From contig JANXOP010000049.1 in NCBI GenBank assembly GCA_025357755.1, forward strand, positions 32,333-96,332: a DNA stretch of 64,000 nt, given 5' to 3'. The translations under genes were made by a program, and so were the position numbers. Below, piece after piece: positions 1 through 64,000 of this stretch (within the stretch, counting starts at the first letter, position 1; the number at the start of each line of letters is the position of its first letter). The stretch comes from Kofleriaceae bacterium (GTDB lineage: Bacteria; Myxococcota_A; Polyangia; Haliangiales; Haliangiaceae). The notes beneath the pieces were generated by a model. It worked only from the letters and a program-made list of their open reading frames with translations, was not told where the DNA came from and made no database searches.

Positions 1-198
1 GACGTACGTCTTGTCGACCCCGAGCGCATCGCTGTGAAACGTGCGCTCTTCGACGGTGCCCGAGGCCTCGGGCGCGATGCCGGTGTGGCCTTGCGACGGC
101 ACGGTCGGCGCGGGCGCGGGCGCGGGCGGTAGCGCGGGCGCGGGTTCTTTGCCTCCACACGCGAACAAACACAGCAGGCTCAGCGCGACGATCTTCAT
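1..198 (-). CDS. Lipoprotein, N-terminal fragment of a putative esterase-family protein (3' end lies outside the window)
   Basis: ATG at 198 overlaps the sppA stop (ATGA). My translation is MKIVALSLLCLFACGGKEPAPALPPAPAPAPTVPSQGHTGIAPEASGTVEERTFHSDALGVDKTYV. LFAC is a lipobox, and FHSDALGVDKTYV resembles the start of putative-esterase folds. Confidence 0.45.
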   Translation of the reverse strand, partial: MKIVALSLLCLFACGGKEPAPALPPAPAPAPTVPSQGHTGIAPEASGTVEERTFHSDALGVDKTYV

Positions 199-2093
199 GG
201 CAGCTCCGGCAGCAAGACGAGGGTCTGGACGTGAGTCGTTTCGAACGTACGGGCAAGCTCGAGCAAGCGCTGCGCTTGCGCGGCGAGGCGAGGATCGAGG
301 ACCTGGGCGAGCTGCGCGAGCTTCGTCTCCGTCGACAGGCCGAACGGAAGCTGCACGCCGCCGATACCGTGGACGAGGTCGCGCAGCGAAGGCGAGGGCG
401 GATAGATCTCGAGCGCGGTCGTGGCGGGCACCTTCGAGAGCTTCTGGGCTTCGGCGAGGGCGGCATCGAGCCCTCCGATCTCGTCGACGAGCCCGAGCTC
501 TTTCGCCTTGGTCCCGGTCCACACGTGGCCCTGCGCGATCGGCTCGATGGCGTCGAGTGTCCTGTGGCGCCCCGCGGCGACGCGGGCCTTGAACGTGCCG
601 TACACCGCCTTCATCGTGGTCTCGATCACGAGCTTCTCGTCCGCGGTCCAGGGATCGAAGCTCGTCATCATCGTGGCGTGCTTGCCGCGGCCCATCGGGA
701 ACGTGGTGACACCGAGCTTCGCGAGCGCGGGCGCGGGCGCGATCCGCCCACCGATCACACCGATCGATCCGGTCAGCGTGTCGTCGAGGGCGAAGATCTT
801 CGTCGCGCCGCTCGCGATGTAGTAACCGCCGCTCGCGGCGACATCACTCATGGAGACGATCACGGGCTTCTTGCCATGCAGATCCGCGACCGCGGCCCAG
901 ATCAGCTCGCTCGCTTGCGCGCTGCCGCCGCCAGAATCGATCCGCAACACGACCGCCTTGACCGACGGATCGGCTGCCAGCGCGTGGAGGGCCGCGACGA
1001 GCGTACGGGCGGCGATCTGCTGGCGCGCGCCGAGGATGCCATCGCCTTCACCATCGATGATATTGCCGAGCGCGTAGACCACGGCGACGTGATCGCCGCT
1101 CGGGCGATCGGGCGGCATCGCGCCGACGAAGCGCGCGAGCTTCATGTACGCGGCGAGCGTGTCGCGATGCTCGGGCTCCAGCGACAGGTTCGTCCAAGGC
1201 GCCTTGGTCTCGGCGCGCAGCATCTCGAACGATGTGACTTCGTCGACGAGCTTGGCCGCCTGCGCTTGCTGGGCTGGGAACAGGCCGATATCGATCAGCG
1301 CCCTGGCCTCGACCTTGCGCTCGGTGGAGATGATGTCGACCATCGTCGCGTACCGGCGATCGAGGATGTTGCCGAGGACCTCGATCATCTCGGGGCTCGG
1401 GGCATCGCGGGTGAGTGGCTCGGCCGCGCCCTTGTAGGCGCCGACGTGGATGAAGTCGGCTTGGACGCCGAGCTTGTCGAGCAAGCCCTTGAGATGGATC
1501 GGCATCGCCGTCGGGCCCGTGATCGCGATCTCGCCGAGCGGCGCGAGCGCGATCTTGTCGCACGCGGCGAGCGCGAGGTACGTGCCGTTGCTCGCGCTCT
1601 CGGTGTGACACCACAGCTGCTTCTTCCCGGCGCGGAAATCGTGCATCGCGATGCGGAGCTCTACGAGATCTGGAAGGCTCGCCTCGAGCGCGCCGACGCG
1701 CAGGATCAAGCCCTGGAGTTGATCGTCCTTCGCGAGCTCGCGCAGCCGATCGATCACCTGGCGCAGCTCGGTGCCGTGCCCACCCGTAAACGAGAACACT
1801 TCGCGCTCGACGAGCTTGCCGTCGAGCTTCAATACGCCCCAGTGCGGCTTGTCGCTCTGATAGTCCGCGGCTTGCTCGGGCGCCTCGTAGAAGCCGGGCT
1901 TCTCGATCGCGTCCTTGACCTTCGCGAGCATGCCCTGCAGATCGAAGCCGGGCTTGTCGGTGTCGCTGCCGCTACCCTTGGCGAGCGCGGCGCCCCATGG
2001 ATCGGCGGGTCCCGCGGGCGCCGATGCGGTATCGAGCCGCGACGGGTTCGCGCACGCCGCGATCAGAAAACAGAACAGGAGCGAACGAACCAT
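195..2093 (-). CDS. sppA: Signal peptide peptidase SppA, 67K type (two tandem S49 domains)
   Basis: The C-terminal 632 aa of the 795-aa ORF look real. Start MVRSLLFCFLIAAC (lipobox-like signal) at ATG 2093. Second domain has VVLRIDSGGGSAQASE and DVAASGGYYIA (S49 catalytic Ser context). The upstream 163 aa are Arg-rich shadow sequence. Confidence 0.85.
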   Translation of the reverse strand: MVRSLLFCFLIAACANPSRLDTASAPAGPADPWGAALAKGSGSDTDKPGFDLQGMLAKVKDAIEKPGFYEAPEQAADYQSDKPHWGVLKLDGKLVEREVFSFTGGHGTELRQVIDRLRELAKDDQLQGLILRVGALEASLPDLVELRIAMHDFRAGKKQLWCHTESASNGTYLALAACDKIALAPLGEIAITGPTAMPIHLKGLLDKLGVQADFIHVGAYKGAAEPLTRDAPSPEMIEVLGNILDRRYATMVDIISTERKVEARALIDIGLFPAQQAQAAKLVDEVTSFEMLRAETKAPWTNLSLEPEHRDTLAAYMKLARFVGAMPPDRPSGDHVAVVYALGNIIDGEGDGILGARQQIAARTLVAALHALAADPSVKAVVLRIDSGGGSAQASELIWAAVADLHGKKPVIVSMSDVAASGGYYIASGATKIFALDDTLTGSIGVIGGRIAPAPALAKLGVTTFPMGRGKHATMMTSFDPWTADEKLVIETTMKAVYGTFKARVAAGRHRTLDAIEPIAQGHVWTGTKAKELGLVDEIGGLDAALAEAQKLSKVPATTALEIYPPSPSLRDLVHGIGGVQLPFGLSTETKLAQLAQVLDPRLAAQAQRLLELARTFETTHVQTLVLLPELP

Positions 2094-2106
2094 CGCTCCG
2101 GTTCTA

Positions 2107-4551
2107 TCACGAGGCCGAACCGTCGCCGGGTGGCGCCACGACCGGCGTCTCGGTCGGCGACGTCGTCGGCGAGCTCGTCGGCGCCGCACTTCCCTCGGGT
2201 GGTTTCGGAGTCGGCGTCGGTGTCGGCGTGGCGCCCGCTCCGAGGATCTGGAGCTGCTTGGTCGCCTTCGCCGAGCCGGGGTTCGCTTCGAGGTAGTGCT
2301 GCCACGCCTCGATCGCCATCTCCTTGTTGCCCTGTTGCTGATAGGTCTCGGCGATGCCCGCGAGTGCAGGCTCGAACCGAGACGACACCGCGAGTGCCGA
2401 CCGGAACTTCGAGAACGCGCTCGAGAACTGCTTGCTGTCGAGATAGCAGTAGCCCATGCCCGACAACGCCTCGACGCCGGTGGGTTTCTGCTCGAGTGCC
2501 TTGGTGTAGACGTCCATCGCCTGCTTGCACTGCGATTGCTGCGCGTACTTGTCGGCCTTGGTGACGAGCGCGTCGTAGTCACCGCCGGACGCGACCGGCA
2601 CTGGATCGGTGTGCGGCGTCGGGTCGTGCTTCACCGCAGCCGAGCCCTTGCCGCCATCTTCTGGCGGGAGCGGATCGGTCTTGGCCACCGCGGTCTCGAG
2701 CCGCTTCTGCAGCGCGCGCGCGACCTCGTGATCGGGGCTCGCCGCGAGGATCTGATCGACGAACGGCTTGGCATCGGCGGCTTTGCCCTGCGCATACGCG
2801 ACGAGTGCGAGCTCTTGCTGGACCCGTGCATCGCCGTTGCCATCGATCGCCACGAGCTCCCGCTGCGCATCTTCGAGCTTGCCATCGCGGATCAGCGTGA
2901 GTGCATCGGACACCGCGATCGAGCGCGCGAGCTCCTTGTCGGCCGCGCCCTTGGCCTTCGCGGCTTCGAGGTAGCGCTGGACGTCTTTGATCGGCTTGCC
3001 CTGCAAGCGCAGCACGTCGGCCATCGCGATGTTCGCGCTCGGATCATCGGCCGCGACTTTGAGGGCCTTCTGCGCGAGTGGTGCCGCGTCGATCACGAGC
3101 TGCTTGCCATCCTTGCGCAGCTTGTCGGACTCCGCCTTGTCGGTGACCAGGCCCGCGCGCTCGGTCAGGCTCTGGGCGATGCCAGTCGAGAGCCGCGCGC
3201 GCATCGCGAGCGCCGCCGGATCGCCATTGCTCGCGAGCGCATCGAGCACGCCCTTCATCCGCGGCTCGACGCCGGCGAGCAGCTCGGTGCGCGCGCTCTC
3301 GAACGGATCGGTCGGTGCCGTCGGACCTGCATCGATGATCGGCGAGACGATCGCGCCGCCACCATCGATACCGACTGCGGCGATCGCGCCCGCGTCTCTG
3401 ACGGACTCACCACCGGCGCTCTTCTTGAAGACCAGCATGTAGACCGCGCCGGCGCCCGCCGCGATCACGACGAGCGCGAGCAACGCGATCCACGTACCCG
3501 CGCGCGAACCACGCTGCGGCGGCATCACTTCATCATCGTCTTCGACGAGGCGGCTGACCTTGCCGGTCTGAAACGACGATTCGTCGCCGGGCGACATCCG
3601 CACGCGACCCGCGAACGCAGGCTCGTGATCTCCCATCGCGAGCTTGCCGCCGCGCGGACCTTGCGGCATCGACGCCATCGACTCGGTGCCCTTGATGTCG
3701 CTCGAGGCCCACCCTCCTGTCGCACGCACGACCGGGTTCGGGGGCGGCGTCGGGACCCGGGTACCCGAAGGCTTGGGTCCCGACAGCTCGGTCTGTTGCA
3801 GCGCGAGCGGACCGGAGTTGCCCTTCGGCGGCGGAGGGGGAGGCGTGGTCCGGCGCTGGCGGAAGTTGCCGGTCGCGCGACCTGCCTCTGGCTCGTCGTC
3901 GGCCGCGTCGCCGGGCCCGTCGTCGGGCCCATCGGGAATGATCGTGCCACCCGCTGCGGTCGCCTTGTTGCCGACGCCGAGCATCGTCGCGGCGACAGGC
4001 TTGGGCGAGCTCGTCGGCTTGCCGGTGCGCTGGGTGCGCGCTTCATCCGCGATCACGAAGTACTGTGCGAGCTCGGTGATGTCGCCGAGCCGCTTCCAGG
4101 TCTTGCCCGAGCGCGAGATCAGCGACTCGCGCGTGGCGACGCCCGCGACGATCCATTGCTGCAGGGTCGCGAGCTCGCGACAGGTCTTCTGCTCGCCGTT
4201 CTCGAGCCGCACGAGCCACTGGCGTTCCGTCGCTGTCGGTCCGGATCCACCGTCGGTGACAGCACCGGGCAACGCATCCGCCAGAGACTCCGCGCGTTGC
4301 GCCGTCGCAGGTGTCGAGCGCTGCGGTGCGGGCTCGCGCCGCGTGTCATCGCGGCTCGTATCGCGCGCGAGCGCGGCTTGCGACGGCGGCGCGTCTGGCT
4401 GCACCGCAGGCAACCCGACGTTGGTCGGCGTGCGCTTGCGGATCTTGAACATGTGCCCGCAGTTGGTGCACTTGACCGTGACACCACCGGGCTTGAGACG
4501 ACTCTCGTCGAGCTCGTACTCCGTCTGGCACTTCTCGCAGCGGACGTCCAT
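2107..4551 (-). CDS. MJ0042-type zinc-ribbon protein with TM segment, long TPR region and Pro/Thr-rich C-terminal tail
   Basis: Start MDVRCEKCQTEYELDESRLKPGGVTVKCTNCGHMFKIRKR (CxxC...CxxC ribbon) at ATG 4551. Disordered Pro-rich linker, TM WIALLALVVIAAGAGAVYMLVF, then repeated TPR-like helices (AYAQGKAADAKPFVDQILAASPDH, GMGYCYLDSKQFSSAFSKFRSALAV, etc.). Confidence 0.75.
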   Translation of the reverse strand: MDVRCEKCQTEYELDESRLKPGGVTVKCTNCGHMFKIRKRTPTNVGLPAVQPDAPPSQAALARDTSRDDTRREPAPQRSTPATAQRAESLADALPGAVTDGGSGPTATERQWLVRLENGEQKTCRELATLQQWIVAGVATRESLISRSGKTWKRLGDITELAQYFVIADEARTQRTGKPTSSPKPVAATMLGVGNKATAAGGTIIPDGPDDGPGDAADDEPEAGRATGNFRQRRTTPPPPPPKGNSGPLALQQTELSGPKPSGTRVPTPPPNPVVRATGGWASSDIKGTESMASMPQGPRGGKLAMGDHEPAFAGRVRMSPGDESSFQTGKVSRLVEDDDEVMPPQRGSRAGTWIALLALVVIAAGAGAVYMLVFKKSAGGESVRDAGAIAAVGIDGGGAIVSPIIDAGPTAPTDPFESARTELLAGVEPRMKGVLDALASNGDPAALAMRARLSTGIAQSLTERAGLVTDKAESDKLRKDGKQLVIDAAPLAQKALKVAADDPSANIAMADVLRLQGKPIKDVQRYLEAAKAKGAADKELARSIAVSDALTLIRDGKLEDAQRELVAIDGNGDARVQQELALVAYAQGKAADAKPFVDQILAASPDHEVARALQKRLETAVAKTDPLPPEDGGKGSAAVKHDPTPHTDPVPVASGGDYDALVTKADKYAQQSQCKQAMDVYTKALEQKPTGVEALSGMGYCYLDSKQFSSAFSKFRSALAVSSRFEPALAGIAETYQQQGNKEMAIEAWQHYLEANPGSAKATKQLQILGAGATPTPTPTPKPPEGSAAPTSSPTTSPTETPVVAPPGDGSAS

Positions 4552-4637
4552 AGGTTTCCAGGTGTTAGACGCTACGCTACCACGACGATCCGAGGCGTGC
4601 ATGTCGCTGGCCCGGGGGAATTCGCATATCGTCGGGT

Positions 4638-5006
4638 ATGTCCGAAGAGGTCCGGGAGCGCAGTGCCGAGCGCGTCCGCGTCGACGCATTCGTCAAGGTT
4701 CACGGGGCAGATGGCCAGGAGCTGGTGTTTCGCACGCGCGATCTCTCCGAGCACGGCCTGTTCCTCTACACCAAGGTCGCCCGGTCGTATCCGTTCAAGA
4801 TCGGCTCGGCGCTCCAGCTCGAGCTCTACGATTACGACGAAGCTGTCACCTGCAAGGTCGTGGTCGTCCGCATCGTCGAGAGCGGCTCGACCGAAGCGTC
4901 GACCTATCCGACCGGCTTCGGCGTGCGGATCGTCGAGCTCGAGGCCGCGTCGCGCACCCGGCTCGATCACATGATCGGGCGGATCAGGGCCGGCGAGGTT
5001 TACTGA
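4638..5006 (+). CDS. PilZ domain protein (candidate c-di-GMP receptor)
   Basis: 122 aa. RSAER (RxxxR) is followed by DLSEHG (DxSxxG), the two PilZ signature motifs. Divergent from the zinc-ribbon/TPR gene. Confidence 0.7.
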   Translation: MSEEVRERSAERVRVDAFVKVHGADGQELVFRTRDLSEHGLFLYTKVARSYPFKIGSALQLELYDYDEAVTCKVVVVRIVESGSTEASTYPTGFGVRIVELEAASRTRLDHMIGRIRAGEVY

Positions 5007-5619
5007 ACCGCATCGTCCGCGCGCTATCGCTCCACTCGCCGGTGGTGAGCTCGTAGCGATGGTGGTGCTGCCACGCGTCATGCTTCCACGCGTCTTCGAG
5101 CTGCAGGCCGACATAACGAAAGCCGAGGCCTTCGATGATTCGCTTCGACGGCTCGTTCTGGTCCATGTGACCGACCGTGACCTTGTGCAGCCCGAGCGTG
5201 TCGAACGCGAAGCTCGTCGCGGTGAGCGCTGCCTCGGTCATCAGGCCTTGGCCCCAGTATGGCTGCCCGATCCAGTAGCCGAGCTCCGCGCGATCGACGC
5301 GCCAGCCGGTCGAGAAGTGCCACGTGATCCCGGCGAGCGTGACCAGGCCACAGGCCTTGCCGTCCAGCACGATGGCCCAGTTGACGATCGTGCCTCTCGC
5401 GAGACCGTCGACCTGCGACTGCAAGAACGCCGAGGTGACCTCGCGCGACGCGTGCGGCGCCCAGCTCATGTAAACCGAGAGCTCGGGGTTTGAGACGTGC
5501 GGCCACAGATCTTCGGTATCGGCGACCGTGACCGGCCGCAGCGTGAACTTCGAGCAGGCGATCACGAGCGGCAGAGACGCCAGGACCGGAATGTCGGCGC
5601 GCGGGGGAGCAGACTCCAT
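4984..5619 (-). CDS. GNAT family N-acetyltransferase (RimJ/RimL-like)
   Basis: LRPVTVADTEDLWPHVSNPE..., AELGYWIGQPYWGQGLMTEAA..., HKVTVGHMDQNEPSKRIIEGLGFRYVG is the typical RimJ-like GNAT core. ATG at 5619 (MESAPP...) chosen over the Arg-rich upstream extension. Confidence 0.8.
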   Translation of the reverse strand: MESAPPRADIPVLASLPLVIACSKFTLRPVTVADTEDLWPHVSNPELSVYMSWAPHASREVTSAFLQSQVDGLARGTIVNWAIVLDGKACGLVTLAGITWHFSTGWRVDRAELGYWIGQPYWGQGLMTEAALTATSFAFDTLGLHKVTVGHMDQNEPSKRIIEGLGFRYVGLQLEDAWKHDAWQHHHRYELTTGEWSDSARTMRFSKPRRP

Positions 5620-5624
5620 GGCGC

Positions 5625-6002
5625 TCAGTGTGCCTCGTCTGCTTGGACTTCCTCGACGGTCGCGAGCACATCTTTGACGTCGACGAGACGCAAGCGGTCG
5701 TCCCACGGCACGGCGATGCCGGCGTTCTTCTTGAACAGCACGAATGCGCCGTGGGGCACGCCCGAGACGTTCTCGGACGCCTCATCGGTGGTCGGCCGGT
5801 CGCGCGCCACCTCGATCACCTTGCCGTAGTGTGCGTCTTCTTGCGCCTCCTTCGCGCCCTGCGGGAGGTACAGCCCCGCATCGGTGCGCTCGTCATCGCG
5901 GACGAGCTGGACCAGCACGCGCATCCCGAGCGGCAGGATCAGGCGGTGCGGGTTACGAAATGGATCTTGATCAGAGGGCACGAGCGAAGACGACGGCGCC
6001 AC
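5625..6002 (-). CDS. GroES (Cpn10)-like small protein
   Basis: LILPLGMRVLVQLVRDDERTDAGLYLPQGAKE...GKVIEV...GAFVLFKK follows the GroES pattern (PLgdRVLVk..e.e.kT.gGi.lP..ak). GTG start at 6002 overlaps the upstream gene by 32 nt, so the start is uncertain. Confidence 0.55.
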   Translation of the reverse strand: MAPSSSLVPSDQDPFRNPHRLILPLGMRVLVQLVRDDERTDAGLYLPQGAKEAQEDAHYGKVIEVARDRPTTDEASENVSGVPHGAFVLFKKNAGIAVPWDDRLRLVDVKDVLATVEEVQADEAH

Positions 6003-6570
6003 TCTGCTCCAGGCAGCGCAGGCGGGTCAAGCCAGCCGCATGGAACTGCGCGGCAGATTGCTCGATCGCGGGCTTCATGCCGCTGTCGTTGCACGTCGCG
6101 GAGCGCACCTCGACGTGATCTCCGATGACTTGCACGGTCGACCACAGGCGTTGCTTGTCGAGCCGAGCCTTGAGCGCGCGCGCGACATCGTCCGCGTGAA
6201 CGACCGTCCCCGCGGTAGCGGTCGGCTCGGTCGGAACCGGGGTCACGATGTTCGCGACCGGTGGCGGCGGCGCAGGTTGCGCCACCGCGGAGAGCTCCGG
6301 ACCTCCGTCGCGATGCCCGATCGCTGCCGACTTGTTGCGATAGTCCTCGAACGCGCCGATCACGAAGTGGCGCGCGACGAGGATCGCGATCACCGCCGCG
6401 ACGCCGGCCGCGATGTAGATCGGCAGCTTGCTCGTGGTCTCGACCACCGTGCCGCCGACCGGCGAGATCGAATTGCGCGCAAACCGCGGCAACGGCTTGT
6501 GACACTTCGGACACCGTACATACCCCGGAACGACAGCTATCCCGCAAGCGGGACACACCGCACCACTCAT
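5971..6570 (-). CDS. Hypothetical zinc-ribbon / single-TM protein
   Basis: MSGAVCPACGIAVVPGYVRCPKCHKPLP (CxxC-x12-CxxC), TM LPIYIAAGVAAVIAILVARHFVI, Pro-rich linker, about 80-aa C-terminal domain. No family recognised. Confidence 0.55.
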   Translation of the reverse strand: MSGAVCPACGIAVVPGYVRCPKCHKPLPRFARNSISPVGGTVVETTSKLPIYIAAGVAAVIAILVARHFVIGAFEDYRNKSAAIGHRDGGPELSAVAQPAPPPPVANIVTPVPTEPTATAGTVVHADDVARALKARLDKQRLWSTVQVIGDHVEVRSATCNDSGMKPAIEQSAAQFHAAGLTRLRCLEQSGAVVFARAL

Positions 6571-6589
6571 GCAACAGAGGATACCGGAG

Positions 6590-7723
6590 CTAGCGCTGTC
6601 GTCGAGTTTTGCGCAGTCCGACCAGGCCGACGACCAGGGTCAGGGCCAGCGGCCCGAGCGGCGACGACCGGCCGCGCCCCGCGTCACAGCACCCCGATCC
6701 CGAGGACACCGGCTCACAGGTGCCCGGGCCGTTGGCGGTCGGGTAGATCGAGCAGATCGCCGAGATGTCGTCGGCCTCCAGCGTCTCCTTCTTGGATTCG
6801 CCGCAGTCCTGGAACGGGTACATCGTGGCGTCGACGATCTTGGGATCCGAGGTCGCGGAGCACGCCGGGACCGGCGCGCCGTTGCCATCGACCCGGCTCG
6901 GGTCGCCGGTCGCGAGGCAGGTGTGCTCGAGTCCGTGGAGGTGGCCGAGCTCGTGAGTCAGCGTGTTCGCTAGCTCGGCGAGGCAGCCGCTCGTGCCGAG
7001 CGTCGTGCCCGCCACGCCGATCGCGAAGTTGACGCCGTTGATCTCGATATCGGCGTCGACGATCGCACCATCGCGAGCGCCACCATCGTCGACGAACGTC
7101 GCGGTCGTGATGCCGGCCGAAGAATTCGAGTAGCACTTCGCGGCGGCATCGTGCGTCGCGGGACGACACCACGAGGCATCGCGAAACTTGATGACGTTCT
7201 TGTAGTCGGTGCCGTTGACCTCGACCTGGGCTTTCGCGTCGGTCTTGACCTGCAAGAACGAGCAGCTCGCGGTGTCCGAATTCCAGGTCGAGATGCACGC
7301 GTCGATCACCGGGAACTCTTGGTCGCCCGGGATTTCTTTGGTGCCGTCGGAGTCAGGGGTGACGAAGATGCAGCCGGACTCCCAGTACAGCGCGTGCCCG
7401 GCGGTGGTCGGTCCGGTGCGCACGAACGACGATGGCTGGAACCGGACCTTCACGTCGTCGACGACGGCGTGTGCGAGGCCTGCGAGATCGGTGTCGGTGT
7501 GGGCCGCGAGGTCGACCCTCATGCCGAGCGCGAGCAGCGGCACGTCGTCGTAGACGTACTGCCCGAGGCCGTCGGCGGAGCCGCCGATCTGCGAAACGAC
7601 GACCATGCTGCCGTCGGGTTGTTCGATCGTCGAGTCGGTGACGATCTGTTCGCCGCCGCTCGTCCAGTGACTGTGAACCTCGACGACGGTGCCACTGATC
7701 GTCATCCCACTGGTCACTGGCAT
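6590..7723 (-). CDS. Matrixin-like zinc metalloprotease with MYXO-CTERM sorting tail (no N-terminal signal peptide detectable)
   Basis: [11 protein letters not shown] (HExxHxxGxxH). C-terminus [36 protein letters not shown] has the Cys motif + hydrophobic helix + Arg cluster. ORF is bounded by an in-frame stop 15 nt upstream of ATG 7723. Confidence 0.75.
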
Positions 7724-7763
7724 CGCTACCGGAGGATATCACGGCATGTTACAAGGTCGCACC

Positions 7764-9233
7764 ATGGCGCAAGAGGCTCCGCCAATCCGGGAGAACGTGC
7801 GTGTGCGAATTGCACCATCTCCGACGGGAGATCCGCACGTCGGCACCGCTTACATCGGACTGTTCAACTACGCGTTCGCCAAGCACGCCGGAGGTAAATT
7901 CATCCTCCGCATCGAGGACACCGACCAGTCCCGCGCGCGCGGTGATTCCGAACAGATGATCTACGACGCCCTCCACTGGGTCGGCCTCACCTGGGACGAA
8001 GGCCCCGATGTCGGTGGGCCGTATGCCCCGTACCGCCAGAGCGAGCGCGCCGCGATCTACAAACAGCACGCCGATCAGCTCGTGGCGAGTGGCCGCGCCT
8101 ACCGCTGCTTCTGCACCGAGGATCGCCTCGCGAAGCTCCGCGTCCAGCAAGAGGCCGAGAAGAAGACGAACAAGGGCTACGACCGGCATTGCCGCGGCAT
8201 CGCCGCGGACGAGAGCGCCACGCGCGCGGCGACGGAGTCGTTCGTCGTTCGCCTCGCCGTCCCGCTCGAGGGCACGATCACGTGGAAGGACGAGTTTCGA
8301 CAGGACGAGCAGCAGCGCGATGTTCACGACATCGACGATCAGGTCCTGCTCAAGAGCGATGGCCTGCCGACGTATCACCTCGCGAACGTCGTCGACGATC
8401 ACCTGATGGAGATCACGCACGTGATCCGCGCCGAGGAGTGGATGTCGTCCACGCCCAAGCACGTGCTGCTCTATCAAGCATTCGGCTGGACCCCACCGAA
8501 GTTCCACCACATGCCGCTCTTGCGCAACGCGGACAAATCGAAGATCTCGAAGCGCAAGAACCCGGTCTCGATCAACTACTACCGGGACTCGGGCTTCCTC
8601 GCCCATGCGCTGCTGAACTTCCTCGGCACGATGGGCTGGTCGTTCGGCGGTGACCGCGAGTTCTTCACGCTGCAGGAGATGATCGACGTGTTCTCGTGGG
8701 ACCGGATCGCGCTCGGTGGGCCAGTGTTCGATCTCGCCAAGCTCACGTACTTCAACGAGCACTACCTGCATCAGCTCACCGACGAGCAGCTCGCGGATGC
8801 GTTGATCGAATGGCGGATGTCGAAGCGCTTCCTGCTCCAGCTGATGCCGCTCGTCCGCAAGCGGATCAAGCGGCTCGACGAGGTCATCCCCGTCGCGGAG
8901 TTCTTCTTCTCGGGCGATCTCGATCTCACGCCGATCGCGGCAGAGTTCAAGATCGAGGGCGTCGCGAACCCCGATCTCAAGAAGGCGCTGCTCGCGTTCG
9001 TCGAAGCGTTCGAAGCGCGCGAGGGCTGGAGCAAGGAGATGCTCGAGGAGGTCGGCGCGAAGTGGCTCGAGGCGCACAACTGGACGCTCAAGCAGGGCTA
9101 CCCGTTGCTGCGCTTCTCGGTCACGGGCAAGAAGGCCTCGCCGCCGCTGTTCGAGACGATGGTCGTGCTCGGCAAAGAGATCACGCGGCGCAGGCTGCGC
9201 CGCGCGGCCGACTGGATCGGCGCGCGCAAGTGA
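7764..9233 (+). CDS. gltX: Glutamate--tRNA ligase
   Basis: [36 protein letters not shown] (HIGH-type motif) and KISKRKNP (KMSKS-type motif). Class I GluRS layout throughout. ATG 7764 chosen. Confidence 0.95.
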
Positions 9234-9236
9234 CCC

Positions 9237-10271
9237 GTGACTGAGGAACGCGTGCCACGGGCGTACATCGTCCGCATCCTCGCGGCGGTGTGGCTCGGAG
9301 CGGCCGCGTTGTATGCGACCTCGAATATCGAGGTGCTCTCGAAGCGGCAGTCCCATGTCGCGATGGGGTGCATCCTCGCGCTCGATCTGTTCGTGCTGCT
9401 GCGGTCGCGCGCGTTCCGGACCTGGCTATGGACGGTCACGTTCGGGCAGTGGCCGATCATCGATCGCGAGACGGTCCGCGAGCCAGGCGAGGCCGGCGCG
9501 TTCTCGTGGCGCGTGCTCGGCGTACTCGTCTTGTGCGCGGTCTCGCTGACGATCCAGGAGTACATCGGCGATCGCAATTACTACGAGCACGCGTTCAACA
9601 TCACGCCGTGGGTCCACTACAAGGTCGGCGCGACCCAGTGGCCCGGCGTGTGGGGCGTCCAGAGTCCGGTTCGCTACTATCACGAGCTCGGTAGCTTCAT
9701 GTGGTGGTCGGGGTGGCGCGTGATCGGCTACGTCGTGATGCCGACGATCTTTGTCCTCGCGTGGCGCGGCAACGATCGGGTCCGGCTGCGCGACGTTCAC
9801 CTCAGCTTCGAGGGCTTCTTCAAGCACCTGTGGATCTACGTGTTCTTGTTTCTCTGCGTGTTGCCGGCCGTGATCTATGCGTCGACGACGCCCGCGTTTC
9901 GCCATACGTATCCGTTCTATCGGCTCGCGAATCGCAGCCACTTCGATCTGTGGACCTGGGAGGGCCTGTACACCGCGCAATTCGTCGCACTCGAGTTCTT
10001 CTTTCGCGGCTTCCTGTTGCAAGGGCTGCGCAAGGTGATGGGCGCGAACGCGGTGTTCGTGATGATCGTGCCGTACTGCATGATCCACTACGGCAAGCCG
10101 CTGCCCGAGACGCTCGGTGCGATCGGGGCGGGCCTGATCCTCGGTACGGTCGCGATCCGCACCAAGTCGATCTGGGGCGGCGTGTTGATCCACGTCGGTG
10201 TCGCGCTGACGATGGATCTGCTCGCGATGCGCGGTTGCCCGACGGCAACCGGCACGTGGTGCGGCGAGTAG
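9237..10271 (+). CDS. CPBP (CAAX/Rce1-like) family intramembrane glutamic endopeptidase
   Basis: Polytopic membrane protein. [14 protein letters not shown] (ExxxR motif), MIHYGKP and [14 protein letters not shown] (His motifs). GTG start 3 nt after the gltX stop. Confidence 0.7.
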
Positions 10272-11450
10272 TTACTGGATCCCGAGCTGCTTCGCGAGCG
10301 GACTCGCATCGCGACCGCACGCGGTGAGCGCACGCCACGCGATGAACAGCTGCGGGCGGAGTTGCGAGTGCTCCAGAGGCTCGACGAGCTCGCACGCGGG
10401 TGCCTTCGCGGCGAGGGAGGCCTCGATGACCAGCGTGCGGGATGCGAGCGTCGGACGATTCGCGAAGTCGAGCTTCGCGAGCTCGAGTGCACGCTGCGGA
10501 TCCGCGCCGCCTCTCTTCGTTTGATCGAGATAGAACCGCGCGGCGTGATCGGCGAACGCCTCGGGAAACGCGGCGAGGTAGCGCTCCCACTCGCGTCGCG
10601 CATCCGCGGGCTTGCCCGCGAGCGCGTAGAGCTCGGGGTTCGGATCACGCAGCGCACGCGCGACGAGGGCGCTCGGGTCGCCGCCGGTCGCGAGCATGGT
10701 CTGCGCTAGATGCACGGTGGTCTCGAGCGTCGGCAAGCGCTCGTAGGCGGCGGCATAGAACGCTCGAGCGTTGGCGGGCTCGCCCGCGAGATCGTAGATC
10801 CGGCCCCACTGGAAGAGGATCCAGTTGAGGAGTGAGGCGGGGTTATCGCGTATCGCGGCGGCCGCGCGGGGCATCACCGCGAGTGCCTCCGGAATGCGCC
10901 CCGCGATCGCGAGGTGCCCGGCCCACAGCGCGAGCGTGCTCGCGTTCGGATACGCGGTCGCCTGGTGCTCGCGAAAGCTGCCGGAGCTCGCGAGGTCGCC
11001 GGTCGCCTCGGCGATCGTCGCGTCGAGGCCTTCCCAGATCGCTGGATCGCGCGCGAGGCGCTTGCACGTCGCGATCGCCTCGCGCGCCGCCGCGAACTGG
11101 TGCACGCGCGCGAGCGCCGAGCCACGTTGCGCCCACGCCGCCGCGTTGTTCGGTTCGGCTTCGACCCACGCCTTCGAGCGCGCGAGGGCCTCGACGTAGT
11201 CCTCGAGCCGGCCATGCAGCGAGGCGCGCTGGAGCAACAGCTCGATCTCTTGATCGGGATCGGCCACGTGCGCGGTGATCCGCGCATCGAGCGTGCGCAT
11301 CGCTTCGCCCGGATCGGGGCTCGGGGGCAGTACGGGCACGATCGAGGTGACCGTGACACCGGCATCGTGACGAGGCGCGTGGTGACTGCGGCAGCCGAAA
11401 GTGACCACCACCGCGAGCGCGATCGCCCACCCGGTCGCCCGCCCGATCAG
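10272..11450 (-). CDS. TPR-like repeat protein, probably exported or a lipoprotein; start codon unresolved
   Basis: Helical repeats (AAAWAQRGSALARVHQFAAAREAIATCKRLARDP, ANARAFYAAAYERLP...). A signal-like LIGRATGWAIALAVVVTFGC has no ATG/GTG/TTG in front. CTG at 11450 forms a CTGA overlap with the upstream stop. Alternative starts: GTG 11411, ATG 11300. Confidence 0.5.
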   Translation of the reverse strand: MIGRATGWAIALAVVVTFGCRSHHAPRHDAGVTVTSIVPVLPPSPDPGEAMRTLDARITAHVADPDQEIELLLQRASLHGRLEDYVEALARSKAWVEAEPNNAAAWAQRGSALARVHQFAAAREAIATCKRLARDPAIWEGLDATIAEATGDLASSGSFREHQATAYPNASTLALWAGHLAIAGRIPEALAVMPRAAAAIRDNPASLLNWILFQWGRIYDLAGEPANARAFYAAAYERLPTLETTVHLAQTMLATGGDPSALVARALRDPNPELYALAGKPADARREWERYLAAFPEAFADHAARFYLDQTKRGGADPQRALELAKLDFANRPTLASRTLVIEASLAAKAPACELVEPLEHSQLRPQLFIAWRALTACGRDASPLAKQLGIQ

Positions 11451-12139
11451 TGAGGCGTGCCGAGGAACGGGAACGCCGTGTCGCTGATATCGGTGTGAGC
11501 GTCGACGCCGTCGTGGTGCAGCGTCTCGAGCGTCGACGAGTTGAAGCCGTTGAGGCCGGAGATCAGCAGCGAGTAGCTCGTGTCGATCACGTCGTGGCTC
11601 GGCGCCCGGCCACCACATTGGGTGTGCGCGATCGCGCCGCCGGTCACGACATCGAGCTCGAGCGAGAGATACATGTTGCAGCTCGTCTTCGAGGTATCGA
11701 CGTACAGGCGATCATCGGCGAGCACGCTCGCCATGGTGTTGTACGAGGTCGCGCTGACCGGCTGAGTGTACAGCGCGGAGTTTCCGCATCCCGCATTGGT
11801 GATGCTCGCGCCGCGGTCGAGCACGTCGAAGATCGCGAGGTTTGCCGCGAACTCCGCCGTCACCGTGCGGCCGGTCGTGACCTCGGCCGTGGCGAACGTC
11901 GCCGGATCGTGCAGCGCATTGTACGCGTCCTTCTGGGCGGTCTTGGCGTCGCCGGTGAGGCGCGTGCCGTTCAGCGCGGTGTTGATCGCCGGCCGGCCGA
12001 GCCGATCGATCTGCGTGTTGAGCGTGGGCGGCAGCGGCCATGCCGCGGAACCGTCGGTCGCGGCATCGCTGGCTTTGTTGCCATCGCCACCGCAGGCAGC
12101 GAGCGTGAGAGTCGTGACGAGGATCGTCTGGATCTTCAT
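11447..12139 (-). CDS. Lipoprotein resembling the C-terminal half of DUF4331-type proteins
   Basis: MKIQTILVTTLTLAACGG (lipobox). IDRLGRPAINTALNG, KDAYNALHDP, ADDRLYVDTS and CGGRAPSHDVIDTSYSLL match my memory of the DUF4331 C-terminal motifs (GRP..N, kDaFN, GGRr..DDViD). Confidence 0.55.
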   Translation of the reverse strand: MKIQTILVTTLTLAACGGDGNKASDAATDGSAAWPLPPTLNTQIDRLGRPAINTALNGTRLTGDAKTAQKDAYNALHDPATFATAEVTTGRTVTAEFAANLAIFDVLDRGASITNAGCGNSALYTQPVSATSYNTMASVLADDRLYVDTSKTSCNMYLSLELDVVTGGAIAHTQCGGRAPSHDVIDTSYSLLISGLNGFNSSTLETLHHDGVDAHTDISDTAFPFLGTPH

Positions 12140-12144
12140 AAGGT

Positions 12145-12900
12145 TCACGCTCCCTGGTGGGTCGAGCCCCACACCGCGAGGAAGGTGTTGGTGCCGGAGT
12201 TGACGAGCGAGGCGTCGAGCTGGACCACGATCGCCATCACGTTCAGGCCGGCGAAGCAGTCCGCCGTGTTCGCGGGACAGGGCGCGGCGGCCGGATAGTT
12301 CGCGCCCTTGAGGTCGAGGCGCAGCGTCGTGGCGGTCGTGGCGCTGACCGAGGACTCGAGCGGACAGCCGGCAGCGTCGGACTGCAGGACGATGCTATCG
12401 AGGGCGGTAACCACGGCGCGAAACCCGGACAGGTTGAAGAAGAACGGATCGGAGCGCCGCCCCGCGAAGACCGTCATCTTGCCATCGGCACTCTTGAGCC
12501 CGGCGGTCGCGCTCGGATCACCGGTGACGTAGTCGACGGCGACACCGTCCGCGTTGACGACCCAGCACTGTACCGAGGTGTTCGATGCGAACGTGCAGAC
12601 CACCGCCGAGCCTGTACCGCTCGCCGTGCCGAGGTCGGTCAGCGCGGCCTTGCTCGTCAGGTGAAAGGCGTACTGGACCGAGGGCCCGAACGTGAGCGTG
12701 CCGACATCGGCCGGCGACACGGTCATCGCGAGGTTCAGCTTCGTGCCGCTCATCCACGCGTAGACATCGTTGATGTCGGCCATCGGATTGCCGGCTAACG
12801 AGTCAGAATCGAGATGGTCGGCGGCATGGACGCGCGTGCTGATCAGCGCGCCGAGTCCAAGCACGCCCGCAACAGCGATAACGGAGCCTAATTTCCTCAA
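12145..12900 (-). CDS. Secreted protein resembling the N-terminal half of DUF4331-type proteins
   Basis: TTG start at 12900, preceded by GGGGGGA. Signal LRKLGSVIAVAGVLGLGALISTRVHA, then ADHLDSDSLAGNPMADINDVYAW and FAGRRSDPFFFNLSGF. Only the last 251 codons of the 963-aa ORF look real. Confidence 0.55.
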   Translation of the reverse strand: MRKLGSVIAVAGVLGLGALISTRVHAADHLDSDSLAGNPMADINDVYAWMSGTKLNLAMTVSPADVGTLTFGPSVQYAFHLTSKAALTDLGTASGTGSAVVCTFASNTSVQCWVVNADGVAVDYVTGDPSATAGLKSADGKMTVFAGRRSDPFFFNLSGFRAVVTALDSIVLQSDAAGCPLESSVSATTATTLRLDLKGANYPAAAPCPANTADCFAGLNVMAIVVQLDASLVNSGTNTFLAVWGSTHQGA

Positions 12901-13041
12901 GTGTCCCCCCTGGTGAGCATCGAATTGTATCCTCGCACGGGACCTCGATCCAAAAAATTGCTCAATGCTTACGAGCGATTCGCGATCAGGATCACGCTGC
13001 CCCGAGCCCCGCTGCCCTGATCGCCAGGCATACTTCTCGCT

Positions 13042-15090
13042 GTGACAGCGCGCGAGCGGGACGATGAAGTTGCGAGCCAAGCCGCACTCGAGCGGCTCGA
13101 GATCCTCGATACCGCGCCCGAGCCTGCGTTCGATGCGTTGGTCCGCGCAGCCGCGCTCGTGTGCGGCACGCCGATGGCGCTGGTCACCCTGATCGATCGC
13201 GACCGCCAGTGGTTCAAGGCCAACATCGGCTTGTCGGGCGCGACCGAGACCCCACGCGACGTCTCGTTCTGCGCGCACGCGGTGCTCGGGGACGAGCTGT
13301 TCGAGGTTCCCGACGCGACGCAGGACAGCCGGTTCGCGACGAACCCGTATGTCACCGGCGAACCCGACGTCCGGTTCTACGCGGGGATGCCGATCCGCCT
13401 GACTACTGGGGAGCACCTCGGGACGCTGTGCGTGATCGATCGCAAGGCGAGGATGCTCACCGTCGAGCAACGCGAGGTGCTGCGATGTCTTGCCGAGGCA
13501 GCGACCCACGCGTTCGAGGGGCGCTACGCCCGCGAAGCGCTCGAGCGCGAGCAGCACGCGCGCAAGGAGCGCGAGGATGCGCTGCGCCGGAGCGAAGACT
13601 TCCTCGCGCGCACGAACGCGCTCGCGGGAGTCGGTGGGTGGCAGCTCGACTTGCCGAGCAACACGGTCCACTGGTCCGACGAGACCTGCCGGATCCACGG
13701 CTTCGCCCCGGGCCACGTTCCGGAACTCTCGACCGCGATCGATTTTTATCTCCCGCCCGCGCGCCCCGTGATCGTCGCGGCGGTCGAGCAGGCGATGGCC
13801 GGTGGTCCGGGCTGGGATCTCGAGCTGCCGTTGCGGCGCGTCGATGGTCGCGAGATCTGGGTGCGCACGGCGGGGGCGGTGGAGCGCGTCGACGGTCAGG
13901 TCGTACGGCTCGTCGGTGCGTTTCAAGATGTCACCGATCGCGTGACCCAGCTGCGCGCGATCGTGAAGGCGAACGAGCGCACCCTCATCTCGACCGAGAT
14001 CGCGGTCGAAGCGAATCGCGCGACGACCTTGAGTGGGGCGGTGCGGTTCGTGATCGACACGCTGTGTGCGCACGCTGGCTGGCCGGTCGCGCACGTCTAT
14101 CTCCAGTCTCCGGACGATCCCTCGCTGCTCGTCCCGACCGGCGTGTGGAGCACGAGCGATCCAGCTCGCTACGCGCCGTTCATGGACGAGACGGCCGTGG
14201 TCTCGCTCCCGATCACGTGCGCGGTCGGTGTCCTGCGCTCGCTCGCCCCTCCGTTCTCGCGCGCGCACTCGGCCGCGCAGTGTGGGCTCGGGGCCGGGCT
14301 CGTGGCTCCAGTGGTCGTCGGGGACGAGACCGTCGCGGTGCTCGAGTTCTATGCCGCCGACATCTCCGCGTTCTCCACGCCCCTCGTCGACCTCGTCGGA
14401 TATGCCGGGATCCAGCTCGGTCGCGTCATCGATCGCGAGCGCGCCGAGGAGAGCCAGGCCCGCGCGCTCGCCGAGAAGACCGCCATGCTCCAGGAGATCC
14501 ATCATCGCGTGAAGAACAACCTCCAGCTGATCTCGAGCCTGCTCAGCCTGCAAGCTCGCCGGATCAAGGAGCCGCAGGCGAAGGCGGTGTTCTCCGAGGC
14601 GCAGGCGCGGGTCCACTCGATCTCGCTCTTGCACGAGGTGCTCTACCAATCGGGTGATCTCGGGCGTGTCGACATGCGCGCGTATGTCGAGAAGCTGGTC
14701 GCGATGCTCGGCCGCGCGCACGGTGAGGTCCAGGGCAAGGCGCGGATCGAGGTGGGCGTCGCGCGGCTGTCCTTGCCCGTCGATATCGCGGTGCCGTGTG
14801 GCCTGATCATCAACGAGCTGATCACGAACTCGCTCAAGCACGCGTTCGCGACGCACGAGCCTACGAACGCGATCCACATCGAGATGCGCAGCGAAGCGGG
14901 CCACGTGGTGGTCACGGTCGCCGATAACGGGCGTGGCTTCGCCCATCTCGGCGCGATCACGAATACGATGGGGATGGTGCTCGTCCGCGACCTCGTCGCT
15001 CAGCTTCGCGGCAGCGTGACGTTCCAGAACGATCACGGTGCACGCTGCTCGTTTCAGTTTTCAGTGCGTGGCGACAAGGAGCCCTCGTAG
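13042..15090 (+). CDS. GAF-PAS-GAF sensor histidine kinase with HisKA_2/HWE-type phosphoacceptor domain
   Basis: LERLEILDTAPEPAFDALVRAAALVCGTPMALVTLID...WFKA (GAF), a PAS segment, a second GAF-like region, then EIHHRVKNNLQLISSLLSLQ (HisKA_2 H-box) and INELITNSLKHAF...DNGRGF (ATPase). GTG start. Confidence 0.85.
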   Translation: MTARERDDEVASQAALERLEILDTAPEPAFDALVRAAALVCGTPMALVTLIDRDRQWFKANIGLSGATETPRDVSFCAHAVLGDELFEVPDATQDSRFATNPYVTGEPDVRFYAGMPIRLTTGEHLGTLCVIDRKARMLTVEQREVLRCLAEAATHAFEGRYAREALEREQHARKEREDALRRSEDFLARTNALAGVGGWQLDLPSNTVHWSDETCRIHGFAPGHVPELSTAIDFYLPPARPVIVAAVEQAMAGGPGWDLELPLRRVDGREIWVRTAGAVERVDGQVVRLVGAFQDVTDRVTQLRAIVKANERTLISTEIAVEANRATTLSGAVRFVIDTLCAHAGWPVAHVYLQSPDDPSLLVPTGVWSTSDPARYAPFMDETAVVSLPITCAVGVLRSLAPPFSRAHSAAQCGLGAGLVAPVVVGDETVAVLEFYAADISAFSTPLVDLVGYAGIQLGRVIDRERAEESQARALAEKTAMLQEIHHRVKNNLQLISSLLSLQARRIKEPQAKAVFSEAQARVHSISLLHEVLYQSGDLGRVDMRAYVEKLVAMLGRAHGEVQGKARIEVGVARLSLPVDIAVPCGLIINELITNSLKHAFATHEPTNAIHIEMRSEAGHVVVTVADNGRGFAHLGAITNTMGMVLVRDLVAQLRGSVTFQNDHGARCSFQFSVRGDKEPS

Positions 15091-17025
15091 ATGACGCTGA
15101 TCCTGGTGGTCGAAGACGAGGCGATCATCGCGCGCGACATCGCGTCGACGCTGACCGACCTCGGCTACGCCGTCGCGCCCGCCGTCGACTCGGCCGCGGG
15201 TGCGTTCGCCTCGATCTCGGCGGTCCGTCCCGATCTCGTACTGATGGACATCCGGCTTCGCGGCGAGCTCGACGGGATCGAGGCCGCGCACAGGATCCGC
15301 ACCTTGTTCGCGGTGCCGGTCGTGTTCCTCACGTCGCACGCCGACGAGCTCACGATCCAGCGCGCGAAGGGGGCGGGTGCGTATGGCTACGTGCTCAAGC
15401 CGTTCGGCGATCGCGATCTCCGCACCGCCATCGAAGTCGCGCTCGAGAAGCACGCGATCGAGCGCAGGATCTCGGAGCGCGAGCGCTGGTTCGCGACGAC
15501 GCTGCGCTCGATCGGCGATGCGGTGATCGCCACCGATCGCGATCAGCGGATCAGCTTCATGAATACGGTCGCGGAGCGGATCACCGGCTGGCCCAGCGCG
15601 GATGCCGTGGGGCGGCCACTCGGCGAGGTGCTCCGGCTCGTCCATGCCAAGACCGGGGTGGTGCTGCCATCCCCACTGACGCGCGCGTTCGAGCAGGGCG
15701 TCGCGGTCACCTTGCCGCGCGAGGCCGCGCTGCGTCCGCGCGTTGGCGAGCTGCTTGACGTCGATGACAGTGCCGCGCCGATCATCGATGATCAAGGCAA
15801 GCTGGTCGGCGGCGTCGTGATCTTTCGCGATGTCACCGAGCGCCGCGAGCTCGACGAGCGCCTCGCGCACAACGAACGGCTCGCCTCGATCGGCACGCTG
15901 TCTGCCGGCATGGCGCACGAGATCAACAACCCGCTCGCGTACGTGCTCGCGAACGTGACGCACGCGGTCGAGGCGCTACCCGAGCTCGAGGCTCGAGTCC
16001 GCGCGGTCGCCGGCGCGAGCGCGGAGACCGAGGCCCTTGTCGAAAAGCTCGAGGCCATGCGCGTGGCGCTGCGCGAGGCACAAGAGGGAAGCGAGCGCGT
16101 GCACGCGATCGTCCACGACCTCAAGAAGTTCGGGCGCGTCGATTCGCTCGCGCTGTCGCCAATCGGGCTCGTCGAGGCGATGAACGCGGCCATCCGGGCC
16201 CTCGCCAAGCGAGGGTTCGAGCCGCGGCTTCGCCGCGAGTTCGAGGTCGCTCCGTTCGTACTGGCGAATGCGAGCCAGCTCGAGCAGGTCTTCACGAACC
16301 TCTTGATCAATGCGTGCGAGGCCTCCCGCTCGCCCGATGACGAGATCCTGGTCAAGATCTTCACCGACGGCACCGGCCGAGCCGTCGTCCAGGTTCGCGA
16401 TCACGGCGTCGGCATCACGCCGGAGCTCCAGCGCCGGATCTTTGATCCCTTCTTCACGACCAAGGAGGTCGGCAAGGGCGTCGGGCTCGGCCTGTCGATC
16501 GCGCACAGCATTGTCGGTTCACTCGGTGGCGCGCTCACGGTGACCAGCGTCGCGGGCACCGGTTCGACGTTCCGCATCGTGTTTCCGGGAGTTCCGACCG
16601 ACGAGATCTTGATCGGCGCGGAGCCCAAACCAGCGCCCAAGCGGCGCGGGCGCGTGCTGGTGATCGATGACGAGCCGGCGATCGGACGCGCACTCACCCG
16701 CGTGCTGCAGGTCGATCATGACGTATTCATGGTCACCGCGGCACGCGAGGCCCTGGTCAGCATCTCGGCCGGCCAGGTGTTCGACATCATCCTGTGTGAC
16801 CTGATGATGCCGGAGATGACCGGGATGGACTTTCACGCGGTGCTCGCCCGTGACTGGCCGAGCCTGGTGTCGCGCATCGTCTTCGTCACCGGCGGAGCGC
16901 TGGGTGGCAGGGTGGGGACATTCCTCGACTCGGTCGGGAACCTGACCCTGGTCAAACCGGTCGCTCCCATAGACCTACGCGAGATCGTCACGAGCTACGT
17001 GAACAAAAACGAAGGGTCGGAGTAG
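15091..17025 (+). CDS. Hybrid REC-PAS-HisKA-HATPase-REC sensor kinase/response regulator
   Basis: ILVVEDEAIIARD...DLVLMDIRL (REC), PAS (ISFMNTVAERITGW), SAGMAHEINNPLAYV (H-box), NLLINACEA...DHGVGI...GKGVGLGL (N/G boxes), C-terminal REC (VLVIDDEP...DIILCDLMMPEMTG). ATG directly abuts the upstream stop (TAGATG). Confidence 0.9.
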   Translation: MTLILVVEDEAIIARDIASTLTDLGYAVAPAVDSAAGAFASISAVRPDLVLMDIRLRGELDGIEAAHRIRTLFAVPVVFLTSHADELTIQRAKGAGAYGYVLKPFGDRDLRTAIEVALEKHAIERRISERERWFATTLRSIGDAVIATDRDQRISFMNTVAERITGWPSADAVGRPLGEVLRLVHAKTGVVLPSPLTRAFEQGVAVTLPREAALRPRVGELLDVDDSAAPIIDDQGKLVGGVVIFRDVTERRELDERLAHNERLASIGTLSAGMAHEINNPLAYVLANVTHAVEALPELEARVRAVAGASAETEALVEKLEAMRVALREAQEGSERVHAIVHDLKKFGRVDSLALSPIGLVEAMNAAIRALAKRGFEPRLRREFEVAPFVLANASQLEQVFTNLLINACEASRSPDDEILVKIFTDGTGRAVVQVRDHGVGITPELQRRIFDPFFTTKEVGKGVGLGLSIAHSIVGSLGGALTVTSVAGTGSTFRIVFPGVPTDEILIGAEPKPAPKRRGRVLVIDDEPAIGRALTRVLQVDHDVFMVTAAREALVSISAGQVFDIILCDLMMPEMTGMDFHAVLARDWPSLVSRIVFVTGGALGGRVGTFLDSVGNLTLVKPVAPIDLREIVTSYVNKNEGSE

Positions 17026-17044
17026 CTCTTCGCTACTCCGACCC
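17014..17044 (+). terminator. Perfect 13-bp stem / 5-nt loop hairpin spanning the hybrid kinase stop codon
   Basis: GGGTCGGAGTAGC tcttc GCTACTCCGACCC. The TAG stop (17023-17025) lies in the 5' arm. No U-tract follows, so it is an intrinsic-terminator-like or RNA-stabilising hairpin. Confidence 0.45.
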
Positions 17045-17353
17045 GTAACGAGCACGACTGCTCGACCGTAGGACAAAATCTATCCCCTACTGTTTCAGTA
17101 GGTGGGCTCCACGGTAATCCTTTGGGCTTCCTGACGAGCAGGCGTGCACACCCAGATCAGAGGCAGATCCCTGGATAGAAATATAGGAGATTGATTTGTC
17201 CCGGGTCTCGCATCGAGCAGCCGTGCTCGAGATCAAAGCTACGCATCGCGATCCAATCCGTCAATTGGAAAAAAGACGGGGCGATCACTTCGCTAAAACT
17301 CCGGAGCGCACGGACAACCACGCACCGTGTGGGTTACGCGCTGCGCGACGACG

Positions 17354-18046
17354 TTACTTGTGGCTGTGACCGTCGTGCGAGTGGTCGTGATCGCGCCAGT
17401 TCGGGCCTTCACCGCCCTGCTTCGCCGTCGACTTGATGCCGCGCTTGAGCATCGACTGCAGCGTCTCGACCGCGTCGCCGCGATCTTCGACCGGACCGGC
17501 GTGCATGCCGGTATCCATGCGAATCGCGTCGCACGGACACGCTTCGACGCAGAGTCCGCAAACGACGCAGCGCAGCTCGTCGATCTCGAAGATCGCGGGG
17601 CGCTTCTCGATGCCCTTCGAGTCGCTCTCTTCCGGGACGATCGTGATGCAGTGCGCCGGGCACACGGTCGGGCAGCACATGCAGGCGACGCAACGAACGT
17701 TGCCGTCGTCTCGCATCAGCAAGCGATGGAGGCCGCGGAACCGCTCCGGGTACGTGACCTTCTCTTCCGGATACTGGATGGTTTCGATCTCGCTCCACGC
17801 CTTCGTCACGTCGGGTGCACCAGCCTTGGTGCGCTCGGCCTTCGAACGTAGAGGCGAGAACAAGTTCTTCGCGAAGTGTTTGAGCGTGATGCCGAAGCCC
17901 TTCGCGCCTGCCGCGAGGAACGTGGTGTCTTGCGCCTCGGGGCGAACGATCTGGACCGAGCGAACGACCTTGCCACCCGCGCTGGTGTGCGTAGCGAGGA
18001 TCTTCGGACCGGCTTCTTCTTCGACGTGTTCGTGTGATGACGACAT
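17354..18046 (-). CDS. nuoI: NADH-quinone oxidoreductase subunit I, with extended N-terminus and His-rich C-terminal tail
   Basis: Two 4Fe-4S motifs CVACMCCPTVCP and CVVCGLCVEACP, plus YPEEKVTYPERFRGLHRL. Tail is NWRDHDHSHDGHSHK. Confidence 0.9.
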   Translation of the reverse strand: MSSSHEHVEEEAGPKILATHTSAGGKVVRSVQIVRPEAQDTTFLAAGAKGFGITLKHFAKNLFSPLRSKAERTKAGAPDVTKAWSEIETIQYPEEKVTYPERFRGLHRLLMRDDGNVRCVACMCCPTVCPAHCITIVPEESDSKGIEKRPAIFEIDELRCVVCGLCVEACPCDAIRMDTGMHAGPVEDRGDAVETLQSMLKRGIKSTAKQGGEGPNWRDHDHSHDGHSHK

Positions 18047-18053
18047 AAAATCC

Positions 18054-19636
18054 TTACGCCATGAACAGAAGCTTGATGAGCGCCGTGAACATGATCCAGC
18101 CCAGCGCCGTGGGGAGCAGGACCTTCCAGCCGAGGTTCATCAGCTGATCCGCGCGGAAGCGGGGCAGCGTCCAGCGAACCATGAGCTGGAACCAGCACAA
18201 CAGGATCACCTTGAGACCGAACGCGGCGAACTGCAGCGCGACGACCGCGCCGTGCGGGAGGTGGAGGACCCAGCCGAGGTTGCCGACGCGGAAACCATCG
18301 GCATCGAGGAACGGCACCTGCCAGCCACCGAAGAATACGGTCGCGATGACCGACGCGATGAACACGACCTCGATGAACTCGGCGAGGAAGAAGATGCCCC
18401 AGCGCATGCCGGAGTACTCGACGAAGTAACCGATGATCTCGGGCTCGCCTTCCGGGATATCAAACGGTGCACGCTTGGTCTCGGCGATCGCGGCCGTGAA
18501 GAACAACACGAGACCGACTGGCTGCCACAACCAGAGCCAGTTGAGCGGATTCGAAGCCGACATCGTCTCGGTCGCGCCGTTCATGACGATCGCGCCGGGC
18601 TCGAGCGTGCCGCAGATCAGGAACACGCCAACGAGCGAGAGGCCCATCGACACTTCGTACGACATCATCTGCGACGAGCTGCGCAGGCCACCGAGGAGCG
18701 CCCACTTGTTGTAGGACGCCCAGCCGGCGATCGTGCCGCCGTAGTTCGCGAGCGTGAGCACCGCGAAGTAGAAGATCAGGCCGAAGTCGCACGAGAAGAC
18801 CTGCATCCGGATCGAATCCGCCGACAACGCCGCGGTCATCGTCGAAGGGTCGAGGACGTCGCGTACGACGTGAGGGTAGATCGTCGGGCCGAACGGGATG
18901 ATGCAGAACGCGATCAGCACCGGCGCGATCGCGATCAAAGGAGCGAGCGTGAACAAGCCCTTGTGGACGTTCGCCGGGATGAAGTCTTCCTTGAAGATCA
19001 TCTTCAGGGCGTCGGCGACGAAGTGCAGGATGCCCTTGAGCTTGATCGGGCCGATGTGGGCGCGATTCGGGCCGAGGCGATCCTGCATCATCGCGCTCTG
19101 GCGACGCTCGGCCCACGTGAGCAGCGACGCGAGCGGCATGATGAGGACGAGGATCAAGAAGACCCACTTGAGCGCGGCGTGATCGAGGACGCCGTAGATC
19201 AGCTCCGACCAGGCGTGGCGGACGTAGATCGTGCCGTCGGCGGTTGTCGAGTGAAAGCCGTATTCGCCGGCGGTCGCGAACTGGAAGCAGGACGGTGCCC
19301 CCGCGGTCTGCGGAATGGTGAAGGCCGGCGCGACGGTCTCGGTCGAATCGGACGATGCGTGACCGGGCGCGAACGACGTGCCCGGTGCGAACCGGACGAT
19401 GTCGCCCGGATGGATCGCGAGGCTGTTCGGCGTGAAGCCAGCATCGGTGCCGTTGATCGTGGTCGCGACGAAGTTGTTCTCGGTCGCGATGACCGGGCGC
19501 TCGCCCTTGGTGATCGGCTTGTCCGCTTGGGCCGGCTGGCCCTTGCCGATGCACGGCACGACCTTGACCGACGCAGGATCACCGCCGCCGCGGCAGGCCG
19601 CCGCCAACGCGAGCAGAAAGATAACTACACCACGCA

Positions 19637-19637
<1 letters not shown>
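18054..19637 (-). CDS. nuoH: NADH-quinone oxidoreductase subunit H fused to an N-terminal lipoprotein signal and a ~140-aa cupredoxin-like domain
   Basis: NuoH core starts near TWAERRQSAMMQDRLGPNR (residue ~175). No ATG/GTG/TTG lies just upstream of the core. ATG 19637 (MRGVVIFLLALAAAC) overlaps the nuoG stop (ATGA). Confidence 0.85.
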
Positions 19638-21255
<1,618 letters not shown>

Positions 21256-21259
<4 letters not shown>

Positions 21260-22518
21260 TTGTCGCACTCTCCACCGATCATATTGATCATGCCGAAGAT
21301 CGGCACGATGTCCGCGATGAAGTGACCCTTGAACAACATCTCCGCGGTCGAGAGATGCACGAACGCAGGGGAGCGGCAGTACGCCTTGTACGGGCGACCG
21401 GTGCCGTCGGCGACGATGAAGAAGCCGAGCTCGCCATTGCCGCCCTCGACGAACGAGTAGGCCTCGCCGGCGGGGACGCGCACGCCATCCATGATGTGCT
21501 TGAAGTGACGGATCATCGATTCGATCGTGTTGTACGTCGCGGCCTTCGGCGGCAACGCGACACGATGATCGTCCGACATGACCGGACCCTCGGGGAGCTG
21601 TACGAGACACTGCCGCAGCATCCGCATGCTCTGCTTGAGCTCTTCGAGCCGGACCAGATAGCGATCGTAACAATCACCGGTGGTGCCGAGCGGCACGTCG
21701 AACTCGAGCTCGGGATAGATCGAGTACGGGAAATCGCGGCGGACGTCGTAGTCGACGCCCGCCGAGCGCCCGATCGGGCCGACGCAGCCGGTGCGGATCG
21801 CGTCTTCCTTGGTGATCGCGCCGATGCCGGCCATCCGGTCGCGAAAGATCTTGTTGTTGCTCAACAGGTTCTCGCACTCGGTCATCACCTCGGCGGTGCG
21901 ATCGAGCAGGAGCGTGAGCTCGGGGCCGAAGTTCTCCGGCAGGTCCTTCGAGACGCCACCGATGCGGACGTAGCTATGCGTGAGGCGCGCACCCGAGACC
22001 TTCTCGAGCAGCTCGTACGCCCACTCGCGCGCCTTCAACAGATAGAGGAACGGCGTGAACGCGCCGAGCTCCATCGCGGAAGCGCCGACACACGTGAGGT
22101 GGTCGGTGATCCGCGACAGCTCGCTGACGATCACGCGGATGTACTCCGCGCGTCGCGGGATCTTGGTGGTGAGCCCCATCAACTTCTCGCAGGCCATCGC
22201 CCAGCCGCAGTTGTTGATCATCGGCGAGACGTAGTTGAGGCGGTCCGTGTACGGGAACACCTGCGTGTACGTCGCGTACTCGGCTTCCTTCTCGAAGCAA
22301 CGGTGGAGATACCCGGGCTGCACGTCGCCCTTGATGATCTTCTCGCCATCGACAGTGAGCACGATGCGCACGGTGCCATGCATCGCGGGATGCGACGGGC
22401 CCATGTTCACGGTCATCAGGTCGGGCGGCAGCTCCTGCTCGGTATCCGAGAGGTCCTGCACGTCCTTGCGACCGAGCACCAGCTGTTTCAACGTATGCGC
22501 GTCACCAGCTAGCGCCAT
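21256..22518 (-). CDS. nuoD: NADH-quinone oxidoreductase subunit D
   Basis: MTVNMGPSHPAMHGTVRIVL, LHRCFEK, DRLNYVSP, C-terminal IPIFGMINMIGGECDK. ATG 22518 overlaps the nuoC stop by 1 nt (TAATG). Confidence 0.95.
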
Positions 22519-23084
22519 TACTTGTGCTCCCCGGCGTGCGGCGCCTTGATCGGGTTGATGTTGAGATCGTCGCGACGCACGAGCGGCTGACGCTTGTCCT
22601 TCGGATAGTCCTTGCGGAGCGGATAGCCGACGAACTCTTCGTACAGATAGATCCGGCGCAAATCCGGGTGACCGTCGAAGCGGATGCCGTACATGTCGAA
22701 GGTCTCGCGCTCCTGCCAGTTGAACGCGGGCCACACGTCGGCGAGCGACGGACAGCGCGCATCGCTCTCCGGCAGCTCGATGCTGAGCCGGAGGCGGTGC
22801 TTGTGCGTGACCGAACGCAGCTGGTACGAGACCGTGTAGCGCGGCTTGCTCTCGTTCCAGGCTTCGCTCGGCGGACGACCTTGCGGCTTCCAGTCGATCC
22901 AATCGGTGCAGGTGCAGAACACCGGTGCATCGAACAGGGTCTTCGGATCATCGCGGAGCCACTTGGCAACCGCGACGAGCTCGTCGCGCTTGATCCATGC
23001 GGTCTCGTCGCCGTGAGCGGAGCTGGTGCGTACGACCGCGCCAGGCATTGCGGCCATCAGTGCGTCGAGGGCTTTTTGCGACAT
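22518..23084 (-). CDS. nuoC: NADH-quinone oxidoreductase subunit C
   Basis: MSQKALDAL... start at 23084 with GAGGAG 7 nt upstream. WPAFNWQERETFDMYGIRFDGHPDLRRI is the NuoC signature. Confidence 0.9.
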   Translation of the reverse strand: MSQKALDALMAAMPGAVVRTSSAHGDETAWIKRDELVAVAKWLRDDPKTLFDAPVFCTCTDWIDWKPQGRPPSEAWNESKPRYTVSYQLRSVTHKHRLRLSIELPESDARCPSLADVWPAFNWQERETFDMYGIRFDGHPDLRRIYLYEEFVGYPLRKDYPKDKRQPLVRRDDLNINPIKAPHAGEHK

Positions 23085-23101
23085 CGCTAGATACTCCTCG
23101 C

Positions 23102-23641
23102 CTACTCTTCGTTTTTCTGGGCGATCATTTGCTCGCGCTTCAAGCGGAGCTGGCTGTGACCGCGACCGTCTTGGATCCGATCCATCAGCATCATCAAAGC
23201 GTCGAGCACTTGCTCGGGACGTGGCGGGCAACCCGGGATGTAGACATCGACCGGGATGACCTGATCCGCGCCAGGCATCGCGTGATAGTTCTGATAGAAG
23301 CCGCCGGTCGACGCACACACGCCGAACGCGATCACCCACTTGGGCTCGGCCATCTGATCGAACACGCGCTTCAACGCCGGACCCTGCTTCTCGGTGACCG
23401 TGCCGACGATCATCAGCAGGTCGGACTGGCGCGGCGAGAACCGCGGGAACTCCGCACCGAACCGCGCGATGTCGTACTTCGGCGCGGCGACCGACATGAA
23501 CTCCATGCCGCAACACGCCGTGACGAACGGATACGTGAACAACGAGAACTTGCGACCCCAGTCGGGGACCCGCGAGAGCTGGCTACTCTTAGCCCACTTC
23601 GCGGCATCTTCGAGACGGGTCGTGGTGAGCTCTACTCCCAT
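23102..23641 (-). CDS. nuoB: NADH-quinone oxidoreductase subunit B
   Basis: FVTACCGMEFM, GVCASTGG and IPGCPPRP provide the N2 cluster cysteines. ATG 23641 overlaps the nuoA 3' end by 10 nt. Confidence 0.95.
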   Translation of the reverse strand: MGVELTTTRLEDAAKWAKSSQLSRVPDWGRKFSLFTYPFVTACCGMEFMSVAAPKYDIARFGAEFPRFSPRQSDLLMIVGTVTEKQGPALKRVFDQMAEPKWVIAFGVCASTGGFYQNYHAMPGADQVIPVDVYIPGCPPRPEQVLDALMMLMDRIQDGRGHSQLRLKREQMIAQKNEE

Positions 23642-24009
23642 CCGATTGCCTTCTTTCGCCAGACGTACGCCAGCGCGACGACGAGGATCGCGACGAACAG
23701 CAACATCTCGGCGAAGCCGAACACGCTGATCATCGGGAGACCTGCGGGTCCGATGGTGTGCGAGAGGTTGTTGTAGAGGACCGCCCACGGGTACATGAAC
23801 GCGGCCTCGATATCGAACACGAGGAACAAGATCGCGACTTGGTAGAACCGCACCGAGTAACGTCCTCGTGGCGATCCGATCGGCTCAGATCCGCATTCGA
23901 ACGGCTTGAGCTTCTCGGGGTTGGAGGCCTTTGGGCCGATCAACACTGCGAGCGCAGTGAAGAGGCCGCAAAACGCCAGGGCGAGAACGATGGCCACTCC
24001 GGCCGGCAT
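23632..24009 (-). CDS. nuoA: NADH-quinone oxidoreductase subunit A
   Basis: KLKPFECGSEPIGSPRGRYSVRFYQVAILFLVFDIEAAFMYPWA is the NuoA signature. ATG 24009 preferred; TTG 24027 is possible. Confidence 0.9.
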   Translation of the reverse strand: MPAGVAIVLALAFCGLFTALAVLIGPKASNPEKLKPFECGSEPIGSPRGRYSVRFYQVAILFLVFDIEAAFMYPWAVLYNNLSHTIGPAGLPMISVFGFAEMLLFVAILVVALAYVWRKKAIGWE

Positions 24010-24084
24010 GTACGCCTGTAGCTGCAAAGCGAGCGCAGTATATGGCGGCCACCTCGCGGGTCAATCTGAGGGGGCGCGGTTTTT

Positions 24085-24113
24085 CGAGGGTGATCGAGCG
24101 GTTACCACCCTCG
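24085..24113. promoter_or_regulatory. 8-bp inverted repeat in the nuoA / lipoprotein divergent spacer
   Basis: CGAGGGTG-N13-CACCCTCG, immediately upstream of the 24115 ORF. Function unknown. Confidence 0.2.
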
Positions 24114-24114
24114 C

Positions 24115-24867
24115 GTGGTAGCCTTCCATACCGTGCGTGGCCTGGCCTCGATGGTTGCACTGCTGGGATGCGCCGCCTGCGGCCGAGGTTTCTTCAACCC
24201 GGATCCTCAGTTCCAGGATGCCGCGGTCGCGGGCAGCGACACAACGTCGCAGGGGCCGCCGATCCAGTTTGCGCAAGCCGCGTTCGCAAATGGCAGCGCG
24301 ACGCAGGAGATCTTCGTGTTCTTGCCGTTGGCCCAGCACGCCGGGGCCACGCTCGTGGTCGCGGCGACGTGGGACGCGTCCTCGATCTCGGGCGTCAGCG
24401 ACCAGCTAGGCGACTCGTTCCAGGCGGCGATCGGCCCGCTCATCACCTCCAACGGCCATCAGCTCGAGATCTTCTACGCGAGCAACGTGCTCGCCTCGGC
24501 CTCGGGACAGAACGTCGTCGTCATTGCGTGCTCCGGGCTCGCCAACATGGCCGCGACGGTCGTCGAGTACACCAACGTCGATCGGGTGCAACCCCTCGAC
24601 GCTGCGGTCGGCAAGATCGGCGCGAACGGTGGAGTGCCGTCGAGTGGCATCCTCCACGCCAGCTATGACGGCGAGCTGCTCGTCGGCGCGGTCACGTCGG
24701 AGAGCACGCTCGGTTCGCTTCCCGGCTATTCGCTACGCCAGCAAGCGAACACCTTCCTGTTCGCGGATCTCCAGGCGCCCACGAGCGGCGACTACGCCGC
24801 GATCGCCGACGAGCCCTCGAGCAGCAACTGGATCGTGACACTCGTCGGACTCCGTCGCGCGAACTGA
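24115..24867 (+). CDS. Hypothetical lipoprotein
   Basis: GTG 24115, or GTG 24133 giving (M)RGLASMVALLGCAAC with lipobox LLGC. Gly/Ser/Ala-rich beta-type sequence. No family recognised. Confidence 0.5.
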   Translation: MVAFHTVRGLASMVALLGCAACGRGFFNPDPQFQDAAVAGSDTTSQGPPIQFAQAAFANGSATQEIFVFLPLAQHAGATLVVAATWDASSISGVSDQLGDSFQAAIGPLITSNGHQLEIFYASNVLASASGQNVVVIACSGLANMAATVVEYTNVDRVQPLDAAVGKIGANGGVPSSGILHASYDGELLVGAVTSESTLGSLPGYSLRQQANTFLFADLQAPTSGDYAAIADEPSSSNWIVTLVGLRRAN

Positions 24868-24892
24868 CTCGTCATCGGGTCGCGAAACGCTA

Positions 24893-25402
24893 CTAGAGGT
24901 TCGCTTGCGCGTTGCGCAGAGCGTCTTCGAGCGCGGCGATCATCTCTTCGTTCGTGTCGACGAGGTAGATGGTCTCCGGGTTCGGGCGACGATGCGCGCG
25001 AACTTCTTCGACGATCGCGCGCGCCGCTTCATCGATCGGCACGCTGCCGAGGTCAGTGCCGATGCCGGGGATCGCGATGACCTTGAAGTTGTTCCGGTCC
25101 GCGGCGATCAGCGCCGCGCGCGCTGCGCGCCGAACATTCTCGGCACCGATCATCATGCCGGGCTCCTCCATCGTCGGAACGTGGATGACGTTCTTCGCGG
25201 GGAGTTGACCCGCGGTGGTCACCAAGGCGGCGCCGACCGCGATCGGCGCGGCGGCCATTGCGGCCTGCTGGATCACGTCGCCCCCTTGGCGACGCAGCGT
25301 TCCACCAATCCCGCCACCCATGATGCCCAGCGAGTTCGCGGGGTTAACCACGGCGTCTACGGGCAATGTCCAAAGCTCTGCCTTAGCGACGTGAACCTGC
25401 AT
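24893..25402 (-). CDS. Macro domain protein (ADP-ribose binding / deacylase type)
   Basis: VDAVVNPANSLGIMGGGIGGTLRRQGG...ALVTTAG...VIHVPT...IAIPGIGTDLGSVP are the canonical macro domain motifs. ATG 25402 preferred over TTG 25441. Confidence 0.8.
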   Translation of the reverse strand: MQVHVAKAELWTLPVDAVVNPANSLGIMGGGIGGTLRRQGGDVIQQAAMAAAPIAVGAALVTTAGQLPAKNVIHVPTMEEPGMMIGAENVRRAARAALIAADRNNFKVIAIPGIGTDLGSVPIDEAARAIVEEVRAHRRPNPETIYLVDTNEEMIAALEDALRNAQANL

Positions 25403-25447
25403 GCGGGCTTCGCCGTACCATGGCCAAGCCCGCGAATTCAAGACAAG

Positions 25448-25936
<489 letters not shown>

Positions 25937-26000
25937 GTGTCAGTTCCTCTATTCTGTGTCCAGCCAAGAGCAATGCTGGTGCCAGCTGTAGGGTGACCCC

Positions 26001-26020
26001 AAGAATCCAGAAGGATTCTT
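26001..26020. promoter_or_regulatory. Perfect palindrome AAGAATCC-AGAA-GGATTCTT upstream of cdnL
   Basis: 8-bp arms with a 4-nt spacer, 65-84 nt upstream of the cdnL ATG, in an AT-richer 306-nt divergent spacer. Candidate operator or 5'-UTR hairpin. Confidence 0.25.
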
Positions 26021-26242
26021 CGAGCTTGGTTCGCTTATCGAGACATCTTGATAGCTGTCCAGCTGCGCCAGGGTGTCACACTTTTTCACGCCCACCCCAA
26101 CCGGGGCCCCACCGGGAACGGAAGATAGCAGCCGCTCGCCGATGATCCACCACAATCGGTCCTCTTACCTCCTGGCGGGTTGCGTGGTCGGCGTTGCGGC
26201 GTACGCGATTTCAGGTGGTTGCGGTGATACGCTTTTCCTCGA

Positions 26243-27760
26243 GTGAGGGGTTCCATCGGCCAGCTCTTGATCTCGCACGGCGTGATCGACGCCGGTGGCT
26301 TGTCGGATGCCTTGGCGCGGCAGAGCGGCCGCCACCCGGTCGCCTCGGAGCTCTACGCTCTCGGTTACGCGTCCGAGCGCCAGCTCTGCACCGCGCTCGC
26401 GATCCAATCCGGCTGGCCCGCGATCGTACTCGACGAGTCTGCGATCCAGCTCGACGTCCTCCAGCACGTGTCGATCGAGTGGGCGCGGATCTTCAACGCG
26501 CTCGTCGTCTACGAAGATGATCGCACGCTGGTCGTCGCGGCGGCTCGTCCCGAGGATGCGATCGTGCCATCGCGCGAGCTCGGCGCGGCACGCGGCAAGA
26601 ACGTCGAGCTCCGGATCGCGCTCGACATCACGCTCGCACGCACGATCCGCCAAGCGTTTCGGCGCTGGCGCGCGGGTCACGCGTATCTGACGGGCCCCGA
26701 GGCCGAACATCCGGGGCCGTACCTCGCCGTCGTCCACCCCGGAGGCGAGCACACGACGAACGAAGAAGCGCAGCGCCTCGCGCAGCGCGCGCTTGCCGAG
26801 GATGCGGCGCGCCAGATCGAGAGCGAGGCCGAGCTCCCGTCGGAAGACAGCGGGCTCGCGAGCTCGACGCTGACCGGCGATTGGCACGTCAACACGGTCA
26901 CGACGACCGAGGACGGCGATCCGATCGACATGGAGCGGACCGCGATCATCACCGCCGAGCTCGAGCGCGGCGATCGGCCGACGCCGCAAGCGACGACGAA
27001 GATGCGTGCGCTCGTCGTCGATCCGGATCCACCAGGACGGATCCAGCTGGTATCCGAGCTCGAGAAACTCGGGTGGGAATGCCAGGCCGTCTCGACGGGC
27101 ACGCACGCCGTCGAGCTGATGTCGCATCTCTACTTCGACATGGTGTTCGCGGATGTCGCGGCGCCCGAGATCGACGGCTTGAAGCTGTGTCGCGCGATCA
27201 AGAAGAGCAAGCGGCTCGAGGTGACGCGCGTGATCGTGACGACCTCGGTCATCGATTCGGGGCAGGTCCCCGAGGACGTGCTGCAGAGTCATGCGGCCGA
27301 CGGATATCTCGAGAAGCCGATCGATGCGCGCCGGCTGCATCGGATGATTCGCGAGCTGTCGCCCGAAGATCGGCTCGATCACGAGGTCGTGTTGAGCGAG
27401 GCGATCAGCCGCTACCACGGTGGCGATATCGATGGCGCGATCCAGCGGTTGCGCGGCGCGCTGGTCACCGATCCTTCGAGTCCGAAGCTCCACTTCATGC
27501 TCGCGAACATGCTGCAGCGCGCCTCGCGCTTCGCCGAGGCGGTCGACGAGTACGAATCGACCGTCGAGCTCCAGCCGCAGTACTTCCCGGCGCTGACCCG
27601 GCTCGCCTACCTCTACTTTCGGCAGGGCCTGCACGCGCGCGCGGTCGAGACCTGGCGCCGCGCCCTGCCGGTGTGTGAAGACCCGAACCTGCGCCGCAAC
27701 ATCGAGTTGTTCATGCGCAAGCTCGTCGCGGACATGTCGAAGAGCGATGGTCTGAGTTAG
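26243..27760 (+). CDS. MshEN (T2SS-E N-terminal, c-di-GMP-binding type) - receiver - TPR protein
   Basis: N-terminus SIGQLLISHGVIDAGGLSDALARQ + 5-aa spacer + VASELYALGYASERQLCTALAIQ fits the tandem 24-residue MshEN motif. REC: ALVVDPDP...MVFADVAAPEIDG...YLEKP. C-terminal TPRs. GTG start. Confidence 0.7.
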   Translation: MRGSIGQLLISHGVIDAGGLSDALARQSGRHPVASELYALGYASERQLCTALAIQSGWPAIVLDESAIQLDVLQHVSIEWARIFNALVVYEDDRTLVVAAARPEDAIVPSRELGAARGKNVELRIALDITLARTIRQAFRRWRAGHAYLTGPEAEHPGPYLAVVHPGGEHTTNEEAQRLAQRALAEDAARQIESEAELPSEDSGLASSTLTGDWHVNTVTTTEDGDPIDMERTAIITAELERGDRPTPQATTKMRALVVDPDPPGRIQLVSELEKLGWECQAVSTGTHAVELMSHLYFDMVFADVAAPEIDGLKLCRAIKKSKRLEVTRVIVTTSVIDSGQVPEDVLQSHAADGYLEKPIDARRLHRMIRELSPEDRLDHEVVLSEAISRYHGGDIDGAIQRLRGALVTDPSSPKLHFMLANMLQRASRFAEAVDEYESTVELQPQYFPALTRLAYLYFRQGLHARAVETWRRALPVCEDPNLRRNIELFMRKLVADMSKSDGLS

Positions 27761-27772
27761 ATTTCGCGGCAC

Positions 27773-28603
27773 ATGCCCGCGCCGCGCATCCGCTACGTGA
27801 TCTTGGATTTCGATGGCACCTGCACGCAGGTCGACAAGATCCAGGCATCGTTCCTCGACGATTATCGCCGAGCCGTCGGTGTCGAGATCGAGGACTGGAA
27901 CCGCGCGAAGGCGACGCTGACCAAGGCGTCGCCGACGGCCGGCTGGACGCTGATGAACGCGCCCTCGACGGCACCGGCCGCGGCCGATCCGTACATCCTC
28001 GCAGGCGAAGCCGCTGCGTTGCTGTATCGCGAGAAGGGTAAGCCGGCGCCCGACGTGTTCCGCGCGGTCTACGACAAGAACGTCGCGCCGTTTCGACCCG
28101 AGCTCCACGACGTGATCGAAGCGCTGCTCCAGAAGAAGGTCCGCGTCGCGTTCATCTCGAACTCCGATGGCCTCGGGATCAAGAATCGAATCGGCGATCT
28201 GTTTCACCGGACGTCGGGTCGGCGCGATGCGATTGCCGTGTTCGGAAATGCCCAGAAGTTTCTCGTCAAGGAGCCGCTCGTCGATGCGAAGCTGACCGCC
28301 GAGCAGCGGGCGCGGTTCGACAAGCTCGAGGTCGGAGTGCGCCTGCCCGAGCTCGACCGTCCGGTGTACCTGCGGCGTGGCGCGTACTACGAGGCGCTGT
28401 GCGCGACGACGTTTCCGCTCGAGCAAACGCTGGTGTGCGGCGATATCTGGGAGCTCGATCTAGCGTTGCCTGCCGCGCTCGGTGCGCACGTCCACCTGAT
28501 CGAGCGCGCCGCGCCGTTCGAGACGTATCGTTACGAGCGCGAGCGCCTCGCGAAGGGGCAGAGCAGTCCCACGCTCAAGGGCCTGCTCAAGCGCCTCGGG
28601 TAG
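27773..28603 (+). CDS. HAD superfamily hydrolase
   Basis: VILDFDGTCT (motif I), AFISNS (motif II), VCGDIWELD (motif IV). Confidence 0.7.
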   Translation: MPAPRIRYVILDFDGTCTQVDKIQASFLDDYRRAVGVEIEDWNRAKATLTKASPTAGWTLMNAPSTAPAAADPYILAGEAAALLYREKGKPAPDVFRAVYDKNVAPFRPELHDVIEALLQKKVRVAFISNSDGLGIKNRIGDLFHRTSGRRDAIAVFGNAQKFLVKEPLVDAKLTAEQRARFDKLEVGVRLPELDRPVYLRRGAYYEALCATTFPLEQTLVCGDIWELDLALPAALGAHVHLIERAAPFETYRYERERLAKGQSSPTLKGLLKRLG

Positions 28604-28604
28604 G

Positions 28605-28652
28605 CACGCTCACGCTCACGCTCACACTCGCGCCCACGCCCACGCTCACGTT
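28605..28652. repeat. Imperfect hexanucleotide microsatellite (CACGCT)n, 8 units
   Basis: CACGCT CACGCT CACGCT CACACT CGCGCC CACGCC CACGCT CACGTT, read directly. It starts 1 nt after the HAD stop, in a convergent intergenic spacer. Confidence 0.8.
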
Positions 28653-28674
28653 CTTCGCTCACTACGCATCGAGA

Positions 28675-29565
28675 TCAGCCGATTCGCTTGCCGTCGGGGG
28701 CCCACTGATAGAAGCCTTCGCCGGACTTCTTGCCGAGCTTCTTCGCGGCCACCTTGTCGATCAAGATCTGCGGCGGGGTGAAGCCCGGGCCGAGCACGGT
28801 CGTGAGGTACTGCGCGATGCCGAGGCGGACATCGAGGCCGACGAGGTCGGTGAGCTCGAGCGGCCCCATCGGGTGACCGTAGCCGAGCTTCATCGCGGTA
28901 TCGATATCGGCGGCTGATGCGACCCCTTGCTCGAACATCCGCATCGCCTCGAGGCCGATCACGAGCCCGAGCCGGCTCGATGCGAAGCCGGGCGAATCGG
29001 CGACAGTGATCGGCGTCTTGCCGAACTTCTCGACGAGCGCGACCGCGAGCGCGACCGCTTCCGGGTGGACTCTCGGGTGGCGCACGACCTCGACGAGCTT
29101 CATCACGTGGACGGGATTGAAGAAGTGCATGCCGACGAGGCGAGCGGGATCCGCGAGGCCGTTCGCGATGTCTGCGATCGGCAGCGACGAGGTATTGGTG
29201 GCAAACAAGGCGTGGTCAAGCGCGACCCGATCGACGATGCCGAAGATCTCGCGCTTGAGCCCCAGGATCTCGGGCACCGCTTCGATCACGACCTCCACGT
29301 CCTCGACGACCGCCTCGAGATCCTCGAACGCGCTGAGACGCGCGAGCGTGGCATCGCGCGCCTCGGGCGTGACCTTCCCGAGCTCGACGCCCTTCGCGAG
29401 ATTCTTCGCGATCTTCGCGATCGCACCCGTGGCGGCGCCGGCGACCTTGTCCTGGATCCGCACCGCGATGCCGGCCTGTGCGGCGACATGCGCGATCCCG
29501 TGACCCATCGTGCCTGCGCCGATCACGGCGATCGTGCGAACTTGATCGAGAGTGGGGAGTGTCAC
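28675..29565 (-). CDS. 3-hydroxyacyl-CoA (3-hydroxybutyryl-CoA) dehydrogenase
   Basis: IAVIGAGTMGHGIAHVAA (NAD fold), NTSSL, HFFNPV, SPGFASSRL, GYGHPMGPLELTDLVGLD. GTG start at 29565. Confidence 0.9.
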   Translation of the reverse strand: MTLPTLDQVRTIAVIGAGTMGHGIAHVAAQAGIAVRIQDKVAGAATGAIAKIAKNLAKGVELGKVTPEARDATLARLSAFEDLEAVVEDVEVVIEAVPEILGLKREIFGIVDRVALDHALFATNTSSLPIADIANGLADPARLVGMHFFNPVHVMKLVEVVRHPRVHPEAVALAVALVEKFGKTPITVADSPGFASSRLGLVIGLEAMRMFEQGVASAADIDTAMKLGYGHPMGPLELTDLVGLDVRLGIAQYLTTVLGPGFTPPQILIDKVAAKKLGKKSGEGFYQWAPDGKRIG

Positions 29566-29594
29566 CGCGCGACCATACTTGGTACGGTTTACGG

Positions 29595-31235
29595 GTGCAC
29601 GTAGTAGCCGATGTCGATCGCTTGCAACGCGAGCTCGAAGCGATCTTCGGGCCGCGGCGGGTGTCGACACGCGCCGTCGATCTCGAGACCTATTCGCGCG
29701 ACATGTGGCCGCGGTTGTTGATCGCATATCGCGAGGGCCAGCAGGGACCTCGCCCGCACGTCGTCGTATGGCCGGAGCACGTGCGCGAGGTCGTCGCGGT
29801 CGTCAAGCTCGCGCGCGAGCAGCGCATCCCGATCGTGCCCTACGGCGGTGGCTCGGGTGTCTGCGGGGGCGCGGTGCCGATCCTCGGCGGCATCACCATC
29901 GACATGAAGCGGATGCAGCAGATCCGTTCGGTCAGCTCGGCCGAGCTGGTGTGCGATGTCGAGGCCGGGTTGAACGGCGAGCGCTTCGAGCGCGAGCTCG
30001 CGCGCCGCGGCTACACGTTCGGGCACTTTCCCTCGTCGATCTATTGCTCGACCGTGGGGGGCTGGATGGCGACCCGCGCGGCGGGCCAGCTGTCGACCAA
30101 GTATGGCAAGGTCGAAGATCGCGTCGCCGGGCTCACCGTGGTCACGGGCCGCGGCGAGGTGATCGAGACCGACGGTCCGACCCGAGCGCTGCGTGGCCCG
30201 AGCTGGACGCAGCTGATCTGCGGCAGCGAAGGCACGCTCGGCATCATCACGTCGGCTCGGTTGCGCGTGAATCCCGCGCCGCAGCAGCGGGTCTTTCGCG
30301 GCTACGAAGTCGAGAGCATCGAGCAGGGGCTCGAGGCGATTCGCCGGGTCGTCCAGAAGGGCCTGCGCCCCGCGGTGATCCGGCTCTACGACGAGCTCGA
30401 CACGCTGATCAACTCGATGAGCCATCACGATCCGAAGGAGCCGAACGAGCGCGACAAGACGCTCCAGCCGCCGCACCTCGATGTCGAGACCGGCGCGCTC
30501 CCGGCGTGGCCGGAGATGGAGCGGGAAGACCGCGGCTTCGTCGATCGCATGATCGCGCTCGCGAAGGGCAAGGGCCTCCGCGGCACGGCGATGAACCTCG
30601 CGCTCGGCAAGAGCAGCGTCGTCAACAAGTTGTTCGGCGCGGTCGAGAAGGTCGCGCGCCGCGGATGTCGGATGGTGATCGGGCTCGAAGGCGCGCGGAT
30701 CCGGACCGAGGTCGAGGCGGCGCTCACGTTCGCGGAGCTCGAGGCCGCGGGGGCGAAAGATCACGGCGAAGATCCGGGCTGGGCGTGGCTGCGCCATCGC
30801 TACGCGGTGAGCTATCGGATGTCGCCGGTCTTCCGCGACGGTGCCTTCGTCGACACGATGGAGGTCGCGGCGAGCTGGGATCGCATGCAGGATCTCTATC
30901 ACTCCGTGCGCAACGCGATCGGCAAGCACGCGCTCGTGATGGCGCACTTCTCCCACGCGTACGCGGATGGTTGCTCGATCTACTTCACGTTCGCCGGCCA
31001 CGCGCCGGATGCGCCGGGCGCCGAGCGGCTGTACGACGCGATCTGGCGTGATGGGCTCGAGGCGACGACGCGAGTCGGCGGGACGATCAGCCATCACCAC
31101 GGCGTTGGCCTGCTCAAGGCGCCGTACATGGCGGGCGAGCATCGCGAGGCGATGGCGCTGTTCGAGGCCGCGAAGCAGAGCCTGGATCCCGAGGGCGTGA
31201 TGAACCCCGGCAAGATGGGATTGCGCCAGCGATGA
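29595..31235 (+). CDS. FAD-linked oxidase, alkyl-DHAP-synthase-like
   Basis: PIVPYGGGSGVCGGAVP (FAD-binding PCMH domain), GSEGTLGIIT, C-terminal GGTISHHHGVGLLKAPYM (AGPS-like SHHHGVG). GTG 29595 start is uncertain and lies only 29 nt from the divergent hbd-like start. Confidence 0.75.
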   Translation: MHVVADVDRLQRELEAIFGPRRVSTRAVDLETYSRDMWPRLLIAYREGQQGPRPHVVVWPEHVREVVAVVKLAREQRIPIVPYGGGSGVCGGAVPILGGITIDMKRMQQIRSVSSAELVCDVEAGLNGERFERELARRGYTFGHFPSSIYCSTVGGWMATRAAGQLSTKYGKVEDRVAGLTVVTGRGEVIETDGPTRALRGPSWTQLICGSEGTLGIITSARLRVNPAPQQRVFRGYEVESIEQGLEAIRRVVQKGLRPAVIRLYDELDTLINSMSHHDPKEPNERDKTLQPPHLDVETGALPAWPEMEREDRGFVDRMIALAKGKGLRGTAMNLALGKSSVVNKLFGAVEKVARRGCRMVIGLEGARIRTEVEAALTFAELEAAGAKDHGEDPGWAWLRHRYAVSYRMSPVFRDGAFVDTMEVAASWDRMQDLYHSVRNAIGKHALVMAHFSHAYADGCSIYFTFAGHAPDAPGAERLYDAIWRDGLEATTRVGGTISHHHGVGLLKAPYMAGEHREAMALFEAAKQSLDPEGVMNPGKMGLRQR

Positions 31236-31257
31236 GCGCGAGAAACGCGGAGCAGCG

Positions 31258-32499
31258 ATGACCGCGAGCGCCATGACCGCGCTGCGTTCCGCGATGGTCG
31301 CGGCGGTCGGCCCGGCCTACGTCACCGACGAGCCTGGTGAACACCCGGGGCTGCGCGTGACCCCGGGCTCTGCGGCCGAGGTCGCCGAGGTGATTCGTCG
31401 CACCGGCGAGCTGGGCGCGACCATTCATCCGATCGGCGCGCGCCGCCGCCCGGTCGAAGCCTCGGCCGATGATCGCGAGCGCGTGTTCATCTCGACCTCG
31501 CGCCTCGATCAAGTGCTCCAGCTCGACGAGCACTCGCTGCTCGTGCACACGCAAGTCGGGCTCACCGGCCAAGCCCTCGAGCGGATCCTCGCGCCGCGCG
31601 GGCTCTCGCTTGGCGACTATCCGCCGGTCGTCTTGGCCTCGTCGATCGGCGGCATCATCGCGGTGCGCACGCCTGGAAAATCGAGCGCGCGTCATGGCTT
31701 CTTCGAAGACGCGGTCGTCGGAGTTTCGGCGGTGCTCGCGGATGGACGCACGGTCCACACCCGCGTCGCGCCGCGCCGATCGACGGGTCCGGATCTCGCG
31801 CGCGTGCTGTGCGGCAGCGAAGGCACGATCGGCTTCATCACGAGCGCGGTGCTGCGCATCCACAAGGTGCCGGAGGCGCGGCTCGTCGGCGCGTACCTGT
31901 TGCCCTCGATGGAAGCCGCCATCAACGCGGTGTATCTCGCGCTGCGTGAAGAGGCCGCACCCTCGGGGATCCGGATCTACGATGCGGCGGAAGCCGCACG
32001 GCACTTTAGCAACCTCGAGCTCGCGCCCGATCAGGTGTTGATGTGCGCCGGCACGGCGGGGCCCACGGATCTCGCGGCGTGCGATCGCGATCTCATCACG
32101 AGCGCCGTGATCGCCGAAGGCGGCTGGGCCACCGATACGGGGCTCGCGGAGCTGTGGTGGCGCCGCCTGCACGAGGGCGAGCCCACCCCGGCACCGCTGC
32201 CGACCCTTCAAGTGATGGGGACACCGACGAAGTTGCAGGTCGTCTATCGCGCCGTGATCGCGGAAGCCGCGCGGCTCGGCACGTCGGCCTCGGCGCATAT
32301 CTCGCGCTTCGATCCAGATGGCGGCTTGTTGTTCGTGACCCTCGGCGACGAAGCGCAGACCGCCACGATCGAAAAAGTCGCTGCGGCCGCGGGTGGTTGG
32401 TTGCTCGGTGCCCGCGCCACGAAGCTCGACGGATATCTGCGCTCGCTCCGCGCCGTGCTCGACCCGCGCGGCATCATGAACCCCGGCACACTCGCGTAA
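31258..32499 (+). CDS. FAD-binding PCMH-type oxidoreductase (GlcE-like partner subunit)
   Basis: AAEVAEVIRRTGELGATIHPIGA, GGIIAVRTPG, GPDLARVLCGSEGTIGFIT, C-terminal LDPRGIMNPGTL. Confidence 0.75.
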   Translation: MTASAMTALRSAMVAAVGPAYVTDEPGEHPGLRVTPGSAAEVAEVIRRTGELGATIHPIGARRRPVEASADDRERVFISTSRLDQVLQLDEHSLLVHTQVGLTGQALERILAPRGLSLGDYPPVVLASSIGGIIAVRTPGKSSARHGFFEDAVVGVSAVLADGRTVHTRVAPRRSTGPDLARVLCGSEGTIGFITSAVLRIHKVPEARLVGAYLLPSMEAAINAVYLALREEAAPSGIRIYDAAEAARHFSNLELAPDQVLMCAGTAGPTDLAACDRDLITSAVIAEGGWATDTGLAELWWRRLHEGEPTPAPLPTLQVMGTPTKLQVVYRAVIAEAARLGTSASAHISRFDPDGGLLFVTLGDEAQTATIEKVAAAAGGWLLGARATKLDGYLRSLRAVLDPRGIMNPGTLA

Positions 32500-32520
32500 G
32501 TCCCACGCGGAGCAGGGGAT

Positions 32521-32540
32521 CTTGGAAGTGTTTCTCCAAG
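32521..32540 (+). promoter_or_regulatory. Small hairpin just upstream of paralog 1
   Basis: CTTGGA-agtgtttc-TCCAAG, ending 4 nt before ATG 32545. Could occlude the ribosome landing site or act as a weak terminator after the FAD oxidase genes. Confidence 0.25.
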
Positions 32541-32544
32541 TGAG

Positions 32545-33543
32545 ATGAAGTCATCACGACGGGTCACCCGGTCGTGGTTGTGTAGCGTGGTGAGGCGCGC
32601 GCTCGCAGTCGGGCTAGTGATGGCGGCGGCGCCCGCCCTGGCCGATCCGTGTGCGGTCACGATCGTGCGTGCACCCGCCGCCGTGCGCGCCACCGTCGAG
32701 AGCTGGCTCGCGACGGAACGCTGTGGCGTGTCGCTCGCGGTCCGGATCGTCGAGAGTGAGGGCGAGCTCTACATCTTCGCGATCGACGACAAGGGGGGCG
32801 TGCGTGAACGCACCGTGCCGGACGCGCAGAGCGCTGGCCTGCTGATCGCGAGCTGGACCGCCGACGATGGGCTGACGACTCCGACCTCGGTCGCCGCGCC
32901 CGTACCGACGCCGAGCATCGAATCGACGCCGGCCCCGACGCCCGTGCCCTCCGTCTTGATGGCCAGCGACACGACCGTCCGCGAGCACTTCGACGGTCGA
33001 CCGATCCACTCGCTCGAGAGCCAAGGCGACGAGCACTGGCTCACGCTCGCGGCTGGCTCGACGATGACGTCGGGCTTCGCGGGTCGCGCCGAGATCGAGG
33101 TGGTGCGCCACCAGGGCTTCGCAGTGAGCATCGTCACCGGCATCGCTCAAAACCGAGATGCCGCGAGCCTCGACTCGACGATGACGTCGACCTTCCACCC
33201 GAGCTACACGGATCTCGTCGCGATGGTGGGTGTCCAGCATACGTGGCGATGGCCGCGCTGGCACGTCCGTGCCGGCGTCGCGGCGGGTGTCGTCGTGTCG
33301 TCGCTGTCGCTCGACTGGACGAACCCGTACGGCAACAGCGTTCGCGAGACGGCGTCGTTGGTGTCGCTGGTCACCGAGGCCTCGACCGCAGTGGGCTACG
33401 CGGTCACCGCACACTGGGAGGCCGAGGTCGGTCCCGCGATCACGAGCTCGAACCAGGGCTACTACTTGCCGAACCAGATGGAGACGCTGCTGCGTAGGCC
33501 ATGGAGCGTCGCCGTGTACGTCGGAGTCCGTCGTTCCTTGTAA
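32545..33543 (+). CDS. Paralog 1 of an uncharacterised exported family: signal peptide, two-Cys N-domain, Pro-rich linker, predicted small beta-barrel
   Basis: MKSSRRVTRSWLCSVVRRALAVGLVMAAAPALA / DPCAVTIVRAPAAVRATVESWLATERCGVSLAVRIVESEGELYIFAIDDKGGVRERTVPDAQSAGLLIASW. Linker TPTSVAAPVPTPSIESTPAPTPVP. Amphipathic strands ending VAVYVGVRRSL. Confidence 0.75.
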   Translation: MKSSRRVTRSWLCSVVRRALAVGLVMAAAPALADPCAVTIVRAPAAVRATVESWLATERCGVSLAVRIVESEGELYIFAIDDKGGVRERTVPDAQSAGLLIASWTADDGLTTPTSVAAPVPTPSIESTPAPTPVPSVLMASDTTVREHFDGRPIHSLESQGDEHWLTLAAGSTMTSGFAGRAEIEVVRHQGFAVSIVTGIAQNRDAASLDSTMTSTFHPSYTDLVAMVGVQHTWRWPRWHVRAGVAAGVVVSSLSLDWTNPYGNSVRETASLVSLVTEASTAVGYAVTAHWEAEVGPAITSSNQGYYLPNQMETLLRRPWSVAVYVGVRRSL

Positions 33544-33598
33544 CCGTCCGGGTCGAAAAACCGGCGATGAAAAGCCGGCGACCGGCAACCCCCTACGC

Positions 33599-34513
33599 AT
33601 GCGCCTCTGGCTCTCCACCCTCGCACTCGGGACGGTCGTATCCGGCGCGGCGTTCGCGCAAGCCGCACCATGTTCCGTGACGATCGTGCGGGCACCCGAG
33701 AGCGAGCGCGCGACGATCGAACAGATCATCGCGAGCGAGGTCTGCGCCACCTCGCTCCAGGTGCGCATCGTCGCGACGGAGACCGGGCTCTACATCCTGG
33801 CGACCGATCCGCGAGGGTACGTGCGCGAACGCGTGGTTCCCGACGCGACGAGCGCGGGCGTGTTGATCTCGAGCTGGGCGGGCGAAGCCGCCGTGCAGGC
33901 GCTGCCGCCATCGCCACTCGTGACCGAGCCGGTACTCGCGCAGGGCGACGACGATGCCCCCCCGCTGCCCGTGTTCGTGCAGCAACCCGACAAGTTCCTC
34001 GCGCTCGCACTCGGGACCGGTGTGCAGCAAGGCACGTTCTCGAGCGACGGCCTGATCGCGCTGCGCGCCGAGCTGGATCTCGCGAGTTACGAGGACTGGA
34101 CGTTCGGCGTCATCGGCTCGCTCAGCCGCGCGACCGCCAACACCGACGGCATCTCGGTCTACGGAAGCAGCTACAACACCGCGGCTGCGAACGTGAACGA
34201 CTACGCCGTCGCACTCGCGGTCGGGCACGTCACTCGCTGGGATCGCTGGGACCTGCGCTTCGGCCTCGGCGTGGGCGCGATCGTGACATCGATCAGCGCC
34301 ATCGGCGGCGATCAAGGCTCGATGAGCCGCAGCTGGATAGAGGGCTCTCTGTTGCTGGGCCACGCGCTCGGTGACGGTAAGGCCTGGGAGCTCGAGGTCG
34401 GGCTGGAGGCCTCGCGCGCCGACCAGCAAGGTCAAGTCCGAGACATGCCCTACACCATCGAGCGCGCACCCGGCTCTTTGTTCGCACTCGCCGGCCTTCG
34501 GCGGGCACTCTGA
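33599..34513 (+). CDS. Paralog 2 of the same family
   Basis: MRLWLSTLALGTVVSGAAFA / QAAPCSVTIVRAPESERATIEQIIASEVCATSLQVRIVATETGLYILATDPRGYVRERVVPDATSAGVLISSW ... LFALAGLRRAL. No alternative start codon between the paralog 1 stop and ATG 33599 in this frame. Confidence 0.75.
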   Translation: MRLWLSTLALGTVVSGAAFAQAAPCSVTIVRAPESERATIEQIIASEVCATSLQVRIVATETGLYILATDPRGYVRERVVPDATSAGVLISSWAGEAAVQALPPSPLVTEPVLAQGDDDAPPLPVFVQQPDKFLALALGTGVQQGTFSSDGLIALRAELDLASYEDWTFGVIGSLSRATANTDGISVYGSSYNTAAANVNDYAVALAVGHVTRWDRWDLRFGLGVGAIVTSISAIGGDQGSMSRSWIEGSLLLGHALGDGKAWELEVGLEASRADQQGQVRDMPYTIERAPGSLFALAGLRRAL

Positions 34514-34515
34514 TC

Positions 34516-35508
34516 ATGCGCGCGGTCATCTTTATCGTGCTGGTCACCGCGGCGCGCGCATTCGCGCAACTGCCGCAGGAGGCGGCATGCGAGGTCGCGG
34601 TCGTCCGCGCACCGGACGATGCACGCGCGACGATCGAGCAGATCCTCGCGAGCGAACATTGCACCACGTCGCTCCAGGTTCGCGTCATCCCGACGACTGG
34701 CGGCCTGTACCTCATCGCGACCGACGATCACGGCCGCGTCCGCGAGCGCGTCGTGCCCGATGCGACGAGCGCGGGGGTGCTGATCGCGAGCTGGTCGGCC
34801 GATGATGGCGTCGCTGGCTCGATCGCGCCTCCCGCTCCGTCACCATCGACCTGGCAGGGGCCACCGCGCGTGCCCTACGGCGATACGTTCCATCCTCCGA
34901 GCTCGGTTGTTCCAGAGGGTGTTCCAGAGGGTGCCCTCGACGGTGACGACACCGACGCCGGTGAGCCACCACCGAACGTGCCACGCCCGAAGCGGTTCCT
35001 TGCATTTGGTGTTGGCCTCGGCGCCAACAGTGCGTACGGGATCCGCGCCGAGGTCGACGTGCTCGCGCATGCTGGTTGGACGGTCGGCTTGATGGGATTC
35101 CTCACGGGTCAGACGATGCGGGTCGATGACCCTGCCAAGTTCCAGACCCTCGATGCGCAGGTCGTCGACTACGGCGCCGCGGTCACCGTCCGTCGGATCG
35201 TGCGCTGGGCCGATTGGCATCTCCGTTTCGGGGCCGGCCTCGGCGTCCTGGCCTCGACCGTCAACCTCGATCAGGTGGCTTACAGTGCGACCCGCGTCGC
35301 GCGGGGGAGTGGCACGGCCGCGGCGCTCTGGGCCGAGGGTGCGGTGTTCCTCGGTCACTCCATCGGCGAGACCAAGAAGTGGGAGCTCGAGATCGGGCCG
35401 ACCGCTTCTTACGCCGAGGAGACCTGGGACATCGCGGACACGATGTCGACCCTGACGCGGCAGGCCGGCAGCTTCCAGGTCATCGCCCAGCTGCGTCGAG
35501 GCCTATGA
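34516..35508 (+). CDS. Paralog 3 of the same family
   Basis: MRAVIFIVLVTAARAFA / QLPQEAACEVAVVRAPDDARATIEQILASEHCTTSLQVRVIPTTGGLYLIATDDHGRVRERVVPDATSAGVLIASW ... FQVIAQLRRGL. ATG 2 nt after the paralog 2 stop. Confidence 0.8.
   Translation: MRAVIFIVLVTAARAFAQLPQEAACEVAVVRAPDDARATIEQILASEHCTTSLQVRVIPTTGGLYLIATDDHGRVRERVVPDATSAGVLIASWSADDGVAGSIAPPAPSPSTWQGPPRVPYGDTFHPPSSVVPEGVPEGALDGDDTDAGEPPPNVPRPKRFLAFGVGLGANSAYGIRAEVDVLAHAGWTVGLMGFLTGQTMRVDDPAKFQTLDAQVVDYGAAVTVRRIVRWADWHLRFGAGLGVLASTVNLDQVAYSATRVARGSGTAAALWAEGAVFLGHSIGETKKWELEIGPTASYAEETWDIADTMSTLTRQAGSFQVIAQLRRGL
34909..34932 (+). repeat. Perfect 2 x 12-nt tandem duplication inside the paralog 3 linker
   Basis: GTTCCAGAGGGT GTTCCAGAGGGT encodes VPEGVPEG. 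In-frame slippage-type duplication. Confidence 0.85.
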
Positions 35509-35558
35509 AAGCTCGACTCGTCTCCGATGAAACGCGGGCTTTCGGCAACCCCCTGACC

Positions 35559-36551
35559 ATGCGTCTGTCCTTCGTCGCCCTGCTGACCGCCAGCACCGCC
35601 GTGGCTCCCGCGTTCGCGCAGCCCGCCGCGCGGTGTGCCGTGACCGTCGTGCGTGCGCCCGACGACGTCCGCCTGACGATCGAACCGATGCTCGCGACGG
35701 AGCACTGCACCACCTCGTTGCAGGTTCGCGTCATCCCGACCGAGCGCGGCTTGTACGTGATCGCGGGTGACGAGCACGGCCGGATGCGCGAGCGTGTCGT
35801 CCCGAATGCGACAAGTGCTGCCGTCTTGATCGCGAGCTGGGCCTCCGACGACAGCATCACGGGCGCGCCACCGATACCTGTACCACCGGTCTCTGCACCA
35901 CCGGTCGCGGCCGTCCACGACGGCATCATGGGACCGAGCATGGTGCCGAGCACCGCACCGAGCATGGTCGACGAACCCGATCGCAGCGATGAGGACGACG
36001 AGGTCGCCCCGGTGCAGCATCCCGCGCGGTTCATCACCCTCGGCATCGGGGGCGCTGCGGGCAGCGGCACGGGGATTCGCGCGGAGGTCGATCTGCTCGA
36101 TCACTGCAACTGGACGTTCGGGATACTCGGCTCGATCACCGGCGAGACGATGCGTGTCACGGACTACATGCAGGCATACGCGACCAACTACACCGCGACC
36201 ACCAGCGACTACGCGCTCGCCGTTGCCGTCGGCGGTACCCACCGGTGGGGCACCTGGCATCTGCGTACCGGTGCGGCGCTCGGGCTCGTGATCTCGACGC
36301 TCGAGCTCGAGCCGGACTACTCGAACCAGAACTCTCCGTTCGCGGGCGGTTCGGGCACGACGGCGAGCCCGTGGTTGGAAGCCCATCTGCTGGCGGGGCA
36401 CTCGCTCGGTGCGACCAAGCGGTGGGAGCTCGAGGTCGGTGCGACCGTGTCATACGCGAAGCAGAGTTGGTTTGTTGGAGCGACGATGGAGACGCTCGCG
36501 CGCGATGCCGGGAGCATCATGCTCGTCGCCAACGTGCGGCGCGGAATCTGA
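35559..36551 (+). CDS. Paralog 4 of the same family
   Basis: MRLSFVALLTASTAVAPAFA / QPAARCAVTVVRAPDDVRLTIEPMLATEHCTTSLQVRVIPTERGLYVIAGDEHGRMRERVVPNATSAAVLIASW ... IMLVANVRRGI. An in-frame ATG at 35505 (ATGA overlap with paralog 3) is an alternative start. Confidence 0.75.
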   Translation: MRLSFVALLTASTAVAPAFAQPAARCAVTVVRAPDDVRLTIEPMLATEHCTTSLQVRVIPTERGLYVIAGDEHGRMRERVVPNATSAAVLIASWASDDSITGAPPIPVPPVSAPPVAAVHDGIMGPSMVPSTAPSMVDEPDRSDEDDEVAPVQHPARFITLGIGGAAGSGTGIRAEVDLLDHCNWTFGILGSITGETMRVTDYMQAYATNYTATTSDYALAVAVGGTHRWGTWHLRTGAALGLVISTLELEPDYSNQNSPFAGGSGTTASPWLEAHLLAGHSLGATKRWELEVGATVSYAKQSWFVGATMETLARDAGSIMLVANVRRGI

Positions 36552-37135
36552 TGAAGAAAGGAGAGCTCGTCGAGCTACGACCGTCGCGAGCTGCTCGCGC
36601 GATGGACCAGGAGATCTCCGATCCGGGTCTGGTAGCGGCATGCGCTGCGGGCGATCGCACGGCGCGCGCCTTGCTGTTCGAGCGCCACGTCGATGCGATC
36701 CATCGCTTCGTCGCGCGCATGCGCGGTAGCGATGCGGATGTCGTCGACGATCTGGTCCAGGCGACGTTCTTGCGCGCGTTCGGCGCGGCGGTTCGGTTCA
36801 ACGGTACGACCGCGCGGGCGTGGCTGCACGGGATCGCCGCGAATGTCGTGAAGGAGCACGCGCGCAAAGAGATCCGTCGCAAGAAGGCGATGAGCGCGGT
36901 CGCCGAGGTGACGTTCGGGACGGCGCAGCCGGTCGATCCCACGCTCGCGCGCCTGCCGGGTGCGATCGCAGAGCTCCCGCATGCGCTGCGCGCGGCGTTC
37001 GTGCTGATCGATCTCGAAGGCGAGAAGGGGGTCGATGCGGCGAACGCGCTCGGTATCCCTCAAGGCACGCTGTGGCGTCACGTCTTCGAAGCGCGCTGTG
37101 CCTTGCGCGCGACGCTTCATGGAGATGATCCGTGA
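36551..37135 (+). CDS. ECF-type RNA polymerase sigma-70 family factor
   Basis: ATG overlaps the paralog 4 stop (TGATG). Region 2: LLFERHVDAIHRFVARMRGSDADVVDDLVQATFLRAF. Region 4: LPHALRAAFVLIDLEGEKGVDAANALGIPQGTLWRHVFEARCAL. Confidence 0.85.
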   Translation: MKKGELVELRPSRAARAMDQEISDPGLVAACAAGDRTARALLFERHVDAIHRFVARMRGSDADVVDDLVQATFLRAFGAAVRFNGTTARAWLHGIAANVVKEHARKEIRRKKAMSAVAEVTFGTAQPVDPTLARLPGAIAELPHALRAAFVLIDLEGEKGVDAANALGIPQGTLWRHVFEARCALRATLHGDDP

Positions 37136-38232
37136 GCTGTCCTAGTGTCGAGCAACTCGCCGCGGCTGCTGCGGGCGAGCACGCCCGTGCCGCCGATCAT
37201 GCGCTCGCTTGCGCGGAGTGCGCGTCGCTGCTCGCGCAACAAACCGAGGTCCGCGCGCTCGGTCGTCAGCTCGTGCCGCCGAGGCTCTCGCCGTTGCGTC
37301 GCGCGAGGCTCGCGCTCGCGTACGATCCGGTCGAGGAGATCCGCTCGCTCGCCTCGCAGTTGCCACCGCCAACGCTCGAGCCGCGCCGGCGTGCGGAGCT
37401 CGCGGCGGAGACGCTCGCGCTCGCCGAAACCGTGCAGCGCCAACGCGTGCCGTGGTTCATCCTCGGTCCCGTGCTCGCGGCGGCGGCGGCGGTGGCGCTC
37501 GTGGTGGCGCTGCGAAGGGATCCGACGTTGGTCGCGGTCGCGTGGCCCGATCATGCGTGGCTCGACGCGCACGGCGCGTACCGTGGAGCTCGTGCGCCCG
37601 CTACACCGCCCGAGGCTCTGGTCCACGCGAGCTCGCCGCTCGGGCCGGTCGCGCCGATCGGCCCGAGCGGGCACGGCGATCCTTCACCGCGTGCGAGCTC
37701 GTCGCGCGTCGCGGCGAGCGTGTCGGGGAACGCCGACTACTCGCGTGATCGCGACCGCGTCGAGCTGCGTGACGGGACGATCGCGATCGATGCCCGCGAT
37801 CGATCGCCGGTTGCAGTCGCGATCGGCGACACGACGATCCACGTCAAGGATGCGCGCGTCGTGATCACCGCGGCGCATGGCGTGATCGTCTCGGCCCACG
37901 CGTTCGCAGGTTCGGTCGAGCGCACCAGCCCCGAGTCGACGACGATCATCTCTGCCGGTGAAGTGTGGACCCCGCCGGCGGCCGAGGTCGCGCTGCGCGC
38001 CTTCCGCACTGGCTGGACGGCCTTGCACGAAGGTCGCAATGCCGACGCGCTCGCCGCATTCAGTCGCGCGAGTGATCCCGTGATCTCCGAGGAAGCCGCG
38101 TTCTGGGCAGCGGTCGCCGAACAGCGGCTCGGTGACCACGAAGCGGCGGTCGCGCGCTTCAAGGCGTTCCTCGATGCCTATCCTGCCTCGACGCGCGCAG
38201 CGGCTGCGCGCTCGGCGCTCGACAAGCTCTGA
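37132..38232 (+). CDS. Anti-sigma factor: ZAS motif, single TM, periplasmic FecR-like domain, TPR-like C-terminus
   Basis: GTG overlaps the sigma stop (GTGA). HALACAEC is HxxxCxxC. TM WFILGPVLAAAAAVALVVAL. VELRDGTIAIDARDRSPVAVAIGDTTIHVKDARVVI...FAGSV...ISAGEVW is FecR-like. C-terminal helical repeats follow. Confidence 0.8.
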   Translation: MSCPSVEQLAAAAAGEHARAADHALACAECASLLAQQTEVRALGRQLVPPRLSPLRRARLALAYDPVEEIRSLASQLPPPTLEPRRRAELAAETLALAETVQRQRVPWFILGPVLAAAAAVALVVALRRDPTLVAVAWPDHAWLDAHGAYRGARAPATPPEALVHASSPLGPVAPIGPSGHGDPSPRASSSRVAASVSGNADYSRDRDRVELRDGTIAIDARDRSPVAVAIGDTTIHVKDARVVITAAHGVIVSAHAFAGSVERTSPESTTIISAGEVWTPPAAEVALRAFRTGWTALHEGRNADALAAFSRASDPVISEEAAFWAAVAEQRLGDHEAAVARFKAFLDAYPASTRAAAARSALDKL

Positions 38233-38234
38233 AG

Positions 38235-39101
38235 CTACCAGTTCACCTGTTCGCGCTTGCCACGGCCGCGACGTTCGCCCCGGCTCTCGTGAGGCGAGTG
38301 GCGATCGGAGTAAGCGCGAGCCCGCTTTTGGATCTCGGGGGCGAGTCCGAAAGAGGCGAGGTGCCCGAGCGTCGGCGAGGCGCGCTCGAGATCTGCGACG
38401 TGCATCGCGAGCACCGGATCGACAGGACGACCGTCGAGGCGAACTTCGAAGTGGAGGTGTGGGCCGGTCGCGCGGCCGGTCGAGCCGACCTGACCGATCC
38501 GTTCGCCCGCCGTGACGGTGTCGCCCTTCTTCGTCTCGATCCGACGCAGGTGACCGTACAGCGTGACGACCCCACCGCCGTGATCGACATAGATCACGTT
38601 GCCGTACCCATTCTGCCGACCCGCGAACGAGACGACACCATCACCCGCGACATCGACCGGCGTGCCGGGGTCCGACGGGAAATCGGTGCCGCCGTGAAAC
38701 TTCCAGGTGTGACGAATCGGATCGTCACGCCAGCCGTACCCCGAGCTCAGCACTTCCGGAATCGGTTGGGTCGTGAGGATCGTGATGTCGGGGATCGTGC
38801 TCGGCGTTGCCGCGGCCAAGGCGACGAGGCGGTCGGTCGTGGCGTGAAACAGATCGCGAAGCCCGAGCTCGTAGTGAACGATCGGCTCGATCAGGTCGTG
38901 CGTGAAGTGCAGATCGAACGTCGTCGCGAAGCGCGCGACCAGCATCGCGATCGAGCCGGGCACGGGCCTCGGCTCCTCGGCCGCGAGCTGGGTGGCCGCG
39001 ACCGGGGCCATCCCCGGATCGGTTGGCTCCGCGAGGGGCTTGGAGGTGACCGCACACGCACTCGACGTGACGATCGCTACCGTGAACAACACCCGATGCA
39101 T
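38235..39101 (-). CDS. M23 (LytM) family metallopeptidase
   Basis: SGYGWRDDPIRHTWKFHGGTDF, GYGNVIYVDHGGGVVTLYGHL, GSTGRATGPHLHFEV. N-terminal signal MHRVLFTVAIVTSSACA. Confidence 0.9.
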   Translation of the reverse strand: MHRVLFTVAIVTSSACAVTSKPLAEPTDPGMAPVAATQLAAEEPRPVPGSIAMLVARFATTFDLHFTHDLIEPIVHYELGLRDLFHATTDRLVALAAATPSTIPDITILTTQPIPEVLSSGYGWRDDPIRHTWKFHGGTDFPSDPGTPVDVAGDGVVSFAGRQNGYGNVIYVDHGGGVVTLYGHLRRIETKKGDTVTAGERIGQVGSTGRATGPHLHFEVRLDGRPVDPVLAMHVADLERASPTLGHLASFGLAPEIQKRARAYSDRHSPHESRGERRGRGKREQVNW

Positions 39102-39203
39102 GGAGGTCCAAGTTTTTGGCGATCAACCCCTTTGATTCAATGTAGGCATGCGGATTTTCGAGCTTATGTAAGGCAGTGCCAGATTCGTGTTGCGTGTGAG
39201 GCG

Positions 39204-39695
39204 ATGCATCATCAAGATGCCAGCGCCGTGAAATCGAGATGGCCGCTCGTCGCAGTCGCACTACTTTCTGCAACGTTGTTCGCGATCTCCGTTTGGATCG
39301 GGCAATGGTGGACGGTCGGTGAGGTCGCAGTTGGCCCCATGGGCTCGCGCCATTGTTTCAATGGTGACTGTCGCCCCGCCGGCCTCGCGTGGTTGAACGC
39401 TGGGGAGTTATGGCAGCGCTGCGCGATCGCGACGTGGGTCGGTTGCCTCGTCAGCATGGTGCTGCTTCTCGGTGTGGCCGGTGCGTATGCCGCGAACCGC
39501 ACGCCGAAGCTGATCGCCAAGAGCACGCTGACCGGGCTCGTCACCACGGCACTCGCCGGCGGGTACTTCATCGCGAAGATGCCCAGCGCGGGTGATCCGC
39601 AGCTCCAGCAAGGCGCGTACATGTTTATCGCCGCGATCGTGCTCGGCTTCGTCGCGCCGATCAAAGCGCTACGCAGCGCGAAGCCAAGGCCTTGA
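39204..39695 (+). CDS. Hypothetical 4-TM membrane protein
   Basis: MHHQDASAVKSRWPLVAVALLSATLFAISVWIG..., then three further hydrophobic helices. It is the last 163 codons of the long ORF. Confidence 0.55.
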   Translation: MHHQDASAVKSRWPLVAVALLSATLFAISVWIGQWWTVGEVAVGPMGSRHCFNGDCRPAGLAWLNAGELWQRCAIATWVGCLVSMVLLLGVAGAYAANRTPKLIAKSTLTGLVTTALAGGYFIAKMPSAGDPQLQQGAYMFIAAIVLGFVAPIKALRSAKPRP

Positions 39696-39837
39696 CCAAC
39701 GTGCGAGCTGGCCAGACCTGCACCCGGAAGCAGCGGCCGAAGTTCTAGAAGAAGCCCGAAAATTGCGCCTATGTGAAGAAATCCAAGAGGTTTGAACTGG
39801 GGGCAACGCACAACGAACGGAGCGTTGGCTTGACACG

Positions 39838-41412
39838 ATGGGCCAACCAACCGATCCTTCTCAGGTGGTGCCGCCGGAGCCCACCACAGGGGCCCCTGTC
39901 CGCGTAGGTCGGTACGAGGTGATTAGTCATCTCGCTACTGGCGGCATGGCGCAGATCTATCTGGCGCGTCAGACCGGTTTGGGTGCGTTCGAGCGCCACG
40001 TGGTCTTGAAGACGATCCTCCGCGAGCGCGCGAGTGATCAGCGCTTCGTCACGATGTTCCTCGATGAAGCGAAGCTCGCCGCGACGCTCAACCACCAGAA
40101 CATCGCGCAGGTCTACGAGGTCGATCAGGCAGACGGCGCTTACTTCATGGCGATGGAGTACGTCCACGGCGAGAACGCACGCGCGATCCTCGAGACCACG
40201 CTGCGCCGGGGTTGGACGATTCCGCTCGAGCTCGCGGTGATGATCGTCAGCGGTGCTGCCGCCGGCCTCCATCACGCACACGAACGCAAAGGCAAGCAGG
40301 GTCAGCCGCTCAACATCGTCCACCGCGATGTCACACCCGCGAACATCATGGTCGGCTTCGACGGCAGCGTGAAGGTGCTCGACTTTGGCATCGCGAAAGC
40401 CGAAGAGCGCGCGACCAAGACCGTCGGCGGCACGATCAAGGGCAAGTACGGCTACATGTCGCCCGAGCAGTGCAAGGGCAAGCCGATCGATCGCCGGAGC
40501 GACATCTTCGCGCTCGGCATCGTGCTCTACGAGCTCACCACGTTGCGCCGGGCGTTCAAGGGCAACGACGACTTCGAGACGATGAAGCGGATCGTCGCTG
40601 GCGACGTGATCCTCCCGTCGGTCGCGGTGGCGGGATATCCGCGCGAGCTCGAAGCGATCATCTTGACCGCGATGGCGAACGATCCGAATGCGCGGTTCCA
40701 GACCGCGCAAGAGATGACCGAGGCGCTCGATGCGTTCGCCGTACGCGCGAAGCTCACCGCTTCGAACACCGCGATGGGCCGGTTCATGGCGCAGCTGTTC
40801 GGCGCCAAAAAGGAACCGTGGGTCGAGCAGGCGGATCGCACGCAGATCTCGGATGGCTCGAGCAACGAGTTGGACGACTCCGAGAACGAGAAGACGATCG
40901 CGGTCGACGATCGCGTTCGCGCGCTCGACCGCGGCGTCACCGCGAACGAACGCAACCATGTCGGGCGCTCGACCGGCGGCACGCTTCCAATGCCCGCGGC
41001 CGTTCCTCTCGCGGGCGCGTCGATGATGGCGAGCTCGCCCGTGCCCTCCGATCCGAGCGCCTGGCAGGACCAGCGCGAGCAGCGCCGGCCGGCGCTGCCG
41101 TTCGAATCGCGAACGCCGGTCCCACAACCGCAGCAGGTCCCGATCACCAACATCGCGCGGCTCGGTAGTGAGCCGCTGAGCGAGCCGGGCGCCCAGCCGC
41201 TGATCGACGAGAAGCTCGGCTGGTCGACGGGCATCAAGCCGCTGCAGCACGACGGTAGCGCGACCCGGCTCCAGACCGCGGCGGCGGCGGACTACCGGCT
41301 GCACTCGAACCGTGGTTGGCTCTTGTTAATCGTCCTCATGCTCGCGGGCCTCGCTGCCGGCGTGGGCATCGCGATGCACCAAGACCACGACGCGCCAAGC
41401 GCGTCACCGTGA
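39838..41412 (+). CDS. Ser/Thr protein kinase with disordered region and C-terminal TM anchor
   Basis: GGMAQIYLA...VVLK (ATP site), HRDVTPANIMV (catalytic loop), DFGIAKA, GYMSPEQ. C-terminal WLLLIVLMLAGLAAGVGIAM. Confidence 0.9.
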   Translation: MGQPTDPSQVVPPEPTTGAPVRVGRYEVISHLATGGMAQIYLARQTGLGAFERHVVLKTILRERASDQRFVTMFLDEAKLAATLNHQNIAQVYEVDQADGAYFMAMEYVHGENARAILETTLRRGWTIPLELAVMIVSGAAAGLHHAHERKGKQGQPLNIVHRDVTPANIMVGFDGSVKVLDFGIAKAEERATKTVGGTIKGKYGYMSPEQCKGKPIDRRSDIFALGIVLYELTTLRRAFKGNDDFETMKRIVAGDVILPSVAVAGYPRELEAIILTAMANDPNARFQTAQEMTEALDAFAVRAKLTASNTAMGRFMAQLFGAKKEPWVEQADRTQISDGSSNELDDSENEKTIAVDDRVRALDRGVTANERNHVGRSTGGTLPMPAAVPLAGASMMASSPVPSDPSAWQDQREQRRPALPFESRTPVPQPQQVPITNIARLGSEPLSEPGAQPLIDEKLGWSTGIKPLQHDGSATRLQTAAAADYRLHSNRGWLLLIVLMLAGLAAGVGIAMHQDHDAPSASP

Positions 41413-41462
41413 CGACAATCTGCGACCAAAATCTCGTTTGTTGAAGCGAGGTTGGTCGTGGC

Positions 41463-43031
41463 ATGGTCGCCGCCATGGCAACCCCATCGACGACGAGCAA
41501 CGGGACGAGCAACGGGACGAGCAACGGCAGCCAAGAGCGCCTCTCGAGCTACAACCCCGCGACCGGTGACTTGCTCGGCAGCGTCGCGATCTTCAGTGCG
41601 GCGGATGTCGATGCAGCGGTCGCGCGCGCCAAGATCGCGGCCGAGACGTGGTCGACGCGCAGCTTTGCGACGCGCGCGAACGAGCTCGATGCGTTTCGCC
41701 ATGCGCTCGCGGCCGAGGCCGACAAGCTCGCGGACATTCTCCATCGCGAGAACGGCAAGCCCGAGCTCGAAGCGCTGACCGAAGTGATGATGTCGCTCGG
41801 TCACCTCAAGCATGCCGCGGGCATCGCCGAGAAGGCCCTCGCGACGAAGAAGGTCTCGTCGGGCCTGCTCGCGAACTTCCGCGCCACGATCTCGTATCAC
41901 GCGCTCGGCGTGGTCGGCGTGATCGGCCCGTGGAACTTCCCGATCAACACGCCGATGGGCTCGATCGCGTACGCGCTCGCCGCGGGCAATGCGGTGGTGT
42001 GGAAGCCGAGCGAGCTCACGCCGCTGATCGCGCTCGAGATCGAGAAGATCGCGGCACGCACGTTCGCGCTGCCGGACCTCTTGCAAGTCGTGACCGGCGC
42101 AGGTGCGACCGGCGCGGCGCTCGCGAAGTCCGCGGTCAACAAGATCTCGTTCACGGGCAGTGCCGCGACCGGCAAGCGCGTGATGCTCGCGGCCGCGGAG
42201 CGCCTCACGCCAGTGTTGATGGAGCTCGGCGGCAAGGACGCGATGATCGTCACCGACGATGCGGATCTCGAAAAGGCGGCCGAAGCCGCGGTCTACGGCG
42301 GGCTCTCGAATGCGGGCCAGGCGTGCGTCGCGATCGAGCGCGTCTATGTGAGCGACGCGATCCACGACCGGTTCGTCGAGGAAGTCGTCAAGCAGGTCAA
42401 GGAGCTCAAGGTCGGCGGCGACGACGGTCACCTCGGTGCGATGACCTCGGAAGCACAGATCCACATCATCCGCGATCACCTCGAAGATGCGGTGAAGAAG
42501 GGCGCGAAGGTCCACACCGGTGGTCCCGGCGCGATCAGCGGCAGCTATATCCAGCCGACCGTGCTCACGAACGTCAACCACGAGATGAAGATCATGGTCG
42601 AGGAGACCTTCGGTCCCGTGATCCCGATCCAGAAGGTAAAATCGATCGACGAAGCGATCCGGCTCGCGAACGATTCGAAGTTCGGCCTCGGCTCGAGCGT
42701 GTTCGCGAAGAAGTCGGCGCGCTCGATCGCGGAACGCATGCGCGCGGGCATGACGTCGATCAACTCGGTGATGGCGTTCGCCGGGATCTATGGCCTACCG
42801 TTCGGCGGCGTCGGCGATTCTGGCTTCGGTCGGATCCACGGCGAAGAAGGCATTCGCGAGTTCTCACGCGTGAAGGCGACCGCCGAGCAATCGTTCTCGT
42901 TGCCGATGAACATGATGAGCTTCCGCCAGAAGGGCGACATGCCGAAGCAGCTGCGCGGCATGATCAAGAACCTGTACGGCGATGGCATCATCTCGAAGGC
43001 CGGCGATCTTCTCCGCAAGATCCGCATTTGA
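41463..43031 (+). CDS. NAD(P)-dependent aldehyde dehydrogenase family protein
   Basis: GPWNFPIN, VVWKPSELTP, FTGSAATGKRV, LMELGGKDAMIV (catalytic Glu), NAGQACVAIERVYV (catalytic Cys), EETFGPV. Confidence 0.9.
   Translation: MVAAMATPSTTSNGTSNGTSNGSQERLSSYNPATGDLLGSVAIFSAADVDAAVARAKIAAETWSTRSFATRANELDAFRHALAAEADKLADILHRENGKPELEALTEVMMSLGHLKHAAGIAEKALATKKVSSGLLANFRATISYHALGVVGVIGPWNFPINTPMGSIAYALAAGNAVVWKPSELTPLIALEIEKIAARTFALPDLLQVVTGAGATGAALAKSAVNKISFTGSAATGKRVMLAAAERLTPVLMELGGKDAMIVTDDADLEKAAEAAVYGGLSNAGQACVAIERVYVSDAIHDRFVEEVVKQVKELKVGGDDGHLGAMTSEAQIHIIRDHLEDAVKKGAKVHTGGPGAISGSYIQPTVLTNVNHEMKIMVEETFGPVIPIQKVKSIDEAIRLANDSKFGLGSSVFAKKSARSIAERMRAGMTSINSVMAFAGIYGLPFGGVGDSGFGRIHGEEGIREFSRVKATAEQSFSLPMNMMSFRQKGDMPKQLRGMIKNLYGDGIISKAGDLLRKIRI
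41493..41528 (+). repeat. 3 x 12-nt tandem repeat at the ALDH 5' end
   Basis: ACGAGCAACGGG ACGAGCAACGGG ACGAGCAACGGC encodes TSNG TSNG TSNG. Confidence 0.85.
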
Positions 43032-43789
43032 TCACGAGGGACGGTGAACGGCTCGCGCAGATCGCGGGCACGCTGGGCACCGCGATCCGAGCGGCGCAAG
43101 CCGGCGAGCGCGTGCGGCTGCCCGTGCTCCAGGCTGCGGATGCGGCGGGACTGGTGATGGTGATGCACGCGCAGCTCGATGTGGCGATCGAAGCGCGCAG
43201 CGCCGAGGCCGCCGAACGAGGGTTGACGATCGCGTGCACGGAGGGGTGCAGCGCTTGCTGTGCGTCGCCGCTGCTGGTCTCCGAAGGTGAAGCGGTCGCG
43301 GTGGCCGCGTGGCTCGGCGAGCAGCCCGAGATCCGCGCGCAGTTCGCGGCAGCGTACCCGGCGTGGAAGAAGGCGGTTGGCAGCGCGGGCCCTGCGCTCG
43401 AGAAGGCGCGCACCGACGAAGCGCGCACCGCGGCGGCGATGGAGCTTCGCAAGCAGCACGTGATGTGCGCGTTCAATCGCGGTGGTTCGTGCACGATCTA
43501 CGAGGCGAGGCCGGCGCGCTGTCGCAAGGTTCACGCCCTCGAGACCAACGTGGCGTGTGGCCCCGAGGGTGACGGTAAGGTCCAGTATTTCGAGCATCTC
43601 CGGACCGAGGCGACGTTCGAAGAACAGGAGCCGATGCGCGGCGCGTTGCACCATGCGCTACGCCCGAACGCGGGCCTCGAGCTACTTTGCTCCTCGGTGC
43701 ATCGGATGATCACGGCCCGCGTGCCGCGCAATGCGCCGTGCGCGTGTGGCTCGGGCAAGCTCTCGAAGCACTGCTGCGCGCGCGCGTAG
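43028..43789 (+). CDS. YkgJ-type CxxCxxCC cysteine-cluster protein with C-terminal SEC-C metal-binding motif
   Basis: CTEGCSACC, then CAFNRGGSCTIYEARPARCR, and C-terminal PCACGSGKLSKHCC (SecA-type SEC-C). Start uncertain: TTG 43028 (TTGA overlap with the ALDH stop), GTG 43154 or ATG 43157. Confidence 0.65.
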   Translation: MITRDGERLAQIAGTLGTAIRAAQAGERVRLPVLQAADAAGLVMVMHAQLDVAIEARSAEAAERGLTIACTEGCSACCASPLLVSEGEAVAVAAWLGEQPEIRAQFAAAYPAWKKAVGSAGPALEKARTDEARTAAAMELRKQHVMCAFNRGGSCTIYEARPARCRKVHALETNVACGPEGDGKVQYFEHLRTEATFEEQEPMRGALHHALRPNAGLELLCSSVHRMITARVPRNAPCACGSGKLSKHCCARA

Positions 43790-43867
43790 CCCACTCCTTC
43801 CCCACCGTGGTTTTGAACGGCTGATCTGCAACTCGTGCCGCGCACGTTCTACTCTGTCGAGTAGCCC

Positions 43868-44662
43868 CTAGTTACGGCACGACGTGTCGGAGCCCGGGCA
43901 TTTGAAGCGAACGTGGATGTGATTGTTGTGGTTCGGGATGTGCCGGACCAGCGCATCACTGGCACCGCGGCTCGGGTACTGGAACAGGTGCTCGAGGATC
44001 GTCTCGTCCTCGCCGTGATCCTTGGCCCAGTGATAGAGCAGGCCCTGGACGTTGTAGTCGAGGAAGATCACCTGCGCGCCGCCGTCTTCTTTCGCGGTCT
44101 CGGCGAATTCGTTGACCAGCGCATACGTCGCTTCGCAATCGAGGTTGTCGGCGGTCGCGGGGATGAAGTCCTCGGGAAAGCTCGCGGGCTTGGATTTGTA
44201 GACGAGGCCGATATCGACATCGCGGCCGGACTGATGCGAGCGGTGCTGCGTGATCTGACCGCCGGACTCCTGCGAGATGTCGCCGACCGCGAACACGTGC
44301 GCCTCGGGAAACTGCTCGCGCAGATCGGTGATCGCGTGATGGATGAACTCGACGGTGGTCTTGGTGCCGAACGCGCGATACGGCCGGCGGATCACGTAGC
44401 CATCACCTTCTGCGAGCTGGGTCGGATCGTGGAGCTTGCCTTGCCACGGTTGGCCGAGGCTCTGGCCTTCGATCGGCCCGCGGATCACGTAGGCGGCGCG
44501 GATCCGCGGTGCGCTACCCTTGGCGGGCTCGTGGAAGCGCGCACGCGCCGAGCGCTTGGCTTTTTCTTTCGAGGCGTGGTGCGCCTCGCGTTTGGGTTTC
44601 GCCTCTGCGCTAGCAGTAGCGGCAAGAACGAGCGAGCACGCAACGATCGCAAACGAACGCAT
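43868..44662 (-). CDS. Penicillin-insensitive murein endopeptidase-like (M74/MepA-like)
   Basis: Signal MRSFAIVACSLVLAATASA. HRSHQSGRDVDI and HNNHIHVRF match the MepA Zn-ligand motifs. Confidence 0.75.
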   Translation of the reverse strand: MRSFAIVACSLVLAATASAEAKPKREAHHASKEKAKRSARARFHEPAKGSAPRIRAAYVIRGPIEGQSLGQPWQGKLHDPTQLAEGDGYVIRRPYRAFGTKTTVEFIHHAITDLREQFPEAHVFAVGDISQESGGQITQHRSHQSGRDVDIGLVYKSKPASFPEDFIPATADNLDCEATYALVNEFAETAKEDGGAQVIFLDYNVQGLLYHWAKDHGEDETILEHLFQYPSRGASDALVRHIPNHNNHIHVRFKCPGSDTSCRN

Positions 44663-44757
44663 GAACCCCACGACGAGTATCGTGCCGATCCGCGCGTACG
44701 CGAGCCAATTTTCGGCGGCGATTGTTTGAGCACCAAATGGTTTACCTGCGCAGCTGG

Positions 44758-45792
44758 TCAGTGCTTCGCGGCGCGACACCGCTCGGCGAGGATCTTCGAG
44801 ATCGGCGTGAGGTCGTCCTGCAGGGTCTTCGCGAAGTCGCGGCGCGAGAGGGTCTTGCCTGCGCGGAGCAGCGAGGCGAGGTCACCACAGGCGCGATGGG
44901 CCAGCAGGATCGGCGCGGCGCCGCCGTTATATACGCGCGATTCGGTGAGCGACGCGTTGTTCGGCCGCGTCCGTAGCTTCAGGTCGTCGACGAGCTCGTC
45001 GATGATCTTCGCCTTCTCGGCGAGCTTCTTGGCGCGGGGCAACGGGCCCTCGTAGACCTTCTTGAGCGCCTCGTACGCGGCCAGGGTCCGCACGGTCCGC
45101 GGATAGTGAAGTGCCTGGCCGAGCGTCCACGCGAGCTCCTCGGGGGAGCCCGGGCCGAAGTGGATCTCGATCCAGTGATCGGTCAACGCATCGGCGATAT
45201 ACGACGCGAAGCTCTCGTTGAAGAAGGGCTCGTCGGGTACGAGCACGGTCGCGTGGACGGACTCGTGGAGGATCACGTTCGCGAGCTCCGGCAGGGCGTC
45301 GTCTCCACCGCCGAGCATGGTCGAGAGCACCGGATCGGGGAACCAGCCGCCGGTCGAGTACGCCGACGCAGGGCGCACGATCGCGTCGTAGCCTTCGCTC
45401 TCGAGCTTCTGCTTGAACTCGATCGCATCCTGTTGATCGAACCAGCCGAGACCCGCGAAGCAGCCGACGATCGGAAAGCACCAGCGCCGCGGCTTGAATG
45501 CAACCGGATCCGCGGCGCCCGTGAACCAGACGGCGGCCGGGCGGCCGAGCATCGCGTACGCCTCGTAGTTGCGGCGGATGCGGAGGCCGTAGCTGCGGCC
45601 GTACGTCTTGATCTCGGGGATCTCGGCGAGCATCATCGCGGTGCGCAGCGGCGTCGCCGGATCGTCGATGACGTCCTCGATCGGCTTGGCCTTGCCGAGC
45701 AGCTCGAACTGGCCGTGCGCCGCTTGCGCGACATACGTGGTGTAGAGGCAACCGGAGCCCAGGGCCGCGCAGAGGGCGAGCGCGAGCTTCAC
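44758..45792 (-). CDS. Predicted aminopeptidase lipoprotein (DUF2265-like, HExxH)
   Basis: GTG 45792 overlaps the HIT stop (GTGA). VKLALALCAALGSGC lipobox. VILHESVHAT zinc motif. The overall pattern is as I recall for the 'predicted aminopeptidase' family. Confidence 0.7.
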   Translation of the reverse strand: MKLALALCAALGSGCLYTTYVAQAAHGQFELLGKAKPIEDVIDDPATPLRTAMMLAEIPEIKTYGRSYGLRIRRNYEAYAMLGRPAAVWFTGAADPVAFKPRRWCFPIVGCFAGLGWFDQQDAIEFKQKLESEGYDAIVRPASAYSTGGWFPDPVLSTMLGGGDDALPELANVILHESVHATVLVPDEPFFNESFASYIADALTDHWIEIHFGPGSPEELAWTLGQALHYPRTVRTLAAYEALKKVYEGPLPRAKKLAEKAKIIDELVDDLKLRTRPNNASLTESRVYNGGAAPILLAHRACGDLASLLRAGKTLSRRDFAKTLQDDLTPISKILAERCRAAKH

Positions 45793-46190
45793 AGCTTGCT
45801 CGCGATCGCCTTCGCGAGCTCCGCGCCATCCTCGAGCGTGCCGGTCGGCCAGCCGACACCGAGCCCGCTGGTGTCGTCGAGCTTCGGGATGATGTGGAAG
45901 TGGACGTGGAACACGGCCTGATGCGCCATCGCGCCGTTGTTCTGGAGCACGTTGAACGCCGTCGCGCCGGTCGCGGCCAGGACGGCGCGTGACAGGCGAG
46001 GTAACACGCGGCCGATCGCGGCAGCGGCTTCGTCGGACAACTGGTCCAGCGTCGCCGCTGCTTCTTTCGGGATCACGAGCGTGTGTCCGCGCGCGACAGG
46101 TCCGATATCGAGGAACGCGAGGACGTGCTCGTCCTCGTAGATCTTGTGGCAGGGAATTTCGCCTCGGATGATCTTGGCGAAGATCGTCAT
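45789..46190 (-). CDS. HIT family (histidine triad) nucleotide hydrolase
   Basis: IFAKIIRGEIPCHKIYEDEHVLAFLDI...GHTLVIPK...HVHFHIIP. Confidence 0.9.
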   Translation of the reverse strand: MTIFAKIIRGEIPCHKIYEDEHVLAFLDIGPVARGHTLVIPKEAAATLDQLSDEAAAAIGRVLPRLSRAVLAATGATAFNVLQNNGAMAHQAVFHVHFHIIPKLDDTSGLGVGWPTGTLEDGAELAKAIASKL

Positions 46191-46198
46191 GCCCCAGC

Positions 46199-47236
46199 TT
46201 ACATCGAGGCGCGGTCACCCGCCGTCGGCACGAGCACGCGTTCTGCGCGATGAGGAGCAATCGTACGTGCTGATGCGATCGGCAGCGTGAGCGTCGCCGA
46301 CTCGCCCATCGCGCTGCCGACCACGGTCACCGTGCCGCTGCTCTGATCGGTGCCGACCGAGACGCAGTTGCCCAGCGCGTTCTGGGTCTTGTCGACGTTG
46401 TCGACGAGGTAATGCCAATCGAGTCCCGCGACATAGTGACCATCGGTCATCGCATCGAAGCAGACGATGGTGCTGCCCATCGGGCTGAGCGTCGTCGCGT
46501 TGTCGGGCGCCTTCGCGATCTGATCGAGGTGATCGACGACGATCACGTCGAGGTGCGCGGTTGGCTTGTCGCCCGCGGTGACGCCGAGCGGATAGGTCCC
46601 GGCGGTCGCTGCGAGCTGGAGGGCATCCCAGCTCGGTTGCGTCGCGCCGGCTAGCTCGAGCGCCATGCTCTGATCGATCAAGCGTTCTTCGCGCGGGCCG
46701 GTGCTCTCCTGGACCTGGCCGTAGAGCGCGACACCGAGCTTCACGGTCCCGGTCGCGAACGCGACGTCGACGCCTTCCGGGACGATCTCGGTCGTCGCCG
46801 GCACGAGCGCCATGCGTGAGACCGTCGCGCCGGTGAGCGAGTGGCGATCGAAGAGCTCGCCCTTGGTGGCATCCAGGATCCGGAGATAGTTCGTGCGGCT
46901 CGCGATGCCGCGCATCGTGACGATCGAGCCGGCTTGATGATCGAGGGCAACGCCGTTCCCGCCGTCATCATCGGCCGTGTACGCGAGATCGAGCGGCACG
47001 TAGACGCCGACGACGTCGCGCTCGTAGTCGATCGCGATGTCCTGCGTGCCACCGATCGCGGTCGGCGAGGGCCCGACCACCGATGCGTAGTCCGCGAACG
47101 CGGCGCCGACGAACTCGAGGCCTTGCGGCGTGAGAGCGGAGCAGGTTTCACCCGCAGGACACGCACCAGAATCGTGGCGCTCACCGCCGTAGCAGGCAGG
47201 CACGAGCAGCAGAGACGCGATCACCAGGCTCTTCAT
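46199..47236 (-). CDS. Hypothetical lipoprotein
   Basis: MKSLVIASLLLVPACYGG (lipobox). Beta-rich sequence, no family recognised. Alternative ATG at 47257. Confidence 0.55.
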   Translation of the reverse strand: MKSLVIASLLLVPACYGGERHDSGACPAGETCSALTPQGLEFVGAAFADYASVVGPSPTAIGGTQDIAIDYERDVVGVYVPLDLAYTADDDGGNGVALDHQAGSIVTMRGIASRTNYLRILDATKGELFDRHSLTGATVSRMALVPATTEIVPEGVDVAFATGTVKLGVALYGQVQESTGPREERLIDQSMALELAGATQPSWDALQLAATAGTYPLGVTAGDKPTAHLDVIVVDHLDQIAKAPDNATTLSPMGSTIVCFDAMTDGHYVAGLDWHYLVDNVDKTQNALGNCVSVGTDQSSGTVTVVGSAMGESATLTLPIASARTIAPHRAERVLVPTAGDRASM

Positions 47237-47366
47237 TTGTGTGAGGTCATGAAGCATTGGTCGTGCCACTGGACCACACCTAAGTTTCCAAGCAGTTCCC
47301 GCAACTAGTGTCACCATTTGCCAGTTTTCCGAGACGTAAATGTCGCGGCTCGCTCGCCTGGCGAGG

Positions 47367-48062
47367 CTAGGGATCGAAGCGATAGCCCGAGCCGCGCACG
47401 GTGATGAAGTGCTGCGGGAGCTCCGGATCGTTCTCGAACCGCTTACGGAGCTGGCCGACAAAGTTGTCGACGGTGCGCACCGAGCCGGCGGATTGGCCCC
47501 AGACGAGGCTGAACAACTGCGCGCGCGCGTAGACCTGGTTCGGGTTGCGCACGAAGAACACGAGCAACTCGAACTCGAGATGGGTGAGCTTGATCTCGAC
47601 ACCGGCCCGCATCACCACGCGCTGCGCGAGATCGATCGCGACATCATCGAAGCCGAGCTCGAGCTCCAGCGGACGCGGGACCACCGCCGGCACCACGACC
47701 GCCGGTTGGGCGCGGCGCAAGACGGCATCGATCCGCGCCAGCAACTCCGCGAGCGCGAACGGCTTGGTGACGTAGTCGTCGGCACCGAGCCGGAGCGCGG
47801 CCACCTTGTCGTACTCGCCATCGCGCGCCGAGAGCACGATCACGGGCACGAGGTTGTCGGCATCGCGCAGCGCGGCCATGACCTCGAGGCCGTTCTTCTT
47901 CGGCAGGTTGATATCGAGCAGCACGAGCGAGAAGTCTTGCTCGGTCGCGAGCGTGATCGCTTCATCGCCATCGCGCGCGATCACGGTCTGCCGGCCAGCG
48001 AGCTTGAGGTTGAGCGCTAGACCTGTCGCGATGGCCTCGTCATCCTCGACGATGAGGATCAC
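47367..48062 (-). CDS. OmpR-family response regulator
   Basis: GTG 48062 overlaps the kinase stop (GTGA). ILIVEDDEAI...LVLLDINLP...DDYVTKPF (REC) and LTHLEFELLVFFVRNPNQVYARAQL...VDNFVGQLRKRF...ITVRGSGYRF (winged helix). Confidence 0.9.
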   Translation of the reverse strand: MILIVEDDEAIATGLALNLKLAGRQTVIARDGDEAITLATEQDFSLVLLDINLPKKNGLEVMAALRDADNLVPVIVLSARDGEYDKVAALRLGADDYVTKPFALAELLARIDAVLRRAQPAVVVPAVVPRPLELELGFDDVAIDLAQRVVMRAGVEIKLTHLEFELLVFFVRNPNQVYARAQLFSLVWGQSAGSVRTVDNFVGQLRKRFENDPELPQHFITVRGSGYRFDP

Positions 48063-49003
48063 GAGGTCACCGGAATGGTGTCGCGATCCGCCTCGGGCTC
48101 GCGCTGGCGCCTGAGCCGGATCCGGAAGGCGGTGTTGCCGGGCTCCGAGACGAAATCGATCTTGCCGCGGTTGCCTTTGACGATCGTGCGCACGAACGCG
48201 AGGCCGAGGCCGACGCCCGGGATGCCGCTGTCGTGGATCGCGCGGCCGCGCTTGAACTGCTCGTAGATCGAGCCCTGATCGGCGCGCTCGATGCCGATGC
48301 CGTTGTCGCGCACGATGATCTCGAGCTTGCGACCGGTCGCGTGCGCCTCGATCCCGATCTTCTTGTCCTCGCCGGTGTACTTCCACGCGTTGTGGAGCAG
48401 GTTGCCGAGCGCGCGCACGAGCGTCTCCCTGTCACCGATCGCGACGAGGCCGCGCTCGACGTCGATCGAGACGGGCGTCGGATTCGAGAGCGAGTGTGCA
48501 TCGAACATCGCGATCGCTTCGTCGACCAGGTGGCGAACATCGACGGGCTCGCGCGACCACGGGTGCTGGCCGGCTTCGAGCTTCGAGAGCTCGAGCACGC
48601 GCCCGACGAGCGTCTCGAGCCGCTGGGTCTCGCGTGCGAGCAGGGTGAGGACCTCGCGGCGATCACTCTCGTTCAAGCGATCGTCGCGCAGCGATTCGAG
48701 CAGCAACCGGATCGAGGTCACCGGCGTGCGCAGCTCGTGCGACACCGCCGAGGTGAAGTCGTTCTGGATCCGCGCGAGCCCCGCACCCTTGGTTACGAAG
48801 ATCGAGACCAGGATGTAGCCGGTGATGCCCGACGTGCAGAACGTCAGCACGAGCAACCCCGAGATCAGCGTGGTCACGGCGTTGCTGCGCAGGGACAACA
48901 GGATCACGCCGACGCCGGTCATGAGGATCGTCGGCACGAGGATCGCGAGCATCAGCACGAGCTGCGCGCGACGGAGCTGGATGTTCGCGGGTGGGAGCTG
49001 CAC
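48059..49003 (-). CDS. Sensor histidine kinase, two TM helices, no periplasmic or HAMP domain (intramembrane-sensing type)
   Basis: TM1 LVLMLAILVPTILMTGVGVILLSL, 5-aa loop, TM2 LISGLLVLTFCTSGITGYILVSIFV, then directly FTSAVSHELRTP (H-box). NLLHNAWKY, DNGIGI, GVGLGL. GTG 49003 overlaps the desaturase stop (TAGTG). Confidence 0.85.
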   Translation of the reverse strand: MQLPPANIQLRRAQLVLMLAILVPTILMTGVGVILLSLRSNAVTTLISGLLVLTFCTSGITGYILVSIFVTKGAGLARIQNDFTSAVSHELRTPVTSIRLLLESLRDDRLNESDRREVLTLLARETQRLETLVGRVLELSKLEAGQHPWSREPVDVRHLVDEAIAMFDAHSLSNPTPVSIDVERGLVAIGDRETLVRALGNLLHNAWKYTGEDKKIGIEAHATGRKLEIIVRDNGIGIERADQGSIYEQFKRGRAIHDSGIPGVGLGLAFVRTIVKGNRGKIDFVSEPGNTAFRIRLRRQREPEADRDTIPVTS

Positions 49004-49884
49004 TAGGCCGCGAGCGCCGAGGAGTCATCCTCGGCGGCGATATCGGCGCGGATGTGATCCGGCACGGGGTGGAGATCCCAGACCAAGCCCACCACCGACA
49101 TCGCGCGAAGCACGTAAAACGTGACGTCGTACTCCCACCAGAAGAAGCCGTTGCGCGCACTCACTTGATAGTGGTGATGGTTGTTGTGCCAGCCCTCGCC
49201 GAGGGTGATCACGGCGAGCACCGGGTTGTTGCGCGAGTCGTCGCCAGTCTTGTAGCGGCGCGAGCCCCACAGGTGCGACAGCGAGTTGATCGTGAACGTG
49301 CCGTGCCAGCACATGACCTGGGGCAGCGCGAACGCCCAGACCAGGCCCCAGAAGCCACCGATGACGAACGCGAGTACGCCCATCGCGATGGGCGGAACCA
49401 TCCAGAGTTTGTCGAGCCACACGAGCTCGGGGTACTTCGTGAAGTCTTTGATCCGCGAGTAGTCGACCTCCTCTAGATCGCGCGCGAGGAACCAGCCCAT
49501 GTGCGACCACCAGAAGCCGGACTGGATCACGGAGTGGATGTCGCCGGGCTGATCGCTCAGCCGATGGTGCACGCGATGATGTGCCGCCCACCACAGCGCG
49601 CCCTTTTCGCCGGTGCACTGCGCGCCGAGCGCGAGCACGAACTGGAACCAGCGCGAGGTCTTGTACGTGCGGTGCGAGAAGTACCGATGGTACCCGCCCG
49701 TGACGAACCACATCCGCGGCACGTAGCAGGCGAGGGCGACGAGCAAACCCGTCAGGGAAAACCCGGTGAGCGCGACTCCCACGATCGCGAGCAGATGCAC
49801 GCCCCAGAACGGGATCGTGAGCGCGTTCAGGTAGATCGATCGCCAGCTCTGTGCCTGCGCAGTTGCGACAGCGTTCACCTCCAC
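49003..49884 (-). CDS. Membrane fatty-acid (acyl-CoA/acyl-lipid delta-9 type) desaturase
   Basis: Three His boxes: HRYFSH, HHRVHH, HNNHHH. Hydrophobic N-terminal helices. Confidence 0.9.
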   Translation of the reverse strand: MEVNAVATAQAQSWRSIYLNALTIPFWGVHLLAIVGVALTGFSLTGLLVALACYVPRMWFVTGGYHRYFSHRTYKTSRWFQFVLALGAQCTGEKGALWWAAHHRVHHRLSDQPGDIHSVIQSGFWWSHMGWFLARDLEEVDYSRIKDFTKYPELVWLDKLWMVPPIAMGVLAFVIGGFWGLVWAFALPQVMCWHGTFTINSLSHLWGSRRYKTGDDSRNNPVLAVITLGEGWHNNHHHYQVSARNGFFWWEYDVTFYVLRAMSVVGLVWDLHPVPDHIRADIAAEDDSSALAA

Positions 49885-49912
49885 GGATTACCACGAGTGC
49901 TAGGGTCTCGGC

Positions 49913-50932
49913 ATGAAATACAGGAACCTCGGAGCCGCCGGCGTAAAGGTCTCGAATCTCTGCCTCGGCGGGATGACCTTCGGCGAAGCCGACGAGAGCT
50001 CCTTCATGCACAAGGTCGGCTCGGACGAGGCGACCGCGTTCGCGGTGCTCGATCGTGCGGTCGCGGCGGGGATCAACTTCATCGATACGGCCGACGTCTA
50101 CGGCCAGGACGGGCTGTCGGAGCGCGTGCTCGGCACGTGGCTCACGAACGGCGGTCAGCGCGACAAGCTCGTGATCGCGACGAAGTTTCGCTTCACCATG
50201 GGCGAGGGCGCCAACAAGAGCGGCGGCTCGCGCTATCGCATCATCAAGTGCTGCGAGGATTCGCTGCGCCGCTTGAAGACCGATCGCATCGACCTCTATC
50301 AGATCCACGCGCAGGACCTCGCGGTCGCGGAAGACGAGACGCTGCGCGCGCTCGATGATCTCGTGCGTGCAGGCAAGGTGGTCTACACCGGGTGCTCGAA
50401 CTACGCGGCCTACCGGCTCGCGAACAGCTTGTGGGAGAGTAAGACTCGGCAGCTCGCGAGCTTCGCGACGCTGCAAGCGCAGTACAGCTTGGTCGCGCGC
50501 GACATCGAGCGCGAGCACGTACCGCTGTGCCGGACCGCCGGGCTTGGCATCTTGCCGTGGTCGCCGCTCGCCTCGGGATTTCTCTCGGGCAAGTACGAGC
50601 AGGGCAAGCCGCCGGCCGCCGACACGCGGCTCGGTCAAGGTGATCGGTACAAGCGCTGGGACAACGAGCGCAACTGGAAGATCATCGCAGCGGTGCGCGC
50701 GGTCGCGAGCGAGCTCTCCAGCACACCCTCGGCGGTCAGCCTCGCGTGGTTGCTCGCGAAGCCGCAGGTAACTTCGGTGATCTTCGGCGCGCGCAACCTC
50801 GAGCAACTCGATGCGAACCTCGCGGCAGCGGATCTCGAGCTCACGGCGAACCACGTCGACGTCCTCGATAAGGCCTCGGCGTTCCCGCTCGGCTATCCGT
50901 ACGACTTCATCGGCGCGAACGGCGTCTGGTAG
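49913..50932 (+). CDS. Aldo/keto reductase
   Basis: MKYRNLGAAGVKVSNLCLGGMTFG, INFIDTADVYG, DLYQIHA, LPWSPLASGFLSGKY. Confidence 0.9.
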   Translation: MKYRNLGAAGVKVSNLCLGGMTFGEADESSFMHKVGSDEATAFAVLDRAVAAGINFIDTADVYGQDGLSERVLGTWLTNGGQRDKLVIATKFRFTMGEGANKSGGSRYRIIKCCEDSLRRLKTDRIDLYQIHAQDLAVAEDETLRALDDLVRAGKVVYTGCSNYAAYRLANSLWESKTRQLASFATLQAQYSLVARDIEREHVPLCRTAGLGILPWSPLASGFLSGKYEQGKPPAADTRLGQGDRYKRWDNERNWKIIAAVRAVASELSSTPSAVSLAWLLAKPQVTSVIFGARNLEQLDANLAAADLELTANHVDVLDKASAFPLGYPYDFIGANGVW

Positions 50933-50968
50933 CCACGGCGCGAGCCGGGCGCGCGAATCGAGACCGCA

Positions 50969-51337
50969 TCAGGTCGCGGCGGCGAGCGCACTCGCGATGG
51001 CGGGACCGAGCCGATCGAGCTTGTCCTTCATCACGCAGCCAACAGCGCCAGCCCGCACGAGGCGGTACGCCGCCTCTCCTCCGACGACGCCCGACACGAG
51101 CAAGAGCGGCGTCGTGCGGCCGCTCGCCTTGATCTGGGCGAGCGCGCGCTCGGGAGAAAACGCCGGCATCGCGTAGTCGCAGATCACGAGATCGGCACGC
51201 GGTAACGCATTCGCGAAGTCCGACTCGAGCTCGACCCGATGCCATTCGATCGTGTAGCCCGCGCGCTGCACCTTGTAGGCGATCAGCATCGCGTCGTCTT
51301 CGCTGTCGTCCGCGATCAGCACGCGCAACACGATCAC
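50969..51337 (-). CDS. Stand-alone receiver-domain response regulator
   Basis: GTG 51337 overlaps the kinase stop (GTGA). VLIADDSEDDAMLI...DLVICDYAMPAF...LLLVSG...GAVGCVMKDKL. Confidence 0.8.
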   Translation of the reverse strand: MIVLRVLIADDSEDDAMLIAYKVQRAGYTIEWHRVELESDFANALPRADLVICDYAMPAFSPERALAQIKASGRTTPLLLVSGVVGGEAAYRLVRAGAVGCVMKDKLDRLGPAIASALAAAT

Positions 51338-53631
51338 CTGACCTCCTGGCCGATTGTGAACTCGAACCTGCTCCCCCGCCCGAGCTCGGAGGTCGCCGCG
51401 ATCCTGCCGTGGTGCCATTCGACGATCCGACGCACGTTCGCCAGGCCGACGCCGGTGCCTTCGAACTCTTGCTCGGAGTGCAGCCGCTGAAACACGCCGA
51501 ACAGGCGGTGCGCGTGGCGCGTATCGAACCCGACGCCGTTGTCGCGCACGAAGTACACCGGCTCGCCATCGCGCAGCTCGCAGCCGATGGTGATCTTCAT
51601 CTGCTCGCGGTTGCGCGAGTACTTCAAGGCATTATCGATCAGGTTCTGCCACACCGCGCGGAGCAGCGACGGATCCGCGTTGCACGTGCCGAGCGGCTGC
51701 ATCACGAGCTCGAGCCGATCACCGAGTGCCTTGCCAGTGAGGAGCTCTTCGACGACCGATCGGACCATCGGATCGAGATCGATCTCGGAGCGAGCGATGC
51801 TGTTCTTGCCGAGGCGAGAGAACTCGAGCAGGTGATCGATGAGATCGCGCAGCCGGATCGCTCCACCGGCGATGCTGCCGAGCAAGCGCTTGGCTTCCGG
51901 CGGAAGCTCGGTGCTGAAGTCCTCGAGCAGGATCTGCGAGAACCCGTTCATCGTGCGCAGCGGTGCACGGAGATCGTGCGAGACCGAGGACGTGAACGCT
52001 TCGAGATCGCGGTTCATGACCTCGAGCGAGAACGTCCGGTCCTTGACGCGCTGTTCGAGACTGGCATTGAGCTCGCGCAGCGTGGCTTCCGCGCGCGTGC
52101 GCTCGACGAACAAGCCGAGCAGGCGGCCGACCGCATCGAACAGGCCGAGCTCGCCGGCCTCGAGGGGTTCGGGATCCACGTTGCGGGCAGCGAGAGCAAC
52201 CACGCCGAGGACCTCGGAGCCGCGCAGGATCGGGAAAGCGACCGCGCGCGTCATACCGGCCGCGACGGCGACCGCGCCGTGTGGACCGCGCACGACGTCG
52301 AAGGCGACCTTCTCGGGCTTACTCGTCGCGAGTACCCGACCGAGCAGGCCCGCGTTCGGATCGATCAAGGTCGCGCTCGTGAACGCGCGCAGCTCCGAGA
52401 GCTCGTCACGTGCTGGCCACGTCGCGAGACAACGCAACACGCCTTCGCTGTTCGGCAGCCACACCGCGCCGCAGTCCCAGCCTTCGGCGCGACACAGCGC
52501 TTCGACTACGTTCGGTAGGGCGGTATCGAGCCCCGCGGATTCGGCGAGCTTTTCACCGATGGCGTGTTGGGCAAGCAGGCGGCGTTCGACGCGCTTGCGC
52601 GCCGAGAGATCGGTGAACACGGAGAGCCGATACAACGTACCGCTCAACGTGATCTGTTCGGTCGACAGCAGCGCCCAGTGCCCGCCGCCGCCCTTCACCG
52701 CGATCTCGACCTCGACCGCGGCGAGCCGACCGGTCCGTTCGATCACCCGAAGGAGCTCGGACCGAGGAGGTTGGAGCACGAGGCGAAGATCACCGGCGTC
52801 TCGGCCGACGAGATCTTCGCGCGCCTGCTGGGTGAGCTCGAGCATGCGCCGGTTGACCGAGACGACGACGCCCGTCGTGCCGTGCACGAGGATCATGCCG
52901 GCGGGGCTCGCATCGAAGGCGACCTCGAACGCTTCCTCGGCCTGCTTGCGCGCGGTGATGTCGATCAGCGTGGTCAGCGTGCACGAACCTTCGGGCAGCT
53001 CGATCGGCTTCGCGCTGGCGAGCACGATCCGGATCTCGCCGTTGCGCGTGCGCAGCCGTAGCTCGCTCTCGTAGCCACAGAGGTTCGTGCGGTGCTCGGC
53101 GACGCGGCGGGCGACCTCGGTCTCGCTGAGCTGCTCGAGCTCGATGGGCGTCTTACCGATCACGTGCTCGCGGGTCTCGCCGAACAGCTCTAGCCAGCGC
53201 GGATTGACGTCGAGGATCTTCAGCGTGTCACGGCGCGCGATCACCATAGCGGCGGCGTTGCCGTGGAACGCCTGCTCGAACCGCTGTTCGAAGTTCTGCG
53301 ATGCCGGCGCGCTGACGTTCTCGATCACGAGCATCACCTCGCCGGTGCTGGTCGTGGATGCGGTGACTTCGTACTTCGAGCCATCGAGGCTAACTGCCTC
53401 GGTCTCCGAACCGCTGATCCGCACCCGCGCGAACAACGGCAGGAGCTGGGCGACGACGTGGCGGACCGCGGCGAAAGCCGGGTTGTGCTCGAGCACCTCG
53501 GTACCGACGACCCGGTCGCGTTCGACGATCAACCGGCAGCGCGCGGCGCCCGACCGGAGCCGCTCGAAGAGCAGCCGGAATGGATCATCCGATCGGACGG
53601 GAGGTCCCATCGCCACCATCCCGCCCACCAT
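51334..53631 (-). CDS. Cytoplasmic multi-PAS / GAF sensor histidine kinase
   Basis: No TM segment. Three PAS-like blocks, a GAF block (ALCRAEGWDCGAVWLP...AFPIL), SSVSHDLRAPLRT (H-box), NLIDNALKY, DNGVGF, GTGVGL. Confidence 0.9.
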   Translation of the reverse strand: MVGGMVAMGPPVRSDDPFRLLFERLRSGAARCRLIVERDRVVGTEVLEHNPAFAAVRHVVAQLLPLFARVRISGSETEAVSLDGSKYEVTASTTSTGEVMLVIENVSAPASQNFEQRFEQAFHGNAAAMVIARRDTLKILDVNPRWLELFGETREHVIGKTPIELEQLSETEVARRVAEHRTNLCGYESELRLRTRNGEIRIVLASAKPIELPEGSCTLTTLIDITARKQAEEAFEVAFDASPAGMILVHGTTGVVVSVNRRMLELTQQAREDLVGRDAGDLRLVLQPPRSELLRVIERTGRLAAVEVEIAVKGGGGHWALLSTEQITLSGTLYRLSVFTDLSARKRVERRLLAQHAIGEKLAESAGLDTALPNVVEALCRAEGWDCGAVWLPNSEGVLRCLATWPARDELSELRAFTSATLIDPNAGLLGRVLATSKPEKVAFDVVRGPHGAVAVAAGMTRAVAFPILRGSEVLGVVALAARNVDPEPLEAGELGLFDAVGRLLGLFVERTRAEATLRELNASLEQRVKDRTFSLEVMNRDLEAFTSSVSHDLRAPLRTMNGFSQILLEDFSTELPPEAKRLLGSIAGGAIRLRDLIDHLLEFSRLGKNSIARSEIDLDPMVRSVVEELLTGKALGDRLELVMQPLGTCNADPSLLRAVWQNLIDNALKYSRNREQMKITIGCELRDGEPVYFVRDNGVGFDTRHAHRLFGVFQRLHSEQEFEGTGVGLANVRRIVEWHHGRIAATSELGRGSRFEFTIGQEVR

Positions 53632-53673
53632 ACCGGTAGCTAGATCGACCAGTCATCATTTTTGTTGAGACGT

Positions 53674-54183
53674 TCAGTCGCGCATCGGGATGCCGCCGAT
53701 GAAGTCGTTCTTCCCGAGCGGTACGCCGTTGTGTCGCAGGATCGCGTAGCAGAGCGTAGTGTGGAAGTAGAAGTTCGGGAGTGCGAACTGGGTCACGTAC
53801 TCGATTCCGGTCATCCACTTCGACTGCATCCACGGCAGCGAAATTTTCTTCTCGGCGGAGCCTTCGAGGTCGGACGTTTTGAACGTCTCGAGGTAGGTCA
53901 ACACGGCGGTGATCCGCGCGTGGAGTTGCTCGAACGTGGTCTCGGTATCGGCGTGCGCAGGCCACTCTTTCCCGGCCAGGCGACCCGGAATGAACTTCGC
54001 GTTGTCGCAGACGGTCTGGATCTGACGCACCAGCGGATACTGATCCGGCGCGAGCCGCGCTCCGATCAAGTTGTCGACAGGGAACTTGCGCTGCTCGGCG
54101 TACTGCTCCGCGGACTTCAACCAGCGATCGACGTTGCGAAGGGTCTTCGCGAGCTGGGGGACGGTGAGCTCGAACAAGTTCAT
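53674..54183 (-). CDS. DUF1993 family protein
   Basis: MNLFELTVPQLAKTLRNVDRWLKSAEQYA...PNFYFHTTLCYAILRHNGVPLGKNDFIG matches my memory of the DUF1993 pattern. Confidence 0.7.
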   Translation of the reverse strand: MNLFELTVPQLAKTLRNVDRWLKSAEQYAEQRKFPVDNLIGARLAPDQYPLVRQIQTVCDNAKFIPGRLAGKEWPAHADTETTFEQLHARITAVLTYLETFKTSDLEGSAEKKISLPWMQSKWMTGIEYVTQFALPNFYFHTTLCYAILRHNGVPLGKNDFIGGIPMRD

Positions 54184-54241
54184 GGTCCATGAGGGTAGCG
54201 CGCACTTGAGCGCGTGGCGCGTCGGCGTTAGCGTATTCGCA

Positions 54242-54580
54242 ATGAGCGATGACCTCGATGCGCTGGCTAGTAACACCGTGGGCCCGAGCGTCAGCAAAGA
54301 AGAGATCGCGAAGCAGGTCGCGCTGCTCGGCGCGCGGTGGTCGATCGACGGACTCGATCTCGTGCTCGCGCTCGCGGGCGTCAAGGGCATGGCGAAGTGC
54401 GGCGAGGCCGTCGCGTTCGCGACCCAGCTCGCGGACGAGATGGACCATCACCCCGACATCGTGATGGCCTATCCTGGAACCACGCTGAAGATTCACACTC
54501 ACGACAAGAAGGCGATCACGTTGCTCGACCTCGTCTACGCGGCGCGCCTCGAACGCTGGTTGCGCGAGCAGGGTTGGTGA
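54242..54580 (+). CDS. 4a-hydroxytetrahydrobiopterin (pterin-4a-carbinolamine) dehydratase
   Basis: 112 aa with FATQLADEMDHHPDIVMAYPGTTLKIHTHD (the DHHPD..H.H core of PCD/DCoH). Confidence 0.8.
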   Translation: MSDDLDALASNTVGPSVSKEEIAKQVALLGARWSIDGLDLVLALAGVKGMAKCGEAVAFATQLADEMDHHPDIVMAYPGTTLKIHTHDKKAITLLDLVYAARLERWLREQGW

Positions 54581-55099
54581 TCAGCTACGGCAAAAGACGG
54601 TGAGCTCGTCGAGCTGACGGCCGTCGACGAAGCCGGCCGCCATCTCGCACAGCGCCGCGGTATCGGCGACGGTCGCGAGCTGCCGGAGCTCGCTATCGAT
54701 GCAGTCCGGATCGCCCAACAAGTTCACGTGCGTGCCGCGGCGCAGCTGTGCGGCCGCGATCTTCACGCTCGAGCCGTGGATGCACACGATATCGACCGCG
54801 AGGGCTTCGGCGAGCGAGACCACGCGCCCTCCGACCGCGGCGGCGACCACTCGACTCGTGCACCGCAAGTCGGTCGGTTTGAACCACTCGCGATGCGCCT
54901 CGAGCGAGAGCTGCGCGAGCGCGACCTGATCATCGCTATCGCAGATCAGCGAGAAGCTGCGCGGTGACCCGACCGCGAGAAAGTGCGAGGCGACCGCGCC
55001 GGTCGCCGCGAGGAACCTGTCGCTGCCATCCTGGACGAGCGGCGTGCGCTGCGTCGCCGCAGTGACGTACGCGCGCTCGACCTCGAGCACCCAGCTCAA
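54581..55099 (-). CDS. Hypothetical protein, half-length ornithine-cyclodeaminase/mu-crystallin-like Rossmann fragment
   Basis: TTG 55099 overlaps the asnS stop (TTGA). [29 protein letters not shown] loosely follows the OCD pattern (aDIi.taT.s..P....wl..GtHinavG). It is only 172 aa and the GxGxxA dinucleotide motif is degenerate. Confidence 0.4.
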
Positions 55100-56496
55100 A
55101 ATTCGGCCTGGCGAGGCGCGCGCGGGAACGGAATGACATCGCGAATATTCTCGATGCCGGTCGCATAGATGATCGCGCGTTCGAAGCCGAGGCCGAAGCC
55201 GGCGTGCGGCACCGTGCCATAGCGCCGCAGATCGCGATACCAGCCGTAATCGGCCGGGTTCAGCTTCATCTCGGTGATCCGCGCGTCGAGCACGTCGAGC
55301 CGTTCTTCGCGCTGGCTGCCACCGATGATCTCGCCGATGCCAGGCGCGAGCACGTCCATCGCCGCGACGGTCTTACCGTCGGGGTTCTGGCGCATGTAGA
55401 ACGCCTTGATGTCCTTCGGGTAATTCACGACGGCGACCGGACCCTTGATCACGTGCTCGGTCAGATACTTCTCGTGTTCGCTCTGCAGATCGATGCCCCA
55501 TTTCACGGGGAACTCGAACTTCTGCTTGGCCTTCTCGAGCTCCTTGATCGCGTCGGTGTAGTCGAGCCTGGCGAACTTCGATTCGACCATCGACTGGAGC
55601 CGCGTGATGCAGTCCTTGTCGACGAACTTCGCGAAGAACTCCATGTCGTCTTTGCGTTCCTCGAGCAGCGTCTTGAAGATGAACTTCAAGAAGTCTTCCG
55701 CGAGCTGCGCGTCGTCGTTCAGATCCGCAAACGCGATCTCCGGCTCGATCATCCAGAACTCGGCTAGGTGGCGCCGGGTGTTCGAGTTTTCGGCGCGGAA
55801 GGTCGGGCCGAACGTGTACACGCGCGACATCGCCATCGCGTAGGTCTCCACGTTGAGCTGCCCCGAGACCGTGAGCCGCGCTTCCTTGCCGAAGAAGTCC
55901 TTGTCGTAATCGATCTTGCCTTCGGGCGTGCGTGGCAGGTTCGCGAAGTCCAGGGTCGAGACCTTGAACATCTGGCCCGCGCCCTCGGCATCCGAGGCCG
56001 TGATGATCGGTGTGTGGATCCAGAAGAAGCCTTGCTGATCGAAGAACCGATGGACCGCCATCGCGAGCGTGTGCCGCACGCGCGTGACCGCGCCGATGAC
56101 GTTCGTACGGACGCGGAGGTGAGCGACCTCGCGGAGGTACTCCATCGAGTGGCGCTTCGGCTGCATCGGATAATGGTCCGGATCCTCGACCCAGCCGATC
56201 ACCTCGAGCGAGTCCGCGCGGACCTCGACGCTCTGACCTTTGCCCTGCGATGCCACGACCTCGCCGATCGCCCGCACCGAGCAGCCCGTCGTGATCCGGA
56301 GGATGTCGCTCTGATAGTTCGCGAGCTCCTGGGGCGCGACGATCTGGAGCGCTTCGAAGCAGCTGCCGTCGTGGATCGCCACGAACGAGAGCCCCGCCTT
56401 CGAATCGCGCCGGGTCCGTACCCAGCCCTCGATGGTGACCTTGGAACCGACGGCAACCTGACCGCCGAAAACCTGCGCGATCCGTGTCGAGGCCAT
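55096..56496 (-). CDS. asnS: Asparagine--tRNA ligase
   Basis: [22 protein letters not shown] (OB anticodon domain), [43 protein letters not shown] (motif 2), [17 protein letters not shown] (motif 3). Confidence 0.95.
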
Positions 56497-56498
56497 CT

Positions 56499-56774
56499 CT
56501 AGCGCTCGGCGTCTTTGCTGCCGACGATGATCATGTTCATGCCGATCTGAACGGAGACGGCCTTGCCGTCGATCTGCACGAGCGTCTTCGCGTTCATGTA
56601 CCAGCCAAACGAGCCGGTCGAGAACTGCTTCACCTCGGCGAGCATGTCCTGACCGTTGATCGAGATCTTGAGCGGCTCGGCCTTCTCGAGAAACTTCGGG
56701 AGCGTGATGGGGCAAGTGGTCTTCGCGGGCATGGCCGCGGTTTTAGCATCTATACGCTCGGACCGCGGGGTCAC
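56499..56774 (-). CDS. Small conserved-looking hypothetical protein
   Basis: GTG 56774 overlaps the NUDIX stop (GTGA); ATG 56732 is an alternative. [39 protein letters not shown]. No family name recalled. Confidence 0.5.
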
Positions 56775-57304
56775 CTAAACGCGAGGTGGGCAAATGCGGC
56801 GACGACGAGCGCGTGATCGATGCGGCCGTCACGAATTGCGGCGTGGCACTCGGCCAAGGTCGCCGTTTCGGTCTCGATCACCTCCGAGCCTTCGAGCCGG
56901 GGGGCGCTGGTCTGGACGGCATCCCGGGCGAGGAACGTGTACAGGCGGTTGGTCTGGATCGCGGGATTCGGCGAGAGGTCGCCGATCTGCTCCCAGTGCG
57001 GCGCGGTGTAGCCGGTCTCCTCGGCGAGCTCGCGGGCGGCTGCCTCGGCCGGCGCCTCGCCCGGATCGATCATGCCGCCCGGAATCTCGAGGCAGACCTC
57101 TTCAGCCCCGACGCGGAACTGGCGGATCAAGACGACGCGCTGCTCGGGCGTCATCGCGATCACGTTGATCCAGTCGACCGCCTCGATCAGGGAGAACCGC
57201 TTCGTCGCGCCCGTCTGAGGATGGACGCCGTCCACGAAGGCAGTCTTGAACACCCGGTACTCGGCAGCAGGCATGCGCGCGCCGAGGCGCCAAACAAGAT
57301 CCAT
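56771..57304 (-). CDS. NUDIX hydrolase (ADP-ribose pyrophosphatase-like)
   Basis: Nudix box GGMIDPGEAPAEAAARELAEETGY. Confidence 0.85.
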   Translation of the reverse strand: MDLVWRLGARMPAAEYRVFKTAFVDGVHPQTGATKRFSLIEAVDWINVIAMTPEQRVVLIRQFRVGAEEVCLEIPGGMIDPGEAPAEAAARELAEETGYTAPHWEQIGDLSPNPAIQTNRLYTFLARDAVQTSAPRLEGSEVIETETATLAECHAAIRDGRIDHALVVAAFAHLAFR

Positions 57305-57348
57305 GGCGCAGTGTACGGCCTCGCGGGCCAGGCGTACGATCGAAGCGC

Positions 57349-58194
57349 ATGCTCACGGCGACCTCCGAGATCCGGATCGGAAACGCGGGAATGCACACCA
57401 CGCTCGTCCTGGAGCGCTCGGTGCGCGGCACCGTCGTGCGTCGCGATCGGCTCGCGTACGACACGCGGTTCGCCGCGACGGTCGCCGGCAAGGCCGAGCC
57501 CGTCGGTCACGTCTTTCTGATCGTCGCCGGCCGCTACGCTCCGGCGGTCGGCGAGGCGATCGAGGGCCCCGTCGGCTTGGTCCTCGCCGACGACGAGATC
57601 GAGCGGCTCGGCCCGAACTCGCGCACGTTCCGCACCGATGGCGAGCGCGTCCATGTCATCCATCTTCGCTACAGCCGCGAGGATATCGCCGCGTCTGTCG
57701 GGATGGCCGCCGGTCGACTCGCGCTGCCGGACAGCTTCTGGGACCTCGCGCTCCACGTGATGGATCAGCCAACCGCGATCGGCGAGGTGTTCGATGCGCT
57801 GGCCTCGGTAGGCGTCACGCGCCCGGCGGTGCGCATTCACGAGGAGCCCGAGCGCTATCGTCGGCTGTGGGGGGCGTTGCGCCCACTCTACGAGACCTAC
57901 GGGGGCACGGTCTCGCTCAAGCAGCTCGCCGGTAGCCTCGAGATGTCGATGCGCCAGGTCGGCCGCGACGCGAAGGACCTCGCGAACACGTTCGGCATGG
58001 GCAATGGTTTTCGCGATGCGCTGCTGGTGTTGCGCCTGCGCGTCGCGGTGCTCTTGCTGTCCGGTCCGGAGGCCTCGGTGGGTGAGGTCGCGACGCTGGT
58101 CGGCTACGGCAGCCCGATCGCGATGGCCCGCGCATTTCGCGATGCAAAGCTGCCGGCACCGAGCGCGGTCCAGGCCGCGCTGCGCTCCGAATAG
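57349..58194 (+). CDS. AraC family transcriptional regulator
   Basis: C-terminal double HTH: SLKQLAGSLEMSMRQVGRDAKDLANTFG...LRLRVAVLLLSGPEASVGEVATLVGYGSPIAMARAFR. Confidence 0.8.
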   Translation: MLTATSEIRIGNAGMHTTLVLERSVRGTVVRRDRLAYDTRFAATVAGKAEPVGHVFLIVAGRYAPAVGEAIEGPVGLVLADDEIERLGPNSRTFRTDGERVHVIHLRYSREDIAASVGMAAGRLALPDSFWDLALHVMDQPTAIGEVFDALASVGVTRPAVRIHEEPERYRRLWGALRPLYETYGGTVSLKQLAGSLEMSMRQVGRDAKDLANTFGMGNGFRDALLVLRLRVAVLLLSGPEASVGEVATLVGYGSPIAMARAFRDAKLPAPSAVQAALRSE

Positions 58195-58253
58195 ATAGCG
58201 ACAACCTCCGGTTGGTGATGGACGCTCCTGGGGCCGCGCGGTACTCGGGGAAG

Positions 58254-59546
58254 GTGAAGCGACTGTTGTTGATCACGTTGCTCGCGGCAAGCACGGCGCA
58301 CGCAGGTGGCTTCGGCATTCCAGAGATCGGGGTGCGGCGCACCGCGATGGGCGCGGTGATCGGTCGGCCAGACGATCCGTCGTCGATCTATCACAACCCC
58401 GCCGGCCTCGTGCTGCAGGACGATTGGGTCGTCTACGTCTCGATGGGGTTATCCCTGCTCGGCACGCAGTTCGAGCTCGCGCCGTGGGATCAGAGCGATC
58501 GCTTCCTCGGCACCTCGCCGACCTCGACGGGCTACTACGCACCGGTCAAACCGAGCCGCGCATATGGCGTGATCCCGATGATCGCGGTCGAGGGCAAGCT
58601 GACCTCGAAGCTCCACGTCGGTGCTTCGGTGTTCGTCGGCAACGGCACGGGCGCGGCCTTCGAGGACAACGCGGTCACGCGCTATCACTTGATCGATGGA
58701 TACGTGATCGCGCCGCAAGCGGTGCTCGGCGCGGCGTATCAGGTCACGCCCACGCTCGCGCTCGGCGCGACGCTCGGCGTCATCAACATTCGCGTCCACG
58801 GCGAGCGCGACGTGTTTCCGATCCTGAATGGCCAGGACCTGTCGTCGATCGTGGGGACGCAGCCCTCGCTCAAGCTCGACGGTTCGGGCTGGGCCCCGAG
58901 CTACTCGATCGGCATCTTCGGCAAGCCGCATCCGCGGTTCACCTACGGCGCGGCGATCATCGGCCGCGTCGATGCGACGCTCGCTGGCCCGGTCGAAGTG
59001 AAGTACGGCTCGGATGCGCCGGATGCGAACGCGGTGCTCGATGGCACGCAGACCACGACGCAGCTGTTGCCGTGGACGTTCCAGGCCGGAGCGAACTTGG
59101 ATGTCTCGAAGAACCTCGAGATCGGTGCGGAGCTTCGCTACTACCTCTACCGCCAGTACCAGAACCAGCACACCGATATCAGCGGCATCTTCCTGCTCCA
59201 CGAGCTCGATACCAAGAAGGACTATCACGACTCGCAGGAGCTGACCGGTGGGCTGCGCGTGCACGATCTCGAGGCGGCACCGAAGCTCGACCTCATGCTC
59301 GGCGGGCAATACGATCATTCACCGGCGCCGCCGCGCGTGCTCACGCTCGATTCACCCTCGTTCAGCCACTTCGGCCTGCACATGGGTGGGCGCTACACCG
59401 TCGGCCGCTATCGCTTCGGCGCGAGCTACATCCACTACTGGTACGAAGTCCCTACGATCACCAACTCGATCACGAGCCCGCCGACGAACATTCGCGGCAG
59501 CGGCAGCAACAACATCTTCACTCTGTCCGTGGAGGCCCACCTGTGA
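58254..59546 (+). CDS. FadL/OmpP1/TodX-family outer-membrane transporter for hydrophobic compounds
   Basis: GTG 58254 (GGGGAAG upstream) gives (M)KRLLLITLLAASTAHA / GGFGIPEIGVRRTAMGAVIGRPDDPSSIYHNPAGL, the typical FadL N-terminal hatch. Beta-strand pattern to the end. Alternative starts 58212 and 58218. Confidence 0.8.
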   Translation: MKRLLLITLLAASTAHAGGFGIPEIGVRRTAMGAVIGRPDDPSSIYHNPAGLVLQDDWVVYVSMGLSLLGTQFELAPWDQSDRFLGTSPTSTGYYAPVKPSRAYGVIPMIAVEGKLTSKLHVGASVFVGNGTGAAFEDNAVTRYHLIDGYVIAPQAVLGAAYQVTPTLALGATLGVINIRVHGERDVFPILNGQDLSSIVGTQPSLKLDGSGWAPSYSIGIFGKPHPRFTYGAAIIGRVDATLAGPVEVKYGSDAPDANAVLDGTQTTTQLLPWTFQAGANLDVSKNLEIGAELRYYLYRQYQNQHTDISGIFLLHELDTKKDYHDSQELTGGLRVHDLEAAPKLDLMLGGQYDHSPAPPRVLTLDSPSFSHFGLHMGGRYTVGRYRFGASYIHYWYEVPTITNSITSPPTNIRGSGSNNIFTLSVEAHL

Positions 59547-60847
59547 TTCCCGAACATGGCCGCAGCACCGAGGAGATCCTGCGCGAGCTCGCGAGCCGCG
59601 GCGAGGGCGATACCGATTGGCGCGGCGGGCGCGTGTTCTCGCTCGTCTATCACGCGGGCGATGCACACGAGGATCTGATCCATCGTGCGCACGCGCTGTA
59701 CGCCAGTGCGAACCTCCTGAACCCGATGGCGTTCAAGAGCCTCAAGCAGATGGAACGCGAGATCGTGCAGAGTACGGGCGCGCTGTTTCATTGCAGCGGC
59801 GCGGTCGGTACGGTCACCTCGGGCGGCACGGAATCGATCCTGTGCGCGGTCGCGGCGTATCGCGATCGTGCGCGCAAGAAGAAGCCGTGGATCCGCTCCC
59901 CCGAGATCGTGGTCCCCAGGACGATCCATCCGGCCTTCGATAAGGCCGCGCACCTGTTCGGCGTCAAGCTGGTGAAGGTCGATGTCGATGCCGAGCAGCG
60001 CGTAGATCTGCAGAAGGTCGCCAAGGCGATCGGTTGGCGCACGATCTTGATCGTCGGATCCGCGCCTCAATACCCGCACGGCGTGATCGATCCGATCGCG
60101 CAGCTCGGCGAGCTCGCGCAAGAGAAGAAGCTTCCATTGCATGTCGACGCGTGCGTCGGTGGCTTCATGCTGCCCTGGCTCGAGCGGCTCGGTCGGCCGA
60201 TCCCGAAATGGGATTTTCGCGTACCCGGCGTGACCTCGATCAGCGCGGACCTCCACAAGTACGCGTACGCGGGCAAGGGCGCCTCGTGCCTGGTCTGGCG
60301 ATCGATCGAAGACCTGCGCTACCAGATCTTCGTCGCGACGGACTTCCCCGGCGGCATCTACGCGTCGCCGACCTTGATCGGCACCCGCCCGGGCGGCCCC
60401 ATCGCCGCCGCGTGGGCCGCGTTGCAGGGCATGGGTGCGGATGGTTACCTCGCGCTCGCGAAGCGCGCGGTCGATGCCGCCGATGCGCTGCGCGCGGGGA
60501 TCGTCGCGGTTCCGGGCTTGAAGCTGCTCGGCCGACCCGATGCGACGATCGTCAGCTACACGAGCGATGTCGATGTCTACGCGCTCGCCGATCGGCTCGA
60601 GGCGCGCGCCTGGTCGATCGATCGTCAGCATCGGCCGGCGTCGATCCACCTGACGGTGACCGCGAACCATGCGCCGATCGTCGAGGCGTACCTTGCCGAT
60701 CTGCGCGCCTGCGTCGCCGAGGTGCGCGCCAATCCCTCGCTCGCGAAGAGTGGCCAGGCGCCGATGTACGGCATGGCCGCGAAGATGCCTCTCCGTCGCC
60801 TGGTCGCCTCGCAGGTGCGCAAGGTGATCGCGGACATGTACGCATGA
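59543..60847 (+). CDS. PLP-dependent group II decarboxylase-fold enzyme, sphingosine-1-phosphate-lyase-like
   Basis: GTG overlaps the FadL-like stop (GTGA). TSGGTESIL, LHVDACVGGF, ISADLHKYAYAGKGASCLVWRS. The last closely resembles the SPL PLP-lysine motif SADTHKYG.A.KG.S as I recall it. Confidence 0.75.
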   Translation: MIPEHGRSTEEILRELASRGEGDTDWRGGRVFSLVYHAGDAHEDLIHRAHALYASANLLNPMAFKSLKQMEREIVQSTGALFHCSGAVGTVTSGGTESILCAVAAYRDRARKKKPWIRSPEIVVPRTIHPAFDKAAHLFGVKLVKVDVDAEQRVDLQKVAKAIGWRTILIVGSAPQYPHGVIDPIAQLGELAQEKKLPLHVDACVGGFMLPWLERLGRPIPKWDFRVPGVTSISADLHKYAYAGKGASCLVWRSIEDLRYQIFVATDFPGGIYASPTLIGTRPGGPIAAAWAALQGMGADGYLALAKRAVDAADALRAGIVAVPGLKLLGRPDATIVSYTSDVDVYALADRLEARAWSIDRQHRPASIHLTVTANHAPIVEAYLADLRACVAEVRANPSLAKSGQAPMYGMAAKMPLRRLVASQVRKVIADMYA

Positions 60848-62376
60848 AGCGGATCGCGTTCGCACGGATCTGCCAGGAATCGAACGCGCTGTCACCAGTG
60901 CCGACGACGCTGCACGACTTCGAATCCGCGCACTACCTCACCGGTGCGGCGCTGCTCGCAGCGACGACGAAGGGGCCGGAGCTCGCCGGTTACTTCAAGC
61001 GCGCCGAGCTCGCTGGCTTCATGCGCGCCGTCGGCGAACGACCTCGAGAAATTCAAGCCGTACCGTTGATGTCGGCGTGGGCTTCCTCGGGCGGCCCGCT
61101 CTCGCGCGAGTGCTTCGCGACGCTCGAGGCGCGGCTCGTCGCGATGCTGCGCGACGCAGGCCAGATCGATGGCATGTACTTCGCGTTACACGGTGCGATG
61201 GGCGTCGAGGGCATGCGCGATCCGGAGACCCAGCTGCTGCGTGCCGTGCGCTCGGTGATCGGTGATGTGCCGCTCGTGATCTCGCACGATCTTCACGGCA
61301 ACATCACGCGCGAGCGCGTCGAGCTCGCGACCGCCATCGTCGGCTATCAGACCAACCCGCATCGCGATCACGCGAAGGTCGGCCGGAAGGCCGGCCGCAT
61401 CTTGATCGGGGCCGTCCTCGGCGAGCACCGGCCCGTGATGGCCTGGCGCTCGCTGCCGATGATCCTCGGTGGCGGCAAGACGATCGATTTTCTCGCGCCG
61501 ATGCGGGGCGTCTTTCGCAAGATGGCCGCGGCCGAACGCACGCCCGGCGTGCTCGCCGCGTCGACGTTCATGGTCCATCCGTGGAACGACAACCCCGCGC
61601 TCGGTTGGTCGACGTTGGTCGTCACCGATGGTGATCACGCAACCGCGGATCGGATCGCGGACGAGCTCGCCGAGCTGTGCTGGAGTGTGCGTCACGAACA
61701 GCCGCCCGCGTTCCCCGATGCGGCGACCGCGATCACCGCGGCGCGTGGCGCCAAGCTGCGCCGCAAGCTCGGTTGCGTGATGATGGCCGATGCGAGCGAT
61801 GTCGTGACCGCCGGTGCTCCCGGCGATTCGACGCACCTGTTGCGTGCGTTGCTCGAACAAGCCGCGGGCATGCTGGTCTACGCTGCCGTGCGCGATCCGC
61901 AGGCGATCGCCGCGCTCTGGGAGCGTGCGCCTGGCGACCCCATCGCGACCTCGATCGGCGGCACGCTCGATCCGGCACGCTCGCGGCCACTGCCCGTGCG
62001 AGGCACGCTGGTCAGCAAGCACGAGCGCGTCGGCTTCGGGAAGACCATCGTGCTCGCGGTCGACCACGTGCGGATCGTGATCACCGAGGGACCCGCGATG
62101 GTGATGCGACCTTCGTTCTACACCGAGATCGGGCTCGATCCGTGGCGCGCCGATATCGTGGTCGTGAAGAACTTTTTCCCGTTCCTGATGTTCTTTCTGC
62201 CGTACAACCGCAAGACCCTGTTCGTGCGCACGCAGGGCGCGACTGACTTCGATGCCGCGTTCGGCCTCGAGTTCGATGGTCCGATCCATCCGCGCGATCA
62301 CGTGGAGCAGTGGCGCGATCGCGATGCGCTGCGCCGCGGCGTGGTCGAACAAGCTCGCATCGCTCGCGAGGCGTAA
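60844..62376 (+). CDS. M81 family metallopeptidase (MlrC/microcystinase-C-like, DUF1485 + MlrC_C)
   Basis: ATG overlaps the upstream stop (ATGA). MKRIAFARICQESNALSP, DGMYFALHGAM, ISHDLHGN, YQTNPHRD are typical MlrC-like N-domain motifs. Confidence 0.75.
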   Translation: MKRIAFARICQESNALSPVPTTLHDFESAHYLTGAALLAATTKGPELAGYFKRAELAGFMRAVGERPREIQAVPLMSAWASSGGPLSRECFATLEARLVAMLRDAGQIDGMYFALHGAMGVEGMRDPETQLLRAVRSVIGDVPLVISHDLHGNITRERVELATAIVGYQTNPHRDHAKVGRKAGRILIGAVLGEHRPVMAWRSLPMILGGGKTIDFLAPMRGVFRKMAAAERTPGVLAASTFMVHPWNDNPALGWSTLVVTDGDHATADRIADELAELCWSVRHEQPPAFPDAATAITAARGAKLRRKLGCVMMADASDVVTAGAPGDSTHLLRALLEQAAGMLVYAAVRDPQAIAALWERAPGDPIATSIGGTLDPARSRPLPVRGTLVSKHERVGFGKTIVLAVDHVRIVITEGPAMVMRPSFYTEIGLDPWRADIVVVKNFFPFLMFFLPYNRKTLFVRTQGATDFDAAFGLEFDGPIHPRDHVEQWRDRDALRRGVVEQARIAREA

Positions 62377-62525
62377 CGCACGTCAGCTCCGCTTCGTTGT
62401 ATTCGTTGCAGGCACGGCGGAAATGGGCGCAGAAATGGGGCGCGGAAATGGAGACGGCAATGCTCTACTCACTTTACGGCTCGCAACCACCTGAGAATAT
62501 GGTGTCGCCGAGGGACGGCTATTCA

Positions 62526-64000
62526 CTAGAGCAGCGCGAGCTCGCGCGCGATTTCTGAGAATGCCAGCGGCTGCGGCTTGTTCGCGACGATGCTCACGCC
62601 TTCGAGCCGCTGGTCGGTCGTCATGCCGGGTACGAGGAACACGCCGGGCACGAACGACAGCGTCGCGGTCACGCCGTGGAGCTCGCGTGCGAGCTCGTTG
62701 AACCGACCACCGGGTGTCGCGCCGCGCTTCCAGCCAAGCCCTTCGAGGCCGAACAGCTTGCGCGGTGTCGTGATCTTGCCGCGCAGGTCGTGAACGTGGC
62801 GTAGCAACGCCTTCGTGGTCGCGAGGTGCTCCAGCGGGCGCGCGAGCTGCGCGAATGGCTGCACGGGCAGGCGCTGCTTCCAGTCGGCGAGCTGCTTCGT
62901 CGATAGCTCGATCGGATGGACGACCGAGATTTCGGAAGGGGCTGGCGCGGCGACGAGCGTGCCGGTCACGTCTTGGAGCGCATCGCCGACGATGGTGAAC
63001 AGGAGCGGCTTGCCCTTCGTCTTCGCCGCGAACAGCACGTTCGCCGCCGCCGGATGCGCGATCGGATGCTGCAGCACGTCCTCGATAAAGTCGCGGAGCG
63101 AAAACGTGATGCTCTCGACCATGCGCTGTTCGAGGCGCTTCACGAAGGCCTTCGCCGTGGTCTTGATGACCTTGATCTCCTCGCCGGGCCTCGCCTTGGT
63201 CGGCATTAGCTTGTCGGCGAGGTCGTGCTCCTTGACGCCCATGCGCTTCGCGGCGGCATCGAACACGGCACGGGCGCGTGTCTGGACCGAGCGCGTGCGC
63301 AACTTCGTCGCGATCGCGAGCAGCTCGCCGAGGGCGACGCGGCTGTCCATCACGCCGAGTGCATCGACGAGGACCTGCGCCTTCGAGAACATCGCGACAC
63401 GCGGAGCGAGCTCGACCGCATAAGCGGCGAGATCGCGCGCGGTCGCGTCGTCGAAGAACGGGGCAGGGGCGAGCGCGGCCCAGCGATGTTTCGGATCGCC
63501 ACCGAACGCGAGCCAGCCGAGCACGAGGGCGCGTCCCAGGGCTGCGAGCGAGGCGGGCGTGTAGTCTTCGGTTGGTGGTTCGCCACCTGCGACGAGGATT
63601 CGCACGAAGACCTCGAGCTCGTCGCGGGTCATCACCTGCTTGGTCTTCGCGTGCACCGGTGCAGGCAAGCGATCGGGATTCGCGAATGCAGGCAGCGGCT
63701 TCTTGCCCTTCACCGCGAGTACGAGCTTCGCGTCGACGCTGCGCGCGGCTCCATCGTGGAGCGCGCGCGCGAGCAGCGCTGCCGGCGGGCGCAGCGTGCC
63801 GGCGAGCGCGATGCCGAGGCCTTCGCGCAGGGCGGCCGCGGGGAGGTTACCGAGCCGCTTCTGGACGGGCGCGCAGTCCGCGCACGTGGCGAGGGCCGCG
63901 ATCACCGCGGGATTCGCTAGATCCTCGCGCTTCTCGATGCGGGCGAGCGCCGTCTCCAGCTCGATCTGGTCGGCGAAGTTCTCGATGATGCAGTCATCGA
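62526..64000 (-). CDS. DUF4132-like large protein, C-terminal part (5' end outside the window)
   Basis: The reading frame stays open and protein-like upstream of GTG 63905 to the window edge (...DDCIIENFADQIELETALARIEKREDLANPAVIAALATC...). The C-terminal region (FTIVGDALQDVTG...HPIEL...W...FAQL) resembles DUF4132 as I recall it. Confidence 0.55.
   Translation of the reverse strand, partial: DDCIIENFADQIELETALARIEKREDLANPAVIAALATCADCAPVQKRLGNLPAAALREGLGIALAGTLRPPAALLARALHDGAARSVDAKLVLAVKGKKPLPAFANPDRLPAPVHAKTKQVMTRDELEVFVRILVAGGEPPTEDYTPASLAALGRALVLGWLAFGGDPKHRWAALAPAPFFDDATARDLAAYAVELAPRVAMFSKAQVLVDALGVMDSRVALGELLAIATKLRTRSVQTRARAVFDAAAKRMGVKEHDLADKLMPTKARPGEEIKVIKTTAKAFVKRLEQRMVESITFSLRDFIEDVLQHPIAHPAAANVLFAAKTKGKPLLFTIVGDALQDVTGTLVAAPAPSEISVVHPIELSTKQLADWKQRLPVQPFAQLARPLEHLATTKALLRHVHDLRGKITTPRKLFGLEGLGWKRGATPGGRFNELARELHGVTATLSFVPGVFLVPGMTTDQRLEGVSIVANKPQPLAFSEIARELALL

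Follow-up and report, generated by a model that had tools for sequence, protein, structure and literature searches.

The nuoH gene described here lies in a 64,000-nucleotide stretch of a Kofleriaceae bacterium contig (the window), within a complex I operon that Pfam assignments order as nuoB-C-D-G-H-I on the minus strand. Located between nuoG (19637..21200, minus strand, start approximate) and nuoI (17354..18046, minus strand, Pfam assigned, 7 nt downstream), nuoH occupies 18054..19637 on the minus strand and encodes 527 aa plus a stop codon, with no internal stop upon translation. The gene callers of public sources also call the 527-aa product. Pfam PF00146 matches this product at 322.4 bits against a cut-off of 27 (E = 3.8e-96) and only over residues 159-519 (18081..19163, minus strand), which form the NuoH/ND1 core. 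The NCBIfam NuoH equivalog cut-off is not reached (best model NF004741, 279.3 bits versus 305), a score to be read in the context of loop insertions that the NuoH of this lineage shares with extension-less relatives. The window genome, which is 89.9% complete, contains one PF00146 match and hence one nuoH, and neither a second nuoH nor a second copy of the domain described below was found in it.

Few membrane subunits of complex I are as conserved as NuoH/ND1, which forms the quinone channel and joins the two arms of the enzyme. Part of one report describes NuoH as strongly conserved, with alignments that are almost gap-free (PMC3144371). From residue ~145 onwards, the window protein is 76-85% identical to extension-less NuoH proteins of the genus, and its core motif TWAERRQSAMMQDRLGPNR begins at T174, in agreement with a preliminary description of this DNA that had placed the core at about residue 175. 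Ahead of the normal NuoH N-terminus, ~143 residues have been added; the distance from the start codon to the AERRQS loop is 175 residues in the window protein and 32-34 in ordinary NuoH of the genus. The junction and the normal N-terminus, then TM helix 1 (residues 155-173), span residues 141-173 (19119..19217, minus strand), where the ..SELIYGVLDHAALKW of the window NuoH is the counterpart of M(K/S)TLYAILDWPGTKW in ordinary NuoH of the genus.

The nuoG stop codon (TGA, 19639-19637) and the nuoH start codon (ATG, 19637-19635) share a single nucleotide in a TGATG overlap, which indicates putative translational coupling of the two genes. The preliminary description had chosen the same ATG but wrote the overlap as ATGA, an arrangement that is present in the ortholog of G010 and not in the window. 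It had also quoted the upstream stretch as free of start codons, which is correct, as the window has no ATG, GTG, or TTG between codons -149 and -15 before AERRQS. The only start codons closer to the core are a TTG (-15) and an ATG (-9). Because both fall inside TM helix 1, a start at either would take away part of the helix. An internal start codon for a normal-length NuoH was therefore rejected, as none is suitable and the extension frame is under purifying selection. A broader form of this objection, already raised in the preliminary description, is that the extension is an artefact, either of a sequencing error that fuses two genes or of a noncanonical internal start that leaves the upstream part untranslated. 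Nothing was found in its favor. A GTG does lie internally, at the V of YVR and 37 codons ahead of the core, in 5/9 complete fused orthologs, but this codon is absent from the window and from G104, G005, and G014. Moreover, 11 genomes share the in-frame fusion although its sequence differs among them, so that a sequencing error is ruled out, and the fusion starts at the nuoG stop at all 11 loci. Codon-position GC (GC3 = 0.85 in the extension) together with the purifying selection makes an artefact of either kind scarcely credible. Comparison across these genomes shows that the nuoH product is one 527-aa polypeptide, its translation beginning at the ATG that overlaps the nuoG stop.

The extension opens with a lipoprotein-type signal peptide (residues 1-14, 19596..19637, minus strand), MRGVVIFLLALAAA followed by Cys, in which a positive n-region and an 11-residue h-region precede the lipobox Cys. 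This residue, C15 (19593..19595, minus strand), is predicted to be lipidated and to become the first residue after maturation. A lipobox Cys follows a short hydrophobic stretch at all 11 fused loci, and C15 is invariant in 18/18 aligned fused and free-standing relatives. The lipobox LAAAC that had been pointed out earlier is present within MRGVVIFLLALAAAC and fits a PROSITE-like rule, coded by hand, which 13/13 further cupredoxin-type NuoH proteins from the databases match as well. Judged from these features, the NuoH N-terminus is a carrier of a lipoprotein-type signal, with export and lipidation predicted. Alternatively, the hydrophobic stretch could remain uncleaved and unlipidated, forming an N-in helix 0 with the cupredoxin as a periplasmic loop before TM helix 1. 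Such a topology (N-in, loop out, TM helix 1 out-to-in) is equally consistent with the data, and lipobox position -3 in the window clade is a noncanonical Ala rather than Leu, Val, or Ile, whereas most other fused forms have a canonical residue there. However, the hydrophobic core, 11 residues long, is below the hydropathy threshold at which a 19-residue segment counts as TM, the adjoining Cys is kept even in free-standing proteins that have no other anchor, and the lipobox rule is matched by every cupredoxin-type NuoH protein surveyed. We consider an uncleaved helix 0 unlikely and the lipoprotein reading preferable.

Between the signal peptide and the junction lies a cupredoxin-derived domain, delimited by profiles, model, and alignment to approximately residues 21-140 (19218..19577, minus strand) and predicted to be periplasmic. 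Its ancestry was reached through intermediates. A Pfam scan of residues 1-160 gave no family at E<=10, leaving the window domain without a direct PF00127 match, an NCBIfam scan of the extension found nothing, and a word-indexed protein search with residues 1-155 returned just three close relatives, the query included. A profile of the fused domains, searched against 1.84 billion representatives, recovered 13 proteins at E<=1e-3, consisting of 5 NuoH fusions, 7 free lipoproteins of ~130 aa, and 1 unrelated repeat protein. Four of the seven free lipoproteins score above the PF00127 cut-off and a fifth above that of PF13473, and hhalign relates the fused to the free forms with a probability of 99.5% (E = 8.8e-23). 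Compared with PDB sequences, a joint profile had 54 matches, 53 of which are cupredoxins, with a plastocyanin as the best (E = 4.2e-5). The cupredoxin-like pattern noticed in the preliminary description is thus borne out by a chain from fused forms through free forms to the PF00127 and plastocyanin profiles, and the HMM search it proposed yields both the free lipoproteins and the further NuoH fusions.

The predicted structure agrees with this ancestry. The domain models as a Greek-key beta-sandwich (AF2, pLDDT 76.9, pTM 0.71), the same fold as that of the amicyanin/plastocyanin/pseudoazurin family (PF00127) to which its profile is homologous. With this model as the query, the best 50 Foldseek matches are all plastocyanins, pseudoazurins, or amicyanins. 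Among 48,161 chains compared by VIA-align, plastocyanin 7zqe_M and amicyanin 1aac match at a Z score of 9.2 and an rmsd of 2.4 A, and ranks 1-19 are cupredoxin-fold proteins throughout. Amicyanin aligns over model residues 8-126, the extra N-terminal strand included. The free relatives have a short ligand loop of the form C-x-P-H-x-x-M/F, which we take to resemble that of amicyanin. These comparisons show that the extension derives from a group of small lipoproteins, similar to amicyanin, that the same bacterial family encodes and that the module keeps their signal peptide, lipobox Cys, cupredoxin fold, and Cys pair. A full-length AlphaFold2 model built from a 27-sequence alignment (mean pLDDT 45.2, pTM 0.28) scores too low to place the domain on NuoH.

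What the fused domain has lost is its copper site. The H...C-x2-H arrangement is kept in 5/7 free forms, whereas in 11/11 fused forms none of the four ligands (the two His, the Cys, and the axial one) is left, and the ligand columns hold S/A/T/Q, S/T, and other residues. The replacement of the copper ligands stated in the preliminary description is therefore real and conserved. With His, Cys, His, and Met all replaced, the NuoH-borne domain cannot be a type-1 copper electron carrier. Other positions have been retained with great constancy. Residues C29, C117, G92, H93, and D97 are invariant in 18/18 fused and free sequences, and P91 and H129 are nearly so (17/18 each); GEYGxH and TxYVR are fixed among the fused forms, in which E125 is conserved too. 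The invariant cysteines probably form a C29-C117 disulfide. Since G92, H93, D97, and H129 are conserved in fused and free forms alike, a purely structural role leaves them unexplained, and they could mark a candidate binding site.

This conservation allows a reading in which the domain is not inert and its conserved surface (H93, D97, H129, and E125 in the fused forms) binds a non-type-1 metal or docks a periplasmic partner. Such a partner might be, for example, an envelope protein, a cytochrome, or a further respiratory complex, and complex I would gain a periplasmic input or contact. In addition to the near-invariance of four residues of which none is a classical copper ligand, and to the motifs fixed in the fused forms, cytochrome c oxidase subunit II of G082 begins with a homologous ligand-less domain, which could mean a role common to respiratory complexes. 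However, the surface appears not to be needed at this position, as unrelated modules occupy the same NuoH junction in other genomes (see below), and the genes next to the free homologs offer no evident partner. In 5/7 loci the adjoining gene is LysM/SLT murein transglycosylase-like, and no respiratory, copper, or evident partner gene was found beside the free homologs at any of the seven. We regard a functional surface of this kind as rather unlikely, although it is the foremost of the alternatives to an accessory domain without redox function.

Whether related NuoH orthologs carry the same extension had been left as a question by the preliminary description. Of the 129 family genomes in which NuoH was matched, 11 have cupredoxin-NuoH, mostly as one clade. 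In a further nine genomes of the same genus, unrelated Cys-rich lipobox extensions, for which a Pfam scan gave nothing significant, are attached at the same NuoH junction, and one genome of another genus has a NuoH with a bare lipobox and a 12-residue linker there. At least 108 of the 129 genomes have no such extension, and the module is thus dispensable for complex I as such. The occurrence of cupredoxin, Cys-rich, and bare-lipobox forms at one junction implies that the NuoH N-terminus has acquired lipoprotein modules repeatedly. This recurrence within the genus is a point beyond the preliminary description, which dealt with the window protein.

A sparse distribution might also be expected if the extension were a near-neutral accident, in which a lipoprotein gene was inserted between nuoG and nuoH, the stop codon was lost, and a decaying domain has since been idle. 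The loss of the copper ligands, the absence of the extension from most relatives, and the faster evolution of the domain (41-46% identity between the window and more distant fused forms, versus 70-78% over the whole protein) all point that way. However, dN/dS is well under 1 in 6/6 pairwise comparisons, at 0.05-0.34 in the extension versus 0.04-0.20 in the core, and on these ratios the ~120-aa domain is under purifying selection. Across a fused clade that has diverged to ~43% domain identity, the domain has remained intact, in frame, and foldable, with ~19 invariant positions that include the Cys pair, and the fact that other modules were added there independently is a further sign of selection. 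We therefore hold a neutral accident to be improbable. Because unrelated Cys-rich modules and a bare lipobox fill the same junction in relatives, selection seems to favor the presence there of a folded module with a lipid anchor and not copper chemistry.

A periplasmic location of the domain is consistent with its signal peptide, with the invariance of the Cys pair, and with a positive-inside pattern, as the loop after TM helix 1 contains 9 K+R. The NuoH N-terminus probably lies on the periplasmic side of the membrane (N-out). The published passages available to us contain no explicit statement on this side, but the same orientation can be deduced because part of one account of solved structures gives the TMH1-2 and TMH5-6 loops as cytoplasmic (PMC11522691). 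In the pathway that we propose, the signal peptide would direct the N-terminus through Sec, Lgt and LspA would lipidate and cleave it at C15, and the ~120-aa domain would fold in the periplasm with formation of the C29-C117 disulfide. TM helix 1 would then act as a stop-transfer sequence and leave NuoH in its usual N-out orientation. After maturation, the subunit would be an ordinary NuoH whose first helix is extended periplasmically by a redox-inactive beta-sandwich, lipid-pinned to the outer leaflet, and the module may steady or position this helix as well as the heel of NuoH on its periplasmic face during assembly or operation. Its covalent fusion to NuoH would place it in the assembled enzyme. 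Taken as a whole, a non-redox, lipid-anchored periplasmic accessory domain on NuoH is the best explanation and a fairly probable one. The function assigned to it, that of a built-in, supernumerary-like accessory module and no electron carrier, we would as readily doubt as defend.

The first NuoH helix borders the quinone entry. At least two unrelated kinds of module and one bare lipid anchor share the junction before it, which suggests that this helix gains from being held from outside. In Escherichia coli, TM helix 1 of NuoH is described, in part of one report, as invisible in cryo-EM, suggesting mobility (PMC8357420).

The closest parallel in build to cupredoxin-NuoH is the lipoprotein subunit II of quinol oxidases (CyoA/QoxA), and the CyoA periplasmic fragment 1cyx is among the fold matches of the domain (Z 5.0). 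As can be gathered from the entry title "engineered Cu-A binding site," the native quinol-oxidase subunit II has also lost its copper site. CtaC and QoxA of Bacillus and CyoA of E. coli likewise combine a lipoprotein signal, TM helices, and a periplasmic cupredoxin-fold domain, and CtaC and QoxA appear in a passage of the literature as lipoproteins that also have membrane-spanning helices (PMC13068155). Unlike the oxidase subunits, however, NuoH belongs to complex I, its cupredoxin precedes the helices and directly follows the lipid anchor, the domain comes from mononuclear type-1 proteins and not from CuA domains, and a substrate-binding role is not evident for it. The contrast with blue copper proteins is of another kind, as these are soluble, whereas the NuoH-borne domain is the N-terminal part of a polytopic membrane subunit and has its ligands replaced. 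By analogy only, the domain can be set beside NDUFA8 and NDUFS5 of mitochondrial complex I, which are disulfide-containing, noncatalytic, and located on the P side; they differ from it in sequence and fold, are separate polypeptides, and have no lipid anchor. Part of one source states that these two subunits stabilize the membrane domain, and it reports the bacterial accessory subunits of complex I on the cytoplasmic side (PMC11522691).

Our literature search found no description of a NuoH with such an N-terminal domain. To our knowledge, the accessory parts described so far for bacterial complex I are cytoplasmic, and we know of no feature that gives it a periplasmic signal or physical link. 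With a folded domain in the periplasm, probably anchored by a lipid, such a NuoH would be a bacterial equivalent, in simple form, of the mitochondrial P-side supernumerary subunits, and it is a clear case of a redox protein put to structural use. A bolder proposal is that the periplasmic N-terminus of NuoH in Kofleriaceae-like Myxococcota is a docking point for exchangeable lipid-anchored modules, with the His/His/Asp surface of the cupredoxin module binding a metal or a partner. We think it unlikely, but if true, complex I would receive a signal from, or be linked physically to, the periplasm or another respiratory complex. The domain also offers a natural handle on the complex I heel as a tag site, antibody target, or cryo-EM fiducial.

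The free homologs are not confined to genomes that lack the fusion. A complementary distribution of free and fused forms was considered and rejected, as free homologs accompany the fusion in 3 of the 11 genomes that have it and occur in 20 of 80 further genomes of the genus included in the search.

The nuoH gene (18054 to 19637, minus strand) lies with nuoB, nuoC, nuoD, nuoG, and nuoI, all identified by Pfam on the minus strand of the window. Its frame is open far upstream of the relevant start, the ATG at 19637 to 19635, whose A is also the last base of the nuoG TGA (19639 to 19637). The junction is TGATG, not the ATGA overlap given in the preliminary description, which is the type present in the G010 ortholog; the remaining sequence details of that description hold. 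The product (P0001) is 527 residues, with PF00146 spanning residues 159 to 519 (E = 3.8e-96) and zero Pfam matches at E<=10 for residues 1 to 160 alone. NCBIfam NuoH models align from approximately residue 155, all under their equivalog cutoffs (best, 279 versus 305 bits).

We find that the roughly 143-residue extension is translated as part of NuoH, as a single polypeptide from the ATG at the nuoG stop, as was originally proposed. Extension-less NuoH proteins of the same genus start M(K/S)TLYAILDWPGTKW.., 32 to 34 residues ahead of the AERRQS loop that opens the NuoH core, likewise at the nuoG stop. In the window, no ATG, GTG, or TTG occurs from 149 to 15 codons before this loop, and the two start candidates nearer to it both fall within transmembrane (TM) helix 1. 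The extension has a third-position GC of 0.85, and the core one of 0.91. Among four co-linear orthologs, dN/dS (Nei-Gojobori) is 0.05 to 0.34 for residues 16 to 143 in 6/6 pairs and 0.04 to 0.20 for the core; purifying selection acts on the extension. The window's genome (G000), at 89.9% completeness, contains a single nuoH and no second copy of the domain at E<=1. The in-frame fusion is found in 11 genomes (G000, G005, G104, G119, G010, G007, G014, G095, G076, G113, and G117) and starts at the nuoG stop in every case, through TGATG, ATGA, or TAATG; the G113 gene has a downstream frameshift, and that of G117 runs off the contig end. The start-codon gap, third-position GC, dN/dS, single nuoH, and recurrence of the same fusion exclude, for practical purposes, both a sequencing artefact and a leader that is not translated. 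The window has no internal start that would give a normal NuoH, and the occurrence of one fusion in 11 genomes rules out an error joining two genes.

The description of the extension as cupredoxin-like was right, as profile links, PDB matches, and predicted fold agree. The family is narrow: searching 1.84 billion representative proteins with a mature-domain profile (A2, 5 sequences) gave only 13 matches at E<=1e-3. Five are NuoH fusions or pieces of such fusions, seven are free-standing proteins of 128 to 145 aa that carry a lipobox too, and one is an unrelated repeat protein. Four of the seven free forms pass the PF00127 (plastocyanin/azurin) cutoff and a fifth passes that of PF13473. Fused (A5, 11 sequences) and free (A6, 7 sequences) profiles align over 93 columns with 99.5% probability (E = 8.8e-23). 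The joint profile (A3) has 54 matches at E<=1 among all PDB sequences (best, plastocyanin at 4.2e-5), 53 of which are plastocyanins, pseudoazurins, amicyanins, nitrosocyanin, or nitrite reductase cupredoxin domains. Structure prediction of the domain only (AlphaFold2, residues 15 to 143; pLDDT 76.9, pTM 0.71) gave a cupredoxin fold: the top 50 Foldseek matches in the PDB are all small blue copper proteins (best E = 3.2e-4), and an independent all-against-all aligner ranks cupredoxin-fold proteins throughout places 1 to 19, including plastocyanin 7zqe_M and amicyanin 1aac (Z 9.2, rmsd 2.4 A, 79 and 86 residues aligned). The match to free lipobox cupredoxins allows the source to be named: a cupredoxin gene of the same lineage, encoding a lipoprotein, was taken up between nuoG and nuoH with its signal peptide. 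At five of the seven free-cupredoxin loci (L018, L019, L020, L026, and L033), the gene directly adjoins a LysM/SLT-domain (murein transglycosylase-like) gene and no respiratory or copper-handling gene.

In an 18-sequence alignment (11 fused, 7 free), 5/7 free proteins retain the classical ligands, tHNV.PGH followed by C-x-x-H-x-(F/M). In all 11 fused forms, the first His is replaced by S, A, T, or Q and the Cys by S or T, the second His is absent, and the loop is shortened. The ligand loss noticed in the window thus extends to every fused form, and the alignment shows a NuoH-borne domain without a type-1 copper site. The lipobox Cys, C29, C117, G92, H93, D97, G124, G127, and T136 are invariant in 18/18 sequences, and P91, Y126, H129, and V139 are nearly so; C29 and C117 probably form a disulfide. 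A purely structural role for the domain would leave unexplained the role of H93 and D97, and of the nearly invariant H129, which the fused forms have in common with copper-binding free forms.

In all 11 fused forms, the protein begins with a positive n-region followed by a short hydrophobic stretch and a lipobox Cys, and a PROSITE-like lipobox rule is satisfied by the window protein and 13/13 other cupredoxin-type NuoH database proteins. These features establish a lipoprotein-type signal on NuoH, as first read from the window. The hydrophobic stretch in the window is 11 residues, under the threshold for a 19-residue TM segment; the first segment above threshold is 155 to 173, followed by a 55-residue loop whose 9 K+R match expectation for a cytoplasmic loop. 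The NuoH N-terminus is probably periplasmic. Here, it would be exported via Sec, lipidated and cleaved at C15, and the domain would fold in the periplasm, stabilised by the disulfide, with TM helix 1 acting as a stop-transfer segment and oriented as usual. Solved structures give this orientation through their loop positions: according to PMC11522691, the quinone site at the hydrophilic-arm interface is lined by the ND1 TMH1-2 loop (Arg38, Trp41) and TMH5-6 loop. The K+R pattern agrees.

A NuoH match was found in 129/138 genomes of the family. The same extension was sought in these related orthologs, as had been suggested, and the cupredoxin form occurs in 11 of the 129 NuoH-bearing genomes, all members of the genus to which the window belongs. 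Core sequences in 27 rows (12 fused, 15 extension-less) were used for a maximum-likelihood tree; outside it stand G113 and G117 (incomplete), the G075 and G110 loci (off the contig end), locus L061 of G071 (extension-less, missed by the motif pattern), and all Cys-rich forms. A branch whose SH-aLRT support is 99% has 11 of the 12 fused rows on the same side, and the G076 row is basal, its placement unresolved; cupredoxin-NuoH may have had a single origin. Identity between the window and more distant fused forms is 41 to 46% in the domain and 70 to 78% over the whole protein: the domain has diverged far more than the rest of NuoH. Locus L048 (G115) encodes an extension-less NuoH that the tree places close to the root of the fused clade, and its N-terminus (MNIYSILDSAAVKWVF) is nearer the fused post-domain segment (..ILDSAAVKWVF) than the usual ..ILDWPGTKW. 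It may represent secondary loss of the domain.

A database search with the core only recovered further long NuoH proteins, P0064, P0067, P0068, P0104, P0112, and P0123 (490 to 505 aa) and P0109 (608 aa), whose extensions are not cupredoxin-related and consist of a lipobox signal followed by a Cys-rich region of 80 to 200 aa without a match in a Pfam scan. Such extensions occur at the same junction as the cupredoxin in nine genomes of the window's genus (G098, G108, G012, G004, G062, G002, G092, G009, and G070; loci L064, L067, L068, L073 to L075, L077, L078, and L080), a count that partly depends on G009 and G070, both flagged unpublished. In G121 (L083), of another genus, a lipobox signal and 12-residue linker alone precede the normal N-terminus, and ten other candidates (G017, G078, G066, G060, G018, G048, G042, G065, G115, and G075) have no extension. 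Lipobox NuoH of these three kinds is present in at least 21/129 NuoH-bearing family genomes, in a survey of stop-to-stop frames of >=451 aa; frames of <=450 aa could conceal further short forms. The cupredoxin is one of several lipobox modules that this lineage has attached to NuoH at a single site. Public annotation names all of these proteins just NuoH or [quoted passage not shown]

The original interpretation, a lipid-anchored periplasmic accessory domain on complex I, is supported, with function inferred only. The extension could equally well be, or not be, a built-in redox-inactive accessory module holding the first helix and periplasmic face of the NuoH heel. This proposal is made because interchangeable modules occupy the same site; it also draws on reports that E. 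coli NuoH residues 1 to 52, TM helix 1 included, are invisible in cryo-EM (PMC8357420) and that P-side elements in other species are credited with stabilising the membrane domain (PMC11522691).

By ancestry and predicted fold, the NuoH-borne domain belongs to the cupredoxin superfamily. In function it does not count among the copper-binding plastocyanin/azurin proteins, since a check of the alignment shows that it lacks their defining ligands. In architecture, the nearest parallel to extended NuoH is haem-copper oxidase subunit II; quinol-oxidase subunit II has likewise lost its copper. CtaC and QoxA are described in PMC13068155 as lipoproteins that also have membrane-spanning helices, together with a cupredoxin domain in the periplasm, and its authors call the benefit of the lipid anchor unclear. 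NuoH aligns nearly gap-free across prokaryotes, according to PMC3144371. We found no published description of such a NuoH in full-text literature on NuoH or complex I in connection with cupredoxins, N-terminal extensions, lipoprotein signals, or Myxococcota. What the window encodes is a complex I core subunit to which a copper-less, probably lipid-anchored cupredoxin domain is fused.

In G082, of the same genus, where NuoH has no match at E<=1e-20, cytochrome c oxidase subunit II (550 aa; L034:1108-2760, plus strand) has COX2_TM, COX2, and cytochrome c domains. It also carries a signal peptide, a linker of low complexity, and, at its N-terminus, a homologue of the copper-less cupredoxin domain of NuoH (hhalign, 97% versus the fused set and 96% versus the free set), in which the ligand Cys is Ser. 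In the window, the nuo order is nuoB-C-D-G-H-I (19637 to 23788, minus strand), and nuoD and nuoG are not separated by nuoE or nuoF; the genome has a NuoF-type gene (PF01512) on a different contig (C420, L070). NuoI (17354 to 18046, minus strand) is long, at 230 aa, with about 100 residues ahead of two 4Fe-4S motifs and a histidine-rich C-terminal tail (..RDHDHSHDGHSHK). The next gene after nuoI is convergent with it (15091 to 17025, plus strand) and encodes a 644-aa hybrid with a receiver domain at both ends and PAS and histidine-kinase motifs between them, as read by eye.

Follow-up and report, generated by a model that had tools for sequence, protein, structure and literature searches.

Gene organization of the locus

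The 64,000-nt window analyzed here, the whole stretch of DNA taken from a Kofleriaceae bacterium, carries on its + strand, at about 32545–38232, four paralogous genes (P1 to P4), an ECF sigma factor gene and an anti-sigma factor gene, all of them present (Table 1). P3 begins 2 nt past the P2 stop. The stop codon of P4 overlaps the ATG of the sigma gene (TGATG), and that of the sigma gene overlaps the GTG of the anti-sigma gene (GTGA); both overlaps had been described in the original prediction and are found in the sequence. In the window and in close relatives, a convergent neighbor is an M23 peptidoglycan peptidase gene.

Three start codons require comment. P1 probably begins at GTG 32587 or 32590 (MVRR/MRR...) rather than at ATG 32545, because the 15 extra residues are missing from all relatives and because a promoter-like motif (motif 1) overlaps this ATG. 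For P4, the start at 35559 (330 aa) fits the family better than the 348-aa NCBI call, under which motif 3 would fall inside the coding sequence. The sigma factor is called by NCBI as a 177-aa protein starting at M18; since protein-level conservation of the 17 residues ahead of M18 (MKKGxLIxLRP...) extends over more than 25 loci, we take the 194-aa start at 36551 to be correct.

Table 1. Features of the locus (window positions).
Feature	Position	Strand	Details
Paralog P1	32545-33543	+	ORF as listed 332 aa; N-domain 32650-32868, then linker, barrel 33034-33540
Paralog P2	33599-34513	+	304 aa; N-domain 33671-33889, barrel 33992-34510
Paralog P3	34516-35508	+	330 aa; N-domain 34588-34806, linker residues 98-159, barrel 34993-35505
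Paralog P4	35559-36551	+	330 aa; N-domain 35634-35852, barrel 36027-36548
ECF (group 4) sigma-70 factor	36551-37135	+	194 aa; Pfam and TIGR02937 matches
Membrane anti-sigma factor	37132-38232	+	366 aa; parts listed below
Anti-sigma HxxxCxxC	37198-37221	+	H23, C27, C30 invariant among 26 homologs
Anti-sigma TM helix	37453-37512	+	lone hydrophobic helix, residues 108-127
Anti-sigma variable linker	37513-37758	+	long, flexible, periplasmic
Anti-sigma FecR-like beta region	37759-37968	+	residues 210-279; aligns with relatives' sub-threshold FecR matches
Anti-sigma CpoB/YbgF-like TPR	37990-38229	+	residues 287-366; CpoB TPR E 9e-8
Motif 1	32544-32568	+	GATGAAG-N12-GGTCACC, in front of P1
Motif 2	33566-33590	+	GATGAAA-N12-GGCAACC; ends 8 nt before P2 ATG
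Motif 3	35526-35550	+	GATGAAA-N12-GGCAACC; ends 8 nt before P4 ATG

A conserved N-domain tethered to a variable barrel

The four tandem paralogs share a single architecture, as originally predicted (E-values against the family HMM 6e-93 to 2.5e-115, well outside what chance would give): an AxA signal peptide, C-x23-C, the motifs VR, GLY, RER.VP and LI.SW, and a C-terminus of the form (L/V)RRx(L/I). The N-domain is a 73-aa, two-cysteine alpha/beta unit (order beta-alpha-beta-beta-beta-alpha), followed by a Pro/Ala-rich tether of 23–85 aa and then the barrel. No other part of these proteins is strongly conserved: pairwise identity among the window paralogs is 58–77% in the N-domain versus 27–48% in the barrel, and the family-wide means are 59.5% versus 24.9% (1326 pairs).

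AlphaFold2 models reach pLDDT above 90 in both domains; that of P3 (mean pLDDT 81) confidently presents the C-terminal region as an 8-stranded antiparallel barrel, with long amphipathic strands of 17–22 residues. Almost all of the top 50 PDB matches returned by Foldseek for the barrel are outer-membrane barrels, the best being NspA (E 3e-5, TM 0.60) and others including OmpA, OmpX, Ail, OmpW, OmpT and PagL. Model and matches together back the earlier guess of a small outer-membrane barrel of about eight strands. Because the strand count is even, the N-domain is placed in the periplasm.

Pfam and NCBIfam hold no model for the paralog family. Its members have weak Pfam matches, of which the recurrent ones are to outer-membrane barrel families (DUF4421, Autotransporter, MipA, OMP_b-brl). 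Neither sequence nor fold searches gave a significant match for the N-domain, in agreement with the original failure to recognize a named family; the best fold matches are weak (HPF/YfiA, E 0.056; VtrA periplasmic domain, E 0.12; TolB N-domain, E 0.65). Profile and fold searches likewise returned no known peptidoglycan-binding fold. An STN/FecA-type signaling domain was considered and ruled out, there being no STN match in either kind of search.

The sigma and anti-sigma factors

The sigma factor matches Sigma70_r2 (2.7e-12) and Sigma70_r4_2 (1.3e-6) in Pfam and scores above the cutoff of TIGR02937. In the anti-sigma factor, the predicted HxxxCxxC motif, single transmembrane helix and TPR-like end all hold, and C3 is nearly invariant across the 26 homologs. 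The predicted FecR domain fares less well: FecR matches occur in 9 of the 26 homologs, every one below threshold; the highest reaches 23.4 bits, where the Pfam cutoff is 24. At the C-terminus profile searches found the TPR and no FecR C-terminal domain. The N-domain of the paralogs and the periplasmic domains of the anti-sigma factor are both carried on long flexible linkers.

Distribution and synteny

The paralog family comprises ∼500 clusters at 50% identity, and all of its named genome matches are MAGs of Kofleriaceae/Haliangiales type; the three-part module of barrel protein, sigma factor and anti-sigma factor recurs across this group of uncultured myxobacteria (Myxococcota), to which we take it to be limited. 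The linkage seen in the window is conserved: in 27 of 32 informative loci the family is followed directly by orthologous sigma and anti-sigma genes, in the order family (one to four copies), sigma, anti-sigma, on one strand and with genes abutting or overlapping. The reverse search, seeded with anti-sigma homologs down to E 1e-10, recovered the same arrangement in four of four loci, and at locus L164 it is kept at low identity (anti-sigma E 1e-10, family E 3e-26). In five loci no sigma gene lies within 8 kb of the family gene, and certain genomes contain two separate modules. Kinase genes occur in the flanks of 24 of 36 loci.

Most loci carry a single family copy, the range being one to four. 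In two-gene loci the first gene is orthologous to P1, and P2–P4 go back to one ancestral gene that has recently expanded. The 'four alternative input proteins' of the original prediction are thus particular to the lineage of the window.

A two-box motif ahead of family genes

A two-box motif, GATGAAA-N12/13-GGCAACC, precedes the family genes. The window contains three sites against 0.01 expected by chance; across 569 kb, 43 of 47 regular-expression matches are on the coding strand immediately ahead of family genes. The first family gene is preceded by the motif in 32 of 39 loci (the motif as written is missing in the other seven, and one subclade retains only a GGCCACTA-like second box), while family genes lacking it are mostly internal and abut the preceding gene, as does P3, which has no motif of its own. 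The motif also stands before orphan family copies far from any sigma gene (L004, L018, L035 and L041).

The spacing of the boxes is fixed at 12–13 nt, and at about seven sites, P2 and P4 included, a start codon follows box 2 by 8–12 nt, which brings box 1 close to −35. ECF operons as a rule control their own expression through a promoter at the 5′ end; P4, sigma and anti-sigma have motif 3 as their closest candidate promoter, and no further promoter-like site was found in 32300–39300. We consider it likely that the motif is the promoter of the linked ECF sigma factor. The fallback of the original prediction, that the paralogs are simply the regulon of the sigma factor, is the one reading to gain new direct evidence, from this conserved motif, orphan copies included.

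A putative self-amplifying envelope module

Most likely the paralogs form the autoregulated regulon of the sigma factor encoded beside them, and the locus probably encodes an envelope-response circuit that amplifies itself and uses an outer-membrane partner of a new kind. As the best overall explanation we tentatively favor an autoregulated, three-part envelope module in which the N-domain feeds back on the anti-sigma factor. Its parts would be the ECF sigma factor; a single-pass anti-sigma factor carrying an HxxxCxxC domain in the cytoplasm and, on a long periplasmic linker, a FecR-like beta domain with a CpoB/YbgF-like TPR; and one to four outer-membrane proteins, each consisting of signal peptide, 73-aa N-domain, tether and OmpX/NspA/OmpA-like barrel. 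The two-box motif would be the target promoter of the sigma factor, its three copies in the window driving P1, P2–P3 and P4–sigma–anti-sigma, respectively. If it drives both the paralogs and the sigma/anti-sigma pair, the barrel proteins would therefore be the core regulon and the circuit would amplify itself. The N-domain, suspended from the outer membrane into the periplasm, may bind the FecR-like/TPR part of the anti-sigma factor, such that sigma release would respond to the amount of barrel protein or to its state. This contact with the anti-sigma factor is plausible, if somewhat doubtful. The logic of the feedback would resemble that of FecA-FecR-FecI or OprF-SigX; the homology would not.

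It is possible, although we think it rather unlikely, that the barrel proteins are output only: simply what the sigma factor chiefly controls, such as envelope proteins induced by stress, whose N-domain binds another periplasmic target (peptidoglycan, a lipoprotein or a Tol-Pal-type partner). The anti-sigma factor would then respond to an unrelated cue, by way of its HxxxCxxC domain, the TPR or a neighboring Ser/Thr kinase. The motif ahead of family genes, orphans too, is in keeping with this, as is the variable copy number with its lineage-specific expansions, which is easier to reconcile with an output than with a dedicated sensor; so are the lack of relationship between N-domain and STN and the adjoining convergent M23 gene. 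In OmpA-type tethers the periplasmic domain is conserved and the barrel variable, the same pattern as here. However, the tight two-way linkage survives low identity (L164), and a family gene is consistently upstream of and translationally coupled to the sigma gene, both features being stronger than plain target genes usually show; nor does the N-domain match a peptidoglycan-binding fold.

We regard it as improbable that the motif serves another regulator as operator or RNA-level element, for instance the FHA/Trans_reg_C protein or kinases conserved nearby in one subclade, with the real targets of the sigma factor elsewhere. Box 2 (GGCAACC) is indeed unlike the usual CGT-type ECF −10 element, the spacer frequently contains a short CCG...CGG inverted repeat, a leader hairpin after the motif is conserved in related loci, and an FHA/Trans_reg_C gene together with kinases is conserved in about 12 loci. 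Yet the motif is present in the subclade of the window, which is without the FHA regulator, and the two-box form, the spacing and the distance to start codons are promoter-like; the usual 5′ autoregulation of ECF operons and the absence of another promoter-like site around the locus point the same way.

Least probable, and in our view quite unlikely, is the surface signaling of the original prediction, in which each barrel binds its own external ligand without TonB and the N-domain relays this to the anti-sigma factor: barrel loops and strands do diverge fast around a constant N-domain, the long strands would reach out beyond the membrane like those of OmpX, Ail and NspA, and certain lineages have several paralogs per locus, but most loci hold a single copy, P2–P4 are recent duplicates, 8-stranded barrels have no plug or energized conformational relay and no known route from ligand to N-terminal tether, and STN domain, TonB-dependent transducer and FecR C-terminal domain are all missing from the system.

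Comparison with known systems

The favored module invites comparison with FecA-FecR-FecI (also PupB/PupR and FpvA/FpvR), where an outer-membrane barrel with an N-terminal periplasmic domain is likewise combined with an ECF sigma factor and a single-pass anti-sigma factor whose periplasmic region is FecR-like, and where the barrel gene is a sigma target, as proposed for the paralogs. However, the FecA barrel has 22 strands, a plug and TonB dependence, whereas the barrel here has eight strands and neither; the N-domain has the order beta-alpha-beta-beta-beta-alpha and no STN match; and the anti-sigma factor has a cytoplasmic domain of HxxxCxxC type and ends in a TPR instead of the STN-like C-terminal domain of FecR. 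The gene order also differs, being barrel, sigma, anti-sigma in one operon.

In E. coli sigmaE-RseA-RseB/DegS a single-pass anti-sigma factor similarly holds an ECF sigma factor, and the state of outer-membrane beta-barrel proteins governs sigma release, the same logic as proposed here. The sigmaE signal, however, can come from any porin left unassembled, whose C-terminal YxF peptide a PDZ protease senses, whereas here a dedicated barrel family is co-encoded, its members end in RRx(L/I) and not in an aromatic residue, and DegS or RseB genes are not linked.

Predicted fold, strand number and long protruding strands match those of NspA, OmpX, Ail, the OmpA N-domain, OmpW and PagL (Foldseek probability 1.0, TM 0.5–0.6 normalized on target). 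Sub-threshold Pfam matches give the paralogs no sequence-level membership in these small barrel families, from which the tethered N-terminal domain is missing.

In the SigX (ECF102) system of Pseudomonas aeruginosa, with CfrX/CmpX, OprF is both target and modulator of sigma activity (PMC7826278). There too an ECF sigma gene is genetically linked to an 8-stranded, OmpA-type outer-membrane protein with a periplasmic domain. In OprF, an OmpA-family porin, the barrel is N-terminal and the C-terminal domain is a peptidoglycan-binding OmpA_C, and oprF lies downstream of sigX, whereas the paralog genes lie upstream of the sigma gene.

Finally, ECF267 of ECF classification 2.0 is an unexplained group with a FecR-like TPR anti-sigma factor and Ser/Thr kinases nearby, the regulation of which is called 'unclear' (Casas-Pastor et al. 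2021, PMC7826278). Compared by description alone, its FecR-like region, TPR and nearby kinases are all seen here; the main text of that paper mentions neither an outer-membrane partner nor the two-box motif.

A family of exported two-domain proteins encoded beside an ECF sigma/anti-sigma pair

The ORF listing and direct translation place the four tandem paralogs (P1-P4), the ECF sigma factor and its anti-sigma factor on one strand, in the layout originally described: the stop codon of P4 overlaps the ATG of the sigma gene (TGATG), and the stop codon of the sigma gene overlaps the GTG of the anti-sigma gene (GTGA). We refer to relatives of P1-P4 as the family, and to family genes together with the sigma/anti-sigma pair as the module.

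Genes of the module and copies of the promoter-like motif in the window
Feature	Position	Strand	Source
P1	32545-33543	+	ORF listing and direct translation
P2	33599-34513	+	ORF listing and direct translation
P3	34516-35508	+	ORF listing and direct translation
P4	35559-36551	+	ORF listing and direct translation
ECF sigma factor	36551-37135	+	ORF listing and direct translation
Membrane protein (anti-sigma factor)	37132-38232	+	ORF listing and direct translation
Motif before P1	32544-32568		Motif search of the window
Motif before P2	33566-33590		Motif search of the window
Motif before P4	35526-35550		Motif search of the window

P1-P4 align over their full length, which bears out the shared two-domain architecture read from the sequence originally. 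Each begins with a common signal peptide ending in AxA, followed by an N-domain with two invariant cysteines 23 residues apart and the motifs VR, GLY, RER.VP and LI.SW; a variable Pro/Ala-rich stretch then leads into ∼170 residues of alternating strands ending (L/V)RRx(L/I). A lipoprotein reading is rejected: no lipobox precedes the first cysteine and the cleavage site is AxA. Family-HMM E-values of 6e-93 to 2.5e-115 argue that the four are true paralogs and not a case of chance likeness. The two domains are unequally constrained: identity among the window paralogs is 58-77% in the N-domain and 27-48% in the barrel, and across 52 members the means are 59.5% and 24.9%, respectively.

P1-P4 gave no significant Pfam or NCBIfam match at E≤1 (P1 alone gave a sub-threshold match to Phage_tube_2), the family sequence profile gave no significant match in the PDB, and the family is not mentioned in the literature searched.

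Predicted structure of the N-domain and the barrel

An AlphaFold2 model of P3 was built on a 22-sequence alignment (mean pLDDT 81). Residues 25-95 form a beta-alpha-beta-beta-beta-alpha domain with pLDDT of ∼90 or more; modelled by itself, the N-domain reached a pLDDT of 89 and a pTM of 0.79. Foldseek returned no PDB match for it at E≤1e-3. The best likenesses, at the level of topology, were to HPF/YfiA (E 0.056-0.1), the VtrA periplasmic domain (E 0.12) and the TolB N-domain (E 0.65), and the STN domains of FecA, FpvA and secretins were absent from the top 50 matches. An STN/FecA-like N-domain, with Pfam blank and no such fold match, is therefore rejected, and the statement that the domain belongs to no named family holds across the Pfam, NCBIfam and PDB fold searches. 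When a profile of the N-domain was used to look for other domain architectures, short fragments and one chimera were all that turned up; none is an informative fusion, and no other architecture was found. In locus L112 (1158-1184 and downstream) the promoter-like motif described below precedes a 118-aa ORF (protein P0240) in which the signal peptide and first half of an N-domain run in frame into the final TPR of the anti-sigma factor; the barrel, the sigma factor and the greater part of the anti-sigma factor seem to have been lost by deletion. P0240 stems either from a natural deletion or from an artefact of assembly, and is not to be read as a meaningful fusion of domains.

Residues 98-158 of the P3 model are disordered, and residues 161-329 fold as eight antiparallel strands, long and for the most part modelled at pLDDT above 90, along which hydrophobic and polar faces alternate. 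Searched against the PDB with Foldseek, this region matched almost only outer-membrane barrels: NspA came first (E 3.4e-5, TM 0.60 on target), ahead of the OmpA transmembrane domain, OmpT, Ail, OpcA, OmpX, OmpW and PagL (top entries 1p4t, 9fzd, 1bxw, 3qra, 1qj9 and 2f1t). Model and matches together describe a closed, antiparallel, amphipathic 8-stranded barrel behind a Sec signal peptide, in agreement with the approximately eight strands counted in the original prediction. P1-P4 have no match to OmpA_membrane, OMP_b-brl or related barrel Pfam families. Among relatives, the recurrent weak Pfam matches are to outer-membrane barrel families (DUF4421, Autotransporter beta-domain, MipA and OMP_b-brl), all of them sub-threshold (OMP_b-brl in 4 of 22 relatives, best E 0.021). 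An aromatic C-terminal residue is typical of proteobacterial outer-membrane proteins; such a beta-signal end is absent here, where every complete member ends with R-[RHY]-x and then Leu or Ile.

With eight strands, both ends of the modelled barrel would be periplasmic, and the N-domain would hang from the outer membrane into the periplasm, tethered by 23-85 residues (median 48, 22% Pro). Export of the N-domain in the manner of an autotransporter is rejected, the barrel having 8 strands and not 12.

The sigma and anti-sigma factors

The sigma factor matches Pfam Sigma70_r2 (2.7e-12) and Sigma70_r4_2 (1.3e-6), and TIGR02937 (sigma70-ECF) at 51.4 bits against a cutoff of 42.9. By these matches it is a generic ECF factor (group 4), comprising regions 2 and 4 only. 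The NCBI call is 177 aa long; the 17 residues preceding it (MKKGxLIxLRP) are kept as protein in more than 25 loci, and because of this conservation the 194-aa start and the TGATG overlap stand. The conserved extension (window 36551-36601) precedes region 2 and may be a regulatory handle; kinases are encoded nearby.

In the anti-sigma factor the predicted HxxxCxxC motif was confirmed: H23, C27 and C30 are invariant in 26 homologs, and C3, the upstream Cys of the ZAS pattern, is conserved in at least 90% of them, so that the cytoplasmic N-terminal domain has the make-up of ZAS class I (H-x3-C-x2-C plus an upstream Cys/His). The zf-HC2 family (PF13490) is absent from the two families listed at E≤1 for the window protein and from the 25 most frequent of the 32 families at E≤1 across 26 members; there is a weak match to RslA of M. 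tuberculosis (3hug_B, E 0.67). A hydrophobic helix (108-127) is followed by a variable linker of ∼80 residues, a beta-rich region (210-279) and a C-terminal TPR region. TPR_6 was found in 26/26 homologs, and the anti-sigma profile matched in the PDB only the TPR of CpoB/YbgF (CpoB 6g5s, E 9e-8). The predicted single hydrophobic helix and TPR end thus stood. The FecR-like part fared less well: the window protein has no match to FecR (PF04773) at E≤1, and matches corresponding to the beta-rich region occur in 9/26 homologs, all under the gathering score (best, in a homolog, 23.4 bits vs 24, over model positions 37-96 of 97). "FecR-like" would seem a reasonable, yet sub-threshold, label. The C-terminal STN-like domain of FecR (FecR_C/DUF4974) is absent, the protein ending in TPR.

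Distribution and gene neighbourhood

A word-indexed search found only 21 relatives. When 1.84 billion representatives were searched exhaustively with a profile, 502 matched at E≤1e-3 and 258 at E≤1e-30; of the 150 best listed, most match nearly the whole profile and are about 300-340 aa long. All 32 loci from species-representative genomes belong to MAGs labelled Kofleriaceae, Haliangiales, Myxococcales or older Delta-/Proteobacteria.

Mapping HMMs onto six-frame ORFs revealed one to four family genes, then sigma, then anti-sigma, abutting and on one strand, in 27 of 32 informative loci (four further contigs end too early to tell). The other five (L004, L018, L029, L035 and L041) hold a lone family gene. 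The sigma to anti-sigma order is kept in every locus with both genes on the contig. In the reverse direction, beginning from anti-sigma homologs (one at only E 1e-10), family genes and a sigma gene lay upstream in 4/4 loci. The proposed linkage of the family to the sigma/anti-sigma pair is thus upheld from both sides. Some genomes carry two modules (L024 with L028; L034 with L040). In the tree, P1 is orthologous to the leading gene of loci with two family genes, and P2-P4 are a recent expansion of the second gene; L002/L015 represent a separate four-copy expansion.

A Ser/Thr kinase gene lies in the flanks of 24/36 loci. In the window a convergent gene for an M23 peptidoglycan endopeptidase (38235-39101, − strand; Pfam E 2e-34) lies 2 nt past the anti-sigma stop; it is kept only in close relatives (L006, L009, L012, L014) and is found elsewhere in L013. 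It is followed by a small membrane ORF and by a Ser/Thr kinase gene (39838-41412, + strand) whose product has a C-terminal TM segment. Upstream synteny (28675-32499) is kept in the window subclade (L001, L006, L167) and comprises a 3-hydroxyacyl-CoA dehydrogenase gene (− strand) and two FAD_binding_4/FAD-oxidase_C genes (+ strand) with no obvious tie to the module.

One subclade (L020, L021, L023, L027, L028, L032, L034, L038 and L039) has a larger, conserved cluster around the module (e.g., L028:1877-15750), in the order FHA/Trans_reg_C, Ser/Thr kinase (−), Z9 (−), U1, U2, family, sigma, anti-sigma, W8, V8, kinase. U1, U2, W8, V8 and Z9 have no Pfam match. Stop-to-stop frames of U2 contain VxVRxNGV(W/F/L) ∼10-15 residues from the end, which is like an outer-membrane beta-signal but not at the last residue. 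Elsewhere in the window there is a 6S/SsrS RNA gene (17051-17226, − strand; Rfam RF00013, 78.8 bits vs a gathering score of 46.4); tRNA genes were not found in the window.

A promoter-like motif upstream of family genes

The upstream regions of family genes yielded a two-box consensus, gcGATGAAA-N(12/13)-CGGCAACCa, from 36 distinct sites. The window has three copies, against 0.01 expected. P3, which begins 2 nt past the P2 stop, has no copy of its own, and neither do the sigma and anti-sigma genes, both coupled to P4. As a regular expression in 569 kb (the window plus loci), 43 of 47 matches were on the coding strand immediately ahead of family genes; the remaining four are a spacing-10 coincidence within a conserved dehydrogenase gene. 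The motif stands before the first family gene in 32 of 39 loci, before 42/64 family genes overall, and before four of the five orphans.

At about seven sites, those of P2 and P4 included, the start codon lies only 8-12 nt past box 2, and box 1 therefore lies near -35. Box 1 (TGAAA/C) resembles the AAC-type -35 element of ECF promoters; box 2 is unlike their usual CGT-type -10. Neither housekeeping sigma-70 promoters nor intrinsic terminators exceeded shuffled expectation in 32300-39300. A sigma-54 promoter reading of GGCAAC is rejected, there being no conserved TTGC element 4-5 nt downstream. A scan of metagenome contigs for GCGATGAAA-N10/11-CGGCAACC, ignoring gene content, gave at least 120 matches. 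Among those listed, four were followed by a family gene; the others are chance matches on unrelated contigs (GC 0.36-0.73), many within coding sequence, and the scan is uninformative on the regulon.

The motif also bears on start codons. P1 probably starts at GTG 32587/32590, since the 15-residue extension from ATG 32545 has no counterpart in any relative and would overlap the conserved motif; for P4, a 330-aa start suits the family better than the 348-aa NCBI call. ATG 32545 of P1 and the 348-aa call for P4 (window 32545-32590 and 35505-35558) both overlap the motif and add residues found in no relative, and both are likely miscalls.

Several variations on this arrangement were observed. One subclade (L024:7880-7940, L031:7950-8010, L040, L029) lacks box 1 as written and retains, downstream of a GATTGTTTC(A/G)-like element, a second box that is GGCCACTA-like, which suggests that promoter and sigma specificity have co-diverged. 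In a single case (L077:2160, − strand) the motif precedes a 200-aa protein, ending ...AAWQL, that consists of a signal peptide and an apparent barrel with no N-domain; this protein may be a further target for a sigma factor of this kind. In some loci (L021:7890-7957, L027:7845-7905, L032:7790-7855, L013:6812-6872, L002:8005-8055) a leader of ∼100-130 nt between motif and first family gene holds a long hairpin whose apical, TGCGGT(A/C)C-like sequence is conserved. Of the 20 pairs predicted by RNAalifold, 13 have compensatory changes, and no Rfam family was found in the leaders of related loci. This hairpin may be an unnamed cis-regulatory RNA or attenuator; the window P1 leader is only ∼20 nt long and has none.

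How the module may work

The simplest reading of the motif, judged on sequence, is that the co-encoded sigma factor uses it as its target promoter. The sigma factor would then initiate at the motif and drive P1, P2-P3 and P4-sigma-anti-sigma, which we consider likely; the barrel genes would form its core regulon, with positive autoregulation of the operon.

A second step is put forward more tentatively, at somewhat less than an even chance: the tethered N-domain would bind the FecR-like/TPR periplasmic part of the anti-sigma factor, and the amount or state of the barrel proteins would then modulate sigma release. We infer this contact from four observations: strong constraint within the family falls on the N-domain alone; no other ligand is evident for the large, protein-binding ectodomain of the anti-sigma factor; both partners are carried on long linkers; and the gene linkage has outlasted deep divergence. 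Against it, the N-domain is not homologous to the signalling domain of FecA, the number of copies is variable, and some copies are orphans. The main rival, that the barrel proteins are solely an output of the sigma factor, is a real possibility, at a little over one chance in three. Four alternative ligand inputs, as first proposed, would be a special case and are improbable.

The original prediction is thus supported in part: its gene set, fold and linkage stood, and its fallback, a sigma regulon, is better supported than its sensor reading. The full scheme, a new TonB-independent route of signalling from outer membrane to cytoplasm in which a small OmpX/OmpA-like barrel would, through a tethered domain not seen before, directly control a ZAS/FecR-like/TPR anti-sigma factor, the sigma factor would transcribe the barrel genes from a dedicated promoter, and lineages could add input or output barrels by tandem duplication, is less likely than not.

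Significance and comparison with known systems

Among bacterial signalling proteins, ECF sigma factors form one of the very abundant classes; for most groups we know of no established input. The module offers a defined third component, a dedicated, predicted outer-membrane protein with a new periplasmic domain, together with a putative target promoter. The two are conserved across roughly 500 sequence clusters, and what the anti-sigma factor senses thus becomes directly testable. The host group is an ecologically widespread, almost uncultured myxobacterial family, and the clade is narrow. A Pfam-less family is also defined and gene starts are corrected.

Like FecA-FecR-FecI, or SigX-OprF of P. 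aeruginosa, the module ties a predicted outer-membrane barrel with a periplasmic domain genetically to an ECF sigma/anti-sigma pair. Unlike FecIRA, its partner is an 8-stranded barrel and not a TonB-dependent 22-strand transducer with STN (which is absent from the Pfam matches of P1-P4 and from the top 50 Foldseek matches of the N-domain), and its anti-sigma factor lacks FecR_C and ends in TPR. Because STN, TonB-dependent transducer and FecR_C are all absent, the module is not a member of the FecIRA family. If the N-domain binds the anti-sigma factor, the FecA-FecR problem would have a second solution, unrelated in structure to the first; failing that, the family would still be a new class of sigma-controlled envelope proteins.

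Among ECF groups, the module fits the description of ECF267, whose regulation has been called unclear (PMC7826278): the anti-sigma factor is FecR-like/TPR, and a kinase gene lies in the flanks (24/36 loci; 39838-41412 in the window). Set beside ECF267 by description only, the module would add to it an outer-membrane partner and a promoter, and may explain a group left "unclear" by the 2021 reclassification. What is new here in relation to these systems is that an ECF sigma/anti-sigma module has a novel, predicted outer-membrane partner dedicated to it.
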